Shown: positions 1 to 64,000 of the stretch, piece by piece
Layout of the letters: every line of letters begins with the position of its first letter
How positions within the stretch are numbered: the first letter of the stretch is position 1
Assembly (NCBI GenBank): GCA_051313645.2
Contig: JBNRSN020000013.1
Coordinates: 16,802,001 to 16,866,000 of the forward strand
DNA from: Centroscyllium fabricii
Taxonomy: Eukaryota
DNA: 64,000 nucleotides
Reading direction: 5' to 3'
The notes under the pieces: generated by a model
Told to the model about the DNA's origin: nothing
What the model saw: only the letters and a program-made list of their open reading frames with translations
Database searches by the model: none
Position numbers and translations under genes: made by a program

Positions 1-250
1 ATTCATGCAAACCCATTAATGTGTAGGTCGATGCTGCAAGTGGAAAAGTTCACAGATCTCTGGGACTTTCCTCTTAAACGGAAGGGAGGGCAATCTCATT
101 TATTAATTTTTCATGGCACCCACCTCTCCTTCAAATCTAAACCAATCCAATTAGAGACTCCAATGGAAACAAATGCTTTTATTATATAACTTGTCAATCC
201 CCTGGGGCACCCTACATGTGGAGCCAAAATCAAATGTCATAAGAACTTAA

Positions 251-585
251 AATAAGAACATAAGAATTAAGAGCAGGAGTAGGCCACACGGCCCCTCGAG
301 CCTGCTCCGCCATTCAATAAGATCGTGGCTAATCCTTGACTTCAACTCCACTTTCCCACCCGATCCCCATATTCCTCGATTCCCTTAGAGTCAAAAAATC
401 TATCTATCCCGGCCTTGAATATACTCAATGACTGAGCATCCACAGTCCTCTGGGGTAGAGAATTCCAAAGATTCACCACCCTCTGAGTGAGGAAATTCCT
501 TTTCATCTCAGTTTTAATTGGCCGACCCTTTATCCTGAGACTGTGACCCCCTGGTTCTAGACTCTGCAGCCAGGGGAAAACAACC
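251..585 (-). mobile_element. CR1 LINE 3' fragment (HER1-like)
   Basis: C-terminal part of ORF 342..794(-) reads GHSLRIKGRPIKTEMKRNFLTQRVVNLWNSLP, the CR1 ORF2 end; followed by CR1 3' UTR stem-loop and 8-bp tail repeat. Confidence 0.9.
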
Positions 586-669
586 TGGAGATTATGGGAT
601 AATTGGAGCTGACATGGGGAATTCAGTTCCCATGCTGAGTCATACCGGTTTGGCATAAGAATAAACCTA

Positions 670-2730
670 GAAAGGTGACTCAACCGTGGATAACAAGGGA
701 AATAAGGGACAACATTAAATCCAAAAAATGGGCATATCAATTGGCCAAAAAAAGTACTAGGCCGGAAGATTGGGAGCAGTTCAGGATACAGCAAAGGAAG
801 ACAAAGGGATTAATCAGGAGGGGGAAGATAGATTATGAATGTAAGCTTGCGGCAAACATAAAAACTGACTGCAAAAGCTTTTATAGGTACATCAAGAGGA
901 AAAGATTGGTAAAATCACAAGTCGGTCCCTTGCAGTCCGATTCAGGGGAATATATAATGGGGAATAAAGAAATGGCAGACCAACTAAACTCATATTTTGG
1001 TACTGTCTTCACAAAGGAGGACACAAGCAACCTCCCAGGGATAGCAGCGAACATAGGGTCCAAGGCAAGGGAGGAGCTGACAGATATCATTATTTCTAGG
1101 GAGATGGTTTTGGGGAAGTTGAAGGGATTGAAGGCCGACAAATCCCCAGGGCCTGATAATCTACATCCTAGGGTACTTAAAGAGGTAGCCCCGGAAATAG
1201 AGGGTTCATTGAGGATCATTTTCCAGAACTCAATAGACTCTGGATCAGTACCCACGGATTGGAGGGTGGCTAATGTTACCCCACTCTTTAAAAAGGGGGG
1301 CAGAGAGAAAGCAGGGAATTATAGACCAGTAAGCCTTACATCAGTAGTGGGCAAAATGCTCGAGTCCATCATCAAGGATGTAATCTCGGAGCATTTGACA
1401 AGTAGGGATGAGATCGGACAGAGTCAACACGGGTTTACAAAAGGTAAATCATGTTTAACTAATCTATTGGAATTCTTTGAGGAAGTAACTCGGAAAATAG
1501 ATGGCGGAGAGCCAGTAGATGTGGTGTACCTTGACTTCCAGAAAGCTTTCGATAAGGTCCCACATAAAAGATTAGCATGTAAAATTAAGGCTCATGGGAT
1601 TGGGGGCAAAGTTTTGATGTGGATAGAGAACTGGTTGGCAGACAGAAAACAGAGAGTTGGAATTAACGGCTCCTTTTCTGAGTGGCAGTCGGTGACTAGT
1701 GGAGTACCGCAGGGGTCTGTCCTGGGACCTCAGCTGTTTACAATATATATTAGTGATCTGGATCAGGGAATTGAATGTAATATCTCCAAATTCGCGGACG
1801 ACACCAAACTAGGAGGGGGGGCAGGCTCTGAAGAGGGTGTCAGGAAGCTACAGGGTGATTTGGATAAGTTGGGGGACTGGGCAGATAGATGGCAGATGCA
1901 CTATAATGTGGATAAATGTGAGGTTATCCACTTTGGGGGCAAAAACAGGAGGGCAGATTACTACTTAAATGGCAGTAGATTGGGAGATGGGGAGGTGCAG
2001 AGAGACCTAGGTGTTCTTGTACACCAGTCGCTGAAGGCGAGCACGCAGGTGCAGCAGGCGGTTGGGAAGGCAAATGGTATGTTGGCCTTCATATCAAGAG
2101 GGTTCGAGTATCGGAATAAGGATACCTTACTGCAGCTGTACAAGGCACTGGTGAGACCACACCTCGAGTATTGTGTACAGTTCTGGTCGCCTCGCCTGAG
2201 GAAGGATGTTCTTGCCATGGAAGGAGTGCAGCGGCGTTTCACCAGGCTGATTCCAGGAATGGCAGGAATGACCTACGAGGAGAGATTGTGTAGTCTGGGC
2301 TTGTACTCGTTGGAGTTTAGAAGATTGAGAGGCGATCTCATTGAGACGTATAAAATTCTGAAAGGTCTGGACAGGCTAGATTCAGAGAGAATGTTTCCAA
2401 TGACGGGGGAGTCCAGAACCAGGGGCCACAGTCTAAGGATAAGGGGTAAACCATTTAGGACAGACATGAGGAAGAATTTCTTCACTCAGAGAGTGGTGGG
2501 CCTGTGGAATTCCCTGCCACAGAGGGCGGTGGAGGCCAGTTCATTAAACATATTCAAGAGGGAATTGGATATATTTCTTCAAGCTAAAGGGATTAAAGGT
2601 TATGGAGAAAAGGCGGGGACGGGGTACTAGCTTGCTAAAGATCAGCCATGATCTCATTGAATGGCGGAGCAGGCTCGAAGGGCTGAATGGCCTACTCCTG
2701 CTCCTATCTTCTATGATTCTATGATTCTAT
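670..2730 (+). mobile_element. 5'-truncated CR1 LINE, subfamily A, young copy
   Basis: Uninterrupted RT ORF, 3' UTR GATCAGCCATGATCTCATTGAATGGCGG... and (TTCTATGA)n tail. Confidence 0.97.
675..2630 (+). CDS. CR1 ORF2 reverse transcriptase (APE domain lost by 5' truncation; the start codon is not genuine)
   Basis: Motifs KSPGPD, NYRPVSLTS, LDFQKAFDKV, GVPQGSVLGP, FADD, LVRPHLEY; 651 codons without a stop. Confidence 0.93.
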   Translation: MTQPWITREIRDNIKSKKWAYQLAKKSTRPEDWEQFRIQQRKTKGLIRRGKIDYECKLAANIKTDCKSFYRYIKRKRLVKSQVGPLQSDSGEYIMGNKEMADQLNSYFGTVFTKEDTSNLPGIAANIGSKAREELTDIIISREMVLGKLKGLKADKSPGPDNLHPRVLKEVAPEIEGSLRIIFQNSIDSGSVPTDWRVANVTPLFKKGGREKAGNYRPVSLTSVVGKMLESIIKDVISEHLTSRDEIGQSQHGFTKGKSCLTNLLEFFEEVTRKIDGGEPVDVVYLDFQKAFDKVPHKRLACKIKAHGIGGKVLMWIENWLADRKQRVGINGSFSEWQSVTSGVPQGSVLGPQLFTIYISDLDQGIECNISKFADDTKLGGGAGSEEGVRKLQGDLDKLGDWADRWQMHYNVDKCEVIHFGGKNRRADYYLNGSRLGDGEVQRDLGVLVHQSLKASTQVQQAVGKANGMLAFISRGFEYRNKDTLLQLYKALVRPHLEYCVQFWSPRLRKDVLAMEGVQRRFTRLIPGMAGMTYEERLCSLGLYSLEFRRLRGDLIETYKILKGLDRLDSERMFPMTGESRTRGHSLRIRGKPFRTDMRKNFFTQRVVGLWNSLPQRAVEASSLNIFKRELDIFLQAKGIKGYGEKAGTGY

Positions 2731-2875
2731 TCTGTCCTTATAATTAGGTAGAAAAAACAATAATCTAGGAAGCAGAATATAAAAACTTATTGGAGTAGAG
2801 GAGGTTCTCGGCTGAGGAGCGAGGAGATTGAAGACTAAGGTGCTACAGTGCCGCCACTGACAGGAGAGCGTAACT

Positions 2876-3187
2876 ATAGAATCATAGAATCCCTACAGTG
2901 CAGATAGAGGACATTTCGGCCCATCGAGCCTGCACCGACACAATCGCACCCTATCCCCGTAACCCCACATATTCAATCCCCCTAACACTAAGGGTCAATT
3001 TATCCTGGCCAATCAACCTAACCCACACATCTTTGGACTGTGGGAGGAAACTGGAGCACCCGGAGGAAACCCACGCAGACACGGGGAGAATGTGCAAACT
3101 CCACACAGACAGTCACCCGAGGCCGGATTTGAACCCGGGCCCCTGGCGCTGTGAGGCAACAGTGCTAACCACTATGCCACCGTGCTA
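2876..3187 (-). mobile_element. HE1-type V-SINE, tail type 1
   Basis: tRNA-like head with A/B boxes on the minus strand, V-domain (GGAGGAAACCCACGCAGACACGGGGAGAA on +), CR1-type tail. Confidence 0.9.
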
Positions 3188-3285
3188 CAGCGAAACAATT
3201 TAATTTGGGAAACTCTGACAGGACATGCATGGAGACTTATGATTATTAATACAGTATATTATATAGATATATAATTAAAATGAAA

Positions 3286-3715
3286 AAGAAACCTGCATTT
3301 ATATAGCACCTTTCACAACTTCAGGACTTCTCCAAAGCACCACTTTTTTTTAAAGTGGAGTCTCTGTTGTAATGCAGGAAATGCATCAGCTAATTTGTGC
3401 ACAGCAAGCTCCCACAAACAGCAATGTGATAATGACCAGATCATCTGTTTTAGTGATGCTGGTTGAGGGATAAATATTGACCAGGACACCGGGGATAACC
3501 CTCCTGCTCTTCTTCGAAATAGTGCCCTGGGATCTTTCATGGCCACCTGAGGGGGCAGGCGGTTTAACATCTCCTCCAAAAGCCGGCACCTCCAACAGTG
3601 CAGCACTCCTTCAGTACTGCATTAGTGTGTCAGCCTGGAGTTTGTACTCAGTTCTCTGGAGTGGGACTTGAACCCACACCTTAAGAGAGTGCTTACCAAG
3701 TGAGACTTGGCTGAC
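3286..3715 (-). mobile_element. SacSINE1-like DeuSINE
   Basis: Reverse complement of the full copy at 37562-38030; L2-type tail (CTGCATTTATATAGCACCTTT on +). Confidence 0.85.
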
Positions 3716-4160
3716 ATAGATCTAGCATCACCAGTTTTTAAATGTTGAGTGTTGTAAATCTGAGCCTCAGTTTTCCAAGCCTCACTGGCCACGAGTCAAG
3801 TACTCAGCTCTGTGTCCCACACAACATTCCAATGGGTCAGAGAATGCTACGGCATGTGCGTGCCTCATTATAAGATTTAAAACAGGTCCCACAAAGCATC
3901 TTTCAACGTCGGGTGAGGCTCTACCCACAGTATGCACCTCACCCATATCAACTGGGAATGTAGGATCTCGGCCTGCTTAAGCAAGCCACTCAGTTGTAAA
4001 ACAAATCACTTCAGGAAGGCCAAATGCAACCTTGCTGACAGTCACGTCGGCGTTTCACAGAAGGACAGCTGATGGTGAACGGGAGCCCCTCTTCCAGCTG
4101 CAGCACCTAGACCATCCACTGGATCCCACTGGAACAGATGTGCAGTCTGTATGAACTCTA

Positions 4161-4395
4161 TGATGTGGAGGTGCCGGTGTTGGACTGGGGTGGACAATTG
4201 TATGGACTGGGGTGGACAATTGTAAGAAGTCACACAACACCAGGTTATAGTCCAACAGTTTTATTTGAAATCACAAGCTTTCGGAGCGCTGCTCCTTCCT
4301 CAGACTTCGCCTGACGAAGGAGCAGCGCTCCGAAAGCTTGTGATTTCAAATAAAACTGTTGGACTATAACCTGGTGTTATGTGACTTCTTACAAT
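4161..4395. mobile_element. Penelope-like terminal hairpin insertion (3' end plus inverted copy)
   Basis: 13-bp TSD TGTATGAACTCTA (4148-4160, 4396-4408); internal inverted repeat about 4214-4303 / 4311-4397. Confidence 0.85.
4308..4342 (+). ncRNA. Minimal type I hammerhead ribozyme motif
   Basis: CGC-CTGACGA-A-GGAGC-AGC-GCTCC-GAAA-GC-TT-GTG: core boxes, stem II, palindromic stem III, 3-bp stem I. Confidence 0.75.
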
Positions 4396-4614
4396 TGTAT
4401 GAACTCTAATCTGCTTCTTTGTTTTCCTATTGCCTTGACTAACGAGCAACAGTACTGTGCTCCTGCAAGTCAACATCCAACTCTTCCTGCAGCCTGGAAT
4501 AGCCAAGAAGGTGGTTTTGGTCATTGTTTCTGTGTGTTGCCATGTGCAACGCCTACAGGGCAACTGTCTGCAAAGAGGGTGTGGTTTCCGAGGTGCTCAC
4601 CTGGCAATTTAGAT

Positions 4615-4766
4615 GGGTAGAAATGAGTCTCGGGCTGTCGGGCAAAACAGGCGTATCGCATTGGCCGCCTCATGGTAGCTGAATTAAATATCAGGCGGGG
4701 CGTATAACGAGTGGACGTTACCATATCGCTTGTTTTGCATTATCACCCAAGACCAATTTCTATCCC
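4615..4766. mobile_element. Short Harbinger-type MITE
   Basis: Imperfect TIRs GGGTAGAAAT...ATTTCTATCCC resembling the GGGCTAGAAATT end at 44382. Confidence 0.55.
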
Positions 4767-4923
4767 ATAACATGTAAACCAGAGTCGGCTTTTAAAACAG
4801 CAGCTTCTTCCTCCCCACTCTACCTCTGTGTCTTATGAAGTGAGTGTGTTACTTATTAGATTTTCAACAAAAAAAATCATCAGTAGCAAAGCAAACATCT
4901 GAAACAAATCATGTTCTCCTGAA

Positions 4924-5700
4924 GGCTCAGCTGGTATAGGAAGTCCGAAGCAGAGCTATCCAGACTACTGAGGTCCCTGCTTCAATGCCCAGTCTGTGCT
5001 GAGTCAGCTGGCATAACAACAGAAAACGCTGGAGAAACTCAGCAGGCCAGGCAGCATCGGCGGAGAGAGAAACAGAGTTAACGTTTCAGGACGATGACCT
5101 TGCGTCAGAACTGGAGCAGCCGGGGGGCGGGATAGATTTTAAAGCTTGTAGGGGCTGGGGAAAGGGGGGGGGCTGAAAGAACAAAGGAAAGATCAGAAAT
5201 TCAAGGAACACAGGATGGCTCTGGATAGGTGTGATCGGCTCTGGCAGAGTAAAGAAAAAAGAAAAAAGCCCAGACGAAAGTGTGGATTGAAAAAAGAGAG
5301 AAAATATATATAAGTGTGGTGGGGGCCGAGGTTATGATCTAAAATTGTTGAACTCTATGTTTAGTCCAGAGGGCTGTAGAGTACCTAAGCGAAAGATGAG
5401 GTGCTGTTCCTCGAGTTTACGCTGGGCTTCCGTGGAACAATGCAACAGGCCACAGACAGTGAGGTCTGAATGGGAGTAGAGTGGAGAATTAAAGTGACAG
5501 GCCACCGGGAGCTCGGGGTCCCCCTTACGGACTGAACTGAGTTAGCTAGCCTGAGCCAGCCACAACTACAATAGCTACAATTGGTGTTAGCCTCCCTGGG
5601 TTAGCAAAGGGTGAGGCGGGCAAGGCTCGCACTCCCAATCGCATGCCGGGATGGTGGGTGAGGGCACTGTTGGGTCACACTGGTAGATTAGAGACTTAAA
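4924..5700 (+). mobile_element. Ancient tRNA-derived SINE (family name uncertain), split by a Penelope insertion
   Basis: Core CTGTGCTGAGTTAGCT... shared with degraded copies near 10120-10345, 43190-43530 and 54175-54470. Confidence 0.5.
5013..5536 (-). mobile_element. Penelope-like element 3' fragment
   Basis: End of GIY-YIG domain and 3' UTR nearly identical to 26090-26650; imperfect TSD CTGAGTCAGCTGGC / CTGAGTTAGCTAGC. Confidence 0.85.
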
Positions 5701-5746
5701 AGGAGATTCCGATCGAGACTCCTGTAACACTCAATGACTGGACTCA

Positions 5747-6339
5747 AGGCCCTGTCACACCTAGACGATTCTGCCAGCGTATGCAAATTAGGCTAAAACG
5801 CTGAACTTTTGACACTTTTTCAGTTTTGGGCTTATAATAGCGTATTCATAACGTATGCATAACGTATTAGTAACGTACACAGAACGTATCGATAACTTAT
5901 ACCAACGAATGCTTAGCGTGTTGTAGGCGTTCACAACTTATGCCCAACGATAGTCTAACGATAGTCTAACGATAGTCTAACGTATGCAGCGTATCGCCGA
6001 CGTTTTAGAAAAATTTGGATAAATTGAAAAACGCTAGCTTAAATCGTCAAGGTGTGACAGGGCATGACAGGGGCAAGGTAATGTGTGTAAAACGTTCGCC
6101 TAACGTGCTTGCAACGTATGGCCAGCGTATGGGGAACGTATAAATTGTAACATTTATACGTCGTGATTTTTTGTGCATGCACAAAAAATCACGACTTATT
6201 CTACGTATAACGACGTATACAACGTATGTCCAGCGTACTCTTAACGTATGCATAACGTACCCATAACGTATCCGACGTAAACCAGCGTATTAGCCAAATT
6301 TGCATACGCTGGCTAAATCGTCTAGGTGTGACAGGGCCT
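5747..6339. mobile_element. PIF/Harbinger-type MITE with long TIRs
   Basis: TIR AGGCCCTGTCACACCTAGACGATT...(about 45 bp); 3-bp TSD TCA at 5744-5746 and 6340-6342. Confidence 0.88.
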
Positions 6340-7037
6340 TCACACAAAGAACCTCACCTGGATGCTTGTGAAGTGAGCATCTTCAGGAGGGGAGGAAGAG
6401 GAAAAGCAAAAACATACAGAAAAAAAAATCCAACTTTAATATTAAACAAGCCACAATCCCAGAAAAACAGGGGTCAATATAACATTCAAAAATCTTGTTT
6501 GCATTCTGCTGCTTAGAAAAAATATTGCAACACACACACAATTTGTGCTCAACCTCTGAGAGGGGAGTTTCATGGGAAGCGAGAATTAATGCGATTAACA
6601 GCAATACCTGCTGTAGTGGCAAGAGCCACATTAAGAAGCTTTGATCCTAGACACCTGACCAGCTGGTGGGCTGTCCCAGGCCATCCCATCTGTCCTTAAA
6701 TCGGCTCCATATGCGGAACGCTCCCATGTGATTACAACTGAGTTGGTGGACAGACCGTGACAAGCTTCCATGTCAGCAGCGCAACTCCTTTAACTTAAAG
6801 GGGCAGTGTCAAGAGGCGGTTTGTCATAGTTAAGCCTGGGGTGAGGGGAACATCACCGTGGTTTTTTTTTGATTCCTTTAAATGGTACCAATATCAAGCC
6901 GCATTGAAGATGTTTCTGCCCCACCAGGTGAAAGGTCATTTCCAACGCTGATCTCACGTGACATCCGACATACTCGACCAGCAGCGGAGTTTCCATATTG
7001 GGGGTGAGCCTAGCTGAGAACTCCTTAATTGGGAGTA

Positions 7038-7403
7038 CAGGTTGAGCACCCTCGGGACCAGGCCGGTGCCGGACCATTGGAAAATTCCGAACCACTGAAG
7101 GTTCAGGGGGAGCGCGCGGGTAGAACACTCCCCGGGGTCCGGAGCGTGTGGCTAGTACACTCCCCGGGGTCTGGAGCGCATGGTAGAACACTCCCCGGGA
7201 GGGAGCCCGGGGATAGAACACTTAAAGAACCTAAAAAAGCAGCAACCCAAACGCCCGACGCCTTCGGCGCTCGCCCACCCTTCGCGGGAAATGGTGGCGC
7301 CGCCGAGCAGCTGCTCTGCAAAATGAAGAGCGCCGGTTTGGATTCGTGCCAGACCATTGAAGGTGCCGGACCATCGGGTGCCGGATTACCAGTGCTCAAC
7401 CTA
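7038..7403. mobile_element. Tc1/mariner (Tigger/pogo-like) MITE
   Basis: TA TSD, TIR CAGGTTGAGCAC, internal ~30-bp GGTAGAACACTCCCCGGGG repeats. Confidence 0.85.
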
Positions 7404-8627
7404 TATTATCTTTTTTTTCTTCTTCAAAACGTCAAGGCAGAATCTGGGCTTGGATGTGGAAATTGGAACTTTCCTGAAAAGACTGTTTGGAATGCCAAGG
7501 ATATCCTAGTTGTAAGAGAGTGCAGCGCTTCTGGGAATTTTCCATAAACCATATTTTGGGATTCTTCCTGGCAAATGCTACTGGATCAGGCCTTGAAAGT
7601 AAATCACTGCTCGTCATCCAACATATCAGTGCTACAGCCTTGTAACATCTACAAACAGATTAAACTGTGGTTTGCAAGGCGCTGGCAAAGTTATTTCTCA
7701 ACGTGCATCCATGTCAGTAACAAAACACTACAATTAAGATAGACTATTAGGAAAATGCACAGCGCAGCCAGCTTTCAAGAAGCTAATCATTTGCAGATGG
7801 GCCAATAAGCCCCCGTGACCCTGGGCAACTCACGATCGTCTGGTTTTGTTCACTCTGACGGGAAAATGAGTCAAGTAACTTCCCAACGAGTCCACTGAAA
7901 AACAAAGTCCGATCTTTCTCTCCACCACCTTTCTAGGGTCCCAAACAGACAGCTCCCTCCCAACCCCAATCACTGCTTACAGTTTTTCTGCAATACACTC
8001 GCTATATAAGACCCGACTTTCTTTCCATAAAGAGACAAGCACTGAAAGTAGCCTGTCAGAGTAGGAAATGTGTATTTATGTGAGGAGGAAGAGGAGTGGA
8101 AAAAGATTGAGGAACTGCCTGGGTGTTTCTCAGTCAGAAGCTCACCGTTAAAATGTTTAACTTGTTAAACATGAGCCTACATCTAAGGAACTTGTAAAAC
8201 TCAGATTCTTCATTACTTTCTCAAGCCTTTGCAATAAAAAAAATGTTTTTTTTAAAGTTATCCTCATGTTACCACAGTTGTACAGTGCTAATTATTTCTG
8301 GTTGATCACATAATCCTATCAATGGATATTTATAATAATAATAATTTACTCACTGGGGGTTATTTTGAGAGTTGGCACTGTTGGCGGGAAGTCTCCTCGC
8401 TGGCCATGTCTATCGGGAAATCACACCCATGATTTCTCATCATTAAAGGGCAGGGACAGAAAATCATGGGGCTGCACAGCCAGCCACCCACCTCCAATGT
8501 CCTCATACTCCTTGCTGCCCAGCGAAGCTCCCCCAGCAGTGCAGAATCAGAAAATCAGCTCAGTCGTTTCATCCTTTAAACTTTGCCTCTGGCTTTGTTT
8601 TGTGATGGCAGACAAAAAGAAAGGCTT

Positions 8628-8728
8628 CTGATGAAAGGTCATTGACCTGAAGCGTTGACTCTGTTTCCCTCTCCACCGATGCTGCCTGGCCTGCTGAGTT
8701 TCTCCAGTGTTTTCTGTTGTTATTTTAG
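8628..8728 (+). mobile_element. Penelope terminal fragment with degenerate hammerhead
   Basis: CTGATGAAAGGTCATTGACCTGAAGCG; flanking direct repeat AAAGAAAGGCTT. Confidence 0.75.
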
Positions 8729-8849
8729 AAAGAAAGGCTTACCCTCCCTCGCTTAATGAGAGTGATGCGTCCTGGTGTACGGCTCCACAGGTCTCAGCAG
8801 CCTTCTAGTGTCTATCCCAGCGGTTCTCTTTCATGCATCAGCCTGGCTA

Positions 8850-10072
8850 ACACCTCATCTTCTGATTAGGCACTTTACAGCCTTCTGGACTCAATATCGA
8901 GTTCAACAACTTCAGACCATAACCTCAGCCCTTATTTTATATTTTTTATCCACACTTTTGGTTTGTGACTTTTCCTTTTTTCTCTCTCTCCCACATGGCA
9001 GCTGTCTTTCACTCTGCCAGCGCATTTCACACTTCATTTAGAGCCATCCTTTGTTTCTTTACCTGTCCTATTACTATCTCGTCTCACCTTGAATATCTCT
9101 TCATGTCTCTTCTTTCATCCCCCATTTCCCAGCCCCCAAACTGCCTTTTGTTTCATTTCCTGCCCTCTCAGTTCTGCAGAAGGGTTTCGACCCAAAACTT
9201 TGGGGTGGATTTTGCCGGAAGTGCGGGAACCTGGCGGTGATTGGTCGGGGTGGCTTTATGTCCCGCCTGGTCAAAGACCTGGGAACCCCACAAATTTTAA
9301 TTTAATTGAGTTATTAAATCCCTGTCAGCGGCAGCCGGTAATTGACTCAATCCAGTCGGGGCTCCAGTGGGGATCGAGCAGTTTGATTGACAGTTCCAGC
9401 ACTGGTTGTTGACAGTTCCCATGGAAACACTCCACTGTGACATCACAGTTGAGTGGAACCAATGGGAAAGGTCAAGTGCTGGTGACTGACAGGTGGGCGG
9501 GCGAGCTCCGAATCCTTGACAGCTCGGCACCAGCTGTGAGGAAATGTGCAAAACTGAGATTTCTCAGTTTTTGCTCACAGCTGGTGCACCCACCACGAAG
9601 TGGCTTATTCCTCTCTAAGGTGCTGGAGGCATGTCAAGCATTTTGCAGCATATTCTTCCCCACCTTGAAGGAGAAAGTAATGACCAGCGCTGTGCTCCCA
9701 GCGGGGTTTAGGGTGGCGGGGTTTGGGTTGGAAACAGCTGAAAATTGCTAAAGGCCCTTAAAATGGCATTATAGATGCCAATTAAGGGCCCTTAAGGACC
9801 TTAACAACCATCCCTGCCGGCGGGAAAGATTTGGGGCGGGGAAAGAGGCCGTCCGAAAATGCAAAACCGGCGGGGATCCGGTAGGCTGGGGCGGGACCCC
9901 AAAATTTGCTATTTTCACCTCCCAGCCGCCCAAAACACCGCCTCACGGGGACAAGAAAATCGCCCCCCATTGACTCTGTTTCTCTCTCCACAGATGTTGC
10001 CTGGCCTGCTGATTTTTCCCAGCATTTTCTGTTGTTATTTTAGATTTCCACCATCTGCAGTATTTTGCTATT
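8850..10072 (+). mobile_element. Penelope-like 3' fragment, interrupted by a MITE
   Basis: Encodes ...GTLQPSGLNIEFNNFR end; terminus TTGACTCTGTTTCTCTCTCC resumes after 9969. Confidence 0.8.
9203..9969. mobile_element. Harbinger-type MITE (same family as 30125-30912)
   Basis: TIR GGGTGGATTTT...AAAATCGCCC; probable TSD TTG (9200-9202, 9970-9972). Confidence 0.8.
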
Positions 10073-10417
10073 GTATTGGTGCCAGTGGTTATTGGACTAT
10101 GAAGGCATCACATTTCAATCCTGTCCTTACCTGGCATCGGCTGCCATACCCTTTCTATTTGCTATCGATTCACTCCTGTTGCCGCGGGTACTCTGCTTCG
10201 CTTTCCTAACCTTGCAACACTAAGTCTAACTGTCGGCCCCACACCAGCAGTGTAGTTGAAATCAGCTAAGTGACCATAAACTGGGGACCCTCCTCGTCTG
10301 TATCCTTTAGTAATGTACCAGGCAAGGCACTGGCTCAAACCTGGGGGGAGCAGATATTTGTTTGTAATGCGTGTTTAATCTTTTAGATAGATATACAACC
10401 ACAAGATAGATGTTTTT

Positions 10418-11335
10418 AATATTCATTCTCAGGATGTGGGAGTCACTGGCAAGGCTGTTTTTTATTGTCCATTCCTAGCTGCCCTTGAGAAGGTGGAGGT
10501 GGGCCTCCTTCTTAAACTGCTGCAGTCAGTGTGGTGAAGGTATTCCCACAGTGCTAAGTAGGGAGTTCCAGGGTTTTGACTCAGCATCAATGGCGTAACA
10601 GCAATATATGTCAGCATGGTATGTGACTGGAGGTGGTGGTGTTCCCATACACCTGCTGCCCTTGTCCTTCTAGGTGGTAGAGGTCGTGGGTTTGGGAGGT
10701 GCTGTCGAAGAAGCCTTGGCAAGTTGCTGCGATGCATCCTGTAGATGGTACACACGGCAGCCACGGTGCGCCAGTGGATATTTAGGCTCATGGTGAATTT
10801 CCAATCAAACTGACTGTGTTGTCCTGGATGGTGTTGAGGTTCTTGAGTGTTGTTACAAGTGAAAAGTATTCTATCACACTCCTGACTTGTGCCTTGAAGA
10901 TGGTGGAGAGGCTTTGGGAAGTCAGGAGGTGAGACACTCGCCGCAGAATACCCAACCTCTGACCTGCTCTCCGAGCTGTGGCATTTATGTGACTGGTCCA
11001 GTTCAGTTTTTTGATCAATGGTAACTTGCAGCAGGCTGATGGTGGGGAGGGGGGGAGGCCCGGCGACAGTAATGCTGTTGAATCTCATGGGGAAGTAGTT
11101 GTGCGCTCTCTTGTTGGAGATGGTCATTGCCTGGCTCTTAATTGGCAAGTAACATTCACACCACACATCAGCCCAAGCCTGAATGTTGTCCAAGTCTTTC
11201 TGCATGGGGCATGGACTGCTTCATTATCTGAGGAGTTGCAAATGGAACTGAACACGGTGCAGTCATCAGCGAACATCCCCGCTTCTGACCTTATGATGGA
11301 GGGAAGGTCATTGACGAAGCAACTGAAGATAGTTG
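10418..11335 (-). mobile_element. Degraded non-LTR retrotransposon 3' part (CR1/L2 group, subclade uncertain)
   Basis: Frameshifted RT C-terminus: DLDNIQAWADVW, KLNWTSHINATARRAGQRLGILRR, FKAQVRSVIEY. Confidence 0.8.
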
Positions 11336-11357
11336 GAGAGATAGAGAGAAATTATAT

Positions 11358-11622
11358 TGTGGCGGAGACCACATAGGGACAGTAACACAATTCACTATGT
11401 ACAGCCAATGCTGTTATTGCTCCACGTCATTTACGGAACTTGGTTGGGTTATTGGGGCAGGGTCCCTTTAAGAGTCGTCGATTGTGTGATGATGTCATAG
11501 CCCTGTGACGAAGCCAAGTCCCTCAGTCGATGCGGAGAGTTAATAAAGCTAACACGCATTTTTCTTTGCTGCTATGAAAGTCTCGCAGTCTGTTTATTTC
11601 CAGAAACTCCTAGAATATAATA
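11358..11622 (+). mobile_element. Solo LTR (Gypsy-like), ~265 bp
   Basis: Starts TGT, ends ATA (mutated ACA), AATAAA near 11542, CpG-rich island within AT/AG microsatellite; TSD ambiguous. Confidence 0.5.
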
Positions 11623-12444
11623 TATAGAGAGACATAGGAGAGAGAGAGAGCGCGAGAAAGAGAGATAGTATTTTTCTATCTATATAAAAACACAATTTCC
11701 CTTATTCAATTACTGTAATCAGTGGCTCCAACATATTGTACATTACATGAAATAAAACAGCATTTTCTCATGACTCGCCATGAGCAACGCCACAGGACAC
11801 CCAACAATATCAGTATAAAATATAGTCACAATTCATTAAGCTAGCTCTAGTTGTCACAGACAGAAAAACAATTGCGGTACTGTCATGAGATCAGTGAAGT
11901 GTAGCCCGGACATTCTGTATTCACACCTCATTTCCTGCAATGCTCAGCGGAATGTAATTTCTGTTCAGTATGGTATATGCAATCTTATTTGTTGCTGAAT
12001 TACACCAAAGTGTGCCAAGCCATCACAGCACAATGACATTCAGTAACAACATTTGCTGTCATCGCCGTAGCAAACATTCAAATTCATCTGAAGTGTAAAA
12101 AAAACAGCCGAGAGCCTTTACTTCTGGCAAACTCGGCTCAGATATTGCAGCAGTTGGATTAATGTGTCAGAAAGAAATGATAGCAGTGCCGGTATGTAAT
12201 CTGGTTATATAATGCACATGACAAATAGCTTTGTGAGTGTAAACCAAAATGAGAGCCGGTATAAATGTGCCAAGGAATGTGATTATTTTTGATTAAACAA
12301 TTCTAAGAATGAGTACCCTGCATCACTAAGAGCAGAGCTACAGTGTGGCAGAATGGAGCTGTCTCTCGGTGAGCTTCAAGAATCAGCTCGGCCGGTGTTT
12401 CCTGGTCGTTCGTACACTAGCAGCACTTTAAAGGCCTGCCATTT

Positions 12445-12682
12445 TACAACTTGCATTTATATAGCATCTTTAACATCGTAAAACGTCTCAAGGCACTTCA
12501 CAGGCGCGTAATCAGACAATAGTTGACACCGAGCCACAAAAGGAGACAGGTTTTAAGAGCATCTAAAGGAAGAGAGAGATGGAAAGGTTTAGGGAGAGAG
12601 TTTTAGAGCTTAGGGCCTAGACAGCTGAAGACACGGTCGTCAATGGTGGGGCAAAGGAAGTGGGGGATGCACAAGAGGCCAG
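12445..12682 (-). mobile_element. L2 LINE 3' fragment
   Basis: L2 tail ACTTGCATTTATATAGC and body similar to 13955-14447. Confidence 0.7.
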
Positions 12683-12979
12683 ACTCACTCTTTTTAAGAC
12701 TTTCACTGTTTAAGACTTCCTCTTTTAAGCTATCTTTCTTCCCCTCCCTTCACCTAAACACTCCTCCATGCACTGACTCAGCTTGGTGGACAGACCCACA
12801 GGTATGGAGCCAAGTGCCGACACTGACCCTCGAGGCTCATACATGAAGACTAGCCATCTGACCCACCTGTGGGCCTGTATTCCAAAACCAGTCACCACTG
12901 TCCTCAGTGCCTCTGGGCCAGGGAGAGGAGGAATAGCCAGGGTCCCTGTTTCTGATCGCTGGTGCCTTTAACATAGTAA

Positions 12980-13950
12980 GGGCAAAAAATGTGGCTGCTT
13001 GCGCCTCCCGTTAGCACCCTAAGAGGGCTGCTAATGGGGCGCAAGCCTGGGTTGGTGCTTCCCACGATATTCAGTGGGGTGCTGGCGGTAACCGGTAATG
13101 CTGCGCCGCCGGCGATGACGTCATCACCGTGTGCAGCACCCCGCTCGCGCCCCGGCTGCGAACTTCAGTCGCGCCCGCTGCCGTACCGCCTGACGCTGTC
13201 ACCAACAGGGTCAGGGGGGTGTACTTGCAGCAGGGAGAGTGACATTTAAAGGGAGGGTGTGATGAAATATGTATGTTCATCAAACTGTGCTTTTCACCTG
13301 GACTTGCCTGTGCTAGGAATGTATGGAATGTATGTACTGCCCACCTTTGTCTATTGTATATGTCGGGCTTCGCCCTTGTCTTTTGTTATACGGAGGACTC
13401 CAGAGCGGCTTGAGCCATTCGACCTGGAGAACTCAGTGTGGGAACATGCACCACAGTTCTTAGTTATTAAAAGCCTACCTTTAAGTCCTTAAATCTCTCG
13501 CTTGGATTATTGATGGCCTATCAGAGGGGTGCCGGGCGGCCATTTTTATTGCTGGCCGACTGCCAACACCTGCCCCCTCTGCCATCCCCGGCCTTCCCCG
13601 ATGCACCCCCTGCGGAATGCTGGCTGTGCTCCGTGAGCCCGACACTTCCCTCGAGTGCCGGCATCCTTTGGTGGTATTGTGATCCCCGGCGGCCTAACGG
13701 GGCTCCGGGCTGTGCCACGCTGGCCACTCCCCTTTAATCAGGGGAGGAAGCTCTGCACTCTGCAGAGCGTGGCGCAGCGACTCACAGTGTCCAAAATTCA
13801 GTGGTAGCGCCTAAAGAACGAGGTGGGGCACCTGCAGTAGCGCCCCACCTCCTACTTGGGGCGCTAAAACCCAATTTCCAGAGGAGCGGCGCGAACCTTA
13901 TCTGGGCGCTAAAAGTAGCGCCCCACCGAGGTTAGCTGAATTTTTCCCCC
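12980..13950. mobile_element. Harbinger MITE containing a nested solo LTR
   Basis: Canonical TAA TSD (12977-12979, 13951-13953); TIR GGGCAAAAAAT...GAATTTTTCCCCC; homologous to 44382-45085. Confidence 0.88.
13258..13523 (+). mobile_element. Solo LTR, 266 bp
   Basis: TG...CA ends, exact 5-bp TSD GAGGG (13253-13257, 13524-13528), ATTAAA signal; absent from the sister MITE at about 44665. Confidence 0.88.
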
Positions 13951-13954
13951 TAAA

Positions 13955-14447
13955 TCTCCCCAAGGGGCTTCACACGAGCATTATCCGAATTTTCTTTGCG
14001 CTGACCCACAGAGGAGCGTTTTAAAACAAAATTTGACACCGAGCCACATAAGGAGAAATTGGGGCAGATGACCAAAAGCTTGGTTAATGAGGTAGGTTTT
14101 AAGGAGCATCTGAAAGGAGGAGAGAGGTAGAGAGGCGGAGAGATTTATGGAGGGATTTCTAGAGCTTCGGTAGCTGAAGGCACGGCTGCCAATGTCGTGG
14201 CGATGGAAAGCGGGGATGTGCAAAAGGCCAGAATTGGAGGGGGCGCAGAGATCTTGCAGGGTTGTAGGTCTGGAGGAGATTGCAGAGATAGGAAGGGGAG
14301 AGGCAATGGAGGGATTTGAAAACAAGGACGAGAATTTTAAAATCGAGGCGTTGCTGGACCGGGTGCCAATGTGGGTCAGCGAGCACAGGGTGGAGGGTGA
14401 ACGGGACTTGGTGCGAGTTAGGACACGGGTAGCAGAATTTTGAACGA
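13955..14447 (-). mobile_element. L2 LINE 3' fragment
   Basis: VQNSATRVLTRTKSR, HWHPVQQRLDFKILVLVFKSLH..PSYL: L2 ORF2 C-terminus. Confidence 0.88.
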
Positions 14448-14484
14448 GCAGAAACCCTCTGGACAACAGTAATTGCTCGTTCTT

Positions 14485-14938
14485 TAGCAAAATACTGCAG
14501 ATGCTGGAAATCCGAAATAACAACAGAAAATGCTGGAAAAACTCAGCAGGCCAGACAGCATCGGTGGAGAGAAATATAGAGTCGACGTTTCGGGTTGGGA
14601 CCCTTTGTCAAAACTAAAGCTGGGGGATGAAACACCGGCAGGAAGGCGGGGAGAGGTGGGAGCAAACAAAGAGAAGACAGCACAAAGAGAAAAGACTTTG
14701 AGAGGTATGCAAAAGAAATCCTGTCCACAGCATCTCGTCTCATTTTGAATACCTCTCAGTCTTTTCTCTTTGTGCTGTCTTCTCTTTGTTCCCTTCCACC
14801 TCCCCCCGCCTTCTTGCCTGTTACATCCCCCAGCTTTAGTTTTGATAAAGGGTCCCAACCCGAAACGTCGACCCGATATTTTGCTCCACCGATGCTGCCT
14901 GGCCTGCTGAGGTTTTCCAACATTTTCTGTTGTTATTT
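14485..14938. mobile_element. Inverted pair of Penelope termini
   Basis: 14518-14750 is the reverse complement of 14742-14938; both carry degenerate hammerhead cores. Confidence 0.8.
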
Positions 14939-16069
14939 ATAATTGATTGCTCTTGTCTGCTTTTCTCTTAAACTGAAGTCACCTTTATATAAAGTCAAGC
15001 AGCCAGTGACCTGAGCAAACCTACTCTGTCCAAATAGGAAGTGAACATTCCAGATAGATCACATTATTATCGAAGGGAGAGAAAAAAATCAAGCAAAGCG
15101 CAGTGATGAGCAAATTAACTGCTGTTATTTAGAGTCATTCTACCCCAATCAATCCATTTCACTTTCTCAGCTTTACTGATTGTAGGTCAAGAAAAATAAA
15201 ACTGAAAAATTATATCGAAATAATCAAATACACAAAAAAAAGGGAGAACGTGTCTACGCTTTGCACTAAAACCTGGTTCCAAAATAGCAAGAGATTGGAA
15301 AATAAACTTGCCCTCAGGTGCTGCAAGAAAAACACATGCCATTGCATCTCCCAGCTGAACCAATGCTAATACGGAAATGAGGAAGTGGACTAAATGGTTG
15401 TGGCTTCCTGCTGACAGAATCGTTTACTTTCATGGTCTAACAGGAGCTATTGAGAGCCACCTATCATGTGGCAGTAGCCGGCATTGAGACTGAGCTAGCA
15501 GGAGCAGGATGGAATGCAAAGCCACGTCCAGCTCCACGCACCCTCACGGACAGCCCTTCATAAAGCGGGCACTCACGGGTTGCTTTTATTAGAAGCCCGG
15601 CAGCTCCCAGACGCATTTGTACTATGGGGTAAAAAGCACGCGGCGAAGAAGATGCAGAAAGAAAGGATGATTGGAAACTGGCCGGGATGTCTGCAGAAGG
15701 GTGCATGGTTTCCACCCAGCCCGAAAGGGTGTCTTAGTGGTTTGTCCGTGTTTACGATTGACCCGGATTCTAGGTAGGAAATGTCAGGTTCCAGGCCAGA
15801 TCAATCGTCAAGGCAACCAGTCGGTAGGGTCGCCAGTTCTGGTTGGATATATTCCTGGAGGTTTCTTCACATGACCTCCCGTCTCTAATCGTCCCACCCC
15901 CACGCTCCTGCCATTGGTCGCCAGACATGTCTGTCCTCGTAGGGCACCGCCTTCCGACACCAATTTGAAAGCAAACAGGCTCTAATTACCTGACTGGATG
16001 CTGCTTGACCGTCAGTCAAACAGCCTTTTTATTCCAGCTCCAATATTTTTATAACTAATAAATAAAATA

Positions 16070-16772
16070 AGAAAGACTTGCATTTATCTAGTGCCTTTCA
16101 CGACCTCAAGACGTCCCAATGCACTTTACAGACAATGAAGCACTTTTGAAGTGTAGTCACTGTTGTAATGTGGGAAACGCAGCAGCCAATTTACGCACAG
16201 CAAGCTCCCACAAACAGCAATGTGATAATGACCAGATAATCTGTTTTAATGATGTCCGTTAAGGAATAAATATTGACAAGGACACCCGGGATAGCTCCCC
16301 TTCGGAATAGTGCCATGGGATATTTTATGTCCACCTGAGAGCACAGACGGGGCCTGGGTTTAACGTCTCATCCGAAAGACAGCACTTCCAACAGGGCAGC
16401 ACTCCCTCAGTACTGCACTACCCTGTTCCTGGGACTAGGGACAGGGCCACTGGCAAGGCTTGGAAGCTAAGCAGAGCCAGGCCTGGTTAGTACTTGGATG
16501 GGAGACCTCCAGGGAATACCAGGTGCAGAAGGTCACGAAAGGAGCCCCGGGGAGGGGCGGTTGGCTGAAGATTGTCGGAATGATGGAAAGATGGAATGGC
16601 GGCGCGCACAGACGCAGCGGCTTTGCTGGACTCTTGGGAGCTTGCAAGATCACATTTCGTTGTTCATGTACTTGTACATTGTATAATGACAATAAAGTTG
16701 AATTATTATTATTATTATTACTGGCCTAGATTGTGTGCTTAAGTCTCTGAAGTGGGACTTGCGCCCACAACC
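16070..16772 (-). mobile_element. SacSINE1-like DeuSINE, split by a nested SINE
   Basis: Deu domain (CGTCTCATCCGAAAGACAGCAC on +); the head resumes after 16720. Confidence 0.88.
16421..16720 (+). mobile_element. 5S rRNA-derived SINE (SINE3-type) with Rex1/Babar-like tail
   Basis: 16462-16532 matches the 3' half of 5S rRNA including the internal control region; tail AATGACAATAAAGTTGAA(TTA)n resembles the Rex1 tails at 19790 and 52033. Confidence 0.8.
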
Positions 16773-17702
16773 AAATTTAAATACCCCAGTGATTTTCTCC
16801 CCCACACCACCACCGCAAGCCACCCTCTCCCCCCCACCCCTCTCCATCTCCCCATAGCTGGTTATTTCTTCATTCCCATTGAAGTATGTATCTGAATGTA
16901 CTTTTAGTCTTGCATACATGTATAATTTTCCTGAATCGCTAGTGGAGTGCACATAAGTAGTATGTATTGGGGTCTCCTTGCATTCCAGCAAGACTCTCTG
17001 ACTTTTGCATGGAGATTCAGAAAGATAGGAATTACCGTTAGTGAGACGTTAACATATGAACGCTTAACCCAGTCAGACCAAATTCCTGTCTCCGTTATTT
17101 AATCGGAGGCCTTCGCCTGTTTAAAATAAAATGATATGTTGCCCTTACCTCTGTGGGCTGTGCATTCAAAATCCCCAACTGTTCACAAATTGGCATCTGA
17201 GCTTGCATAAGAAAGCACTGAGATTGAGGGAACCAAGATCCACCAATGAACCTGATCTGGTTGGTTCTGGTGCTGAATCAGAACTGGAGGACTCAGATAC
17301 TCTTTAGTGGCAAACGTGTGCCCAGAATTCAGCATAAATCCAACCTCTGTTCACCACTGTACACAAGATTTGACATTTTTGCTGGTATAATTCAGCTGGC
17401 AGATACTAAATAGTGAGGTGCTAAGCTCATCCAATTAGAGGATTACAATGAATAGAATGGTCTACAAAGGTGCGAACAAAGCTATCTGCTGGAGTTGTGT
17501 ATTTGCCCGATGTAGTTAGACTGAAGATAAATCTACACACTAAAGCTCTGAATATAGCGATATCAATAAGGTCACGACTGCATTATTTGGCAGGACCAGC
17601 AACTTCACCTCACTCCCAACCAACAGCAGCAATGCGAGAGCGAAACAATTCAGCCCCTCCCCCTTTCCCCAGCCCCTTCACTTGCTTTAAGATCTATCCC
17701 CT

Positions 17703-17800
17703 GTTCTGACGAAAGGTCATCAACCTGAAACGTTGACTCTGTTTCTCTCTCCACCGATGCTGCCCTGGCCTGCTGAGTTTCTCCAGTGTTTTCTGTTGTT
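17703..17800 (+). mobile_element. Penelope terminus with hammerhead motif (17703-17737)
   Basis: GTT-CTGACGA-AAGGTCATCAACCT-GAAA-CGTT-GAC. Confidence 0.75.
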
Positions 17801-17894
17801 AATTCTACAGGACTGTCGCTTTACTCAGAGTCCCAAGAGCCTTCATCTGTATCTCTGTTGCTACTTGCGTCCCTGTGCATAATTTCTTTATCTT

Positions 17895-19078
17895 AATTCA
17901 ATTCAATTCAATTCAATTCAATTCAAGTTTTATTCTCATTGCAGAGTACTAGTACAATACGAGACAAAGACTCGACTCTCCCGAGAGTAGTGTAAACAAA
18001 ATAAATAAATTACATAAATAAATTGCATACAGTAAAGTTCATTATCAGGCGTGCAGGTACCGGAGTTTCTTTTTAGAGTTCAGGAGGCTGACAGCCCTGG
18101 GGAAGAAGCTGTTCTGAAATCTAGTCGTGCGGGTGCAAATTGCTCTGTAGCGTCTCCCGGAGGGCAGAGGGGCGAACAGACTGTGGCTGGGGTGTGTGGG
18201 GTCTTTTATAATGTTCATAGACCTCCGTAAGCAGCATTTGAGGTAGATGCTTTCCACTGACGGTAACTGTGTACCGGTAATTCGTTGGGCAGTTTTGACT
18301 ACCCGCTGCAGGGTTTTCCGGTCCGAGATAGTGCAATTACCATACCAGACATTGATGCAGCTTGTCAGTATGCTTTCTATTGTGCAGCGGTAGAAGTTGG
18401 AGAGGATGCCGGATGCCAGCCTGGCTTTCTTCAGCTTCCTAAGGAAGTACAGGCGCTGTTGGGCCTTCTTAACCAGAGAGGAGGTGTTTAGTGACCAGGA
18501 GAGATCTTCCGAGATGTGGACCCCGAGGAACTTGAAGCTGGACACCCTTTCCACCTCAGCCCCTTGGATGAAGATGGGGGTGTGTCTTCTGCTTCCAGTC
18601 CTCCGGAAGTCCACTATGATCTCCTTCGTTTTCTTGGTGTTCAGTGCCAGGTTGTTGTCGGCACACCAACCCACAAGGCGCTGGATCTCATCCCCGTAGG
18701 CTGACTCGTCGTTGTTGGTGATCTGGCCAACCACCGTGGTGTCATCCGCGAACTTGATGATCGTGTTGGAGCCATAGACAGCCGCACAGTCGTGAGTGAA
18801 GAGGGAGTAGAGGAGGGGGCTGAGCACACAACCTTGTGGGGCCCCCGTGTTCAGGGTAAGGGGGGTGGAGGTGAGGTTGCCTAACTTCACAGACTGTGGT
18901 CTGTTGGTTAGGAAGTCCAGGGTCCAGTTGCAGAGGGAGGTGTTCAGGCCGAGGGTGAGGAGTTTGGTAGACAATTTGCTGGGGACGATGGTGTTGAATG
19001 CTGAGCTGTAGTCAATAAACAGCATTCTGATATATGTATCTTTGCTATCCAGGTGGTTTAGTGCAGAGTGAAGAGCCG
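17895..19078 (-). mobile_element. Rex1/Babar LINE, 5'-truncated
   Basis: (TTGAA)n tail on the element strand; open RT frame 18045-19025. Confidence 0.95.
18045..19025 (-). CDS. Rex1/Babar reverse transcriptase, C-terminal part
   Basis: [39 protein letters not shown] motifs. Confidence 0.9.
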
Positions 19079-19423
19079 ATCTAATCTTAATGTGGATTAG
19101 ATTAGATAGATTCTTTGATTCCTTGGCTGTGGAAAATTGAATGGATGGATAATCGCAGGCAGTAGACCTACAGTGCTATGCAGATGCGGCTCAGAACACC
19201 CATTGTGCCATGGGCCAAGGCAGCCGTTTACCTTGACGCTGGCATTACCCTGACTTCAGTGGCACCTTGGACAAACCCAGCAAAGTCGAGTTTTGATGCA
19301 CTGAACAGCATTGGCCCTAGACTGTTTTACATGGCTGCCTCTACAGCATTCGTCATTGGACATGGAAGCACAGAGCACAGAAGGAGACCATTCGCCCCAT
19401 CGTGCCTTTGAAAGAGCTCTCCA

Positions 19424-19820
19424 ACCAGCGGGTAGTCAAAACTGCCCAATGAATTACCGGTACACAGCTACTGTCAATGGAAAGCATCTACCTCAAACGC
19501 TGCTTACGGAGGTCTCAGAACATTATTAAAGACCCCACACACCCCAGCCACAGTCTGTTCGCCCCCCTGCCCTCCGGGAGACGCTACAGAGCAATTCGCA
19601 CCCGCACGACTAGATTTCAGAACAGCTTCTTCCCCAGGGCTGTCAGCCTCCTGAACTCTAAAAAGAAACTCCGGTACCTGCATGCCTGATAATGTACTTT
19701 ACTGTATGCAATTTGCATGTAATTTATTTATTTGCACTACTCTCGGGAGAGTCGAGTCTTCGTCTCGTTGTATTGTACTAGTACTCTGCAATGACAATAA
19801 AACTTGAATTGAATTGAATT
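19424..19820 (+). mobile_element. Rex1/Babar 3' fragment
   Basis: Near-identical to the reverse complement of about 17910-18308; (TTGAA)n tail. Confidence 0.93.
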
Positions 19821-20008
19821 AATCCCACTCCCCTGTTCATTCCCCATCGCCCTGCAAAACTTTCCTTTTTAAGTGTGTATCCAATTCCCTTTTAAAAGTT
19901 ACTATTGAATCTGCTTCCACCACCCTCTGAGTCAGTACATTCCAGATCACAACAACTCGCTGTGTAAAAACATTCTCCCAATCTCCCCCCTGGCTGTTTT
20001 GCCAAGTG

Positions 20009-20751
20009 CAGGTTGAAGTTCATTAATCCGGCAGGGTCGGGACCAGCACCCTGCCAGATTGTTGAAAACGGCAAATTATTGAAGTCACGGCGGCGCATGC
20101 GCAGAACATTCAAAATGGCCGACGCAAAATTTCAATGTTCTGCGCATGCGCTCGCCAGTACCTGGCAGTTGATTTTCGGTCCAAGGGTCGGGTGGAACTC
20201 GCACTCGATTCTGCTGTGGGTCAGGGAGCGGGCTGCACGACTCCAGCGGGCCTGAGGCCCAATGTGCGGCTCAAGCCCGGCTCACGTGACGCCACCGCAC
20301 GCCAGCTTCGGAATGCAGTGACGTCAGCACGCAGCCATCGATTCGGCTGCGGTCAGGGAGCGGCCTGCACGGCTTCAGCGGGCCTGAGGTCCAATGCGTG
20401 GCTCAAGCCCGGCTCACGTGACGCCACTGCACGCCAGCTTCGGAACGCGGTGACGTCAGCATGAAACCAGGCAGGAGCCTCCGGCAGCGATGGGCACTGA
20501 GCATTGCCTGTATCGTGTCCTGCGAAAGGTGGCTGGCACAACAGCTCATCTTCTGGGCCTGGGATTCACCATCGGCATCGGGGTGGTCACTAAGCCGGGA
20601 TCCAGTGAGTATATGTTAGGTGAAAGAGAAGCCCAGCCCCGACGGCAGCCATTTTGAATTGTCTGCGCATGCGCCGGGCAGTCGGGAAAATCTGTGCCAA
20701 ACAACTGAAGCTGCCGGTTTTTTGGGTGCCGGATTAATGAACATCAACCTG
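20009..20751. mobile_element. Tigger/pogo-like MITE with internal ~134-bp tandem duplication
   Basis: TIR CAGGTTGAAGTTCATTAATCCGGCA / TGCCGGATTAATGAACATCAACCTG, TA on the right; duplicated unit about 20205-20460. Confidence 0.85.
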
Positions 20752-21893
20752 TACCTTAAATTGCTGTCCTTTGGTTACTGACCCTCCTGCCAGTGGAAAT
20801 AGTTTGTCCCTATCTACTCCATCAAAACCCATAATTTTGAACACCTCTATTAAATGTACCCTTAACCTTCGCTGCTCTAAGGAAAACAATGCTAATGAAT
20901 TAAAGGGCATAACCCTAATTACTCACATCCCACAGATTATGATTACAGTGGTTGTTATTTAACATGCTGAATAGCAACTTTAATTATGGATGAACATGAG
21001 GGAAGATTTTCTTTGTCAAGTGTAACAAATCATAAACTGACTTTTTAAAGGAGGGGTTTATAGTATTGTTACATATAGCGGAGAGGGATTCTTCCCCCAT
21101 GTGTGTTTTTTGTAACCATACATTGTGGTGAGCAGCACGTGTAAAGGAATTTAAATCTATTCGCCAGCCAGAGGAAGCGAGAGTCTAATGAGACCACAGC
21201 CATATGGTACAGATGGAGAATGGCCACCATTTGAATAGTAATCTCCAAATTAATTTTTTAAGGGGGGTACGTTCTAGTTTTTGGAATAGAACAAGCATTT
21301 AAAATTGCATTCTAAATTAGAGGAAGAAGTAAACAACCACTGTTTTACACTGAAAAATGGACCCAAGGCCCAGGTACATGCTGGACACAAGTGCGTGATG
21401 AATAAGCAACGTGTGTTATGTGAGACAGGATTCTGGGAATCAGAAGGAATATGCAAATCTGACTAGATGGAGATTACATCATCATGGATGTTTGGAAGGA
21501 AAATTATAGCTTTAAATACGCCACACACAGAGTTAAACTTGACAAAGGAATATTCTTTTAGTGAAACAGACTACGCAGGGCAAACAATAGACTAGATGAG
21601 ATTAATGTTTACATCAGTGTGATGGGAATGGATTCTGCTCAGCACTGTAACTAAGGAACAAGTCTCACAGGGATTTGTGCTGGGTGAGCACCCATCAGGT
21701 TTATTTAGATTACATAAGAAATAGGAGCAGGAGTAGGTCATTCAGCCCCTCTATTCCAGAGTGAAGGATCCCTTGCAATCAAGAACAAGCAAATTATTCC
21801 CATGATGGCACTTTATTCCGTGCCAGAATTTAAAATTTGTCTTGCAAATCTGAGCAGGCTCCTTCTCCAGGCTGCTCTTATGCATTCCATAGT

Positions 21894-22105
21894 TAGAGTT
21901 AGAAACCCTCCAGGATGTCCGGGAGTCTCCAGGAATTAAAGATTAATCTACTTGCAAGCAACCCAGGAGAAAATTCATAGGTGCAATTTAAAAAAGTATT
22001 TTTTTTCGCATTTGCTTTCAACACTGGACTGGGCGTGGTGGTTGGAGGTGGAAGGTCATGTGATGAAACCTCCAAGAATACGTCCAACCAGAGTTGGCGA
22101 CCTTA
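21894..22105. mobile_element. Degraded hAT-type MITE
   Basis: Ends resemble the TAGGGTTGCCAAC TIR (TAGAGTTAGAAACC...GTTGGCGACCTTA). Confidence 0.5.
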
Positions 22106-22487
22106 CACCTGGAGGTTCGTTTTGACGCAGCATTAGTGGATGCCTTCAGAGTCGGCCACCTGTCTGTTCTTTCAGCCAGGGAGTGGTGGAGAAAAATTCA
22201 TCCGATGATCTATTCCTGTCACTTGAGCATCATTTTAATATGCCTGTCCACATAAGGGCAGACATACTAAATGTAACTCATCCTTTTACTTTGAAACACA
22301 TTTTACTTTGAAGAAAATAAACCTGTATATTCTTACGTTGTGTTGTAGATGGAACGTGGAGCCCTAAATTACAGGCTGACCGATGTAGAACTATGCTTCT
22401 GGAGAACATCCTGAGGGTTAGGTAGCCATCACTGGACTCAACTTCTCTCTCGGGCTAATCCAGGGCTGAACATTAATACTGCTCAGC

Positions 22488-23093
22488 AATAGCAAAATAC
22501 TGCGGATGCTGGAAATCTGAAATAACAACAGAATATGCTGGAAATACTCAGCAGGCCAGGCAGCACCCGTGGAGAGAGAAACAGAGTTAACGTTTCAGGT
22601 CGGGGACCCTTCATCGGAACTGGAAAAGGCTGTAAATGTAACAGATATTAAGCAGGTGCAGAGACAGTTGGGGGGGGGGGGCGGTTTGGAAGCGATGAAG
22701 GACAGAAAGAACATGCTGTGAAAATGTGGCAAATGGGAATGGCAAAATCATACAGCATGAAAAATGGGGGCAGGGTTTATTATCTGAAATTATTGAACTC
22801 GATATTGAGCCCGGACGGCCGTAAAGTGCCTAATCGAAAGATGAGGTGCTGTTCCTCGAGTTTACGTTGAATTTCATTGGAACAGTGTAAGAGGCCGCGG
22901 ACAGGGAGATCAGAGTGGTAGTGAAGCGGAGAATTAAAGTGACAGGCGACCGGAAGCTCAGGGTCACTCTTACAGACTGAACAGAGGTGTTCTGCAAAGC
23001 AGTCGCCCAATCTGCATTTGGTCTCCCCAATGTAGAGGAGGCCACATCGTGAGCAGCGAATACAGTATATTAAATTGCAAGAAGTACAAGTAA
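22488..23093 (-). mobile_element. Penelope-like (Neptune-type) 3' fragment with GIY-YIG endonuclease
   Basis: ORF 22780..23010; exact 16-bp TSD ATTAATACTGCTCAGC (22472-22487, 23094-23109). Confidence 0.92.
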
Positions 23094-23137
23094 ATTAATA
23101 CTGCTCAGCTGCCTTGAGACCGGCACATTGAGAACTA

Positions 23138-23660
23138 CATAAAAACATAGAAGATAGGAGCAGGAGTAGGCCATTCGGCCCCTCGAGCCTGCTCTGCCAT
23201 TCGATGCGATCATGGCTGATCATCCAAATTCAGTACCCTGTCCCTGCTTTCTCCCCATATCCCTTGATGCCTCTAGCCTTAAGAAATACATCCAGCTCCT
23301 TCTTGAATATATTCAATGAACTAGCCTCCACCACCCTCTGTGGCAGAGAATTCCATAGGTTCACCACTCTCTGGGTGAAGAAATTCCTCCTCATCTCTGT
23401 CCTAAATGATGTGGGGGTGCCGGTGTTGGACTGGGGTGGACAATTGTAAGAAGTCACACAACACCAGGTTATAGTCCAACAGTTTTATTTGAAATCACAA
23501 GCTTTCAGAGCTGTGTTGTGTGACTTCTTACAATTGTCCTAAATGAGTTACCCCTTATCCTTAGACTATGACCCCTGGTTCTGGACTCTCCGATCATCGG
23601 GAACATTCTTCCTGCATCAAGTTTGTCCAGACCAGTTAGAATTTTATACGTTTCGATGAG
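23138..23660 (-). mobile_element. CR1 subfamily A 3' fragment
   Basis: ORFs 23230..23457 and 23505..23780 contain the CR1 C-terminus. Confidence 0.92.
23410..23537. mobile_element. Penelope terminal hairpin insertion nested in CR1
   Basis: Direct repeat TGTCCTAAATGA (23398-23409, 23535-23546); same family as 4161-4395. Confidence 0.85.
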
Positions 23661-25139
23661 GACTGGACCAGTAAGACTAGGAACTGGAATACTGAAAGCA
23701 TTCCAGTGATCAGCCATGATCAAATTGAATGGCGGAGCAGGCCTGAGGGGCTGAATGGCCTCCTCCTGTTCCAATGCCAACAGAATTATACAGTGCTCTC
23801 ACACATAGGAAGTTTCTGTTGCCTTTTACAACCCACCTTAAACCGATGAACATGTTTACTGTACAAGGTGCAATCTTTATGGTTTCAGTTTCTATTATTT
23901 TATCACTAACTTTTATTACAGAGCAAGAATATTTTTTAAACTATTGGGCCGGCTGCCATTTCTGGGCTCGATGGAGCTCATCCCAACAGTGGAGAAGGTG
24001 TAGACAGATTAGAGCCAAGATTTGGAGTTCCTTTTTATAAACCTCCACTGAGTTTGTCGTAAAATAAATAGCAGTGATGAAAACCAAAAAAGAGTAAAGC
24101 AGCTTATAAATCAGGTATGAAAACACAGCGACCACAACTGGTGCCACTGTTGGGAATGGCTGCACTGCAGAGGAATTGTCTTCACATACACTAACCCAGC
24201 CTGCCATACACCAGTGTGCTGAAATGCAGGGCCTTGACCATTAACGTCAGGTAATGTTTACCTTCAGTTGTCACCCTTCAGGTATTCAGCTGGACTGCCG
24301 ATTTTTGTAGCAGGATGTCGATTTTTGTTTTAGACATACATAAAAGGGACAAACCATGAACTGGGGAGGAAAAATAAAATCCACCATCTGCCGGCTATTT
24401 GTCTATTTTTTAGGTCGTCTCAACGTCTAACAGGAAGGTCGCCTCCAGTCAATGAAGCATAAAGTTCTTCCTGGTACAGCGTTTAATAAACAAAACTGAA
24501 TTCGGCGTGAAACTGTTCCCTGGCTTCTTCATACAAGTTAATTGCTCAATATCAGCCTTCGTAATAAAACAGAAAATGTTTTGACAGGTCCATCAGTGCC
24601 TAAAAAAGTAGCCCACAAAGTAGTTTAATATTTCAGGTAGCGATTTCTCCATTTTGACCGAAACCGTAACCTGTCTTTTGATGTTCCTGTTGTGTATTTC
24701 CCACATTTACGGCTTTATTTCAGATTCCCAGCATTTTCAATTTATAAAAAAGCTCTTCAGCAATTTATAGTGCTGTATTTTTTCCAATTATATTTTCAAC
24801 TGCAAAGTTAAGAATCAAGATGAGATAGTCACATCAGTTTTATTTTTGTTTTAAAGCAGGCTGTGGTTTTACATCAGTTTGCACAAGAACAATAGTGAAA
24901 TGGATTCAAATTCCCAGGAACTTTTCAGCAAGAACTCAGCTGGGGAAGGTCTCACACCTCACTGACCAGCCAGCATACTTTGTACCCTGTGCATATCGTA
25001 AATTGGGAGCCAGGGGAGCAGCCTCACACTAATTCAATAGCTTATTAAACATTGTAACGAGAAGAATTTGGAGCTTCATTCACGAGAGGAGTCCTTACTG
25101 TTAGATGCTAAAACAACCTGGAAAACTGGCCGAAAAGCA

Positions 25140-25201
25140 GGCAAACAATGGATTTTATTTTCCCCTGTTAGGCAAACAATGGATTTTATTTTCCCCTGTT
25201 A
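25140..25201. repeat. Exact 31-bp tandem duplication
   Basis: GGCAAACAATGGATTTTATTTTCCCCTGTTA x2. Confidence 0.9.
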
Positions 25202-25321
25202 GGCAAAAAGCAAAAAAAAAACTGCAAATGTTGGAAATCGAAAAAAATAAATCTGAAAATGCTGGAAACAATCAGCAACAGGTCAGGTAGCAACTGTGGA
25301 AAGAGGAACATCGATGTAACC

Positions 25322-25719
25322 CTGTCTACACCTTCTCCATTGTTGGGATGAGCGCCATAGAGCCCAGAAATGTCAGCCAACCAATAATTGTTAAAAATAT
25401 TCCTGCCCTACAATAAAAATGAGTGATAATGTAACAGAAACTAAAATTTATAACTGCACCTTGTACAGTAAACATGGTCATCGGTTTAAGGTGGGCCGTA
25501 AAAGACTACAGAAGCTTTCTATGTGCGAGAGCACTGTGTAATTACCATATTTTGGCATAGGGACAAGAGGAGGCCATTCAGCCCCTCAGGCCTGCTCTAC
25601 CATTCAATTAGATCCTGGCTGATCACTGCAATGCTTTCAGTATTCCGGCAACCCAGTCACGTTCCCAGTCTCATTGGTCCAGTTCTAAATGTGCCGGTCT
25701 CAAGCCAGCTGAGCAGTAT
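25322..25719. repeat. Right arm of local inverted duplication
   Basis: For example CTGTCTACACCTTCTCCA (25322) vs TGGAGAAGGTGTAGACAG (about 23990). Confidence 0.85.
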
Positions 25720-26680
25720 CTGCCATTTCCGCCACCTCCAGTGTGATTCCACCACCAAACGCATCTTCCCATCACCTCCCTTTCTGCATTGCGTAGGGAC
25801 CGCTCCCTCCGCGACACCCTAGTCCACTCCTCTACCACCCCAGCACCCCTTCCCCTTCACCTGGCCCCTTCCCGTGCAAGTGCAGGAGATGCAACGCATG
25901 CCCATATACCTCCCCCCTTCCCACTGTCCAAAGCCCCAAACACCCCTTCCAGGTGAAACAGTGATTTATGTGTACTTCCTACAATTTAGTATACTGTATT
26001 CGCTGCTCACGGTGTGGTCTCCTCTACATCGGGGAGACCAAACGCAGATTGGGTGACCACTTTGCGGAACACCTCCGTTCAGTCCGTAAGGAGGACCCTG
26101 AGCTCCTGGTGGCCTGTCACTTTAATTCTCCACTCCACTCCCATTCAGAGCTCACTGTCTGTGGCCTGTTGCATTGTTCCACGGAAGTCCAGCGTAAACT
26201 CAAGGAACAGCACCTCATCTTTCGCTCAGGCACTCTACAGCCCTCTGGACTAAACATAGAGTTCAACAATTTTAGATCATAACCTCAGCTCCTACCACGA
26301 TTTTTTAATATATATATATATATTTTCTCTCTTTTTTCAATCCACACTTTCGTCTGGGCTTTTTTCTTTACTTTGCCAGAGCCGTTCACACCTATCCAGA
26401 GCCATCCTGTGTTCCTTCAATTTCTCCGAATATCTGTTATCTCCCCGCCTTCTAGCCTGTTGCTGATCTTTCCTTTGTTCTTTAAGCCCCCCCCCCCTTT
26501 CCCCAGCCCCCACAAGCTTTAAAATCTATCCCCTCTCCCGGTTTCTCCAGTTCTGAAGAAAGGTCATCGACCTGAAACGTTAACTCTGTTTCTCTCTCCA
26601 CCGATGCTGTCTGGCCTGCTGAGTTTTTCCAGCGTTTTCTGTTGTTATTTCGGATTTCCAGCATCCGCAGTATTTTGCAT
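25720..26680 (+). mobile_element. Penelope-like (Neptune-type) 3' fragment
   Basis: Cys-rich linker then NLVYCIRCSRCGLLYIGETKRRLGDHFAEH GIY-YIG (ORF 25968..26282); terminal repeat with hammerhead. Confidence 0.93.
26549..26585 (+). ncRNA. Minimal hammerhead ribozyme motif, intact core
   Basis: AGTT-CTGAAGA-A-AGGTC-ATC-GACCT-GAAA-CG-TT-AACT. Confidence 0.78.
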
Positions 26681-27469
26681 CGGCCAGCCAATAATTCAGT
26701 GCTCCACAGGTGCTGCCTGATCTGCTGAGTGTTTCCAGCATTTTCAGACTTTTTTCCCCTTCCCAGTTTGTGACTTGTTTTTTTGAAATGGACATCACAA
26801 TATGGAGTTCTACAGGCCCTCCTTTCAGCCGAGGAACAATTGAGCATTGCAGGCTGTGGTTGTGTAAGCTCTGACCTGGATTAAGATTTTGTTTTTATAT
26901 CAAAATCTACATGTTGGTACATTTAAAACGGTTTCTAATTTTTTTTGCATTTAGGATGGTCCAAAGTACAGAATATATTTGCACGTTTTCCATTTTTCTG
27001 CATTCTAATTCTAGCCCTGCATGAGACAGAATCAAAAATTCATTAGCTGGAAAGATGGAACATCCTGAGGCTGTGAGAGATGCTGCATCAATACCAGTTT
27101 GTTATTTCCTATAAAGGAGTTTGTCGAAGGCAACTTCACGTGATTGGTGAATCTTAACGTGCTTTGGATCATCTGCTCTTGGGGTCATTCTGTAGATTTG
27201 CACAATGCAAACATTTAATTCCTGCCATCTGCCAACAGCAAGTCACCAATAACGTTATGGTGAAACATGGTCTGCCGCGAGAGCAAGTAGCAATGCAGAC
27301 TCAGATCCAGACATGGTGAAAAACGTCCAGGAAATAAATAGTCAATGTCAGGTCACATCTCCTCTGAGTTACATGCCCAGCTCTGCTTCATCTATGGCAT
27401 TACAAACACACTAAGTTCCACTGCAGGACTGAAAGAAGCGATTGCCTTTGTGGTCAGCTTTAAAGGCAA

Positions 27470-27728
27470 TATTGATATCAATGGACTGGTCAGGTGGGCA
27501 GAACAATGGCAAATGGAATTCAATCTGGAGAAGTGTGAGGTAATGCATTTGGGGAGGGCTAACAAGGCAAGGGAATACACTATAAATGGTAGGACACTGA
27601 GAAGTGCTGAAGATCAGAGGGACCTTGGAGTGCATGTCCACAGATCCCTGAAGGTAGCAGGACAGGTAAATAAGGTGGTTAAGAAGGCAGACGGGATACT
27701 TGCCTTCATTAGCCGAGGCATAGAATAG
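27470..27728 (+). mobile_element. CR1 internal RT fragment
   Basis: DINGLVRWAEQWQMEFN..KCEVMH...DLGVHVH. Confidence 0.88.
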
Positions 27729-27731
27729 AAT

Positions 27732-27958
27732 GTAGCAGAGCCTGGTCTCCAATCGTCTTGGATCTCCTTGCCATTGGACCAACACCTTGCCCTGTCAAGC
27801 CCGTGTGGTAGCTGGTGTGCAACAGCCACCCCACGTTAAAAGAATTCACGCACAGGTTATCTTCCACTCTTTAAAATGAAGTTCGGGCATCAGTCACCTG
27901 AGAACTCATTTTCCGTGCAAGTCATCCTCGGTTCCGAGGGATGGCCTGAGAAGCGAAG
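27732..27958 (+). mobile_element. Bipartite non-autonomous RTE-like element
   Basis: RTE-like 5' UTR ending in ATG AAG TTC GGG joined to a 3' end CAAGTCATCCTCG..CGAGGGATGGCC with short purine tail; AGAAT direct repeats. Confidence 0.55.
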
Positions 27959-28394
27959 AGAATTTGGGGGGCATCAAAAACAGTTGGGGCCCCCTTTGCA
28001 CCCGTTGTACAGAGAGCCGGCACAGGCAGTGATGGGCTGAATGGCCTCCTACTGTGCTGTAAAATTCTTTTTTCAAGTTTGATGTTCTCAAGTCTCTGGA
28101 GTGGGGCTTGAGCTCATGACCTACTGACTCCAGAAGGTGAGAGTTTTATCACTGAAACAAGGCTGACACCTGGCATTTCAAAGAGAATTGGGGAATTACA
28201 TAGAATATAGAGCACAGAAACGGGACATTGTTGAAGGCGGGTTGCATGCTGGTATTTGGACTCCTCACACCCCCTCTTCATTTGACCAAGAAAACAAGTG
28301 ACTGTACTACAAAAGTAATTCACTGGTTGAGAAGTAGTTTGGGACATCCTGAGGATGTGAAAGGCCCTATATAAATGGAATTTTGTTCTGCTTT

Positions 28395-29082
28395 CAAGTC
28401 AAGTCAAGTCAAGTTTATTGGTCGCATACATCATTATACATGTACAAAGTGTAGTGAAATGCTTAATCGCAAGCTCCCATGCCTGTGCTATCCGAATAAC
28501 AATAAATACAGATAATAATTACAAGAGGAAAAGCTAATAATAAAAATAGAATAACAGTTATTACGCCATTGTCAGGGAGCAGTGTACCGACTCTTGGCAG
28601 CATCTTCATTTAGGATCCGGATGGCTTGGGGATAGTAGCTCCTCCTCAGCCTCTCTGTGTTGGTCTTAATGCTGCGGTAGCGTTTTCCTGACCGTAGCAG
28701 TGAGAAGAGGCCACTGTTCGGGTGACTAGGATCCTTGATGACCTTCTTAGCCTTAGTCGTGCACCGTATGGTATAAATATCCTGCAGGTTAGGGAGTGCA
28801 CCCCCAGTGGTACGTTCTGCCAACCGTACTACCCTCTGCAGGGCTTTACGATCCTGTTCAATGCTATTTCCATACCAGACGGTGATGCTCCCCGACAGGA
28901 TACTCTCAATAGTGCATTTATAAAAGTTCTTGGGGGGACATTATAAACTTCCTCAGATGTCTAAGATGGCAAAGACGCTGCCGCGCCTTCTTCACCAAGG
29001 TGTCTATGTGTAGGGACCATGTCAGGTCCTCTGTAAGATGGACACCGAGGTACCTAAAATTACTCACCCTCTCCACTGGAGA
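28395..29082 (-). mobile_element. Rex1/Babar 3' fragment, second subfamily
   Basis: IKDPSHP..GLFSLLRSGKRYRSI motif; (CTTGA)n tail on the element strand. Confidence 0.88.
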
Positions 29083-30061
29083 GTTTTCTTTCTTGTAGCT
29101 ACAGGTAACATGGCTATACTACAGCACTGACTGAGTGACAAACATTAAATGAAACCCAGAACTTTCCAGGCTGTTGAAATGCAAAGGTGACCATAGAAAT
29201 GCTGTTCATAATGTAAGCGGGCCTCGTGGTGCAGAGGCACAATCCGGAGACTGGCTGAAGTTTAAAATCAAAGAATCTTTCCATTGTTCATTTCAAAGAT
29301 TTTCTAAAAGCAGTAAGTGCTGGTTCGTCTTGTTTTGTCAAAGTCTGGCACTCCATCAGAGTGAGGCCGAGAGACACATGTACAAAGTATTAACCAAACC
29401 TGCTTTGGCAACAAGTGACCCAATTTTATCTTCCTGTAAAAGATGCAATAAGATCACAAAGAACTTCCTGGAGCAAGAAAAAGAAAATCGCCAACATTAA
29501 TCAAATGGATCCAAAAACAAGCTGGTTCCTTTCCGACTGATGCTTAGTAACTTTATTCTGAGACTTGTAATCCTCCATCCACAGCACCTAACCCTATACA
29601 TCTCCCTGATTTCATTAGCAGGACTGGTTGAGGCTGTGGTTAATGTGGTTAGAGGAATCGAGTAATGACAATGAGGAGAAAGATTTTTTTTGCAACCATC
29701 ATCACTGCTGTAGCACAGCTAATGCTGAAAAAGTGGCTTTGGTACATATAGAGAGTCGATACCTGTTTTTTCTGGCTAGTGGTCCATTTTCTTTTAGTGG
29801 GCTGTCCATTTTTATTATTAAAACTGAGCAGGAAAAATCTGTTTTTAGTGCCTGCGGTCTGGTTTCCCTCCAGCTTTCTAGGCCACACACCATCTCAGGG
29901 ACTCCAAATTCCAATTGACCTTGTGTGGAGACTGTAGACTTTCTGCTATTCTCCGAGACCTGAGCTTTTAAGTCGGGCACATAGGAATCAATTAGCATCT
30001 GACTTCCTGCCCAATCCTGCTCCAGACCATGAAGCGCATACAGCAGCTATTTGTAACTAGT

Positions 30062-31147
30062 ACAACAACAGAAAATGCTGGAAAAACTCAGCAGGCCAGG
30101 CAACATCCGTGGAGAGAGAAATAGAGGGGGGGGGATTTTCATGTCCCCGTGAGGCGGGGTTTTCGGCGGGTCAGCCGGCAAAATAGCGCAACCAGTGGGT
30201 CGCGACCCCCCCCACCCCCCGCCGGATCCCTGCCGCTTTAACATTTTCCCCCGCCCTGATTCCCCGCCCCGAAACCTTCCTGCCGGCGGCCGACGGGGAT
30301 GGGTTGTCACTTCATTAAGGGCCCTTAATTGGCATGTTTAATGCCATTTTAATGGCCCTTAGCCATTTTTAGCCGTTTCCCACCCATTCTCCGTCACCTT
30401 AAACCCCGCTGGGAGCACAGCACTGGTCATTACTTTCTCCTTCAAGGTGTGAAGGACATGCTGCAAAATGCTTGGCATGCCTCCAGCACCTTAGAGGAGG
30501 AGTAAGTGGCTCCGATTGGGAGCACCAGCTGTGGGCAAAAACTGAGAAATCTCAGCTTTGCACGTTTCCTCACAGCCGGTGCCGAGCTGTCAAGGATTCG
30601 GAGCCTGCCCGCCCACCTGTCAGCCACCAGCACTTGACCTTTCCCATTGGTTTCACTCGACTGTGATGTCACAGTGGAGTGTTTCCATGGGAACTGTCAA
30701 CAACCAGTGCTGGAACTTTCAATCAAATTGCTCCATCCCCGCCACAGCCCCGACTCGATTGATTTAATTACCACCGGCTGCTGCAGGCGGGGATTTAACA
30801 ACTCAATTAAATGAAAATTGCATGGGGTTCCCCGGTCTCTGGCCAGGTGGGACAGGAACCCGCCCCGACCAACCCCCGCCAGGTTCCCGCACTTCCGGCA
30901 AAATCCCCCCCGTAGAGTCGACATTTCAGGTTAGAACCCTTTGTCAAGACTAAAGCAAGGAAATGAAAACAGGTAGGAAGGCCGGGGGCACTGGGAGGGA
31001 ACAAACGGGAAGAGAAAACAAGAGAGAAGAGAAAACAAAAGAGAAAAGACATTAAAAGGTATTCAAAATGAGACGAGATGCTGATGGGGCTGTCGACAGG
31101 ATACAGCTATATTTCGGATTTCCAGCATCTGCAGTATTTTGCTATCG
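30062..31147 (-). mobile_element. Penelope terminus with short inverted segment, interrupted by a MITE
   Basis: 14-bp TSD TATTTGTAACTAGT (30048-30061, 31148-31161). Confidence 0.85.
30125..30912. mobile_element. Harbinger-type MITE (sister of 9203-9969, opposite orientation)
   Basis: TIR GGGGGATTTT...AAAATCCCCC; TSD TAG (30122-30124, 30913-30915). Confidence 0.85.
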
Positions 31148-31559
31148 TATTTGTAACTAGTGTTGTCTTTAGTTTGTTTTTCTCATTTCTAGTACTGTAC
31201 TTCTTGTTCTGATTATGGAGATTAGGGAGAGCTAATGAGTTACTTTTGAAGCATAGGAATAGTGATGTAGAAGCAGCCAATCTGCGCATAGCAAGATTCC
31301 ACAAGCCACAAATGAAATGAATGGCCAGTTAATTTTTTTTTGCTATTGGTTGAGGGAAGAGTGCTAGCGAGGAGAACAACCTGCTATTCTTCAAAACAAA
31401 AAGAAAATACTGCAGATGCTGGAAATCCAAAATAAAAACAGAAAATGCTGGAGATACTCAGCAGGTCAGGCAGCAGCTGTGAAGAGAGAAACAAAGTTAG
31501 CGTTTCAGGTCAATGACCTTTCGTCATCTTTGAAAGAGCAGTCGCACTTAGTCCCACCT

Positions 31560-31968
31560 CCCCGCTTTTATCTCATGCTCAGGTGACCGTCCAACTCCTT
31601 TTTAAAACTATTTATGAAATTATCTTGCACCACCTTTTCAGACAGAGCATTTCAGATTCCGACAATTCTCTGAGTGAAAAAATTTCTCCTCATCTCCCTC
31701 CTAAATATTTTGCATCAATGACCTCTGGTTATTGGCTCACTCTCCGGAGGGAATAGTTTTACTCTCGCTATTCTATCAAAACCTCTCATCATCTTGAAAA
31801 TCTCTATTAGGTCACCTCTTAACCTTCTCTGTTCCAAGGAGAACAGTCCTAGCATTTCCAACCTCTCCTAATAACTGAAGTCCCTCATCCCTGATAACAT
31901 CCTGGTAAACATCCTCTGTACCCTTTCTGAGGCCTTTACATCTTTCCTGAAGTGTGATGCCCAGAACT
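31560..31968 (-). mobile_element. Old CR1 3' fragment
   Basis: Degraded homology to the CR1 ORF2 end (GGTCACCTCTTAACCTTCTCTG on +). Confidence 0.7.
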
Positions 31969-32240
31969 GATTTTAAAGGCAAGACTGTTGCCATTGAGCC
32001 AAGCTGACAGTAATAGACTGTGACACCTGTCTGTCCCTCTCATCAGTTGAGAATACCGACCAGTGCTAATATCTGGAAGCAGGTAAACCCAGAATAAAAT
32101 ATATAAAACAGCACATCATTAAAGCAGACAAGTTTGAGGAAAGTACTCACCAGTCCCTTGCCTCCTGTTGTGAAGGTTTTTCTCTGTCCTGGAACCCTTT
32201 CCACCTAGGTTGGGCTCCAGTCCCTTGCCTCCTGTTGTGA

Positions 32241-35200
32241 AGGGTTGCACCTGAACCGGAATGGGACCAATATCCTTGCGGGAAGGTTTGATAGTCGGGT
32301 TGGGGTGGGTTTAAACTAAATTGGCAGGGGGAGGGGACCCAGAGTGAAGGCATAAAGGGTAGGGGAATACAACCTAATAAAGGAAAGCAGACTAGACAGC
32401 AAAACAAGGTAGTATTAGGTCAGAGAATGAAAGGTATATATTTTAACGCAAGGAGTCTGACTAACAAGGTGGATGAGTTAAAGGTATTGGTTGACACATG
32501 GGAATATGATATAGTAGCTATCACGGAGACGTGGCTGAAGGAGGGGCAGGAATGGCAGCTAAATATTCCGGGGTATAGAATTTTCAGGCGGGACAGAGAC
32601 GAGGGAAAAAGGGGAGGGGGGGTAGCGATACTGATTAAGGATTCAATCACAGCCATCAGGCGGGTCGACCTAATGGATGATTCCTCAAACGAGGCACTAT
32701 GGGTGGAGGTAAAAAATAAAAAGGGGGGGGCACCTTACTGGGAGTATATTATAGACCACCAAACAGTAATGGGGAGATGGAGGGTAAGATATGTGAGCAA
32801 ATCACGAAGATAAGCGAAAATAACAAAGTAATAATATTAGGGGACTTTAATTTCCCCAACATCAACTGGGATTGTCAGAGTGTGAGGGGCACGGAAGGTT
32901 CAGCATTCTTAAAATGCAGCCAGGAGAGTTTTTTGAAGCAATATGTTGGGTCACCTACAAGGGGGGGGGGCGATACTAGACCTAATACTTGGGAACGAAG
33001 ACGGGCAGATAGAGGAGGTAACAGTGGGGGAGCACTTCGGGGATAGCGACCACAATTCAGTTAGTTTCAAGATTGTAATAGAGAAGGATAAAAATGGACC
33101 AGGGGTAAAAGTACTAAACTAGGGGAAGGCGGATTTCATTAAAATCAGGCGCGATGTAGCCGCAGTAGACTGGGGCCATCTTCTCAGAGGAAGATCTGCA
33201 TCAGAGCAGTGGGAGGCCTTCAGAGGGAAGGTCGGGAAGATACAGGAGGAACATATTCCTGCAAAAATCAAGGGCGGGGGAGGTAAACAAAGGGAACCTT
33301 GGATGTCTAGGGATATATGTAAATTAATGAAGAAAAAAAGGGGGGCCTTCAATGAATATAAACGGCTAAAAACTGAGGAGGCGCTAGGGGAGTATAAGAA
33401 GTATAGGGGGGAATTAAAGAAGGAGATAAGAAAAGCCAAGAGGGGTCACGAGATTGCAATGGCCGGCAAAATCAAGGATAACCCTAAGTCATTTTACAGT
33501 TATATAAAAAACAAAAGGATCACGAGGGAAAGAGTGGGGCCCATTAAGGACGATAGCGGAAAGCTGTGCGTCGAGCCCGAGGCGGTGGGGGAGGTACTAA
33601 ACGAATTTTTCTTTTCAGTATTCACAAGAGAGAGGGACGGAACCGACATCGTAATCGGACAGAGGGTAGGGGGGGTAATTGAGGATATTACCATTACAAG
33701 GGAAGAAGTACTAGAAATCTTGGGAAGCTTAAAGGTAGACAAATCACCAGGGCCGGACGCGATGTTCCCCAGGCTGCTGTTCGAGGCCAGGGAAGAGCTT
33801 GCGGGCCCCCTGTCTCAAATTTTCAGGTCCTCTCTCGCGTCAGGGGAGGTACCCGAGGACTGGAGAACGGCTAATGTAGTACCCCTGTTTAAAAAGGGTA
33901 GTAGGGACAAACCGGGTAACTATAGGCCAATCAGTCTTACATCTGTAGTGGGAAAAGTAATGGAAAAAATTCTGAGGGACAAAATCAGTCTGCATTTGGA
34001 AAGGCAGGGTCTGATAAGAGATAGTCAACATGGCTTCGTCAAAGGTAAGTCGTGCCTAACTAATCTCTTGGAATTCTTCGAAGAGGTAACAAAAAGGGTG
34101 GATGAAGGGAGTACGGTCGACGTGGTGTATATGGACTTCAGCAAGGCTTTTGATAAAGTCCCACATAGGAGACTGATAACAAAGGTAAAAGCACATGGGA
34201 TACAGGGCAACGTGGCACAGTGGATTCAAAATTGGCTGGGGGACAGGAGACAAAGGGTAATGGTAGAGGGCTGCTTCTGTGACTGGAAACCAGTAACCAG
34301 CGGTGTCCCCCAAGGATCGGTTTTGGGACCCTTACTGTTTCTAGTATACATTAATGATTTGGACACGGGAGTAGGGGGTACGATCAGCAAATTTGCTGAT
34401 GATACGAAAATTGGAAGGGTGGTAAATAACGATGAAGATAGTAAAAGGCTCCAGGAAGATATAAATGTAATGGTTAGTTGGGCAGAAAAATGACAAATGG
34501 AGTTCAACCCAGAGAAATGCGAGGTCATACAATTCGGCAGACCAAATGGGGTAAGGGAATATACCATGAACAAAAAAATGTTAGGTAGGACCGAGGAACA
34601 GAGGGACCTTGGGGTACAGGTGCACAGCTCCCTGAAGGTTGCTGGACACGTAAACAAGGTGGTTAAGAAGGCATACGGAATTCTGGCCTTTATTAACCAG
34701 GGCATAGTGTACAAAAGTAGGGAGGTAATGTTAAACTTGTATAACACGCTGGTGAGATCTCAGCTGGAGTACTGTGTGCAGTTCTGGTCACTGCACTTCA
34801 GGAAGGATGTGGTTGCCCTGGAGAGGGTGCAGAGAAGGTTTACCAGGATGATACCTGGTCTGGGGGACTTATGCTACGAGGAAAGGCTGGACAGGCTGGG
34901 GTTGTTTGCCTTGGAGAAGAGAAGATTGAGGGGCGACATGATCGAGGTATACAGGATCATGAGAGGACACGATAAGGTGGATAAAGGGGCATTGTTTCCC
35001 TTGGTGGGAGAGTCAAGTACCAGGGGACATAGATTCAAGATTAGGGGGGGGAGGTTTAGGGGGGAGGTAAGGAGAAATTTCTTTACTCAGAGGGTGGTGG
35101 AAGTGTGGAACTCCCTGCCTGTAAGGGTGGTGGAGGCAGAAACCATCGCAACATTTAAAAAATATTTGGACCAGCACATGAAGGACCGTAACATACAGGG

Positions 35201-35325
35201 TTATGGGCCAGATGCGGGCAAATGGGGTTAGTATAGTGAGGAGTTTCCTGGGCCGGTGCGGACTGGATGGGCCGAATGGCCTTTATCCGCACTGTAAAGT
35301 TTCTATGATTCTATGATTCTATGAT
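32241..35325 (+). mobile_element. Long CR1 LINE, subfamily B (end of esterase-type ORF1 plus complete but broken ORF2)
   Basis: GLHLN..GTNILAGRF ORF1 end; (TTCTATGA)3 tail. Confidence 0.96.
32427..35231 (+). pseudogene. CR1 ORF2 (APE endonuclease + RT) with frameshifts and stops
   Basis: YFNARSL, DIVAITETWL, LGDFN, SDH, KSPGPD, FADD spread over ORFs 32427, 32777, 33303 and 34497; frameshifts in poly-G runs; TAG at about 33120, TGA at 34491. Confidence 0.93.
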
Positions 35326-35423
35326 TTGTTCCCCACAATATTTCACTCACAATTGCAAAGATTATCAAGAGGCAGAATGACCATGGAGAAGAGTTGACTA
35401 ATATTGAAAACAGCTCCAGTATT

Positions 35424-35798
35424 AACATAGAAACATAGAACATAGGAGCAGGAGTAGGCCATTCATACCTTCGAGCCTGCTCCGTCATTCAATGAGATCA
35501 TGGCTGATCATCCAAACCCAGTACCCTGTCCCTCGATCCCTCTCGAGCCTGCACCAACACATATCCCACCCTATCCCTGTAACCCCACATATTCAATCCC
35601 CCTAACACTAAGGGTCAATTTATCATGGCCAATCAACCTAACCCGCACATCTTTGGACTGTGGGAGGAAACTGGAGATGCCCACGCAGACACGGGGAGAA
35701 TGTGCAAACTCCATACAGATAGTACCCGAGGCTGGATTTGAACCCGGGTCTCTAGTGCTGTAAGGCAACAGTGCTAACCACTATGCCACCGTGCCGCC
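35424..35798 (-). mobile_element. HE1-type V-SINE, tail type 2
   Basis: Same head and V-domain as 2876-3187 but with the CR1 subfamily A 3' UTR. Confidence 0.9.
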
Positions 35799-36346
35799 CA
35801 TGATCTGTTTACTGCATGATCAAAACATGCTTGTTGTGACATCTATCACCAGACTTTAACTTTCTCTCCATGTACTTGGATTAGTTCCCTCATTTCTAGC
35901 CTTTGGTTTGAAACAGGCCCTACTCATCAACAACCAAGAGCAAGCTAGAAAGAACAGAGGCATCTGGAACAATGTTGTCCTTACAGCTGCGCTGCAGTAA
36001 CAGAGCTAATAGTTATGATAGGTAAGAGCTATCTTTATTTTTTGAACTAAATATTACTGTTTTGTGCTGAGAAATGATAATTTCGATCATGCTTCCTGGA
36101 TCAGAGAAAAACTTCTTTCAGTAATAATCTAAAACTGGAAATACTTCTGAAGGGATGCCAAACATGAATGACAGATTAATAAACAGTGACAAATTGGAAC
36201 ATACCCTCCCTACCAATTAGCAGAACTGCACAATTTAAGGAACCTTTTCTGGCTCTAGAGCGTTCTCAATATTGCCATGCTCAATGGGCTTGGCTGGTCA
36301 CCATTTCAAGAATCAAATATTACCAGTGGCCCAGGTCTGAGACTGT

Positions 36347-37178
36347 GGGCTGGATTTTATCTTTCGGTGCAGCCTAGGGGTGGGACAGCTTCCTTCCGGG
36401 TTCCAATCCCACTCCCAATGATATCCAACGTACAGACGCAATTTTACATCAATTGGCCTTGTTAAGCCCACCTGCCCGGCTTGCCGGCCAATTAGGAGAA
36501 AGCCAGTGTCAGATGACATCAGTTGATGACGCGTCATCTGCCGGTTTTCCTAAAGGGGCCACGCTCAATTTTGTTTGACAGGTGATTTTTCAGTGTTTGA
36601 CAGCATTGACGTGTTGCAAACACTGACAATCACTGTACTAAGGTGAGCCCTTGCACCCAAGCTCTCCAGTGACTTCCTCCTTAGGCTAGAACTGATGGCA
36701 GCTGCAGGAGAGGTTACAGAAGTGATCTGTCACTGATGAGAGAGGTTCTCCCAATGAGGTGAGACTACACAAACACTTCAAAACTTGTTACCTACAGAAA
36801 AGTCTAAATACATTAAAAATTATTTTCCCAACATTTTCTTACCTCTGAAACACACCAGTGTACCGTTAGATCCTTCGCACCACTTCTGCAGCTGTCATCA
36901 ATGAAGAAACATTACAGTAGACCCACAGCATGCCACGCTTACCCTGGTGTGGTGTCCAGATGCCGGGAAGCCCACAGTAGACTTGACAAAATTGGAAAAA
37001 GCCTCTTAACTGCCTGTTAACAAGAGTTAAGTGTCCATAATTCTCTTCTCGGCGGGTTCATGCGTAAATCGGGGATCCGCCACCTGGGAAGATTGATTGG
37101 AGCCGGGATGACAGCGGGTTTCCAACCCGTTGTCAATCTTTGCGATTTTGGCGGATGTCCTGCCTCCAAACCCGCCCC
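36347..37178. mobile_element. Older Harbinger-type MITE
   Basis: GGGCTGGATTTT...AAACCCGCCCC ends; internal TGACAG/CTGTCA modules as in 41230-42076. Confidence 0.6.
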
Positions 37179-37561
37179 CTGAGCGCCTGTTACTTTGGAA
37201 AGGAGAAGGGGAAACTCGCCCCAGCCAATGAAACAGGATTGTATGTGACCATTGCCTAAGAGTAAAGATCAGCGGAAATACCTTCATTTATGCAGGATTT
37301 ATCAGCGATCTTGTCATCTTAACTGTATTTGTTAATTCATTTTCCTCAGAGTTGGTCCCAGTAACTCTCCAAGCAAGTTTCCCAATGGCATGTTAACACC
37401 CGTTTTTATACAAAAATATTTTGTTTTAAAAAGTTGACAGAAACAGATAAAAATAACTTTCTTGAGGGCGGTCATCAGGACTGTTTGGCAGTAAATTACA
37501 CTGATCAGTAACGCCCCACCCCAGTTCAATTTCCCTTCTGAACTGGCTGATCTCAGACTCA

Positions 37562-38030
37562 GTGTCAGTTGTGGCTCAGTTGGTAGCACACTTGTCTCTG
37601 AGTCAGAAGGTGGTGGGTTCAAATCTCACTCCAGGGACTTGAGCACATTAAGCTGGGTTGACACTCCAGCACAGTACTGAGGGAGCGCTGCACTGTTGGA
37701 GGGGCCGTCTTTCGGATGAGACACTAAACTTAGGCCCCGTCTGCTCTCTCAGGTGGATGTAAAAGATCCCATGGCACTATTTCGAAGAAGAGCAGGGGAG
37801 TTATCATCAGTGCCCTGGCCAATGTTTATCCCTCAACTAACATAACAAAAACAGATGATCTGGTCATTATCACATTGCTGTTTGTGGGAGCTTGCTGTGC
37901 ACAAATTGGCTGCTGCGTTTCCCACATTACAACAGTGACTACACTCCAAAAGTACTTCATTGGTTGTAAAGCGCTTTGGGACACCCGGTGGTTGTGAAAG
38001 GCGCTATATAAATGCAAGTTTTTCTTGCTT
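37562..38030 (+). mobile_element. Full-length SacSINE1-like DeuSINE
   Basis: A box TGGCTCAGTTGG, B box GGTTCAAATC, Deu domain GCCGTCTTTCGGATGAGAC...AAAGATCCCATGGCAC, L2-type tail GAAAGGCGCTATATAAATGCAAG. Confidence 0.92.
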
Positions 38031-38098
38031 TCTTTCAACGGCACTTGGGCTACGATGATCGGCTTGGGGAGTCGGGGGGGCCAGTGAAGGAAAGTTAG

Positions 38099-38385
38099 CT
38101 GGGTGTTCCCGCTACTGACTGCTGTGCAATGACCCCCTGATGGAAAGTTATGCGCGTGGATGGAGGGGGTACCAGGATCACGCTGAGCTGCGATATTCCT
38201 ATACAGCAACCGGATAAGTACTTCATTGGTTCACCCAATAAATTGCTCCTTTGGCGAGGTACCAGCATGAGTTGGCCTCAGGACAGGAATATCGCAGCTC
38301 AGCATGATCCTGGTCCCCCCTCCATCCACGCGCGCAACTTTCCATCAGGGGGTCATTGCACAGCAGTCGGTAGCGGGAATGCCAG
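38099..38385. repeat. Foldback inverted repeat inside an ancient SINE remnant
   Basis: Arms 38099-38200 and 38285-38385 are near-perfect reverse complements. Confidence 0.92.
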
Positions 38386-38388
38386 TTT

Positions 38389-38968
38389 GGGTGGCACGGT
38401 GGCATAGTGGTTAGCACTGTTGCCTCACAGCTCTGGAGACCCGGGTTCAAATCCAGCCTCGGGTGCTATCTGTGTGGAGTTTGCAAATTCTCCCCGTGTC
38501 TGCCTGGGTTTCCTCCGGGTGCTCCGGTTTCCTCCCACAGTCCAAAGATGTGCGGGTTAGGTTGATTGGCCAGGATAAATTGACCCTTAGTGTTAGGGGG
38601 ATTAAATATGTGGGGTTATGGGGATAGGGTGGGATATAGAAACATAGAAACATAGAAACTAGAAGCAGGAGTAGGCCATTCGGCCCTTCGAGCCTGCTCT
38701 GCCATTCAATGAGATCATGGCTGATCATCCAAACCCAGCACCCCTCCCCTTATCCCTCGATCCCAATCGAGCCTGCACCGACACACATGCCACCCCACCC
38801 CCGGATATGTGTCGGTGTAGGCTCGATAGGGATCGAGGGATATGGGGGGAGGGCAGCGGTGGAGTGCTGGGTTTGGATGATCAGCCATGATCTCATTGAA
38901 TGGCGGAGCAGGCTCGAAGGGCCGAATGGCCTACTCCTGCTCCTATCTTCTATGTTTCTATGTTCTAT
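38389..38968 (+). mobile_element. HE1 V-SINE (tail type 2) with an antisense HE1 3' fragment inserted at about 38636-38802
   Basis: Head/V-domain 38389-38636 continues at 38803; the insert is complementary to 38805-38965. Confidence 0.85.
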
Positions 38969-38977
38969 GACAGGAGG

Positions 38978-39193
38978 ACAAATGCAAGAAGTCACACAAC
39001 ACCAGATTATAGTCCAACGGTTTTATTTTAAATCACAAGCTTTCGGAGCGTCTGCCCCTTCGTCAGGTGGACAGAGAGGGCAGACGCTCCGAAAGCTTGT
39101 GATTTAAAATAAAACCGTTGGACTATAATCTGGTGTTGTGTGACTTCTTGCATTTGTCCACCCCAGTCCAACACCGGCACCTCCACATTATGG
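38978..39193. mobile_element. Penelope terminal hairpin insertion
   Basis: 13-bp TSD CTATGACAGGAGG (38965-38977, 39194-39206). Confidence 0.88.
39034..39069 (-). ncRNA. Minimal hammerhead ribozyme motif, intact core
   Basis: Minus strand CAC-CTGACGA-A-GGGGC-AGAC-GCTCC-GAAA-GC-TT-GTG. Confidence 0.75.
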
Positions 39194-40721
39194 CTATGAC
39201 AGGAGGGGAGAAGACTGAGGTGGTGGGGGATAAAAGAAGCTGAAGATTAAAGTTATTTTTCAGTACAACTTGTCTAAAGGTTTTCTGATGGTGAAACTTG
39301 CTCTTCAACCATTCATAGGTACACTGTACGGAACAGAAAGCTTAGCTAACACTTTTTAAGTCATAAAATGCTAATTACATTTAAAATGCAGGAGACGCCG
39401 AGCACTAAATCACCACGAGATTCTGTTCATTTACAATTACTTTGGGCCTTTTATTGCTAATGCTTCCATGGCAGCCAGTAAAGAATGCCAGTTTGGTGGA
39501 CGTGCAGGAATGGATCAGGTCATTGTTGATGAATGGGTTAAAAAATCTGTCATTCGAGAGGGAGGCAATTCACTAAAAGCAACAAAGGGGCACGGGGTTC
39601 AGTTTTAGCTTTTAGGTCAAGACGTGACTGGTTCCCTCTGTTAGGAATTACTGATCTGTAAATGGACAATTACGAGCGCCAATAAATGAATAGCTGCAGG
39701 TTTCAGGGTCGCGGCAGCTCACACCAAAATAGCCAGGGATCTGTTTAAAAAAAAAACATTCCCAGCTCCAAAGCCAAAGCGATTCCAGAATCATCAGACT
39801 TTGGGAATTTAGCTGCTCTCATGGCTCGTGGTGGGAAAGTGATAGTGACATTCCTACAGATGATACTGGAGATAAAGAGAGAAATTTTGCTGCCAAAAAC
39901 AGCAACAGCAGCAGCAGCGACGACAACTTACCTTGAAATAGTGCCTTTAACATGAGAAAAGGTCCCCAGGCACTTCATAAGTGGAAATACTGTCGTCAGG
40001 GAAACAGATGCTGTGCCATGGATGGCGAGATTAGGAGAGGTGACTGAAATCCTGGTCATAAAGATGGGTTATGAGAAGGCCTTTATCAGGAGAAGTGCAG
40101 AGGCAAAAGGGATTTACGAAGGGACCCCCAGAAAAGGGGACAAAGACAACATAGTTCGCAAACCCAGCCCAAAGCACTTTGAAATTAATTTTTTCCAGAA
40201 GTCGTTTTTTAACTGTGTTTTATCTTTTTAACTAAATGCCACATAGTCATCTATAAATGCAACTTAATAGGCAGATACTTCCAGAGTATTCACCAGTACA
40301 GTTAAATTAGGTTTCAGTGTTTCTTCAGTCATTAATATTTAACTAGATGCTCAATTCAATGAAAAGCACACGTTCAATTCAAAGAAAACCAACTACAGCT
40401 AAACCTTTTCATATTCTTTCATGCAATATCAAATTCCCTTTGGAAAAGCATGCACATGGTTAGTGCACGGTCATTTTATCAAGTCACCTCAAGATGCATC
40501 ATAATAACAATAGCCTGCTGGCTCCCACATAAAAAACGGTAACTTGGGTAGGTCTCGGTGTGCTGCCAGTGTCATCCGTGGAACCATGGTGCAGCAGGAG
40601 ACACTACGTTCAGCTGAGAAGCAGTAAGAGGGAAAATTGGATGAGAAAAAAATTATGAGTCGGTGCTGAGTTGTTACACAGTCTTTGAGCCTGAGAATAG
40701 ATTGCATTGGATTACACAGGA

Positions 40722-40971
40722 TATAGAAACATAGAAACATAGAAACTAGGAGCAGGAGTAGGCCATTCGGCCCTTCGAGCCTGCTCCGCCATTCAATGAG
40801 ATCATGGCTGATCATCCAAGCCCAGTACCCCGCCCCTACCCTCTCCCCATATCCCTCTCGAGCCTGCATCGACACATATCCCACCCTATCCCCGTAACCC
40901 CACATATTCAATCCCCCTAACACTAAGGGTCAATTTATCCTGGCCAACCAACCTAATCCGCACATCTTTGG
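40722..40971 (-). mobile_element. 5'-truncated HE1 SINE, tail type 2
   Basis: Matches 35424-35655. Confidence 0.85.
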
Positions 40972-42208
40972 ATATACGGCACAGAAACAGGCCATTCGGC
41001 CCAACCAGCCCATGCCAGCATTTATGCTCCATAGGAGCCCCCTCTGGTCTTTGCTCATCTAACTCTATCAGCGTAACCCTCTATTCCCTTCCCCCTCATA
41101 TGCTTATCTAGCCTCCCCTTAAATGCTTCGATACTATTCGCCTCAACCACTCCCTGTGGTAGCGAGTTCCAAATTCTCACCACTCTCTGGGTAAAGAAGT
41201 TTCTTCTGAATTCCCCATTTTATTTCTTGGGGGGTGATTTTGTCAGCCCTGGGGAGGTGGGTCTGGAGGCGGGACTGCCGGGAAAATGGCACAATCTGGG
41301 CACGGGTACCCAACCTGCCCCCCAACCTGCCTCCGTGCCATCTTCCCATGGGGTGGGTACCCGACTTGCGCTGGGAGCCGCCTCCTCGCGGCGGGAAGGA
41401 GATTAGTGCCAATTAACTACCTGTTAACAGATAGTTAACAGGCTGTTTTTTGGATAATCCCTATTTTGCCACCTAAAGTGTGGGCTTCCTGACGGCTTCG
41501 AACCGCGCCAGGGACAACAAGGTGAGCCGTAGGTCTGCAGGGGTCAGAGGGGCCGAGATGTCCGGTGTGCAGGTGAGTGATGGGCGCATGTGTGGAGAGG
41601 TGAGTCTGTGAGGAGAGTCTTAAGTTTTTAAAAAAGTTTTACTAACCTTTGCTTCGTCCTCCACGCTTCAACCCTTCAGGTCTCGGGGGGCCCTCATCTC
41701 ACTGGTACAGAAAGCAGAATGGCCGCTGCATTCTGAAATGCATCAGCCTTCTGCTTTCTGCTCAGGACAGATCTCTAGGTAAGCCTGTGTCCCAGGACTC
41801 AACATAGAAGACAGATTGTCAGTGTTTGACAGCTTCACAGAGCTCTCAAATGATGACAATTCATCTGTCAAAAGCTCTTGACAGATGAAATGTCACTCGC
41901 TGACATCACCAGTAACCGGCTTTCCCTTAATTGGCCTGTTAAGCCCGCTGGATGGGGTTAAAAAGGTCAATCAAGGGAAAATAGCGTGGCTTGGCCGGAC
42001 ATCAATGGAGGCGGGACTAAAACCCGACAAGTGGGAGTCCCACCTCCATCACGTCCCAATTGGCAAAATCACCCTGTTGGTGACTATCTTGTATTGATGG
42101 CCTCTAGTTTTGCTGCACAAGTGGAAACTCTTTCAGTATCTATTCTATCAAAACCTTTCATAATTTTAAAGACCTCTATTAGGTCACCCCTCAGCCTTCA
42201 CTTTTCAA
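40972..42208 (-). mobile_element. CR1 3' fragment interrupted by a MITE
   Basis: 40972-41229 and 42077-42208 are collinear CR1 3' sequence. Confidence 0.75.
41230..42076. mobile_element. Harbinger-type MITE
   Basis: TIR GGGTGATTTTG...CAAAATCACCC; TSD TTG. Confidence 0.8.
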
Positions 42209-43189
42209 GGTAAGTAACTTGGGGCATTTTAACTGCCCACCTGTCTGGTTTCCGCCAGGCGGCTATGGTTAATATCACCCTCAGTGAGGGGATTAGACTA
42301 TGGCCGGGCATCACTGCTCTCACCCAATATCTGTAGCAATAAAGAATGGGAACCCTGCCTCATTTTTCCCCTTCTATATCTCAAAAATGCAGAGGCCAAC
42401 TGAACTGCCTCCGGCGCTGCTCCAGCTTCGATTGAAAAACGCAGCTCTTCCCAGGCCATGTTCTCACTGGAAAAGAGAATGTTGAAAAGTGATATTCTTG
42501 CTGTTTTTAAGATTCTAATGGGACTACATAAGGTTCTGGACAAGTATCATGCGACTATCAGAATGGTGTACAGCGAACTAGATGGAGTGCACGCTTTAGT
42601 CATCGAGCAATTACTATGTTCCTAAGGAATCAGACCTAGGTACCTCCAGGCCTCTTCCTCTAATTCTTTCCCTGAAACTCCACCTTATTTAGGCAATATT
42701 TACCCCTTAAATCAAAGCTAAATTTCGGAAGGGTACACCTTCCCTATCCTCCCATTTGTCTAAAACTTGTTGCTGGAGAGGCAAGGGTACTTTTTAGATG
42801 TGATTTGCGCTTAAAAGTGGATTATTTCATAAACTGCTGCTGAGTGGATCAAAGGATTATATAACAGTAATTACCAACATAATAGTGTAATTTATCAATA
42901 AATATTATCCGACATAATTAGTTTAGGCCAAACCAATTGTGGTCTACTGTGTCTAGAATAACAGGGTTTGAAGGGAGGCAGTTAGAAGCCAATCAGAAGT
43001 TGGAACAGTTTGTACAGATTGTCTTAATTAGGAGATTATGCTGCTTCTTTAACCCCTTCCTACCTAAATTGGTTGTTATAAAATGATCACATTTTCCTTT
43101 GAAAATGCATTTTTGGTTCCTATTATATTAATTTTCCCTCCTGATAACACTATCTCACGCTATAGTATGGTTCCACTCATTGTTTCTGC

Positions 43190-43530
43190 AGGATCTCGCC
43201 CCATGGCTGATTCCTCACGTGCAAGCCTTGGCAGTGAATGTCTGGAACCGTTTCAATCACAGGGGGACATCAAAGCCGAACCTGACCCTGCCACTGCCCG
43301 ATGCCCATACAGACGCCCTTTCCAACAGGAACAGCAATCAGCGGCCATGCCTGTTCATTCCCCACTCCCCCCCACAGCTCAGGTACAAGGAGAGTAACGG
43401 CGGCATGCCAACTGATGCCGCAGTTAAGATTAGCCAACTCAGCACAGATCAGGGAACATGCCTCTGACCTCCCTGGCCAATCTGGCTCAGTACAACGTTG
43501 GGTGATGCGTTTTCACCAATCAAACCATCA
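43190..43530 (-). mobile_element. Ancient tRNA-derived SINE remnant
   Basis: AGCCAACTCAGCACAGA core, as in 4924-5700. Confidence 0.5.
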
Positions 43531-43704
43531 AGGAAGCCAGTACACGGATCCTGGCTTGTGGAAGTTGTAAATTCCGGATGGTTTATAATTTTCATGAAAA
43601 TCGCAGGTTATTTTTCAGTGATGTTAGCAAGTAAATATTTCAACTCTTTGTATCGTTAGCAAATGAATGACGTCAACCCATGACCAGAAGAGATAAAGAT
43701 AACA

Positions 43705-46690
43705 TGTAATGAGAAAGGACTAATTAGCAATCTTGTTGTGCGAGGCCCCTTGGGGCGGAGCGATAATAATATGATAGAATTCTTCATTAAGATGGAGAGT
43801 GAAGTATTTGACTGAGAGACTAGGGTCCTGAATTTAAATAAAGGAAACTATGATGGTATGAGGTGCGAGTTGGGTAGGATTGATTGGGGAATGTTACTTA
43901 AAGGGTTGACGGTGGATAGGCAATGGCAAACATTTAAAGATCGCATGGATGAACTACAGAAATTGTTCATCCCTGTTTGGCATAAAAATAAAACAAAAAA
44001 GGTGACTCAATCGTGGCGAACAAGGGAAATTAGGGATAGCATAAGATCCAAGGAGAGGGCATATAAATTGGCCAGAAAAAGCAGCAAACCTGAGGATTGG
44101 GAGTAGTTTAGGATTCAGCAAAGGAGGACAAAGGGATTAATTAAGAGGGTGAAACAGAGTATGAGAGTAAGCTTTCAGGGAACATAAAAATTGACTGTAA
44201 AAGCTTCTATAGCTATGTGAAGAGAAAAAGATTGGTGAAGTCAAGCATAGGTCCCTTGCAGTGAGAATCAGGGGAATTTATAATGGGGAACAAAAAAATG
44301 GCAGACCATTTAAATACATACTTAGGTTCTGTCTTCACAAAGGAGGACACAAATAACCTCCCAGAGATGTCAGGGAATTATGGGCTAGAAATTGGGTTGC
44401 TTGCAGCAGCCGTTAACGCCCTAAGAGGGGCGCTAATGGGGCGCAAAGCATCTGGCGCCTGGGTGTGGCGCCGTCCACGCCTCCCGTGAAATTCAGCGGG
44501 AGGCTGGCGGTAGCCGTTAGCGCCCCATGGTGTGTCATCGCCATGCGTGGTGCCCTGCTCATGCCCAGGCCGCGATCTTCAGTCACGCCTCCTGACATAC
44601 CATTGGACGCTTTGTCCGACAGGGTCAGGGGGGGGGTGTACCTGCAGCCAGGGCAGCGCAAGTTAAAGGAGCGGTGCCGGGCGGCCATTTTTATTGCGGC
44701 CGCCTGCCAGCACCTGCCCCTCTGCTGTCCCTGTCCTCCTCTGCAGCAACCCCCCCCCCAACGGAGTGTTGGCTACACTCCGTGAGCCAGGCACTTCTCT
44801 TGAGTTCAGGGCTCTTTTGCCAGCACTCCAAGCCCCGGTGGCCGAGCTGGTCCCTGGGTCGCGCTGCGCTAGGCCCCTCCCCTTTAAGAAGGGGTTGAAG
44901 GCCTGCAGTACCGCGGCGCGATGTGCCCCAGGAATGAGGTGGAGCATTTCCAGCAGCGCCCCACCTCCAGCTTGGGGCACTGCAACTGAATTTGTGGCAA
45001 AACGGTGCACACTTTTTCGGGGCACTAAAGGTAGCGCCCCACCGAGGTTAGCGCCCAAAAGGGGGCGCCACTCAATTTTTCCCCCATAGGGTCTAATGAG
45101 ATAGAGCAACTGAATGAAATCAGTATTTGTAGGGAAATGGTGTTAGGGAAATTGACGGGATAGAAGGCTGATAAATCCCAGCACCTGATAATCTACACCC
45201 TAGGGTACTTCAGGAAGTGGCCCCAGAAATAGTAGATGCATTGCTGGTCATCTTCCAAAATTCTATAGACTCTGGAACAGTTCCCATGGATCGGAGGGTA
45301 GGTAATGTTACCCCACTATTCAAAAAAGGTGGTAGAGAGAGAATGGGGAATTACATCGGGAGTGGGGAAAAGCTAGAGTCCATTATAAAAGATGTAATAG
45401 CAGAGCACTTGGAAAACAGTGACAGGATCGGACAAGGTCAACAAGGATTTACAAAAGATAAATCGTGCTTGACTAATCTACTGGAATTTTTTGAGGATGT
45501 AACTGGTAGAATAGATAAGGGAGAACCAGTGGATGTGGTGTATTTGGACTTTCAGAAGGCTTTTGATAAGGTCCCACATAAGAGATTAGTGTGTAAAGTT
45601 AAAGCACATGGGATTGGGGGCAAGGTACTGACTTGGAAAGAGAACTGGTTGGCAGACAGGAAGCAAAGAGTTGGAATAAATGGGTCTTTTTCCGAGAGGC
45701 AGGCAGTGACATGTGGGGTACCGTAGCTATTCACAATATATATTAATGATCTAGATGAGGGAACTAGATGTAATATCTCCAAGTTTGCAGACGACACAAA
45801 GCTGGGTGGGCATGTGTGCTGTGAGGAGGATGCTGAGAAACCCCAGTATGATTTGGACAGGTTGGGTGATTGGGCAGATGCATGGCAGATGCAGTATAAT
45901 GTGGATAAATGCGAGGTTACCCACTTTGGTGACAAAAACAGGAAGACAGATTATTATCTGAACGGCAATAGATTGGGAGAAGGAGAAGTGCAATGAGACC
46001 TGGGTGTCCTTGTGCACCAGTCGCTGAAGGTAAGCATGCAGGTTCAGCAGACGGTTAAGAAGGCAAATGGTATGTTGGCCTTCGTAGCGAGAGGATTCGA
46101 ATACAGGAACAAGGATGTCTTGCTGCAGTTGTACAGGGCCTTGGTGAGACCACATCTTGAATATTGTGTGCAGTTTTGGTCGCCTTATCTGAGGAAGGAT
46201 GTTCTTGCCATGGAGGGAGTGCAGCGAAGATTCACCAGACTGATACCTGGGATGGCAGGAATGACGTATGAGGAGAGATTGGGTCGATTAGGCTTGTACT
46301 CGCTGGAGTTTCGAAGAATGAGAGGGGATCTCATTGAAACTTATAAAATTCTAAAAGGACTAGACAGACTAGATGCAGGAAGGATGTTCCCGATGGTCGG
46401 GGAGTCCAGAATCAGGGGTCACAGTCTAAAGATAAGGGGTAACCGATTTAGGACAGAGATGAGGATGAATTTCTTCACCCAGAGTGTGGTGAACCTGTGA
46501 AATTCCTTACCACAGAAGGCAGTTGAGGCCTATTCATTAAATATATTTAAAAAGGAGTTGGATATATTTCTTAAGGCTAAAGGGATCAAGGGATATGGGT
46601 ACTGAGTTTGGATGATCAGCCTAGATCTCATTGAATGGCGGAGCAGGTTCGAAGGGCCGAATGGCCTACTCCTGCCCCTATCTTCTATGT
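43705..46690 (+). mobile_element. Older CR1 subfamily A copy, multiple stops, MITE inserted
   Basis: ORFs 43858, 45217 and 46012 align with 675..2630; 3' UTR at 46610-46690. Confidence 0.95.
44382..45085. mobile_element. Harbinger MITE (sister of 12980-13950)
   Basis: TIR GGGCTAGAAATTG...CAATTTTTCCCCC; cleanly interrupts the CR1; TSD imperfect. Confidence 0.85.
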
Positions 46691-47219
46691 TTCCCCCACC
46701 CCCACACACACATGCAATCGTGTCCACATTCTTGACTTCTTTCAAATTGTCTACGAAGCTGACATTTTCCCCTCAGTGATTGTCAAAAAGATAGTTCTGC
46801 TCAGTTCGTTCCACAGCTGCTTCAAACAGTAGCAGGGTGTGTACCATGGGCTCTTGTCAAACATCCGATCTGCTGCTCCAGGTAGAATTGCCTTCAGTTG
46901 GTGTGTTAACAAAACTGTTACATCCTACATCAGGTTACAATGTAACCAGTTCGGGCTGCAGTCTGCATAGCTTGAAACATGATCGTGATCGATTACTTTT
47001 CTTGCACATTTCTGTTTGCATACATTTAACAGCGCTCAGACAGGTGTTCATCCCAGCTGAAAGAGAGAGCTGATCGCCATTCGCAAAACGAGCATTCATT
47101 TCCAACCTTGCATGGAATTATGTCCGGATCTGAATTTTGGTTTACAAAGGCAAAGCGGCACAATTCTTGTTGTATAAATCACATTTTCCCCTTTCCTGTC
47201 CAGCGACAGCATTGAGCAC

Positions 47220-47520
47220 TCCTAATTCTGGCCTCTTTAACATCCTCGATTTTAATTGCTCCACCATTGGTGGCCGTGCCTTCAGCTGCCTGGGCCCGAA
47301 GCTCTGGAATTCCCTCCCTGACCCTCTCCACCTCTCTACCTATCTTTCCTACTGAGGACGCTCCTTAAAACTTACCTCTTCGACCAAGGTGTTGGTCATC
47401 TGCCCTAATATCACCTTATCTGGCTCAATGTAAAATTTTGTTTGATAACACTCCTGCAAAGCACCTTGGGACATTTTGTTATGTTAAAGGAGCTATATAA
47501 ATGCACGTCGTTGTTGTTGT
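47220..47520 (+). mobile_element. L2 LINE 3' fragment
   Basis: IGGRAFSCLGPKLWNSLP; tail GCTATATAAATGCA..(GTT)n. Confidence 0.85.
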
Positions 47521-48117
47521 TACAAACACAGATCAGATACAGAAAGCAAAAAAGCTGCCGGCGCTGGAAAAACAAAAAGTGCTGGAACCAGTCAGCAAGT
47601 CAGTAAGCATTTGTGGAGAGAACAGAGGTGAGTGAGCCTGTTGCTATGGCAGTAAGTCAGTTGGACTGGAATTATGAAAGAGATGTTCAATGGACAGAGT
47701 ATTCGCCCCTAAAGTCACAACAGAACGTCAATAAAACGTCAGCTCAGAAAAATTCAGAAACATGGAAGCAAGGTATATTCTGTGAACTCAGTCAGGTAAC
47801 TCTGGCACTTCAAGACCATCATTGTATAGATGGGTTGGAAAGAAAATATTGGTTGCGGCAAATTGTCGATCGCAACGTTTACAAGGTCAAAGTTTTTGCA
47901 GGTTTGTTTTTAAAATTATTTTGTGTCAAATTTGTACTTTAAGGTGAGAGATAATTGCTGGGAGATGGAGAGTTTTTCATTTCAGGCACCAGTGTCCAAT
48001 TAAAGCAATCCCAAGTCAGGCAAAGCATGATTAGAGGCAAAGTAAAGCTCAATCCACTTTGCCTCAACCATGGGCCTCAGCTCCACTCTCATAGATGAGC
48101 ACTCCCTACTGCATCTC

Positions 48118-49841
48118 TGTAAGGAGCGTGCGCCGTATATTTTATTTACGACTTGGGGTCCGTTGCTGCCTTGCTCTAGCAGTCCGCTAGGCCTCGCGCA
48201 ATAACCTCCTCCCTCGTGAGCGGTTCGAATCGCTCACCCTTACGGTTCTAGACGCTGGACTTAGGTGCAGGAAAAGAGAGAGACGAGATGGATACAGATT
48301 GGACTCAGACTTGGACTCAAATAAAAGTAGCAAAGCTGGATGATTTTATTACAGCAAAAGATATATATACAGCAGTTAGATTGTACTTCATAAAACCAAC
48401 ACAGTATGATACGCAAACAGTCGTTTCCCAAATATATAGATATAAACATACACAAGTAACTTATAGGATGGGGAACGCACGGCACATCGTAAATCGGGGC
48501 AATGACTCTATAAACTCGCCCAAATAAGCCACCCTCCCCTCTATTGCCTAGCTATGTCCAGGTGTGTAGGATCGGGGCACATGCTCACCACTCGGTCAAA
48601 TTCGGGGTCTGCTACGAAGTCCTTCGTCCCTTCGGCTGCAGCGTCGGTCGTCACGTGGCTGTGGAAGATTCGGGAGCCCACTCGTTGTCTTCTCCCTCTT
48701 GGCGGTGGCTGCTTCTGCTCGGGCTGGTCCCGGACGGGTTCCTCGAGGCTGCTCTACCTCCTCGCACCAACCGCACCGTCTCCCTGGCTGAACCGGACCC
48801 TGGGGTATGCCGATCCTGCCCTCTCAAGCCGAATTGTAACGGGCTACTAGCCTACTTGCTTTCCCACTCTTCCGACGCCAGCTTATTCTCAGTGTTCAAC
48901 AAGATGCTCTACTAATGGGGCCCAACAACCAACTACCTCACCAGCAATGGTTTTCCGATGCGATACAGCCCTGACCCAACTCGACCGTCCTGCCAGAACC
49001 TGCACCCTGCTTGCCCTGCACCCAGAAAGCTGAACTGGAGTCTTCGAAAAGGAGAGCCCACCCAAAGTCACTGCTAGAGATTCTTCAGAGCCAAACGCTA
49101 GCCCTTTCCAAGGGCTAAAAGTCAAGAGAAAAAAGAGAGAGAGACCTCACCGCTTCAAGAGGTCGCCTCCAAGAGTCCTAAATCATCAGAGAGATTTTTC
49201 CAAGAGAGACCCCCTCTTCCAGAGAGTCAGAGATGAAGAGAGAGGAGAAGAGAAGAGAGCGAACTGTACAATGTTCTGCCAGTTATACCCAAAATGTTGA
49301 GTGCCTAATGTCTTTCCAATTATGGCAGGTATTGTCTTTAAGAAACGGTTACTGCATCCTTTTGTCCAGCCAAACCTGCTGGTAATGCTTTGATGGCGGC
49401 CCTAACCTCTCCTGTTTAGAGCTCCATTGTTTTCAAAGGGTGCTAATCGCTTTAATGCTTGCTTGCTGTACAATTTTGTACCTGGCTAAACGGGCCAGTT
49501 AATTCATATTTGCAGTTATCTTTGGTGCTTATTTAACTGGGTGCATTTCTTTGTTGGGCTAAGCGGTTCTAAGGGGCTGGTTATTTATTTCCAATTGCAC
49601 ACTGGCTTACAGCGCCTCTATGTCTGGGCTTTTTCGCGGGCTTTCTAGAATTCAGTTTTAGTTTCGTTTTGGCTCTGGTCGTTATGTCATGTGGTCCGGT
49701 GGCCATTTTGTGAGGCCCCTTTTCTCTGATCAAGCCGCAGCTCGTCTTTTTCTGCCACTGTTCAATAAAACATGTTTACTCCATCCATCTGTTTCTGGTC
49801 TTTGTGAATCCGTTTTAACCTTGGAATATTGCGACCTTACA
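48118..49841 (-). mobile_element. Long solo LTR (1724 bp); orientation tentative
   Basis: Terminal inverted TGTAAGG...CCTTACA; 4-bp flanks TCTC/TCTG; minus-strand TATA-like at 49283-49288 and AATAAA at 48345-48350; interrupts an old SINE-like sequence. Confidence 0.7.
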
Positions 49842-49954
49842 TCTGTGAGACATATTTCTGTTCCCAGACTAATCTATCCTGTGGCTTTGTGGAGCAAACT
49901 GTACATTTAAAGTCCATTGGCTCAATTTTGTGCTATTGCCCTATTTTGTTTTAT

Positions 49955-50935
49955 TTATTCTTGGGATGTGGGCGTTGCTGGCAAGGCCAGCATTTATTGC
50001 CCATCCCTAGTTGCCCTCGAGAAGGTGGTGGTGAGCCATCTTCTTGAACCGCTGCAGTCCATTTGGTGAAGGGGCTCCCACAGTGCTGTTAGGTAGAGAG
50101 CTTCAGGATTTTGACCCAGCGACGATGAAGGAAGGGCAATATATGCCCAAGTCAGGATGGTGTGTAACTTGGGGGTAAATTTTCCCTCGGGTGTGGGGAA
50201 TTGGCGGGTTTCCGGCAGGTCAGGTTTCCCACACGAATACTAAAGGGCCTGGGAGCCCCTCGCAATTTTGGCTCAATTGGCTAATTGATTCCCCGTGTGT
50301 AGGAACCCTTGTCAATTGACTATTTCACGTCTGAAAGTCGGCGGCACCGGGATGGTGCCGGATGCTTAAAGATGAGAGCCCCGTTTCAATGAGAAGTGCT
50401 GGAGAACCCCGTTTCAATGAGAAGTGCTGGAGAGCCCCGTTTCAATGACAAGTGCTGGAGAGCCCCGTTTCAATGACAAGTGCTGCAGAGCCCCGTTTCA
50501 ATGACAGCTGCTGGTCAGTTTCAATGAGAAGTGCTGCAGAGCAGTTTCAATGACAAGTGCTGCCTAGCCCCGTTTCAATGACAGCTGACAGTCAGCAAGC
50601 CGATTGTGTCCCCGCCAGGTTTCACTGGCGGGGTTTCCAGCTGGCGGGTTATGGGTGGGGAATGCCTGAAAATCGCAAGGGCCCCTTAATATAGCATTAA
50701 ACATGCCAATTACAGGTGCTTAAGGAGCCTAACCACCATTCCCGCTGGTCACGGGCGGGAAAGATTCGTGGCAGACAGACACGGCCGCAGGAAATCGGAA
50801 AGTGGCGGCGATCCGGCGGGAGGGGTCGGGACCCCTGGTTTTGCGATTTTGCGCCCCGCCCCGCCGGAAAACCCACCTCACGGCTCGAGGAAAATTTACC
50901 CCTTGGTGTTCTCATGCATCTGCTACCCTTATCTT
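49955..50935 (-). mobile_element. LINE 3' end (same family as 10418-11335) interrupted by a MITE
   Basis: GGATGTGGGC..CTGGCAAGGC...GAGAAGGTGG shared with 10430-10640. Confidence 0.8.
50172..50902. mobile_element. Harbinger-type MITE with internal ~27-bp minisatellite (about 50374-50590)
   Basis: TIR GGGGTAAATTTTCC...GGAAAATTTACCCC; exact TSD TTG; repeat unit GAGCCCCGTTTCAATGACAAGTGCTG. Confidence 0.9.
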
Positions 50936-51388
50936 TCTTATATCACATTCGATCCTCTTAGCCAACAGGAAAAGGAGACTTTAAACCCATCAGGATTTGA
51001 ACCCAGATCCTAGAGTGAAAAGCGTCTAACCCTCTGAGCCACCCAAGTTTCTTGCAGACATTTTTTTGCAAATGACTTTTTTTCAAGTTACACTGGAAAA
51101 TGAATAAACCATGCAACAATTCAACACACGATAAATCTGCACAGAATAATCAGGCAAAACATGTATTTGCACACTGCTAGCTAAAGTTTCTCAGGTGGAA
51201 TTACTTGGCAAGCAGTATGGAACACCCAATACCATTTTACATGACATATCAAATCAAGGCAAGTTTGACAGAAAATGATTCAAGTGGGAAAAAAATTCCA
51301 GACGAGGTCCATATATAGACTGGGCAAGATTCTTTAGGGACAATATTAACCCTACCCACTCAGCGAAACTGGGCGGGAAGGCAGTTAA

Positions 51389-52075
51389 AAGCAGAAGACA
51401 CACCCCCATCTTCATCCAAGGGGCCGAGGTGGAAAGGGTGTCCAGCTTCAAGTTCCTCGGGGTCCACATCTTGGAAGACCTCTCCTGGTCACTAAACACC
51501 TCCTCTCTGATAAAGAAGGCCCAACAGCACCTGTATTTCCTAAGGAAGCTGAAAAATGCCATGCTGACATCCGGCATCCTCACCAACTTCTACCGCTGCA
51601 CAATCGAAAGCATACTGACAAGCTGCATCACAGTCTGGTATGGAAACTGCACCATCTTGGACCGGAAGGCCCTGCAGCGGGTAGTCAAAACTGCCCAACG
51701 AATCACCGGCACCCAGCTTCCATCAATTGAATGCACCTACCTCAAACGCTGCCTACGGAGGTCTCTGAACATTATTAAAGACCCCACACACCCCAGCCAC
51801 AGTCTGTTCGCCCCCCTGCCCTCCGGGAGATGCTACAGATCAATTCGCACCCGCACAACCAGATTCAAGAACAGCTTCTTCCCCAGGGCTGTCAGCCTCC
51901 TGAACTCTAACAAAAAACTCCAGTATCTGCACACCTGAAATGTACTTTATTGTATGCAATTGTATGTAACTTATTTGCACCACTCTCGGGAGCGGCGAGT
52001 CTTCATTTCGTTGTATTGTACTAGTACTCTGCAATGACAATAAAATTGAATTGAATTGAATTGATTTGAATTGAA
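51389..52075 (+). mobile_element. Rex1/Babar 3' fragment
   Basis: ORF 51429..51938 nearly identical to the C-terminus of 18045..19025; (TTGAA)n tail. Confidence 0.93.
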
Positions 52076-53817
52076 ATAAAATTGCCTGTCAGATTCACCT
52101 GCTGATGTCATGATGTCCCAAAACCTATCCCACAGGACCCAGGGGCTCTAATATTAACTGCTCTTCTGAGCAGACGATAGGGGCACCCGTTGGAAACCAG
52201 CCGGGTCTTTCTTTAAATATACAGATCAGGCCCAGGGTCAATGTTCCCTGGAATCTTTTATTGGGTCGTGTGGCCCATTTAATGGGCTGCACGGCCCACA
52301 CAAATTTCCGCGCATGCACGTTTTTTTTCAACTTAAAAGCTGGCTCACTGGCTGCGCGGGTCCCCTAGAGCGCTGTGCAGCCAAAGGGATCATTGCTTGG
52401 GGGTCCTTCCTTAAAACATGCAGATTAGGCCCCGATGAACTTATTGGGACCTGACTGCTGTTGTGTGTGAATTATGTGCAGGGACAAGATTGTGTTTGTT
52501 TGTGATGTTCCATGTGGTCAAATAGTCTGCCAACACTCACCATCAAGGTTCACAGGAACAATGGCCCATTGGGGGAGGTCCTTGAGGGACCCTTTAAGAA
52601 GCCAATGCCTCCAGCAGAACCGGGGTGAAAACTGGCAAGAAAAGCACAAATCATCAGCAGTACAGTGACTAACTCAACCCACTGCTGACCCAATGCTTAG
52701 GATCATATCATCTCTACCACCAAATAATGTCCATTTTGTTCACTTGCCAGAAGTTACACTGCGCGCCTGACATAAAAATCACACATTTTGAGCAAAATTC
52801 CACAGAATCGTTTTCTCCATCGTTACACTATAGTTTACAATTTCCTGAAAATGTTGCATCTTCCTTTTTTTGCCACAGGCAGTCAAGACGTTTTGCAGCT
52901 CTCGCAGGAGCAGCCACCGCTGAACTGTTTGATGTGTTCATTGGACCTGCAAAGGCCTGTCCTTAGAGGAAGGCTCCTCCAATCTGTTAACAAAATATGC
53001 ACTAATGAAGTGTTTCATTACAGAAGGGAAGGCTGGCAGCTGCCGTCAATGGCTTATCTTCTTCTGTGTGGCTCAATCCAGCACCTGGACAGTTGTTATG
53101 GGTAGCTCACTTCTAATGAGTCTTATTAGCCCATGGCAGTAATTGGCCAGTGATGAACCCTAATTAAAACCTGGAGGTACAGAACAAGGGAGATCCCCAC
53201 TGTGAAGGTTATGCTTCTTCGCTTCTTCATCAACAAAAAGTCGAAAGTCGAATGTCAAACAGTGACTGTCATTGGTGAGGCAAATTAATGAGTTGCAGAT
53301 GATTAAGAACTTTGAAGGAAAGCTCTGCTAAACTCCTGAAGCTTAAATGGCAGAAAAATGCAGCTAAATAGAAAACAGGGCCTTTTAAAATATATATATA
53401 TTGTGTTTCATGTCCCCCTCCTTTTACAGCCACTCGCTGTTGCACTGGGGATTAACTGGGACAATTATCACTGATCTACTGGCACCACGAAGGGGGAGAG
53501 CTGGTGTGGAAATCTGTTCAACACTTGCCTGGGCCAGAACAGAATTGGGATCCAAACACAGAATCCCGGGCCAGCTCTCCCGGTGGCTTGCTGAGTTGGT
53601 CCAGTGAGTAGCTGAACCATACAAACTAGAAGTGCTTTTACAGCTGATGCTTCTGTAGTTTGGGTCACAGGAGAGAGTCACTCGCATTGCAAAAAAATCA
53701 TTGCCCTCCTGACGGCAGACTCAGCACTGTGGAAAAGTGGCCCTGTGATTCTGCCATTGGGATGTGGATGGATTTGACGTCATTCTCCAATGACCCAAAC
53801 AACAGATGTGCGCAATA

Positions 53818-54161
53818 CAGGTTGAGCACCGTTAATCCGGCACCCTTGGGACCAGGCCGGAGCCGGACCATTGAAAACTCTGAACCACTGAAGTTTTGGG
53901 GGGAGCGCGCGGTAGAACACTCCCCTGGGCCCGGAGCGCGCGGGTAGAACACTCCCCAGGAGGGAGCCCGGGGATAGAACACTTAGAGAACCTAAAAAAA
54001 CAGAAACCTAAACGCCCGACGCCTTCGGCACTCGCTCACCCTTTGCAGGAAACAGTGGCGCCGCCAAGCGCCTGCTCCGCAAAATGAAGAGCGGTTTCCA
54101 ATCGTGCCAGACCACTGAAGCTGCCGGACCATCGGGTGCCGGATTACCGGTGCTCGACCTG
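53818..54161. mobile_element. Tigger/pogo-like MITE
   Basis: TA TSD, TIR CAGGTTGAGCACCG; sister of 7038-7403. Confidence 0.9.
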
Positions 54162-54623
54162 TATAAGTGTGCCTTAGGAGGTTTCCAGATTGGATCTCAG
54201 TCTGTGCCAAGTTAGCTGATCTCAACTCAACTCAATTGCATGAACAATGCTAGATGGCCTCAGCATCTTGCTGTTAAAACAGAGGTGATGGGGAGGGGAA
54301 GCCACAATTCCTGATCAGCAGCCAGGAATCTCTTTGAGAACTACATGTGCATGGACGTCAGGTAAAGACATGATCAGGCTCAGCAATGATGCCTCCTCAC
54401 TCTCCCACATTGAACGGGCTACTGACATTCACCAGTCACGGTTCCAACACAAATAATAGCCAATTGAGGGGGGGGGGGTATCAGGGTGCTTTGCTATCAT
54501 ACAGTTTCACAGATGCCATGAGTCAATGCCTTCAATGTCAAAAGTGGGTGACAGATAAAAGTGGCGAGAAAACAGAATGAGTCTTGTGCAATATTCTCAA
54601 TCCTGATACAAAGGCCTAATGAT

Positions 54624-55940
54624 AACATAGGAACAGAAGTAGGCCAATCAGCCCATCGGGCCTGTTCTGCCATTCAATGAAATCATGGCAGATCTGTATC
54701 TCAACTCAATCTACCTGCCCTGGTTCCATAAAGCTTGCCGAACAAAACTCTATCAATCTCAGTTTTGAAGTTTTCAATTGACCCAGCTTTAGCAGCTTTT
54801 TGGGGAGAGAGTGCTAGATCTCCACTACCCTCTGTGTGAAGAAGTGCTTCCTGACATCACCCCTGAATGGCCTAGGTCCAGTTTTAAGGTTATGCCCCTT
54901 TGTTCTGGACTCCCCCACCAGAGGTCCACCCTATCAAATTCTTTAATCATCTTAAACACTTCAATCAGGATCGCCCTTACCCTTCTATACCCAAGGTAAT
55001 ACAAGCCTGGTCTATGCAACTTGTCCTCATAATTTAACCCTTTTAGGCTCTGTATCATTCTGGTGAATCTGCGCGGTACCCCCTCTAAGGCCAGTATATC
55101 CTTACTGAGGTGTGGTGCCCAGTACTGAACACAATACTGCAGCTGGGCTCTAACAAGAGCTTTAGAAACTGTAACATAACTTCCGGCCTTTGCATTCCAA
55201 TCCCCTTGCGATAAAGGCCGAAACAGGTTGAGCACCGGTAATCCGGCACCCGATGGTCCGGCACCTTCAGTGGTCCGGCACGAATTGACACCGTCTGTCT
55301 GCAGTTTGTGGAGCAGCCGCTCGGTGGCGCCACCGTTTCCCGCTGTAAAGCATGTAAATTTATTTTTCAAAAAATTACATTTTTGTTTTAAATATTTAAT
55401 TAAATGCCATTTTAATTCATTTGAAATATGTGATTATTTTTATTTATTTGATGTCTAGGTGTATTTTCTGGGGTCTTCCAATTCATACTTATGGGGTTTC
55501 CACACATACGGAATACCGATAAGAATGAATGGCGATTCCCTTCTCTCATTCGTTAGGCCGGCCCACGTGATCCCAAGGACGCTCGCGAACCGCCTGCACC
55601 CTGGGATACATGGGCCTGTACCCGCCAGTACCCGGAGAGTCCCAGGACCGCGAATCTCCGTACCTCCTGGACCACCAGGTAGACGGGCAATTTATTTGTG
55701 GATCGGTGGCATTTCCCCGCGTGAAGCCTCTGACCACAAATTCAGCCCCATCAATTATCTCTGCCATTCCCTCACTCAAGGTAGCTCTGCTAATCAGTAA
55801 GTTTTCGATCCCTTCTTCAACCTTCAGTGGTCTGGACTTTTCAATGGTCCGGCACCGGGTTGGTCCCGAGGGTGCCGGATTACCGGTGCTCAACCTGTAT
55901 TCCATTAGCCTTTTTGATTACTTAAATAACGTTCAACTCC
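54624..55940 (-). mobile_element. CR1 3' fragment interrupted by a MITE
   Basis: KALVRAQLQYCVQYWAPHLSKDILALEG in ORF 54825..55370. Confidence 0.85.
55224..55897. mobile_element. Tigger/pogo-like MITE with replaced interior
   Basis: Perfect TIR CAGGTTGAGCACCGGTAATCCGGCACCC; interior about 55345-55815 unrelated to the sister copies. Confidence 0.88.
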
Positions 55941-56554
55941 AACACGCTATCTCCATCCATTCCATGCTACAAAAGTTTTGATGTAAGCACACATCCCATT
56001 GCACCATTCCCATTCTTATATAAACTCTTGAGCCCAGATGTTCAACATTCCAATTCACTCCCATTGTAGACGCCATTATCCAAGATAAATCCCAATGTAC
56101 TATTGCAATTTATACCAGTGTATAAAAGTTTGATCATTGCAGAGAATTCCAAAATACCATTTCCTTTTAATTCCATTATAAATAAAGTGATAATCCATCA
56201 ACATTGCTATTCTTTTCAATGGTGTAGAACCCTTGATCCAAGTGTATATCCTGAACTTGTAAGAGTTTGTTGTCAGCTCTTTGGTTAGCATTCAACGATA
56301 CTGAAAGAATACCGGCCAATCCCTACCCCACCTGTTCAGAGAGGCCCTCTCCAGTGCAGAGAGCCATAAAGCCATTGGTCTGTGCAGTGAACCAATCAGA
56401 AACTGGTGCCTCCAAGAAGTCAAGAAATGAGAAGAAACGACTTCAGATTTTCCCGCTACTGGACAAAATATGCTGCCTAGGATTCACTCCCACTCTCTCA
56501 CGAATGCTTCGACGCCTGTAGAAATCGGTTACGATCCATAGGTCTGGGTAGAAA

Positions 56555-56715
56555 CCAACATCGCTAAAACAGATTATCTGGTCATTATCGCATTGCTGTT
56601 TGTGGGACCTTGCTGTGCGCAAATGGCCTGCCACGTTTCCAATATTGCAACACTGACTACACTTCAAACAGTATGTCATTGGCTGTAATGTGCACTGGGA
56701 GGTCCTGAAAGGCGG
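56555..56715 (+). mobile_element. SacSINE1-like 3' fragment
   Basis: AAAACAGATTATCTGGTCATTATC...GAAAGGCG. Confidence 0.75.
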
Positions 56716-56717
56716 TA

Positions 56718-57160
56718 CAGGTTGAACACCAGTAATCCGGCACCCGATGGTCCAGCAGCTTCCGTGGTCCGGCACGAATGGAAACTGGCGCTCTTCATTT
56801 TGCAGAGCAGCCGCTCGGCAGCACCACCATTTCCCGGGAAGGGTGGGTGAGCGCCAAAGGCGTGGGTGTTTGGGTGTCTGCTTTTTTAGGTTTTGTAAGT
56901 GTTCTATCCGCGGGCTCCCTCCCGGGGACTGTTCTACCCGTGCGCTCTGGGCCCCGGGGAGTGTTCTACCCGCGCACTCTGGGCCCCGGAGAGTGTTCTA
57001 CCCGCACGCTCTGGGCCCTGGGGAGTGTTCTACCCGCACGCTCTGGGCCCCGGGGAGTGTTCTACCCACGCGCTCCCCCTGAACCTTCAGTGGTTCGAAA
57101 TTTTCAGTGGTCCGGCACCGGCCTGGTCCCGAGGGTGCCGGCTTACTGGTGCTCAACCTG
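56718..57160. mobile_element. Tigger/pogo-like MITE with expanded ~31-bp array
   Basis: TA TSD; array GGGAGTGTTCTACCCGCACGCTCTGGGCCCC at about 56898-57075. Confidence 0.9.
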
Positions 57161-57802
57161 TACCAGCCTTTCTTTTATATATATTGGACAATCATGGCAT
57201 GCACCTGCAGTTTCCAGATTATGGAATCCCAACAGGCGAGGCTCCATGCTGAGAGCACTTCATAACATTGAGCCCATGCTTTATATAATGCAACCAGACT
57301 CCACAGGTAGAAATAGCTCTCGTATCAGGGCCCTTGCACGTGATTCTATTTTGAAGTATTTCCCTCGTCCCCTTTGTGCCCCAGCGTTATGTACCATTAA
57401 TGACATCCAAAATGGGAGGTGACATGTTGCCAGACCATTGTCATTCAGGAACTATGCACCAGTTAGTGCTCAACGCCTGTCTGATGTGGGACTGGGTGTT
57501 CAACTCTTCTCAAACAGTACAGCTAGAGACATAGGCTGCAAACTGCCACTTCCCAACACGACGCCTCCTGCATCCCATTTATTAAATTAATACGCATCAT
57601 TTAAAATGCCCTGAAGCTGGATGAAAGGACTCCTTCTGCACTGAAATGTCTTGTATTTCTTTCAGCGCTTGTCAAATGACAGGACGTGGTTTTGTAACCT
57701 GAAACAAGCAATCAATTAGTAATTGTCAATGAGTAGATGTCAGGGAGACAGTAGCTTCAAGTAAGCACTGAATTCAATTTAAAGAAACAATGCTTTTAAC
57801 TG

Positions 57803-58570
57803 CGTGATCCCACCACCAACCATATCTTCCCCTCCCCTCCCCTTTCAGCATTCCGCAGGGACCACTTCCGCTGAGACACCCTAGTCCACTCCTCCATCAC
57901 CCCAGCACCCCCTCCCCTTCACCTGGAACCTTCCCATGCAAGCGCAGGAGATGTAACACCTGCCCTTACATCTCCCCCCTTCCCAATGTCCAGGGCCCCA
58001 AACACCCCTTCCAGGTGAAACAACGGTTTACTTGTACTTCTTGCAATCTAGCATACTGTATTCTCTGCTCACGATGCGGTCTCCTCTACATTGGGGAGAC
58101 CAAACGCAGATTGGGTGACCGCTTTGCGGAACACCTCCATTCAGTCCACAAGGGGGACCCCGAGCTCCCGGTCGCCTGTCACTTCAATTCACCGCTCCAC
58201 TCCCACTCTGATCTCTCTGTCCTTGGCCTATTACATTGTTCCTCAGAAGCTCAGCGTAAACTCGAGGAACAACATCTCATCTTCCGATTAGGCACTTTAC
58301 AGCCCTCCGGACTCAATATCGAGTTCAACAATTTCAGATCATAACTCTGGCCCCCATTATATTTTTACCTCTTTTAATCCACACCTTTTATTTGGCCTTT
58401 CTTTTCTCTATCGTGGCAGCCACCTCCCGTTCTGCCACTGTTTTCACACCTAATCTACAGCTGTCTCCTGTCCACAGGCCCCCACCAGCATCTCATCTCA
58501 TTTTGAATACCTGTCACAGTTTTTTCTCTTTGTGCTGTCTTCTCTTTGTTCCCTCCCACCTGTGCCTGTT
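57803..58570 (+). mobile_element. Penelope-like (Neptune-type) 3' fragment
   Basis: FPCKRRRCNTCPY Cys motif followed by GIY-YIG; followed by a 69-bp terminal fragment (58592-58660) with 14-bp TSD CAGGACTATCAGTA. Confidence 0.9.
58015..58344 (+). pseudogene. GIY-YIG endonuclease domain of a Penelope-like element
   Basis: NLAYCILCSRCGLLYIGETKRRLGDRFAEH...RKLEEQHLIFRLGTLQPSGLN. Confidence 0.9.
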
Positions 58571-58965
58571 CCAGTATCAGGACTATCAGTAATAACAACA
58601 AAAAATGCTGGAAAAACTCAGCAGGCCAGGCGGCATCGGTGGAGCGAGAAACCAAGTTAACAGGACTATCAGTAGTTGGAGCTTCTCAGCTTTGTTACTT
58701 GTTGTAACAAGTTGTGCTGACCTGGGCTACAGGGACTGGAGCAGTTGCCTAATTGGGTCTCCAGTCCAAAGTGCAGTTTTGTAAACATGGAACAGATGAA
58801 AAGACTGGGGCTATTTTTGATTTCCTAATTACAGCCGTGCGATCAGGTGAGGCACTGGGCAAAGGCCAGGGACTTATTCCCAGGGAGGGAGAAAGAGACA
58901 GATAGACAGAGACAAATTGTTGGCTGAGTTACTTTGGCCTGATGTCATGCAACAAAAGAGACTTG

Positions 58966-59870
58966 GGGGGAAATTTTTAAAAAGCTGTGGGAAGCTGGCG
59001 GGTTTTGGGTAGGTCAACTTTCTGTCCCGCCCACCCAAGGACCTGGGAGGCCCGAGTGATTTTGGCTCAAATGGCCAATTATATCCCCGCCGATCTGTCG
59101 GGCTTCCAATACACACTAATGGGCGGGAACTTGGCCCTTTACATTCACAGTTTGAGTGGGGCAGGCTGTTGATTGACAGGCCTGAGTAGTAAGAACTCAC
59201 TAAGCCTGATTGAAAGATCTGAAGTGTTGCCTTTGTTTCTATGTTGACATAGCCTCTGTGAGTCAGACTATGAGAGGAACACTAAAACCACAAAACAAAC
59301 AGTTGAAGTGAGTCACTGTTTGTTTGTGGTTTCAATGGAATGTAAACAGAAACTGATCCCCTGGGTGATTGACAGCTGGGCTCACAGACACAGCGCAGCA
59401 TGCCGATCTCTGTTTAATAGGAGCGATTTGAAGGTGAATGATTTCAATGTTTTGGGGCTCTGAAGTTTACCACCCTTGGGTAGCAGCTGCACCTCCAGCA
59501 TGGTGGAGGCTAGCAAGCTGCTGTGTGGGTGCTGTGCCCATGCCTTGAAGATGGTAGACACCCAGCCGCCTGGGTTCCCACCACCTTTTTCATGGCGGGG
59601 TTTTCACCAGGCTGGTTTTGGGTGGGAAGAGGGCTAAAATAGCTGAGGGTCCTTAAAATAGGATTAGCCATCCAATTAAGGGCCCTCAACGACCTCAATC
59701 TTTATCCCCACTGGCGGCGGGCGGGAAACATGCGGGGCGGCAAAACCCGCGCGACAAAACTCCCAAAATGGGCGGGGATCCATTGGGGTGGCTTCCCGCC
59801 TACCGGAATTGCAATTTTAGTACCCGCCCCGCCAGAAACCCACACTCAGGGACCTCCGAAAATACCGCCC
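58966..59870. mobile_element. Harbinger-type MITE
   Basis: GGGGGAAATTTT...AAAATACCGCCC ends; TSD TTG (58963-58965, 59871-59873); shared AATTAAGGGCCC module. Confidence 0.75.
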
Positions 59871-60569
59871 TTGGGAGCCATTCGCTGAGGAAGATGCAGG
59901 ATCACTAAAGTGGAAGGGTGGGAGTTAAAATAGATAACGAAACTGGGCTATTCTACAATTACTGTGCACATTCCATCATCCACAACTCCTATCCAATTAA
60001 TAACTGATTAAGCCCGCAAAACAAAACAGAAAGATAGGACTATGAAAAGGCCATTCAGCCCATTGCCTCACATGGTCAACCAGGGCCTATTTCAGGGCTC
60101 AATCTGTTTTGACCAAAAAATGTACTGGTCTCTGTAGTGAACACAGGACAAACTTTTGTCGTTCCAGTAAGTGTGCACACTGCTCATTACACACAGTGAT
60201 TTGCTCACACACTCCACTCAGTGCCCTTCGTGTTTCAGTCTTCTTACTAACTGGATCTGTTACAAAACAAGGACTGGAATCTACAAAAGCTAACAAAATG
60301 GAAACATTGATAACAAAATCTGGATCGGAATATGTCTAATCCCGCTACAGTCACTGTACACTTGGATCAGGCTGGTGAATTTTTAAGATAACTCCCTCCG
60401 CCCCCCACCACCCCCGCCCCCCCCACCCCTCCGGCTTTAAGACAATTTTTAGTGTTGCAGAAACGAACATGTTTACATTTCATCATACTTTTCAAATCAA
60501 AGTTTGTACAGCAGAGAAATCGAAAACAAAGTTTCACATTTATTGACGGCTATTTCCGTTGGCGGGGGA

Positions 60570-60857
60570 GTCAGTGATGAGGAATCATCAATTTTAAATT
60601 GTCACCAAGATAATGAGGTGAGAGATTAGGAGACATTTCTTGACAGAGAGTTGTTGGAACATGGATTGCTTTGCTGCAGGGAGTTGTTGATGCAGAGACC
60701 ACTGCATCTTGTAAGAGAAGATCGATGTAGATTTGAAGCAGACGAAGACACAGGGCTATGAGGAGAGAGCAGAGCAGCGGGATATGTTCTTGGTTTTCGC
60801 CAGTGAAGAGCTGGCACAGACACGATGGGCCGAATGTCCCCTTCCTGTGCTGTAATA
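60570..60857 (+). mobile_element. Old CR1 3' fragment
   Basis: AGAGAGTTGTTGGAACATGG... and 3' UTR GGCACAGACACGATGGGCCGAATG. Confidence 0.65.
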
Positions 60858-61642
60858 TGAGATGGTTCATTAACATACTTATCTCAAAATAACCTCTCTG
60901 AAGATACCACAGCAAGTAAAACAGAAAGGAAGGATTACTAAAGGTGGAAGGAACTCTGTTTTTGATTTCTCTGCTGTACAAACTTTGATTACAACAGAAA
61001 ATGCCAATCCTGTATCATTATCTACGATAGGGCAAAAGAACCTCGCAGAAGCCAAATCTGTCATAAGAAACACCAACACTAATGTTTAAATCTAGTCCAC
61101 CCATCTTCAGTACATCCCAGTAACTTTTTTCTCTGCCATTTATGAGTGCTTAAAAAATAATTATAGAGTCGTGGCCAGAACGCATCATATAAGAAAATAA
61201 AAACTTGCATTTATATAGCGCCTTTCACGACCACCGGACGTGCTAAAGTGCTTTACAGCCAATGGATAGCCGAACTCAACAACAATGGGGGAAAAATTCG
61301 GTATCGCCCCGTTTGGGGCGCCGTTCTCGGCCGAGCGCAAAATCTAGCGCCTGGCGCTAATTCTCGCCTCCAACTGCAAACGTGGCTTTTAATCGCCCCT
61401 GGAGGTGATTGGAGCGCTAAATCAGGCACTACACACCTCTCTTAAGGCGCTAAGGCCGAGTAGCGAGGCGCTACCTCAGAGCGCGGGCGCAGCGCAGGTG
61501 CTGTCAGTTACCGATTAAACAGACACACTGGCGCCGGTCAATTCTTAAAGGGGAGGGGGGTTGAACTTGCTCTCCAGCCACACCCTGCTCATTGGAGCCT
61601 TGAATCTCGGCCTGGACAGACCTGTGCCTAAATCTTACAGCC

Positions 61643-63146
61643 ATGGAGAGGGCCAGGGAGCGAGCGCAGCACTTCACCGAGCAGGCCTTGGAGGGTCTGG
61701 TTGGTGCAGTGGAGCGCAAAAGATCAATTCTGTATCCCGAGAGTGACAGGAGGCCTTTGCTGCGCGAGTACAGAAGACTGTGGAGGGAGGTGGCTCAGAT
61801 CTTCTCCTCCAGGAGCATGGTGCCCAGGACACATCTCTAATGCAGGAAAAAGTTCAACGACCTCACTAGGGTCGTCAGGGTGAGTGGCTTTTTTTTACCA
61901 AACTTCTCCATCCCTCCATCTCAACATCACTCTATGGCCAGAGGGTCTTAAAAGCCCCAATGCCCAACACTCAGCCAACACCTATGGCCCTCTCATGAAA
62001 CAGACACGCACATTCCACACTTTGCATACAGTAAGAGCTATTCAACCATGGGAGGCACATCAGGCAAGATCATGGCAGTATATTTACTCAGATGCCATCC
62101 TTTTTCTTGCAGGCTAAGCTATCTCATAATAGGAGACAGCAGCAACGGATGGGTGGAGGGCTCCTGTACCTCCCTGCTTTCAGATGGTGATTCACCAGTT
62201 GAGGAGACGGGCCCTCAAGCTGCCAGTGGGAGTGAAGCTGAAGGCGAGGAGGAAGAGGAAGCTGGAGCATCAGAGTCACACTTTCCCGAGGAACCCCATG
62301 CCCACACTGGGAACACGCCTTCCCTGGAGGGGAGCAGAGGGGGAACGGTCTGATGAGGGTGAAGCTCCAGGACCCAGCGGCCTGCAGCAACGCGATGGGG
62401 GTAGAGAAACTCGGGGGCCTTCTCCCCGGAGGGAGAGTATGCCATCAAGTCCTGCGGATCTGAACACGGAGGAGGAGCAGGTCCTCGCTGAAATGAACAC
62501 CGAGGTGGGGCAAAGGCACACTAAGCTCATGGGTGCAGTGGGAAGGCTGCCTGAATGCATAGAGTCGCTGGCAAGAAGTGTGGAGCACTTCGCTGTAGCA
62601 CAGGCGGATGCCACGCAAATGCTTAGTACTGCAGTGTAGTCACTGGCTGCTGTCATGCGGACTCAGATTGAGGCCACGCGAGCACTGACTGCTACTATCC
62701 TCTCTGGTTCAGACACATTTCCCCAGGGCTCTCACCGCGCCACAGCAGGCCAGCAATCTGTGCTCCAGCAGATTGCTCCGGATGCTGAAGTGCTGCCCCG
62801 TGGGAGTGCCAGTGTGTCGGTCGAGCAGGGAGATGCTGTCCTCTCTCAAGGTGTCAGCATTCCTGCTGCCACCACTGTCACTTCTCCACTGCTCTTGCCC
62901 CCGCCTGTAGGACAGACTGCTGCTGCCCATGCAGAGTTGGAGCAGTCTGCAGCCGGGCCCTCCAGGCCCAGAGCTGGTCGAGGCCGTCCTTCAAGGGCAT
63001 CTGCAGTCTCAGGTTGTGACAATCAGCAGCCTTCCACCAGCCTTGCTGCAGCCACTGGGGTCCCATTACGGAGGAGCAGTAGGGTGGGAAGGGGGGACAG
63101 TGCAGAAGGGAAGGAGATCACCCTCGAAGGGCAAAAAGAGGTGTGA
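61643..63146 (+). pseudogene. Harbinger Myb/SANT (trihelix-like) DNA-binding protein, spliced, inactivated
   Basis: Exon 1 61643-61879: RAQHFTEQALEGLV...LWREVA...RTHL*CRKKFNDL; GT-AG intron 61880-62112; exon 2 AKLSHNRRQQQRMGGG; acidic low-complexity C-terminus with stops. Confidence 0.85.
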
Positions 63147-63355
63147 CAAAATGTTGGTCATTGTTTAATTAGAGGCCGAGGTTCGTGGTCACAATTCTTT
63201 AGCTGTTTTGGACATTATCTCCAGGTTGTGAGAGCAAGTTATGTTAATTACTTTTTTGTGTGTTTCTTTCTATTAGTTTGTCATGTGGAAATCAGACAGA
63301 GTTTGTAAAATAAATAATATTTTTTATTCAAAGTGTACATGTTTGGTCTTTGCCA

Positions 63356-63804
63356 TCATTGATGCCTTAACCGGCTTAGGGGTTGCGGGTTGGTTTCATT
63401 CATGTTGTTCTCAATGGCAGAAGCCATTTCATCAGCAGGGGTATAGAAGCAGCTTGCTATGAGCCTTTGACGGACGGCCCTTCCAGTTTCGACATCCCTC
63501 CCGTCTTGGTGCTGCTGATGATCATCCTCCTCCTCATCTTCCTCCTCTGGTGGTGCTCCAAGGCCTGGTGGCATTGGCTGGGTCCTGAGGATTGCCAGGT
63601 TATGCAGCATGCAGCACACAACCACGAAGTGGGTGACTCGCTCAGGCGAGTACTGGACGGCTCCTCCAGAATGGTCCAGACAGCAGAACCGTTGCTTGAG
63701 CACGCCAATTGTGTGCTCAACGATGTTCCTGGTAGCTTGATGGCTCTCGTTGTATCACAGCTCAGCAGTGGTGTTGGGCGAACGGAGTGGTGTCATCAGC
63801 CAGG
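63356..63804 (-). pseudogene. HARBI1-like DDE transposase, C-terminal part
   Basis: WLMTPLRSPNTTAEL*YNESHQATRNIVEHTIGVLKQRFCCLDHSGGAVQYSPE...CCMLHN...VRQRLI. Confidence 0.92.
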
Positions 63805-64000
63805 TGTAAGAAGTCACACAACACCAGGTTATAGTCCAACAGTTTTATTTGAAATCACAAGCTTTCGGAGCGCTGTTCCTTCCTCAGGTGAAGTGACTTA
63901 CATCTGAGGAAGGAGCTGCACTCCGAAAGCTTGTGATTTCAAATAAAACTGTTGGACTATAACCTGGTGTTGTATGACTTCTTACAATTGTCCACCCCAG
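63805..64000. mobile_element. Penelope terminal hairpin inserted into the transposase gene
   Basis: Same family as 4161-4395; hammerhead-like motifs on both strands (about 63856-63890 minus, 63901-63934 plus). Confidence 0.88.

Follow-up and report, generated by a model that had tools for sequence, protein, structure and literature searches.

The question raised by this locus is what kind of element interrupts an older SINE at positions 16420–16720 (forward strand) of the window, that is, the whole 64-kb stretch of Centroscyllium fabricii DNA analysed here, and which machinery could have copied it. The original prediction described a 300-bp insert splitting a DeuSINE. An older SINE is indeed split, with its 5' part at 16058–16419 and its 3' part at 16721–16770 (both forward), and two more long copies of it lie in the window (3271–3624 and 37672–38035, 77–84% identical to the 5' part), but the 5' end of the insert had to be moved to 16420. 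This host is presumably a Deu-type SINE (DeuSINE). At the insertion site, a duplication of no more than 2–3 nt was observed, and about 7 nt of the host are missing in comparison with its two other copies. No tRNA was found in the 64-kb window, and no Rfam family exceeded its cut-off there; a match to SMAD5-AS1 (E=0.48) was discarded as chance.

The insert belongs to a real, young and dispersed SINE family, of which the window holds one of more than 13,000 copies. Exact-pattern searches of the 7.2-Gb genome returned 13,111 matches to the tail of the family and 9,763 to its head, and none to the reversed control patterns; these counts are lower bounds, and some of the matches may be assembly duplicates. 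When the window SINE was used in a DNA search, 842 candidates were obtained in the genome, and all 40 that were scored showed 99–100% identity over 297–300 nt, with unrelated flanks in every one of the 30 loci fetched. The first 30 loci chosen by the exact tail were all the SINE (two of them as 85-nt stubs), and among 59 aligned copies picked by their tail, 48 begin no more than 12 nt from the 5' end. Many copies sharing the 5' boundary and the tail had been set beforehand as the test of the original prediction; because thousands of dispersed copies do share them, a one-off chimera is ruled out. Of 101 copies, 6 have flanking direct repeats of at least 6 nt (control 1%) and 77 lack even 4-nt ones, so that there is no regular target-site duplication. 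The definition in the available part of SINEBase (PMC3531059) calls for a short interspersed element in at least 100 copies, in which a stretch of 60 nt is at least 60% identical to a tRNA, 5S or 7SL RNA and the body is unlike that of a pseudogene; the element is 301 bp long, has the 13,111 exact tails and the unrelated flanks just described, and shows both the required 5S likeness and such a body.

Four subfamilies were distinguished among 111 aligned copies by the loop in the 5S-derived part: GTGA (49 copies), GAGA (27), GTAA (9) and GCGA (8). The window copy belongs to the GAGA subfamily, which is the youngest, its best matches lying within 1% of the window copy. Pairwise divergence was 5.5% for GTGA (22 copies), 2.9% for GTAA (6), 1.7% for GCGA (4) and 7.1% for a class with a deletion (11). 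Outside the source assembly, 20 of 24 listed sequencing runs, from 10 studies, contain the stretch or part of it, and six organism labels contain 60–100% of the SINE words, two of these rows possibly being the source itself. Run X20, with fewer than five SINE words, was rejected as evidence of expression. Two rearranged copies were also seen: in L114, short inverted repeats enclose about 25 nt of the tail that lie in reverse orientation at their original position, and in L112 a SINE stub is followed by an inverted tail piece.

The claim that the insert carries the 3' half of 5S rRNA with the boxes of its control region was borne out. Positions 16459–16532 (forward) correspond to nt 44–117 of the 5S gene of this same genome (L064), with 69 of 74 positions identical (93%), and over nt 50–97 the identity is 45/48, so that the internal control region is retained. 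Upstream of this part the likeness ends, since only 12 of the 43 first nucleotides of the 5S gene are identical in the leader region of the SINE, and none of the 149 5S matches outside true 5S loci begins before nt 43. From textbook box positions, the A box, the intermediate element and the C box presumably lie at about 16465–16512. The family has the 5S-derived head with internal control region that characterises SINE3, its older subfamilies differing at one to three places of the C box. The Rfam 5S model (RF00001) matched the head with E=1.7e-4 and 32.6 bits, which is below its gathering score of 38. Among the 5S-bearing loci that were fetched (L061–L080) there are two types of 5S rDNA spacer, with L066 and L072 differing upstream from the rest, as well as lone 5S copies with unrelated flanks.

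In place of the missing 5S sequence is a leader, which was previously described as 41 nt long, non-5S and forming a hairpin. A hairpin of 11 bp (two of them G-U) with a 4-nt loop is predicted at 16421–16446 (forward), where folding, 9,763 exact copies and the snap-back junctions described below coincide, but the leader measures 39 nt (16420–16458). Its remainder (16447–16458, forward) is predicted to form a two-helix arm with the adjoining 5S-derived strand, on which the MFE and centroid structures agree. The head of 116 nt as a whole, with the terminal hairpin, this arm and the 5S 3' domain in its predicted structure, folds at z=-3.9, and the 42-nt leader alone at z=-1.8, 11 of 200 shuffles being as good. 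Of 56 full-length copies, 47 have a purine immediately before the hairpin, and the identity of this base depends on the subfamily, A:G being 19:2 in GAGA and GTAA copies and 6:20 in GTGA copies (Fisher p=5e-6). The base is therefore templated, and the element starts at 16420 (forward), with an A that is the likely Pol III start. From this start to the GGAAG anchor there are 42 nt in the SINE vs 46 in the 5S gene, and the interior of the element contains only two TTT and no T4. Both the purine start and the lack of an internal T4 fit a start of Pol III that is likely set by an internal type 1 promoter. In 5S genes the promoter lies within the gene, and transcription begins about 45 nt upstream of it irrespective of the sequence at the start; Sakonju and Brown reportedly found in 1980 that the first ~50 nt of 5S can be replaced.

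In the 5S-derived part, all four subfamily loops stay within the GNRA pattern. Fifteen of the 111 copies have lost 10 nt across the stem of this loop, and they fall on four or more haplotype backgrounds, a pattern that skipping of an RNA hairpin by the enzyme would produce; a constraint by protein binding on the C box could be an alternative cause of the conserved GNRA loops. A lower substitution rate in the leader hairpin (0.7% vs 2%) was dropped as evidence, many loci having been chosen by the hairpin pattern itself. At the site corresponding to 16655–16659 of the window, decay of the CpG has converted TTTCG to TTTTG in 19 of 81 copies. The resulting run of T lies before the tail and may act as a Pol III terminator, which would disable such copies as sources.

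The body that follows the head had been described as unique and CpG-containing. Its CpG content is high (observed/expected 0.92 vs 0.50 for the window), but its last 31 nt are the 5' end of a Rex1-type LINE, which leaves only about 63 nt unexplained. This linker (16533–16595, forward) gave no significant match outside SINE copies, and for neither leader nor linker was a source found in 1.25 Mb of fetched loci. Short matches to a GC-rich Rex1 family, described below, had been noticed by eye and were rejected as an origin (p 0.03–0.95 over its 14 copies, uncorrected). The last bases of the linker may be a duplicated copy of the first bases of the LINE. As predicted, a Deu domain, the central domain of the DeuSINEs (SINE3, AmnSINE1, OS-SINE1 and SacSINE1), is absent: this domain is about 130 nt long according to Table 1 of PMC5499810, the 63-nt linker leaves no room for it, and comparison with the host SINE copies in the window gave no match.

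By sequence comparison, the LINE-derived part of the SINE starts at 16596, rather than at about 16655. Positions 16596–16626 (forward) correspond to the very beginning of a Rex1-type LINE, from the ATG of its single ORF. This end was first met as a 30-nt match in L141, 2.6 kb upstream of the reverse-transcriptase frame, that is, at the start of the LINE. In 30 5' ends of the LINE lineage that we call A, nothing is common upstream of an A-rich ATG, and from the ATG on the column majority agrees with the SINE at 29 of 31 positions. In lineage B the identity is 86–97% over 21–31 nt in all 20 copies. A pattern search for the SINE variant of this block with a different continuation gave 79 matches in the genome, of which 30 were fetched; 12 were altered SINEs, one was a lineage-B start, and 17 belonged to a non-coding family whose block majority is identical to the SINE at 31/31 positions.

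The element ends in the 3' end of a Rex1-type LINE (16622–16702, forward), followed by a (TTA)6 terminal repeat (16703–16720, forward) that varies from 2 to 13 units among 101 copies. The likeness of this tail to Rex1 LINEs of the window, which had suggested the relationship, holds (75% over 83 nt, E=2e-7), but the window copies are not the closest donor. They belong to lineage A and are all 5'-truncated: one at 51279–52065 (forward) ends in (TTGAA)n, carries PF09004 (E=1.7e-17) and has a tail 73% identical to that of the SINE, one at 19426–19823 (forward) has a tail identity of 68%, and a third, at 17890–18594 (reverse), came from comparison within the window and was absent from the original prediction. 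Tail identity to the SINE ranges over 68–76% in lineage A, 70–76% in the non-coding family, 73–79% in B and 82–92% (mean 87%) in lineage C, the last matching over its final 71 nt in 20 of 20 copies; RT coding sequence precedes it in several of these. Lineage C is the nearest tail donor found. TTTGC stands both at the end of the 5' block and, in the lineage-C 3' end, at the point where the SINE tail begins; in the SINE the two pieces share this motif (16622–16626, forward), which is the expected mark of an internal deletion and, by sequence comparison, the likely deletion joint. The SINE is thus likely a 5S head joined to a bipartite Rex1-type body, made of a 31-nt 5' end and a 3' end of about 80 nt. 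A LINE 5' part in the middle together with a LINE 3' end is the arrangement of the bipartite bodies of Kojima (2018), whose donors are RTE or Vingi; the donor here is a LINE with RT and PF09004.

No LINE with the exact tail or a (TTA)n end was present among 60 tail-picked loci (30 + 30). A pattern joining the tail to a TTGAA repeat gave 13 matches, six of them SINE copies and seven LINE-type ends. Because relatives of the SINE end in TTGAA, TCTTA, TTGTA or TTGA repeats, the 3' repeat unit is not fixed. As to a free 110-nt remnant, 177 pattern matches were obtained and all 20 that were fetched were whole SINEs, a pattern that remnants with another start would escape. A stem-loop in the tail was rejected, its fold being no better than shuffles (z=-0.4).

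The donor LINE is a single-ORF element, about 3.35 kb long in lineage B, with its ORF opening at the first ATG of the element. Within the ORF, lineage C is 86% identical to B and 77% to A. The domains recognised were RT and PF09004, whereas the endonuclease pieces went undetected by Pfam. A single ORF, no ORF1, an RT and tandem 3' repeats of 5–7 nt are the features of Rex1/Babar elements (PMC4635592, PMC6274825, PMC13343379), all Rex1 being reported without ORF1 (PMC13343379) and 5-nt tandem 3' repeats having been described for them (PMC4635592); the donor LINE has this same architecture. The motifs under the published Rex1 (RTX1) primers are present in the donor protein at 6/7 and 4/7 residues, 573 nt apart, compared with a product of ~550 bp. 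As DNA, the primers themselves matched no better than background (5–8/21 and 8–10/24 mismatches at best). The best 120 listed homologues of the donor protein come from fish, frog and unnamed sources, with 50–73% identity and the same domain make-up, and none of these 120 is named Rex1. Judging from the architecture and the protein motifs under the primers, the donor LINEs are likely Rex1.

Some further features of these LINEs were observed. The RT region of L141 (4801–5970) is up to 72–73% identical to unnamed and eel proteins and 60–70% to many bony-fish proteins, which would fit the horizontal transfer reported for Rex1. The same full-length copy contains an insert of about 690 bp with terminal inverted repeats (L141, 1557–2248), MITE-like by eye, for which a 75% match exists in L142. 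In L224 (1497–2300), a lineage-B 5' end with a duplicated N-terminal repeat of about 50 codons is followed directly by an inverted lineage-A 3' end.

No intact Rex1 was recovered: the longest open frame was 779 aa among 150 PF09004 matches (partly within a foreign insert) and 675 aa among 20 copies of lineage B. Full-length lineage C was likewise not obtained, since eight upstream stretches were 5'-truncated and a follow-up search gave B-like relatives at 78–90%. The sampled LINE copies differ pairwise by 6.5% (A), 6.1% (B) and 6.9% (C), in samples that are small and biased to old queries (40–150 of 853–78,250 candidates scored per search). Because these copies are 6–7% diverged and the younger SINE subfamilies at most 1.7–2.9%, the present LINE partner was not found in the samples.

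The non-coding copies constitute a second bipartite Rex1-type family in this genome, with the same 5' block and a Rex1-type end. Both ends are present in 14 copies of 407–894 bp (L213, L215, L217, L222, L223, L225, L228, L229, L231, L232, L235, L236, L239 and L242, each from locus position ~1497 in element orientation). Their middle consists of GC- and CpG-rich tandem repeats with units of about 15–30 nt that differ between copies, and their 3' repeat units are varied. No Pol III head was seen in any of the 14.

At the 5' junctions, a copy of the element's own head, inverted or direct, lies just upstream in 9 of the 107 copies that have a 5' end (control 22/2,000). A fold-back pattern gave 195 matches in the genome; of the 30 fetched, 17 proved to be genuine fold-backs, their arms reaching up to 20 nt, and the other 13 were loop-variant copies on the other strand, which were removed from the count. 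When scaled, this corresponds to ~110 fold-backs, roughly 1% of heads, vs 4.4 expected, and the arm carries the subfamily base of its own copy in 16 of the 17. These junctions indicate that the hairpin end of the cDNA primes itself in about 1% of insertions, as a by-product and not as the main route. Snap-back junctions are known for R2 (PMC11331408).

Taken together, we consider it quite probable that this is a young, high-copy 5S SINE with likely Rex1 ends, likely transcribed by Pol III and likely copied by Rex1 in trans. In the proposed origin, a Rex1 RNA would have lost its interior at the common TTTGC during reverse transcription, and the remnant of ~110 nt would have been joined to a 5'-truncated piece of 5S. 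Unrelated DNA could then have become the leader, because the internal 5S promoter fixes the start upstream regardless of sequence. The predicted structure of this leader, a terminal hairpin together with renewed pairing to the 5S strand that had lost its partner, would shield the end of the RNA. Reverse transcription would be primed at the (TTA)n by Rex1 protein bound to the 3' end and would in most cases extend as far as the 5' end. Much more tentatively, the first ~31 nt of Rex1 may act in cis as a signal required by the Rex1 protein on every RNA that it copies; they are nearly invariant across lineages whose ORFs differ by 14–23%, and two unrelated non-coding families of this genome have retained them.

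Other origins were weighed against this one. That the copies are repeated 5S/LINE template-switch chimeras or 5S pseudogenes, and not a self-propagating SINE, might be suggested by the 93% identity of the 5S part to the real gene; it is refuted because leader, linker and joints are the same in thousands of copies and because the subfamilies are nested, with diagnostic changes that 5S genes lack, and it has practically no chance of being right. A mosaic deserves more attention, in which the 5' piece was shared with the non-coding family and the tail was swapped in from lineage C, with two donors and no single deletion. The 5' piece is identical at 31/31 positions to that family, whose own tail matches only at 70–76% vs 82–92% for lineage C; the SINE and the B-like relatives of C disagree at two to three places of the 5' piece, and tail exchange is common according to the available part of PMC5786205. 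The two pieces nevertheless meet exactly at the TTTGC present in both the 5' block end and the C 3' end, as a single deletion would leave them, and, no full-length C copy having been recovered, the C 5' end may equal that of the SINE. We therefore regard the mosaic as a possible but rather unlikely origin.

Although built from Rex1 parts, the element might now be mobilised by another LINE (L2 or CR1) or through relaxed recognition. The absence of an intact Rex1 ORF in the samples, the lower divergence of the young SINE subfamilies compared with the sampled Rex1 copies, and the difference between the (TTA)n of the SINE and the (TTGAA)n of the LINE all speak for this. The samples, however, were chosen by likeness to old queries and cover few of the candidates, the Rex1 tail is whole in young SINE copies, and related elements carry varied repeat units, which makes such a change of partner improbable. 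Finally, there is some chance, well short of even, that the family already has a name in Repbase or Dfam, with its bipartite structure noted or not, since six organism labels contain the SINE, some with data from 2016–2018, and these databases contain many families absent from papers. On the other side, no paper describing this SINE family was found in the literature searched (Repbase, Dfam and most subscription papers lay outside its scope), and Rex1 is mentioned nowhere in the accessible text and supplement of the Repbase-wide LINE-SINE comparison of 2018 (PMC5786205).

Several known elements are built in a similar way. CoeSINE5 (coelacanth), SINE-1_Pmo (python), HaSE3 (moth) and Ped-1 (springhare) also combine a 5S head with 5' and 3' parts of one LINE clade, in their case RTE, and a short tandem 3' repeat, and the first bases of 5S are also replaced in CoeSINE5, which matches from nt 18, and in SINE-1_Pmo, from nt 29 (available part of PMC5786205). 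In contrast to these, the donor here is Rex1-type, the 5' piece consists of the initial 31 nt of the LINE and includes the ATG of the ORF, where theirs is an inner UTR piece, and a leader with a predicted hairpin takes the place of all 5S sequence up to nt 43. OS-SINE1 of salmonids (5S, Deu, RSg-1) and SINE3/AmnSINE1 also combine a 5S head with a LINE tail, in the case of OS-SINE1 likewise in a fish (PMC3747384, as far as available). Unlike them, the present family carries the 5' end of a LINE, has no common body with them and, with its 63-nt linker, has no room for Deu. RSg-1 may be Rex1-like and, if so, a 5S head with a Rex1-type tail would not be new in itself. A Rex1-derived 3' end is likewise found in SINE2-5_NV of the sea anemone, whose partner is Rex1-24_NV, but its head is from tRNA and no Rex1 5' part is reported for it in the accessible part of PMC3747384. 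The shark SINEs covered in the available part of PMC5499810 are tRNA-headed, and the SINE3 partners given in that of Kojima 2020 (PMC7245038) are CR1-group, I and RTE LINEs. By the criteria that can be tested, the family is likely a member of SINE3 that would work like the 5S SINEs with a bipartite RTE body, built on what is likely Rex1.

A new SINE family is in itself routine. According to the accessible text of Kojima 2018 (PMC5786205), however, only RTE and Vingi have given 5' parts to SINE bodies, and bipartite non-autonomous LINEs, in which only the LINE ends are kept, as in the 3' third of the SINE and in the GC-rich family, derive only from RTE, Ingi, Vingi and R2, Rex1 not being among these four. 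The likely Rex1 ends described here would add a third LINE clade to the former and a fifth to those spawning two-ended non-autonomous copies. The lack of ORF1 in Rex1 would point to a testable reason why only some LINEs give rise to such copies. To our knowledge, RTE, Vingi, Ingi and R2 mostly lack ORF1; if the proposed reading is true, Rex1 together with these four would make "two-ended parasites" the rule for LINEs without ORF1. The classic 5S deletion experiment would then have been repeated by nature in the head, where a foreign leader re-evolved a 5S-like fold. The 110-nt remnant would serve as a natural minimal map of what the little-studied and often horizontally transferred Rex1 enzyme recognises, and the thousands of near-identical copies in several related species would be useful as insertion markers.
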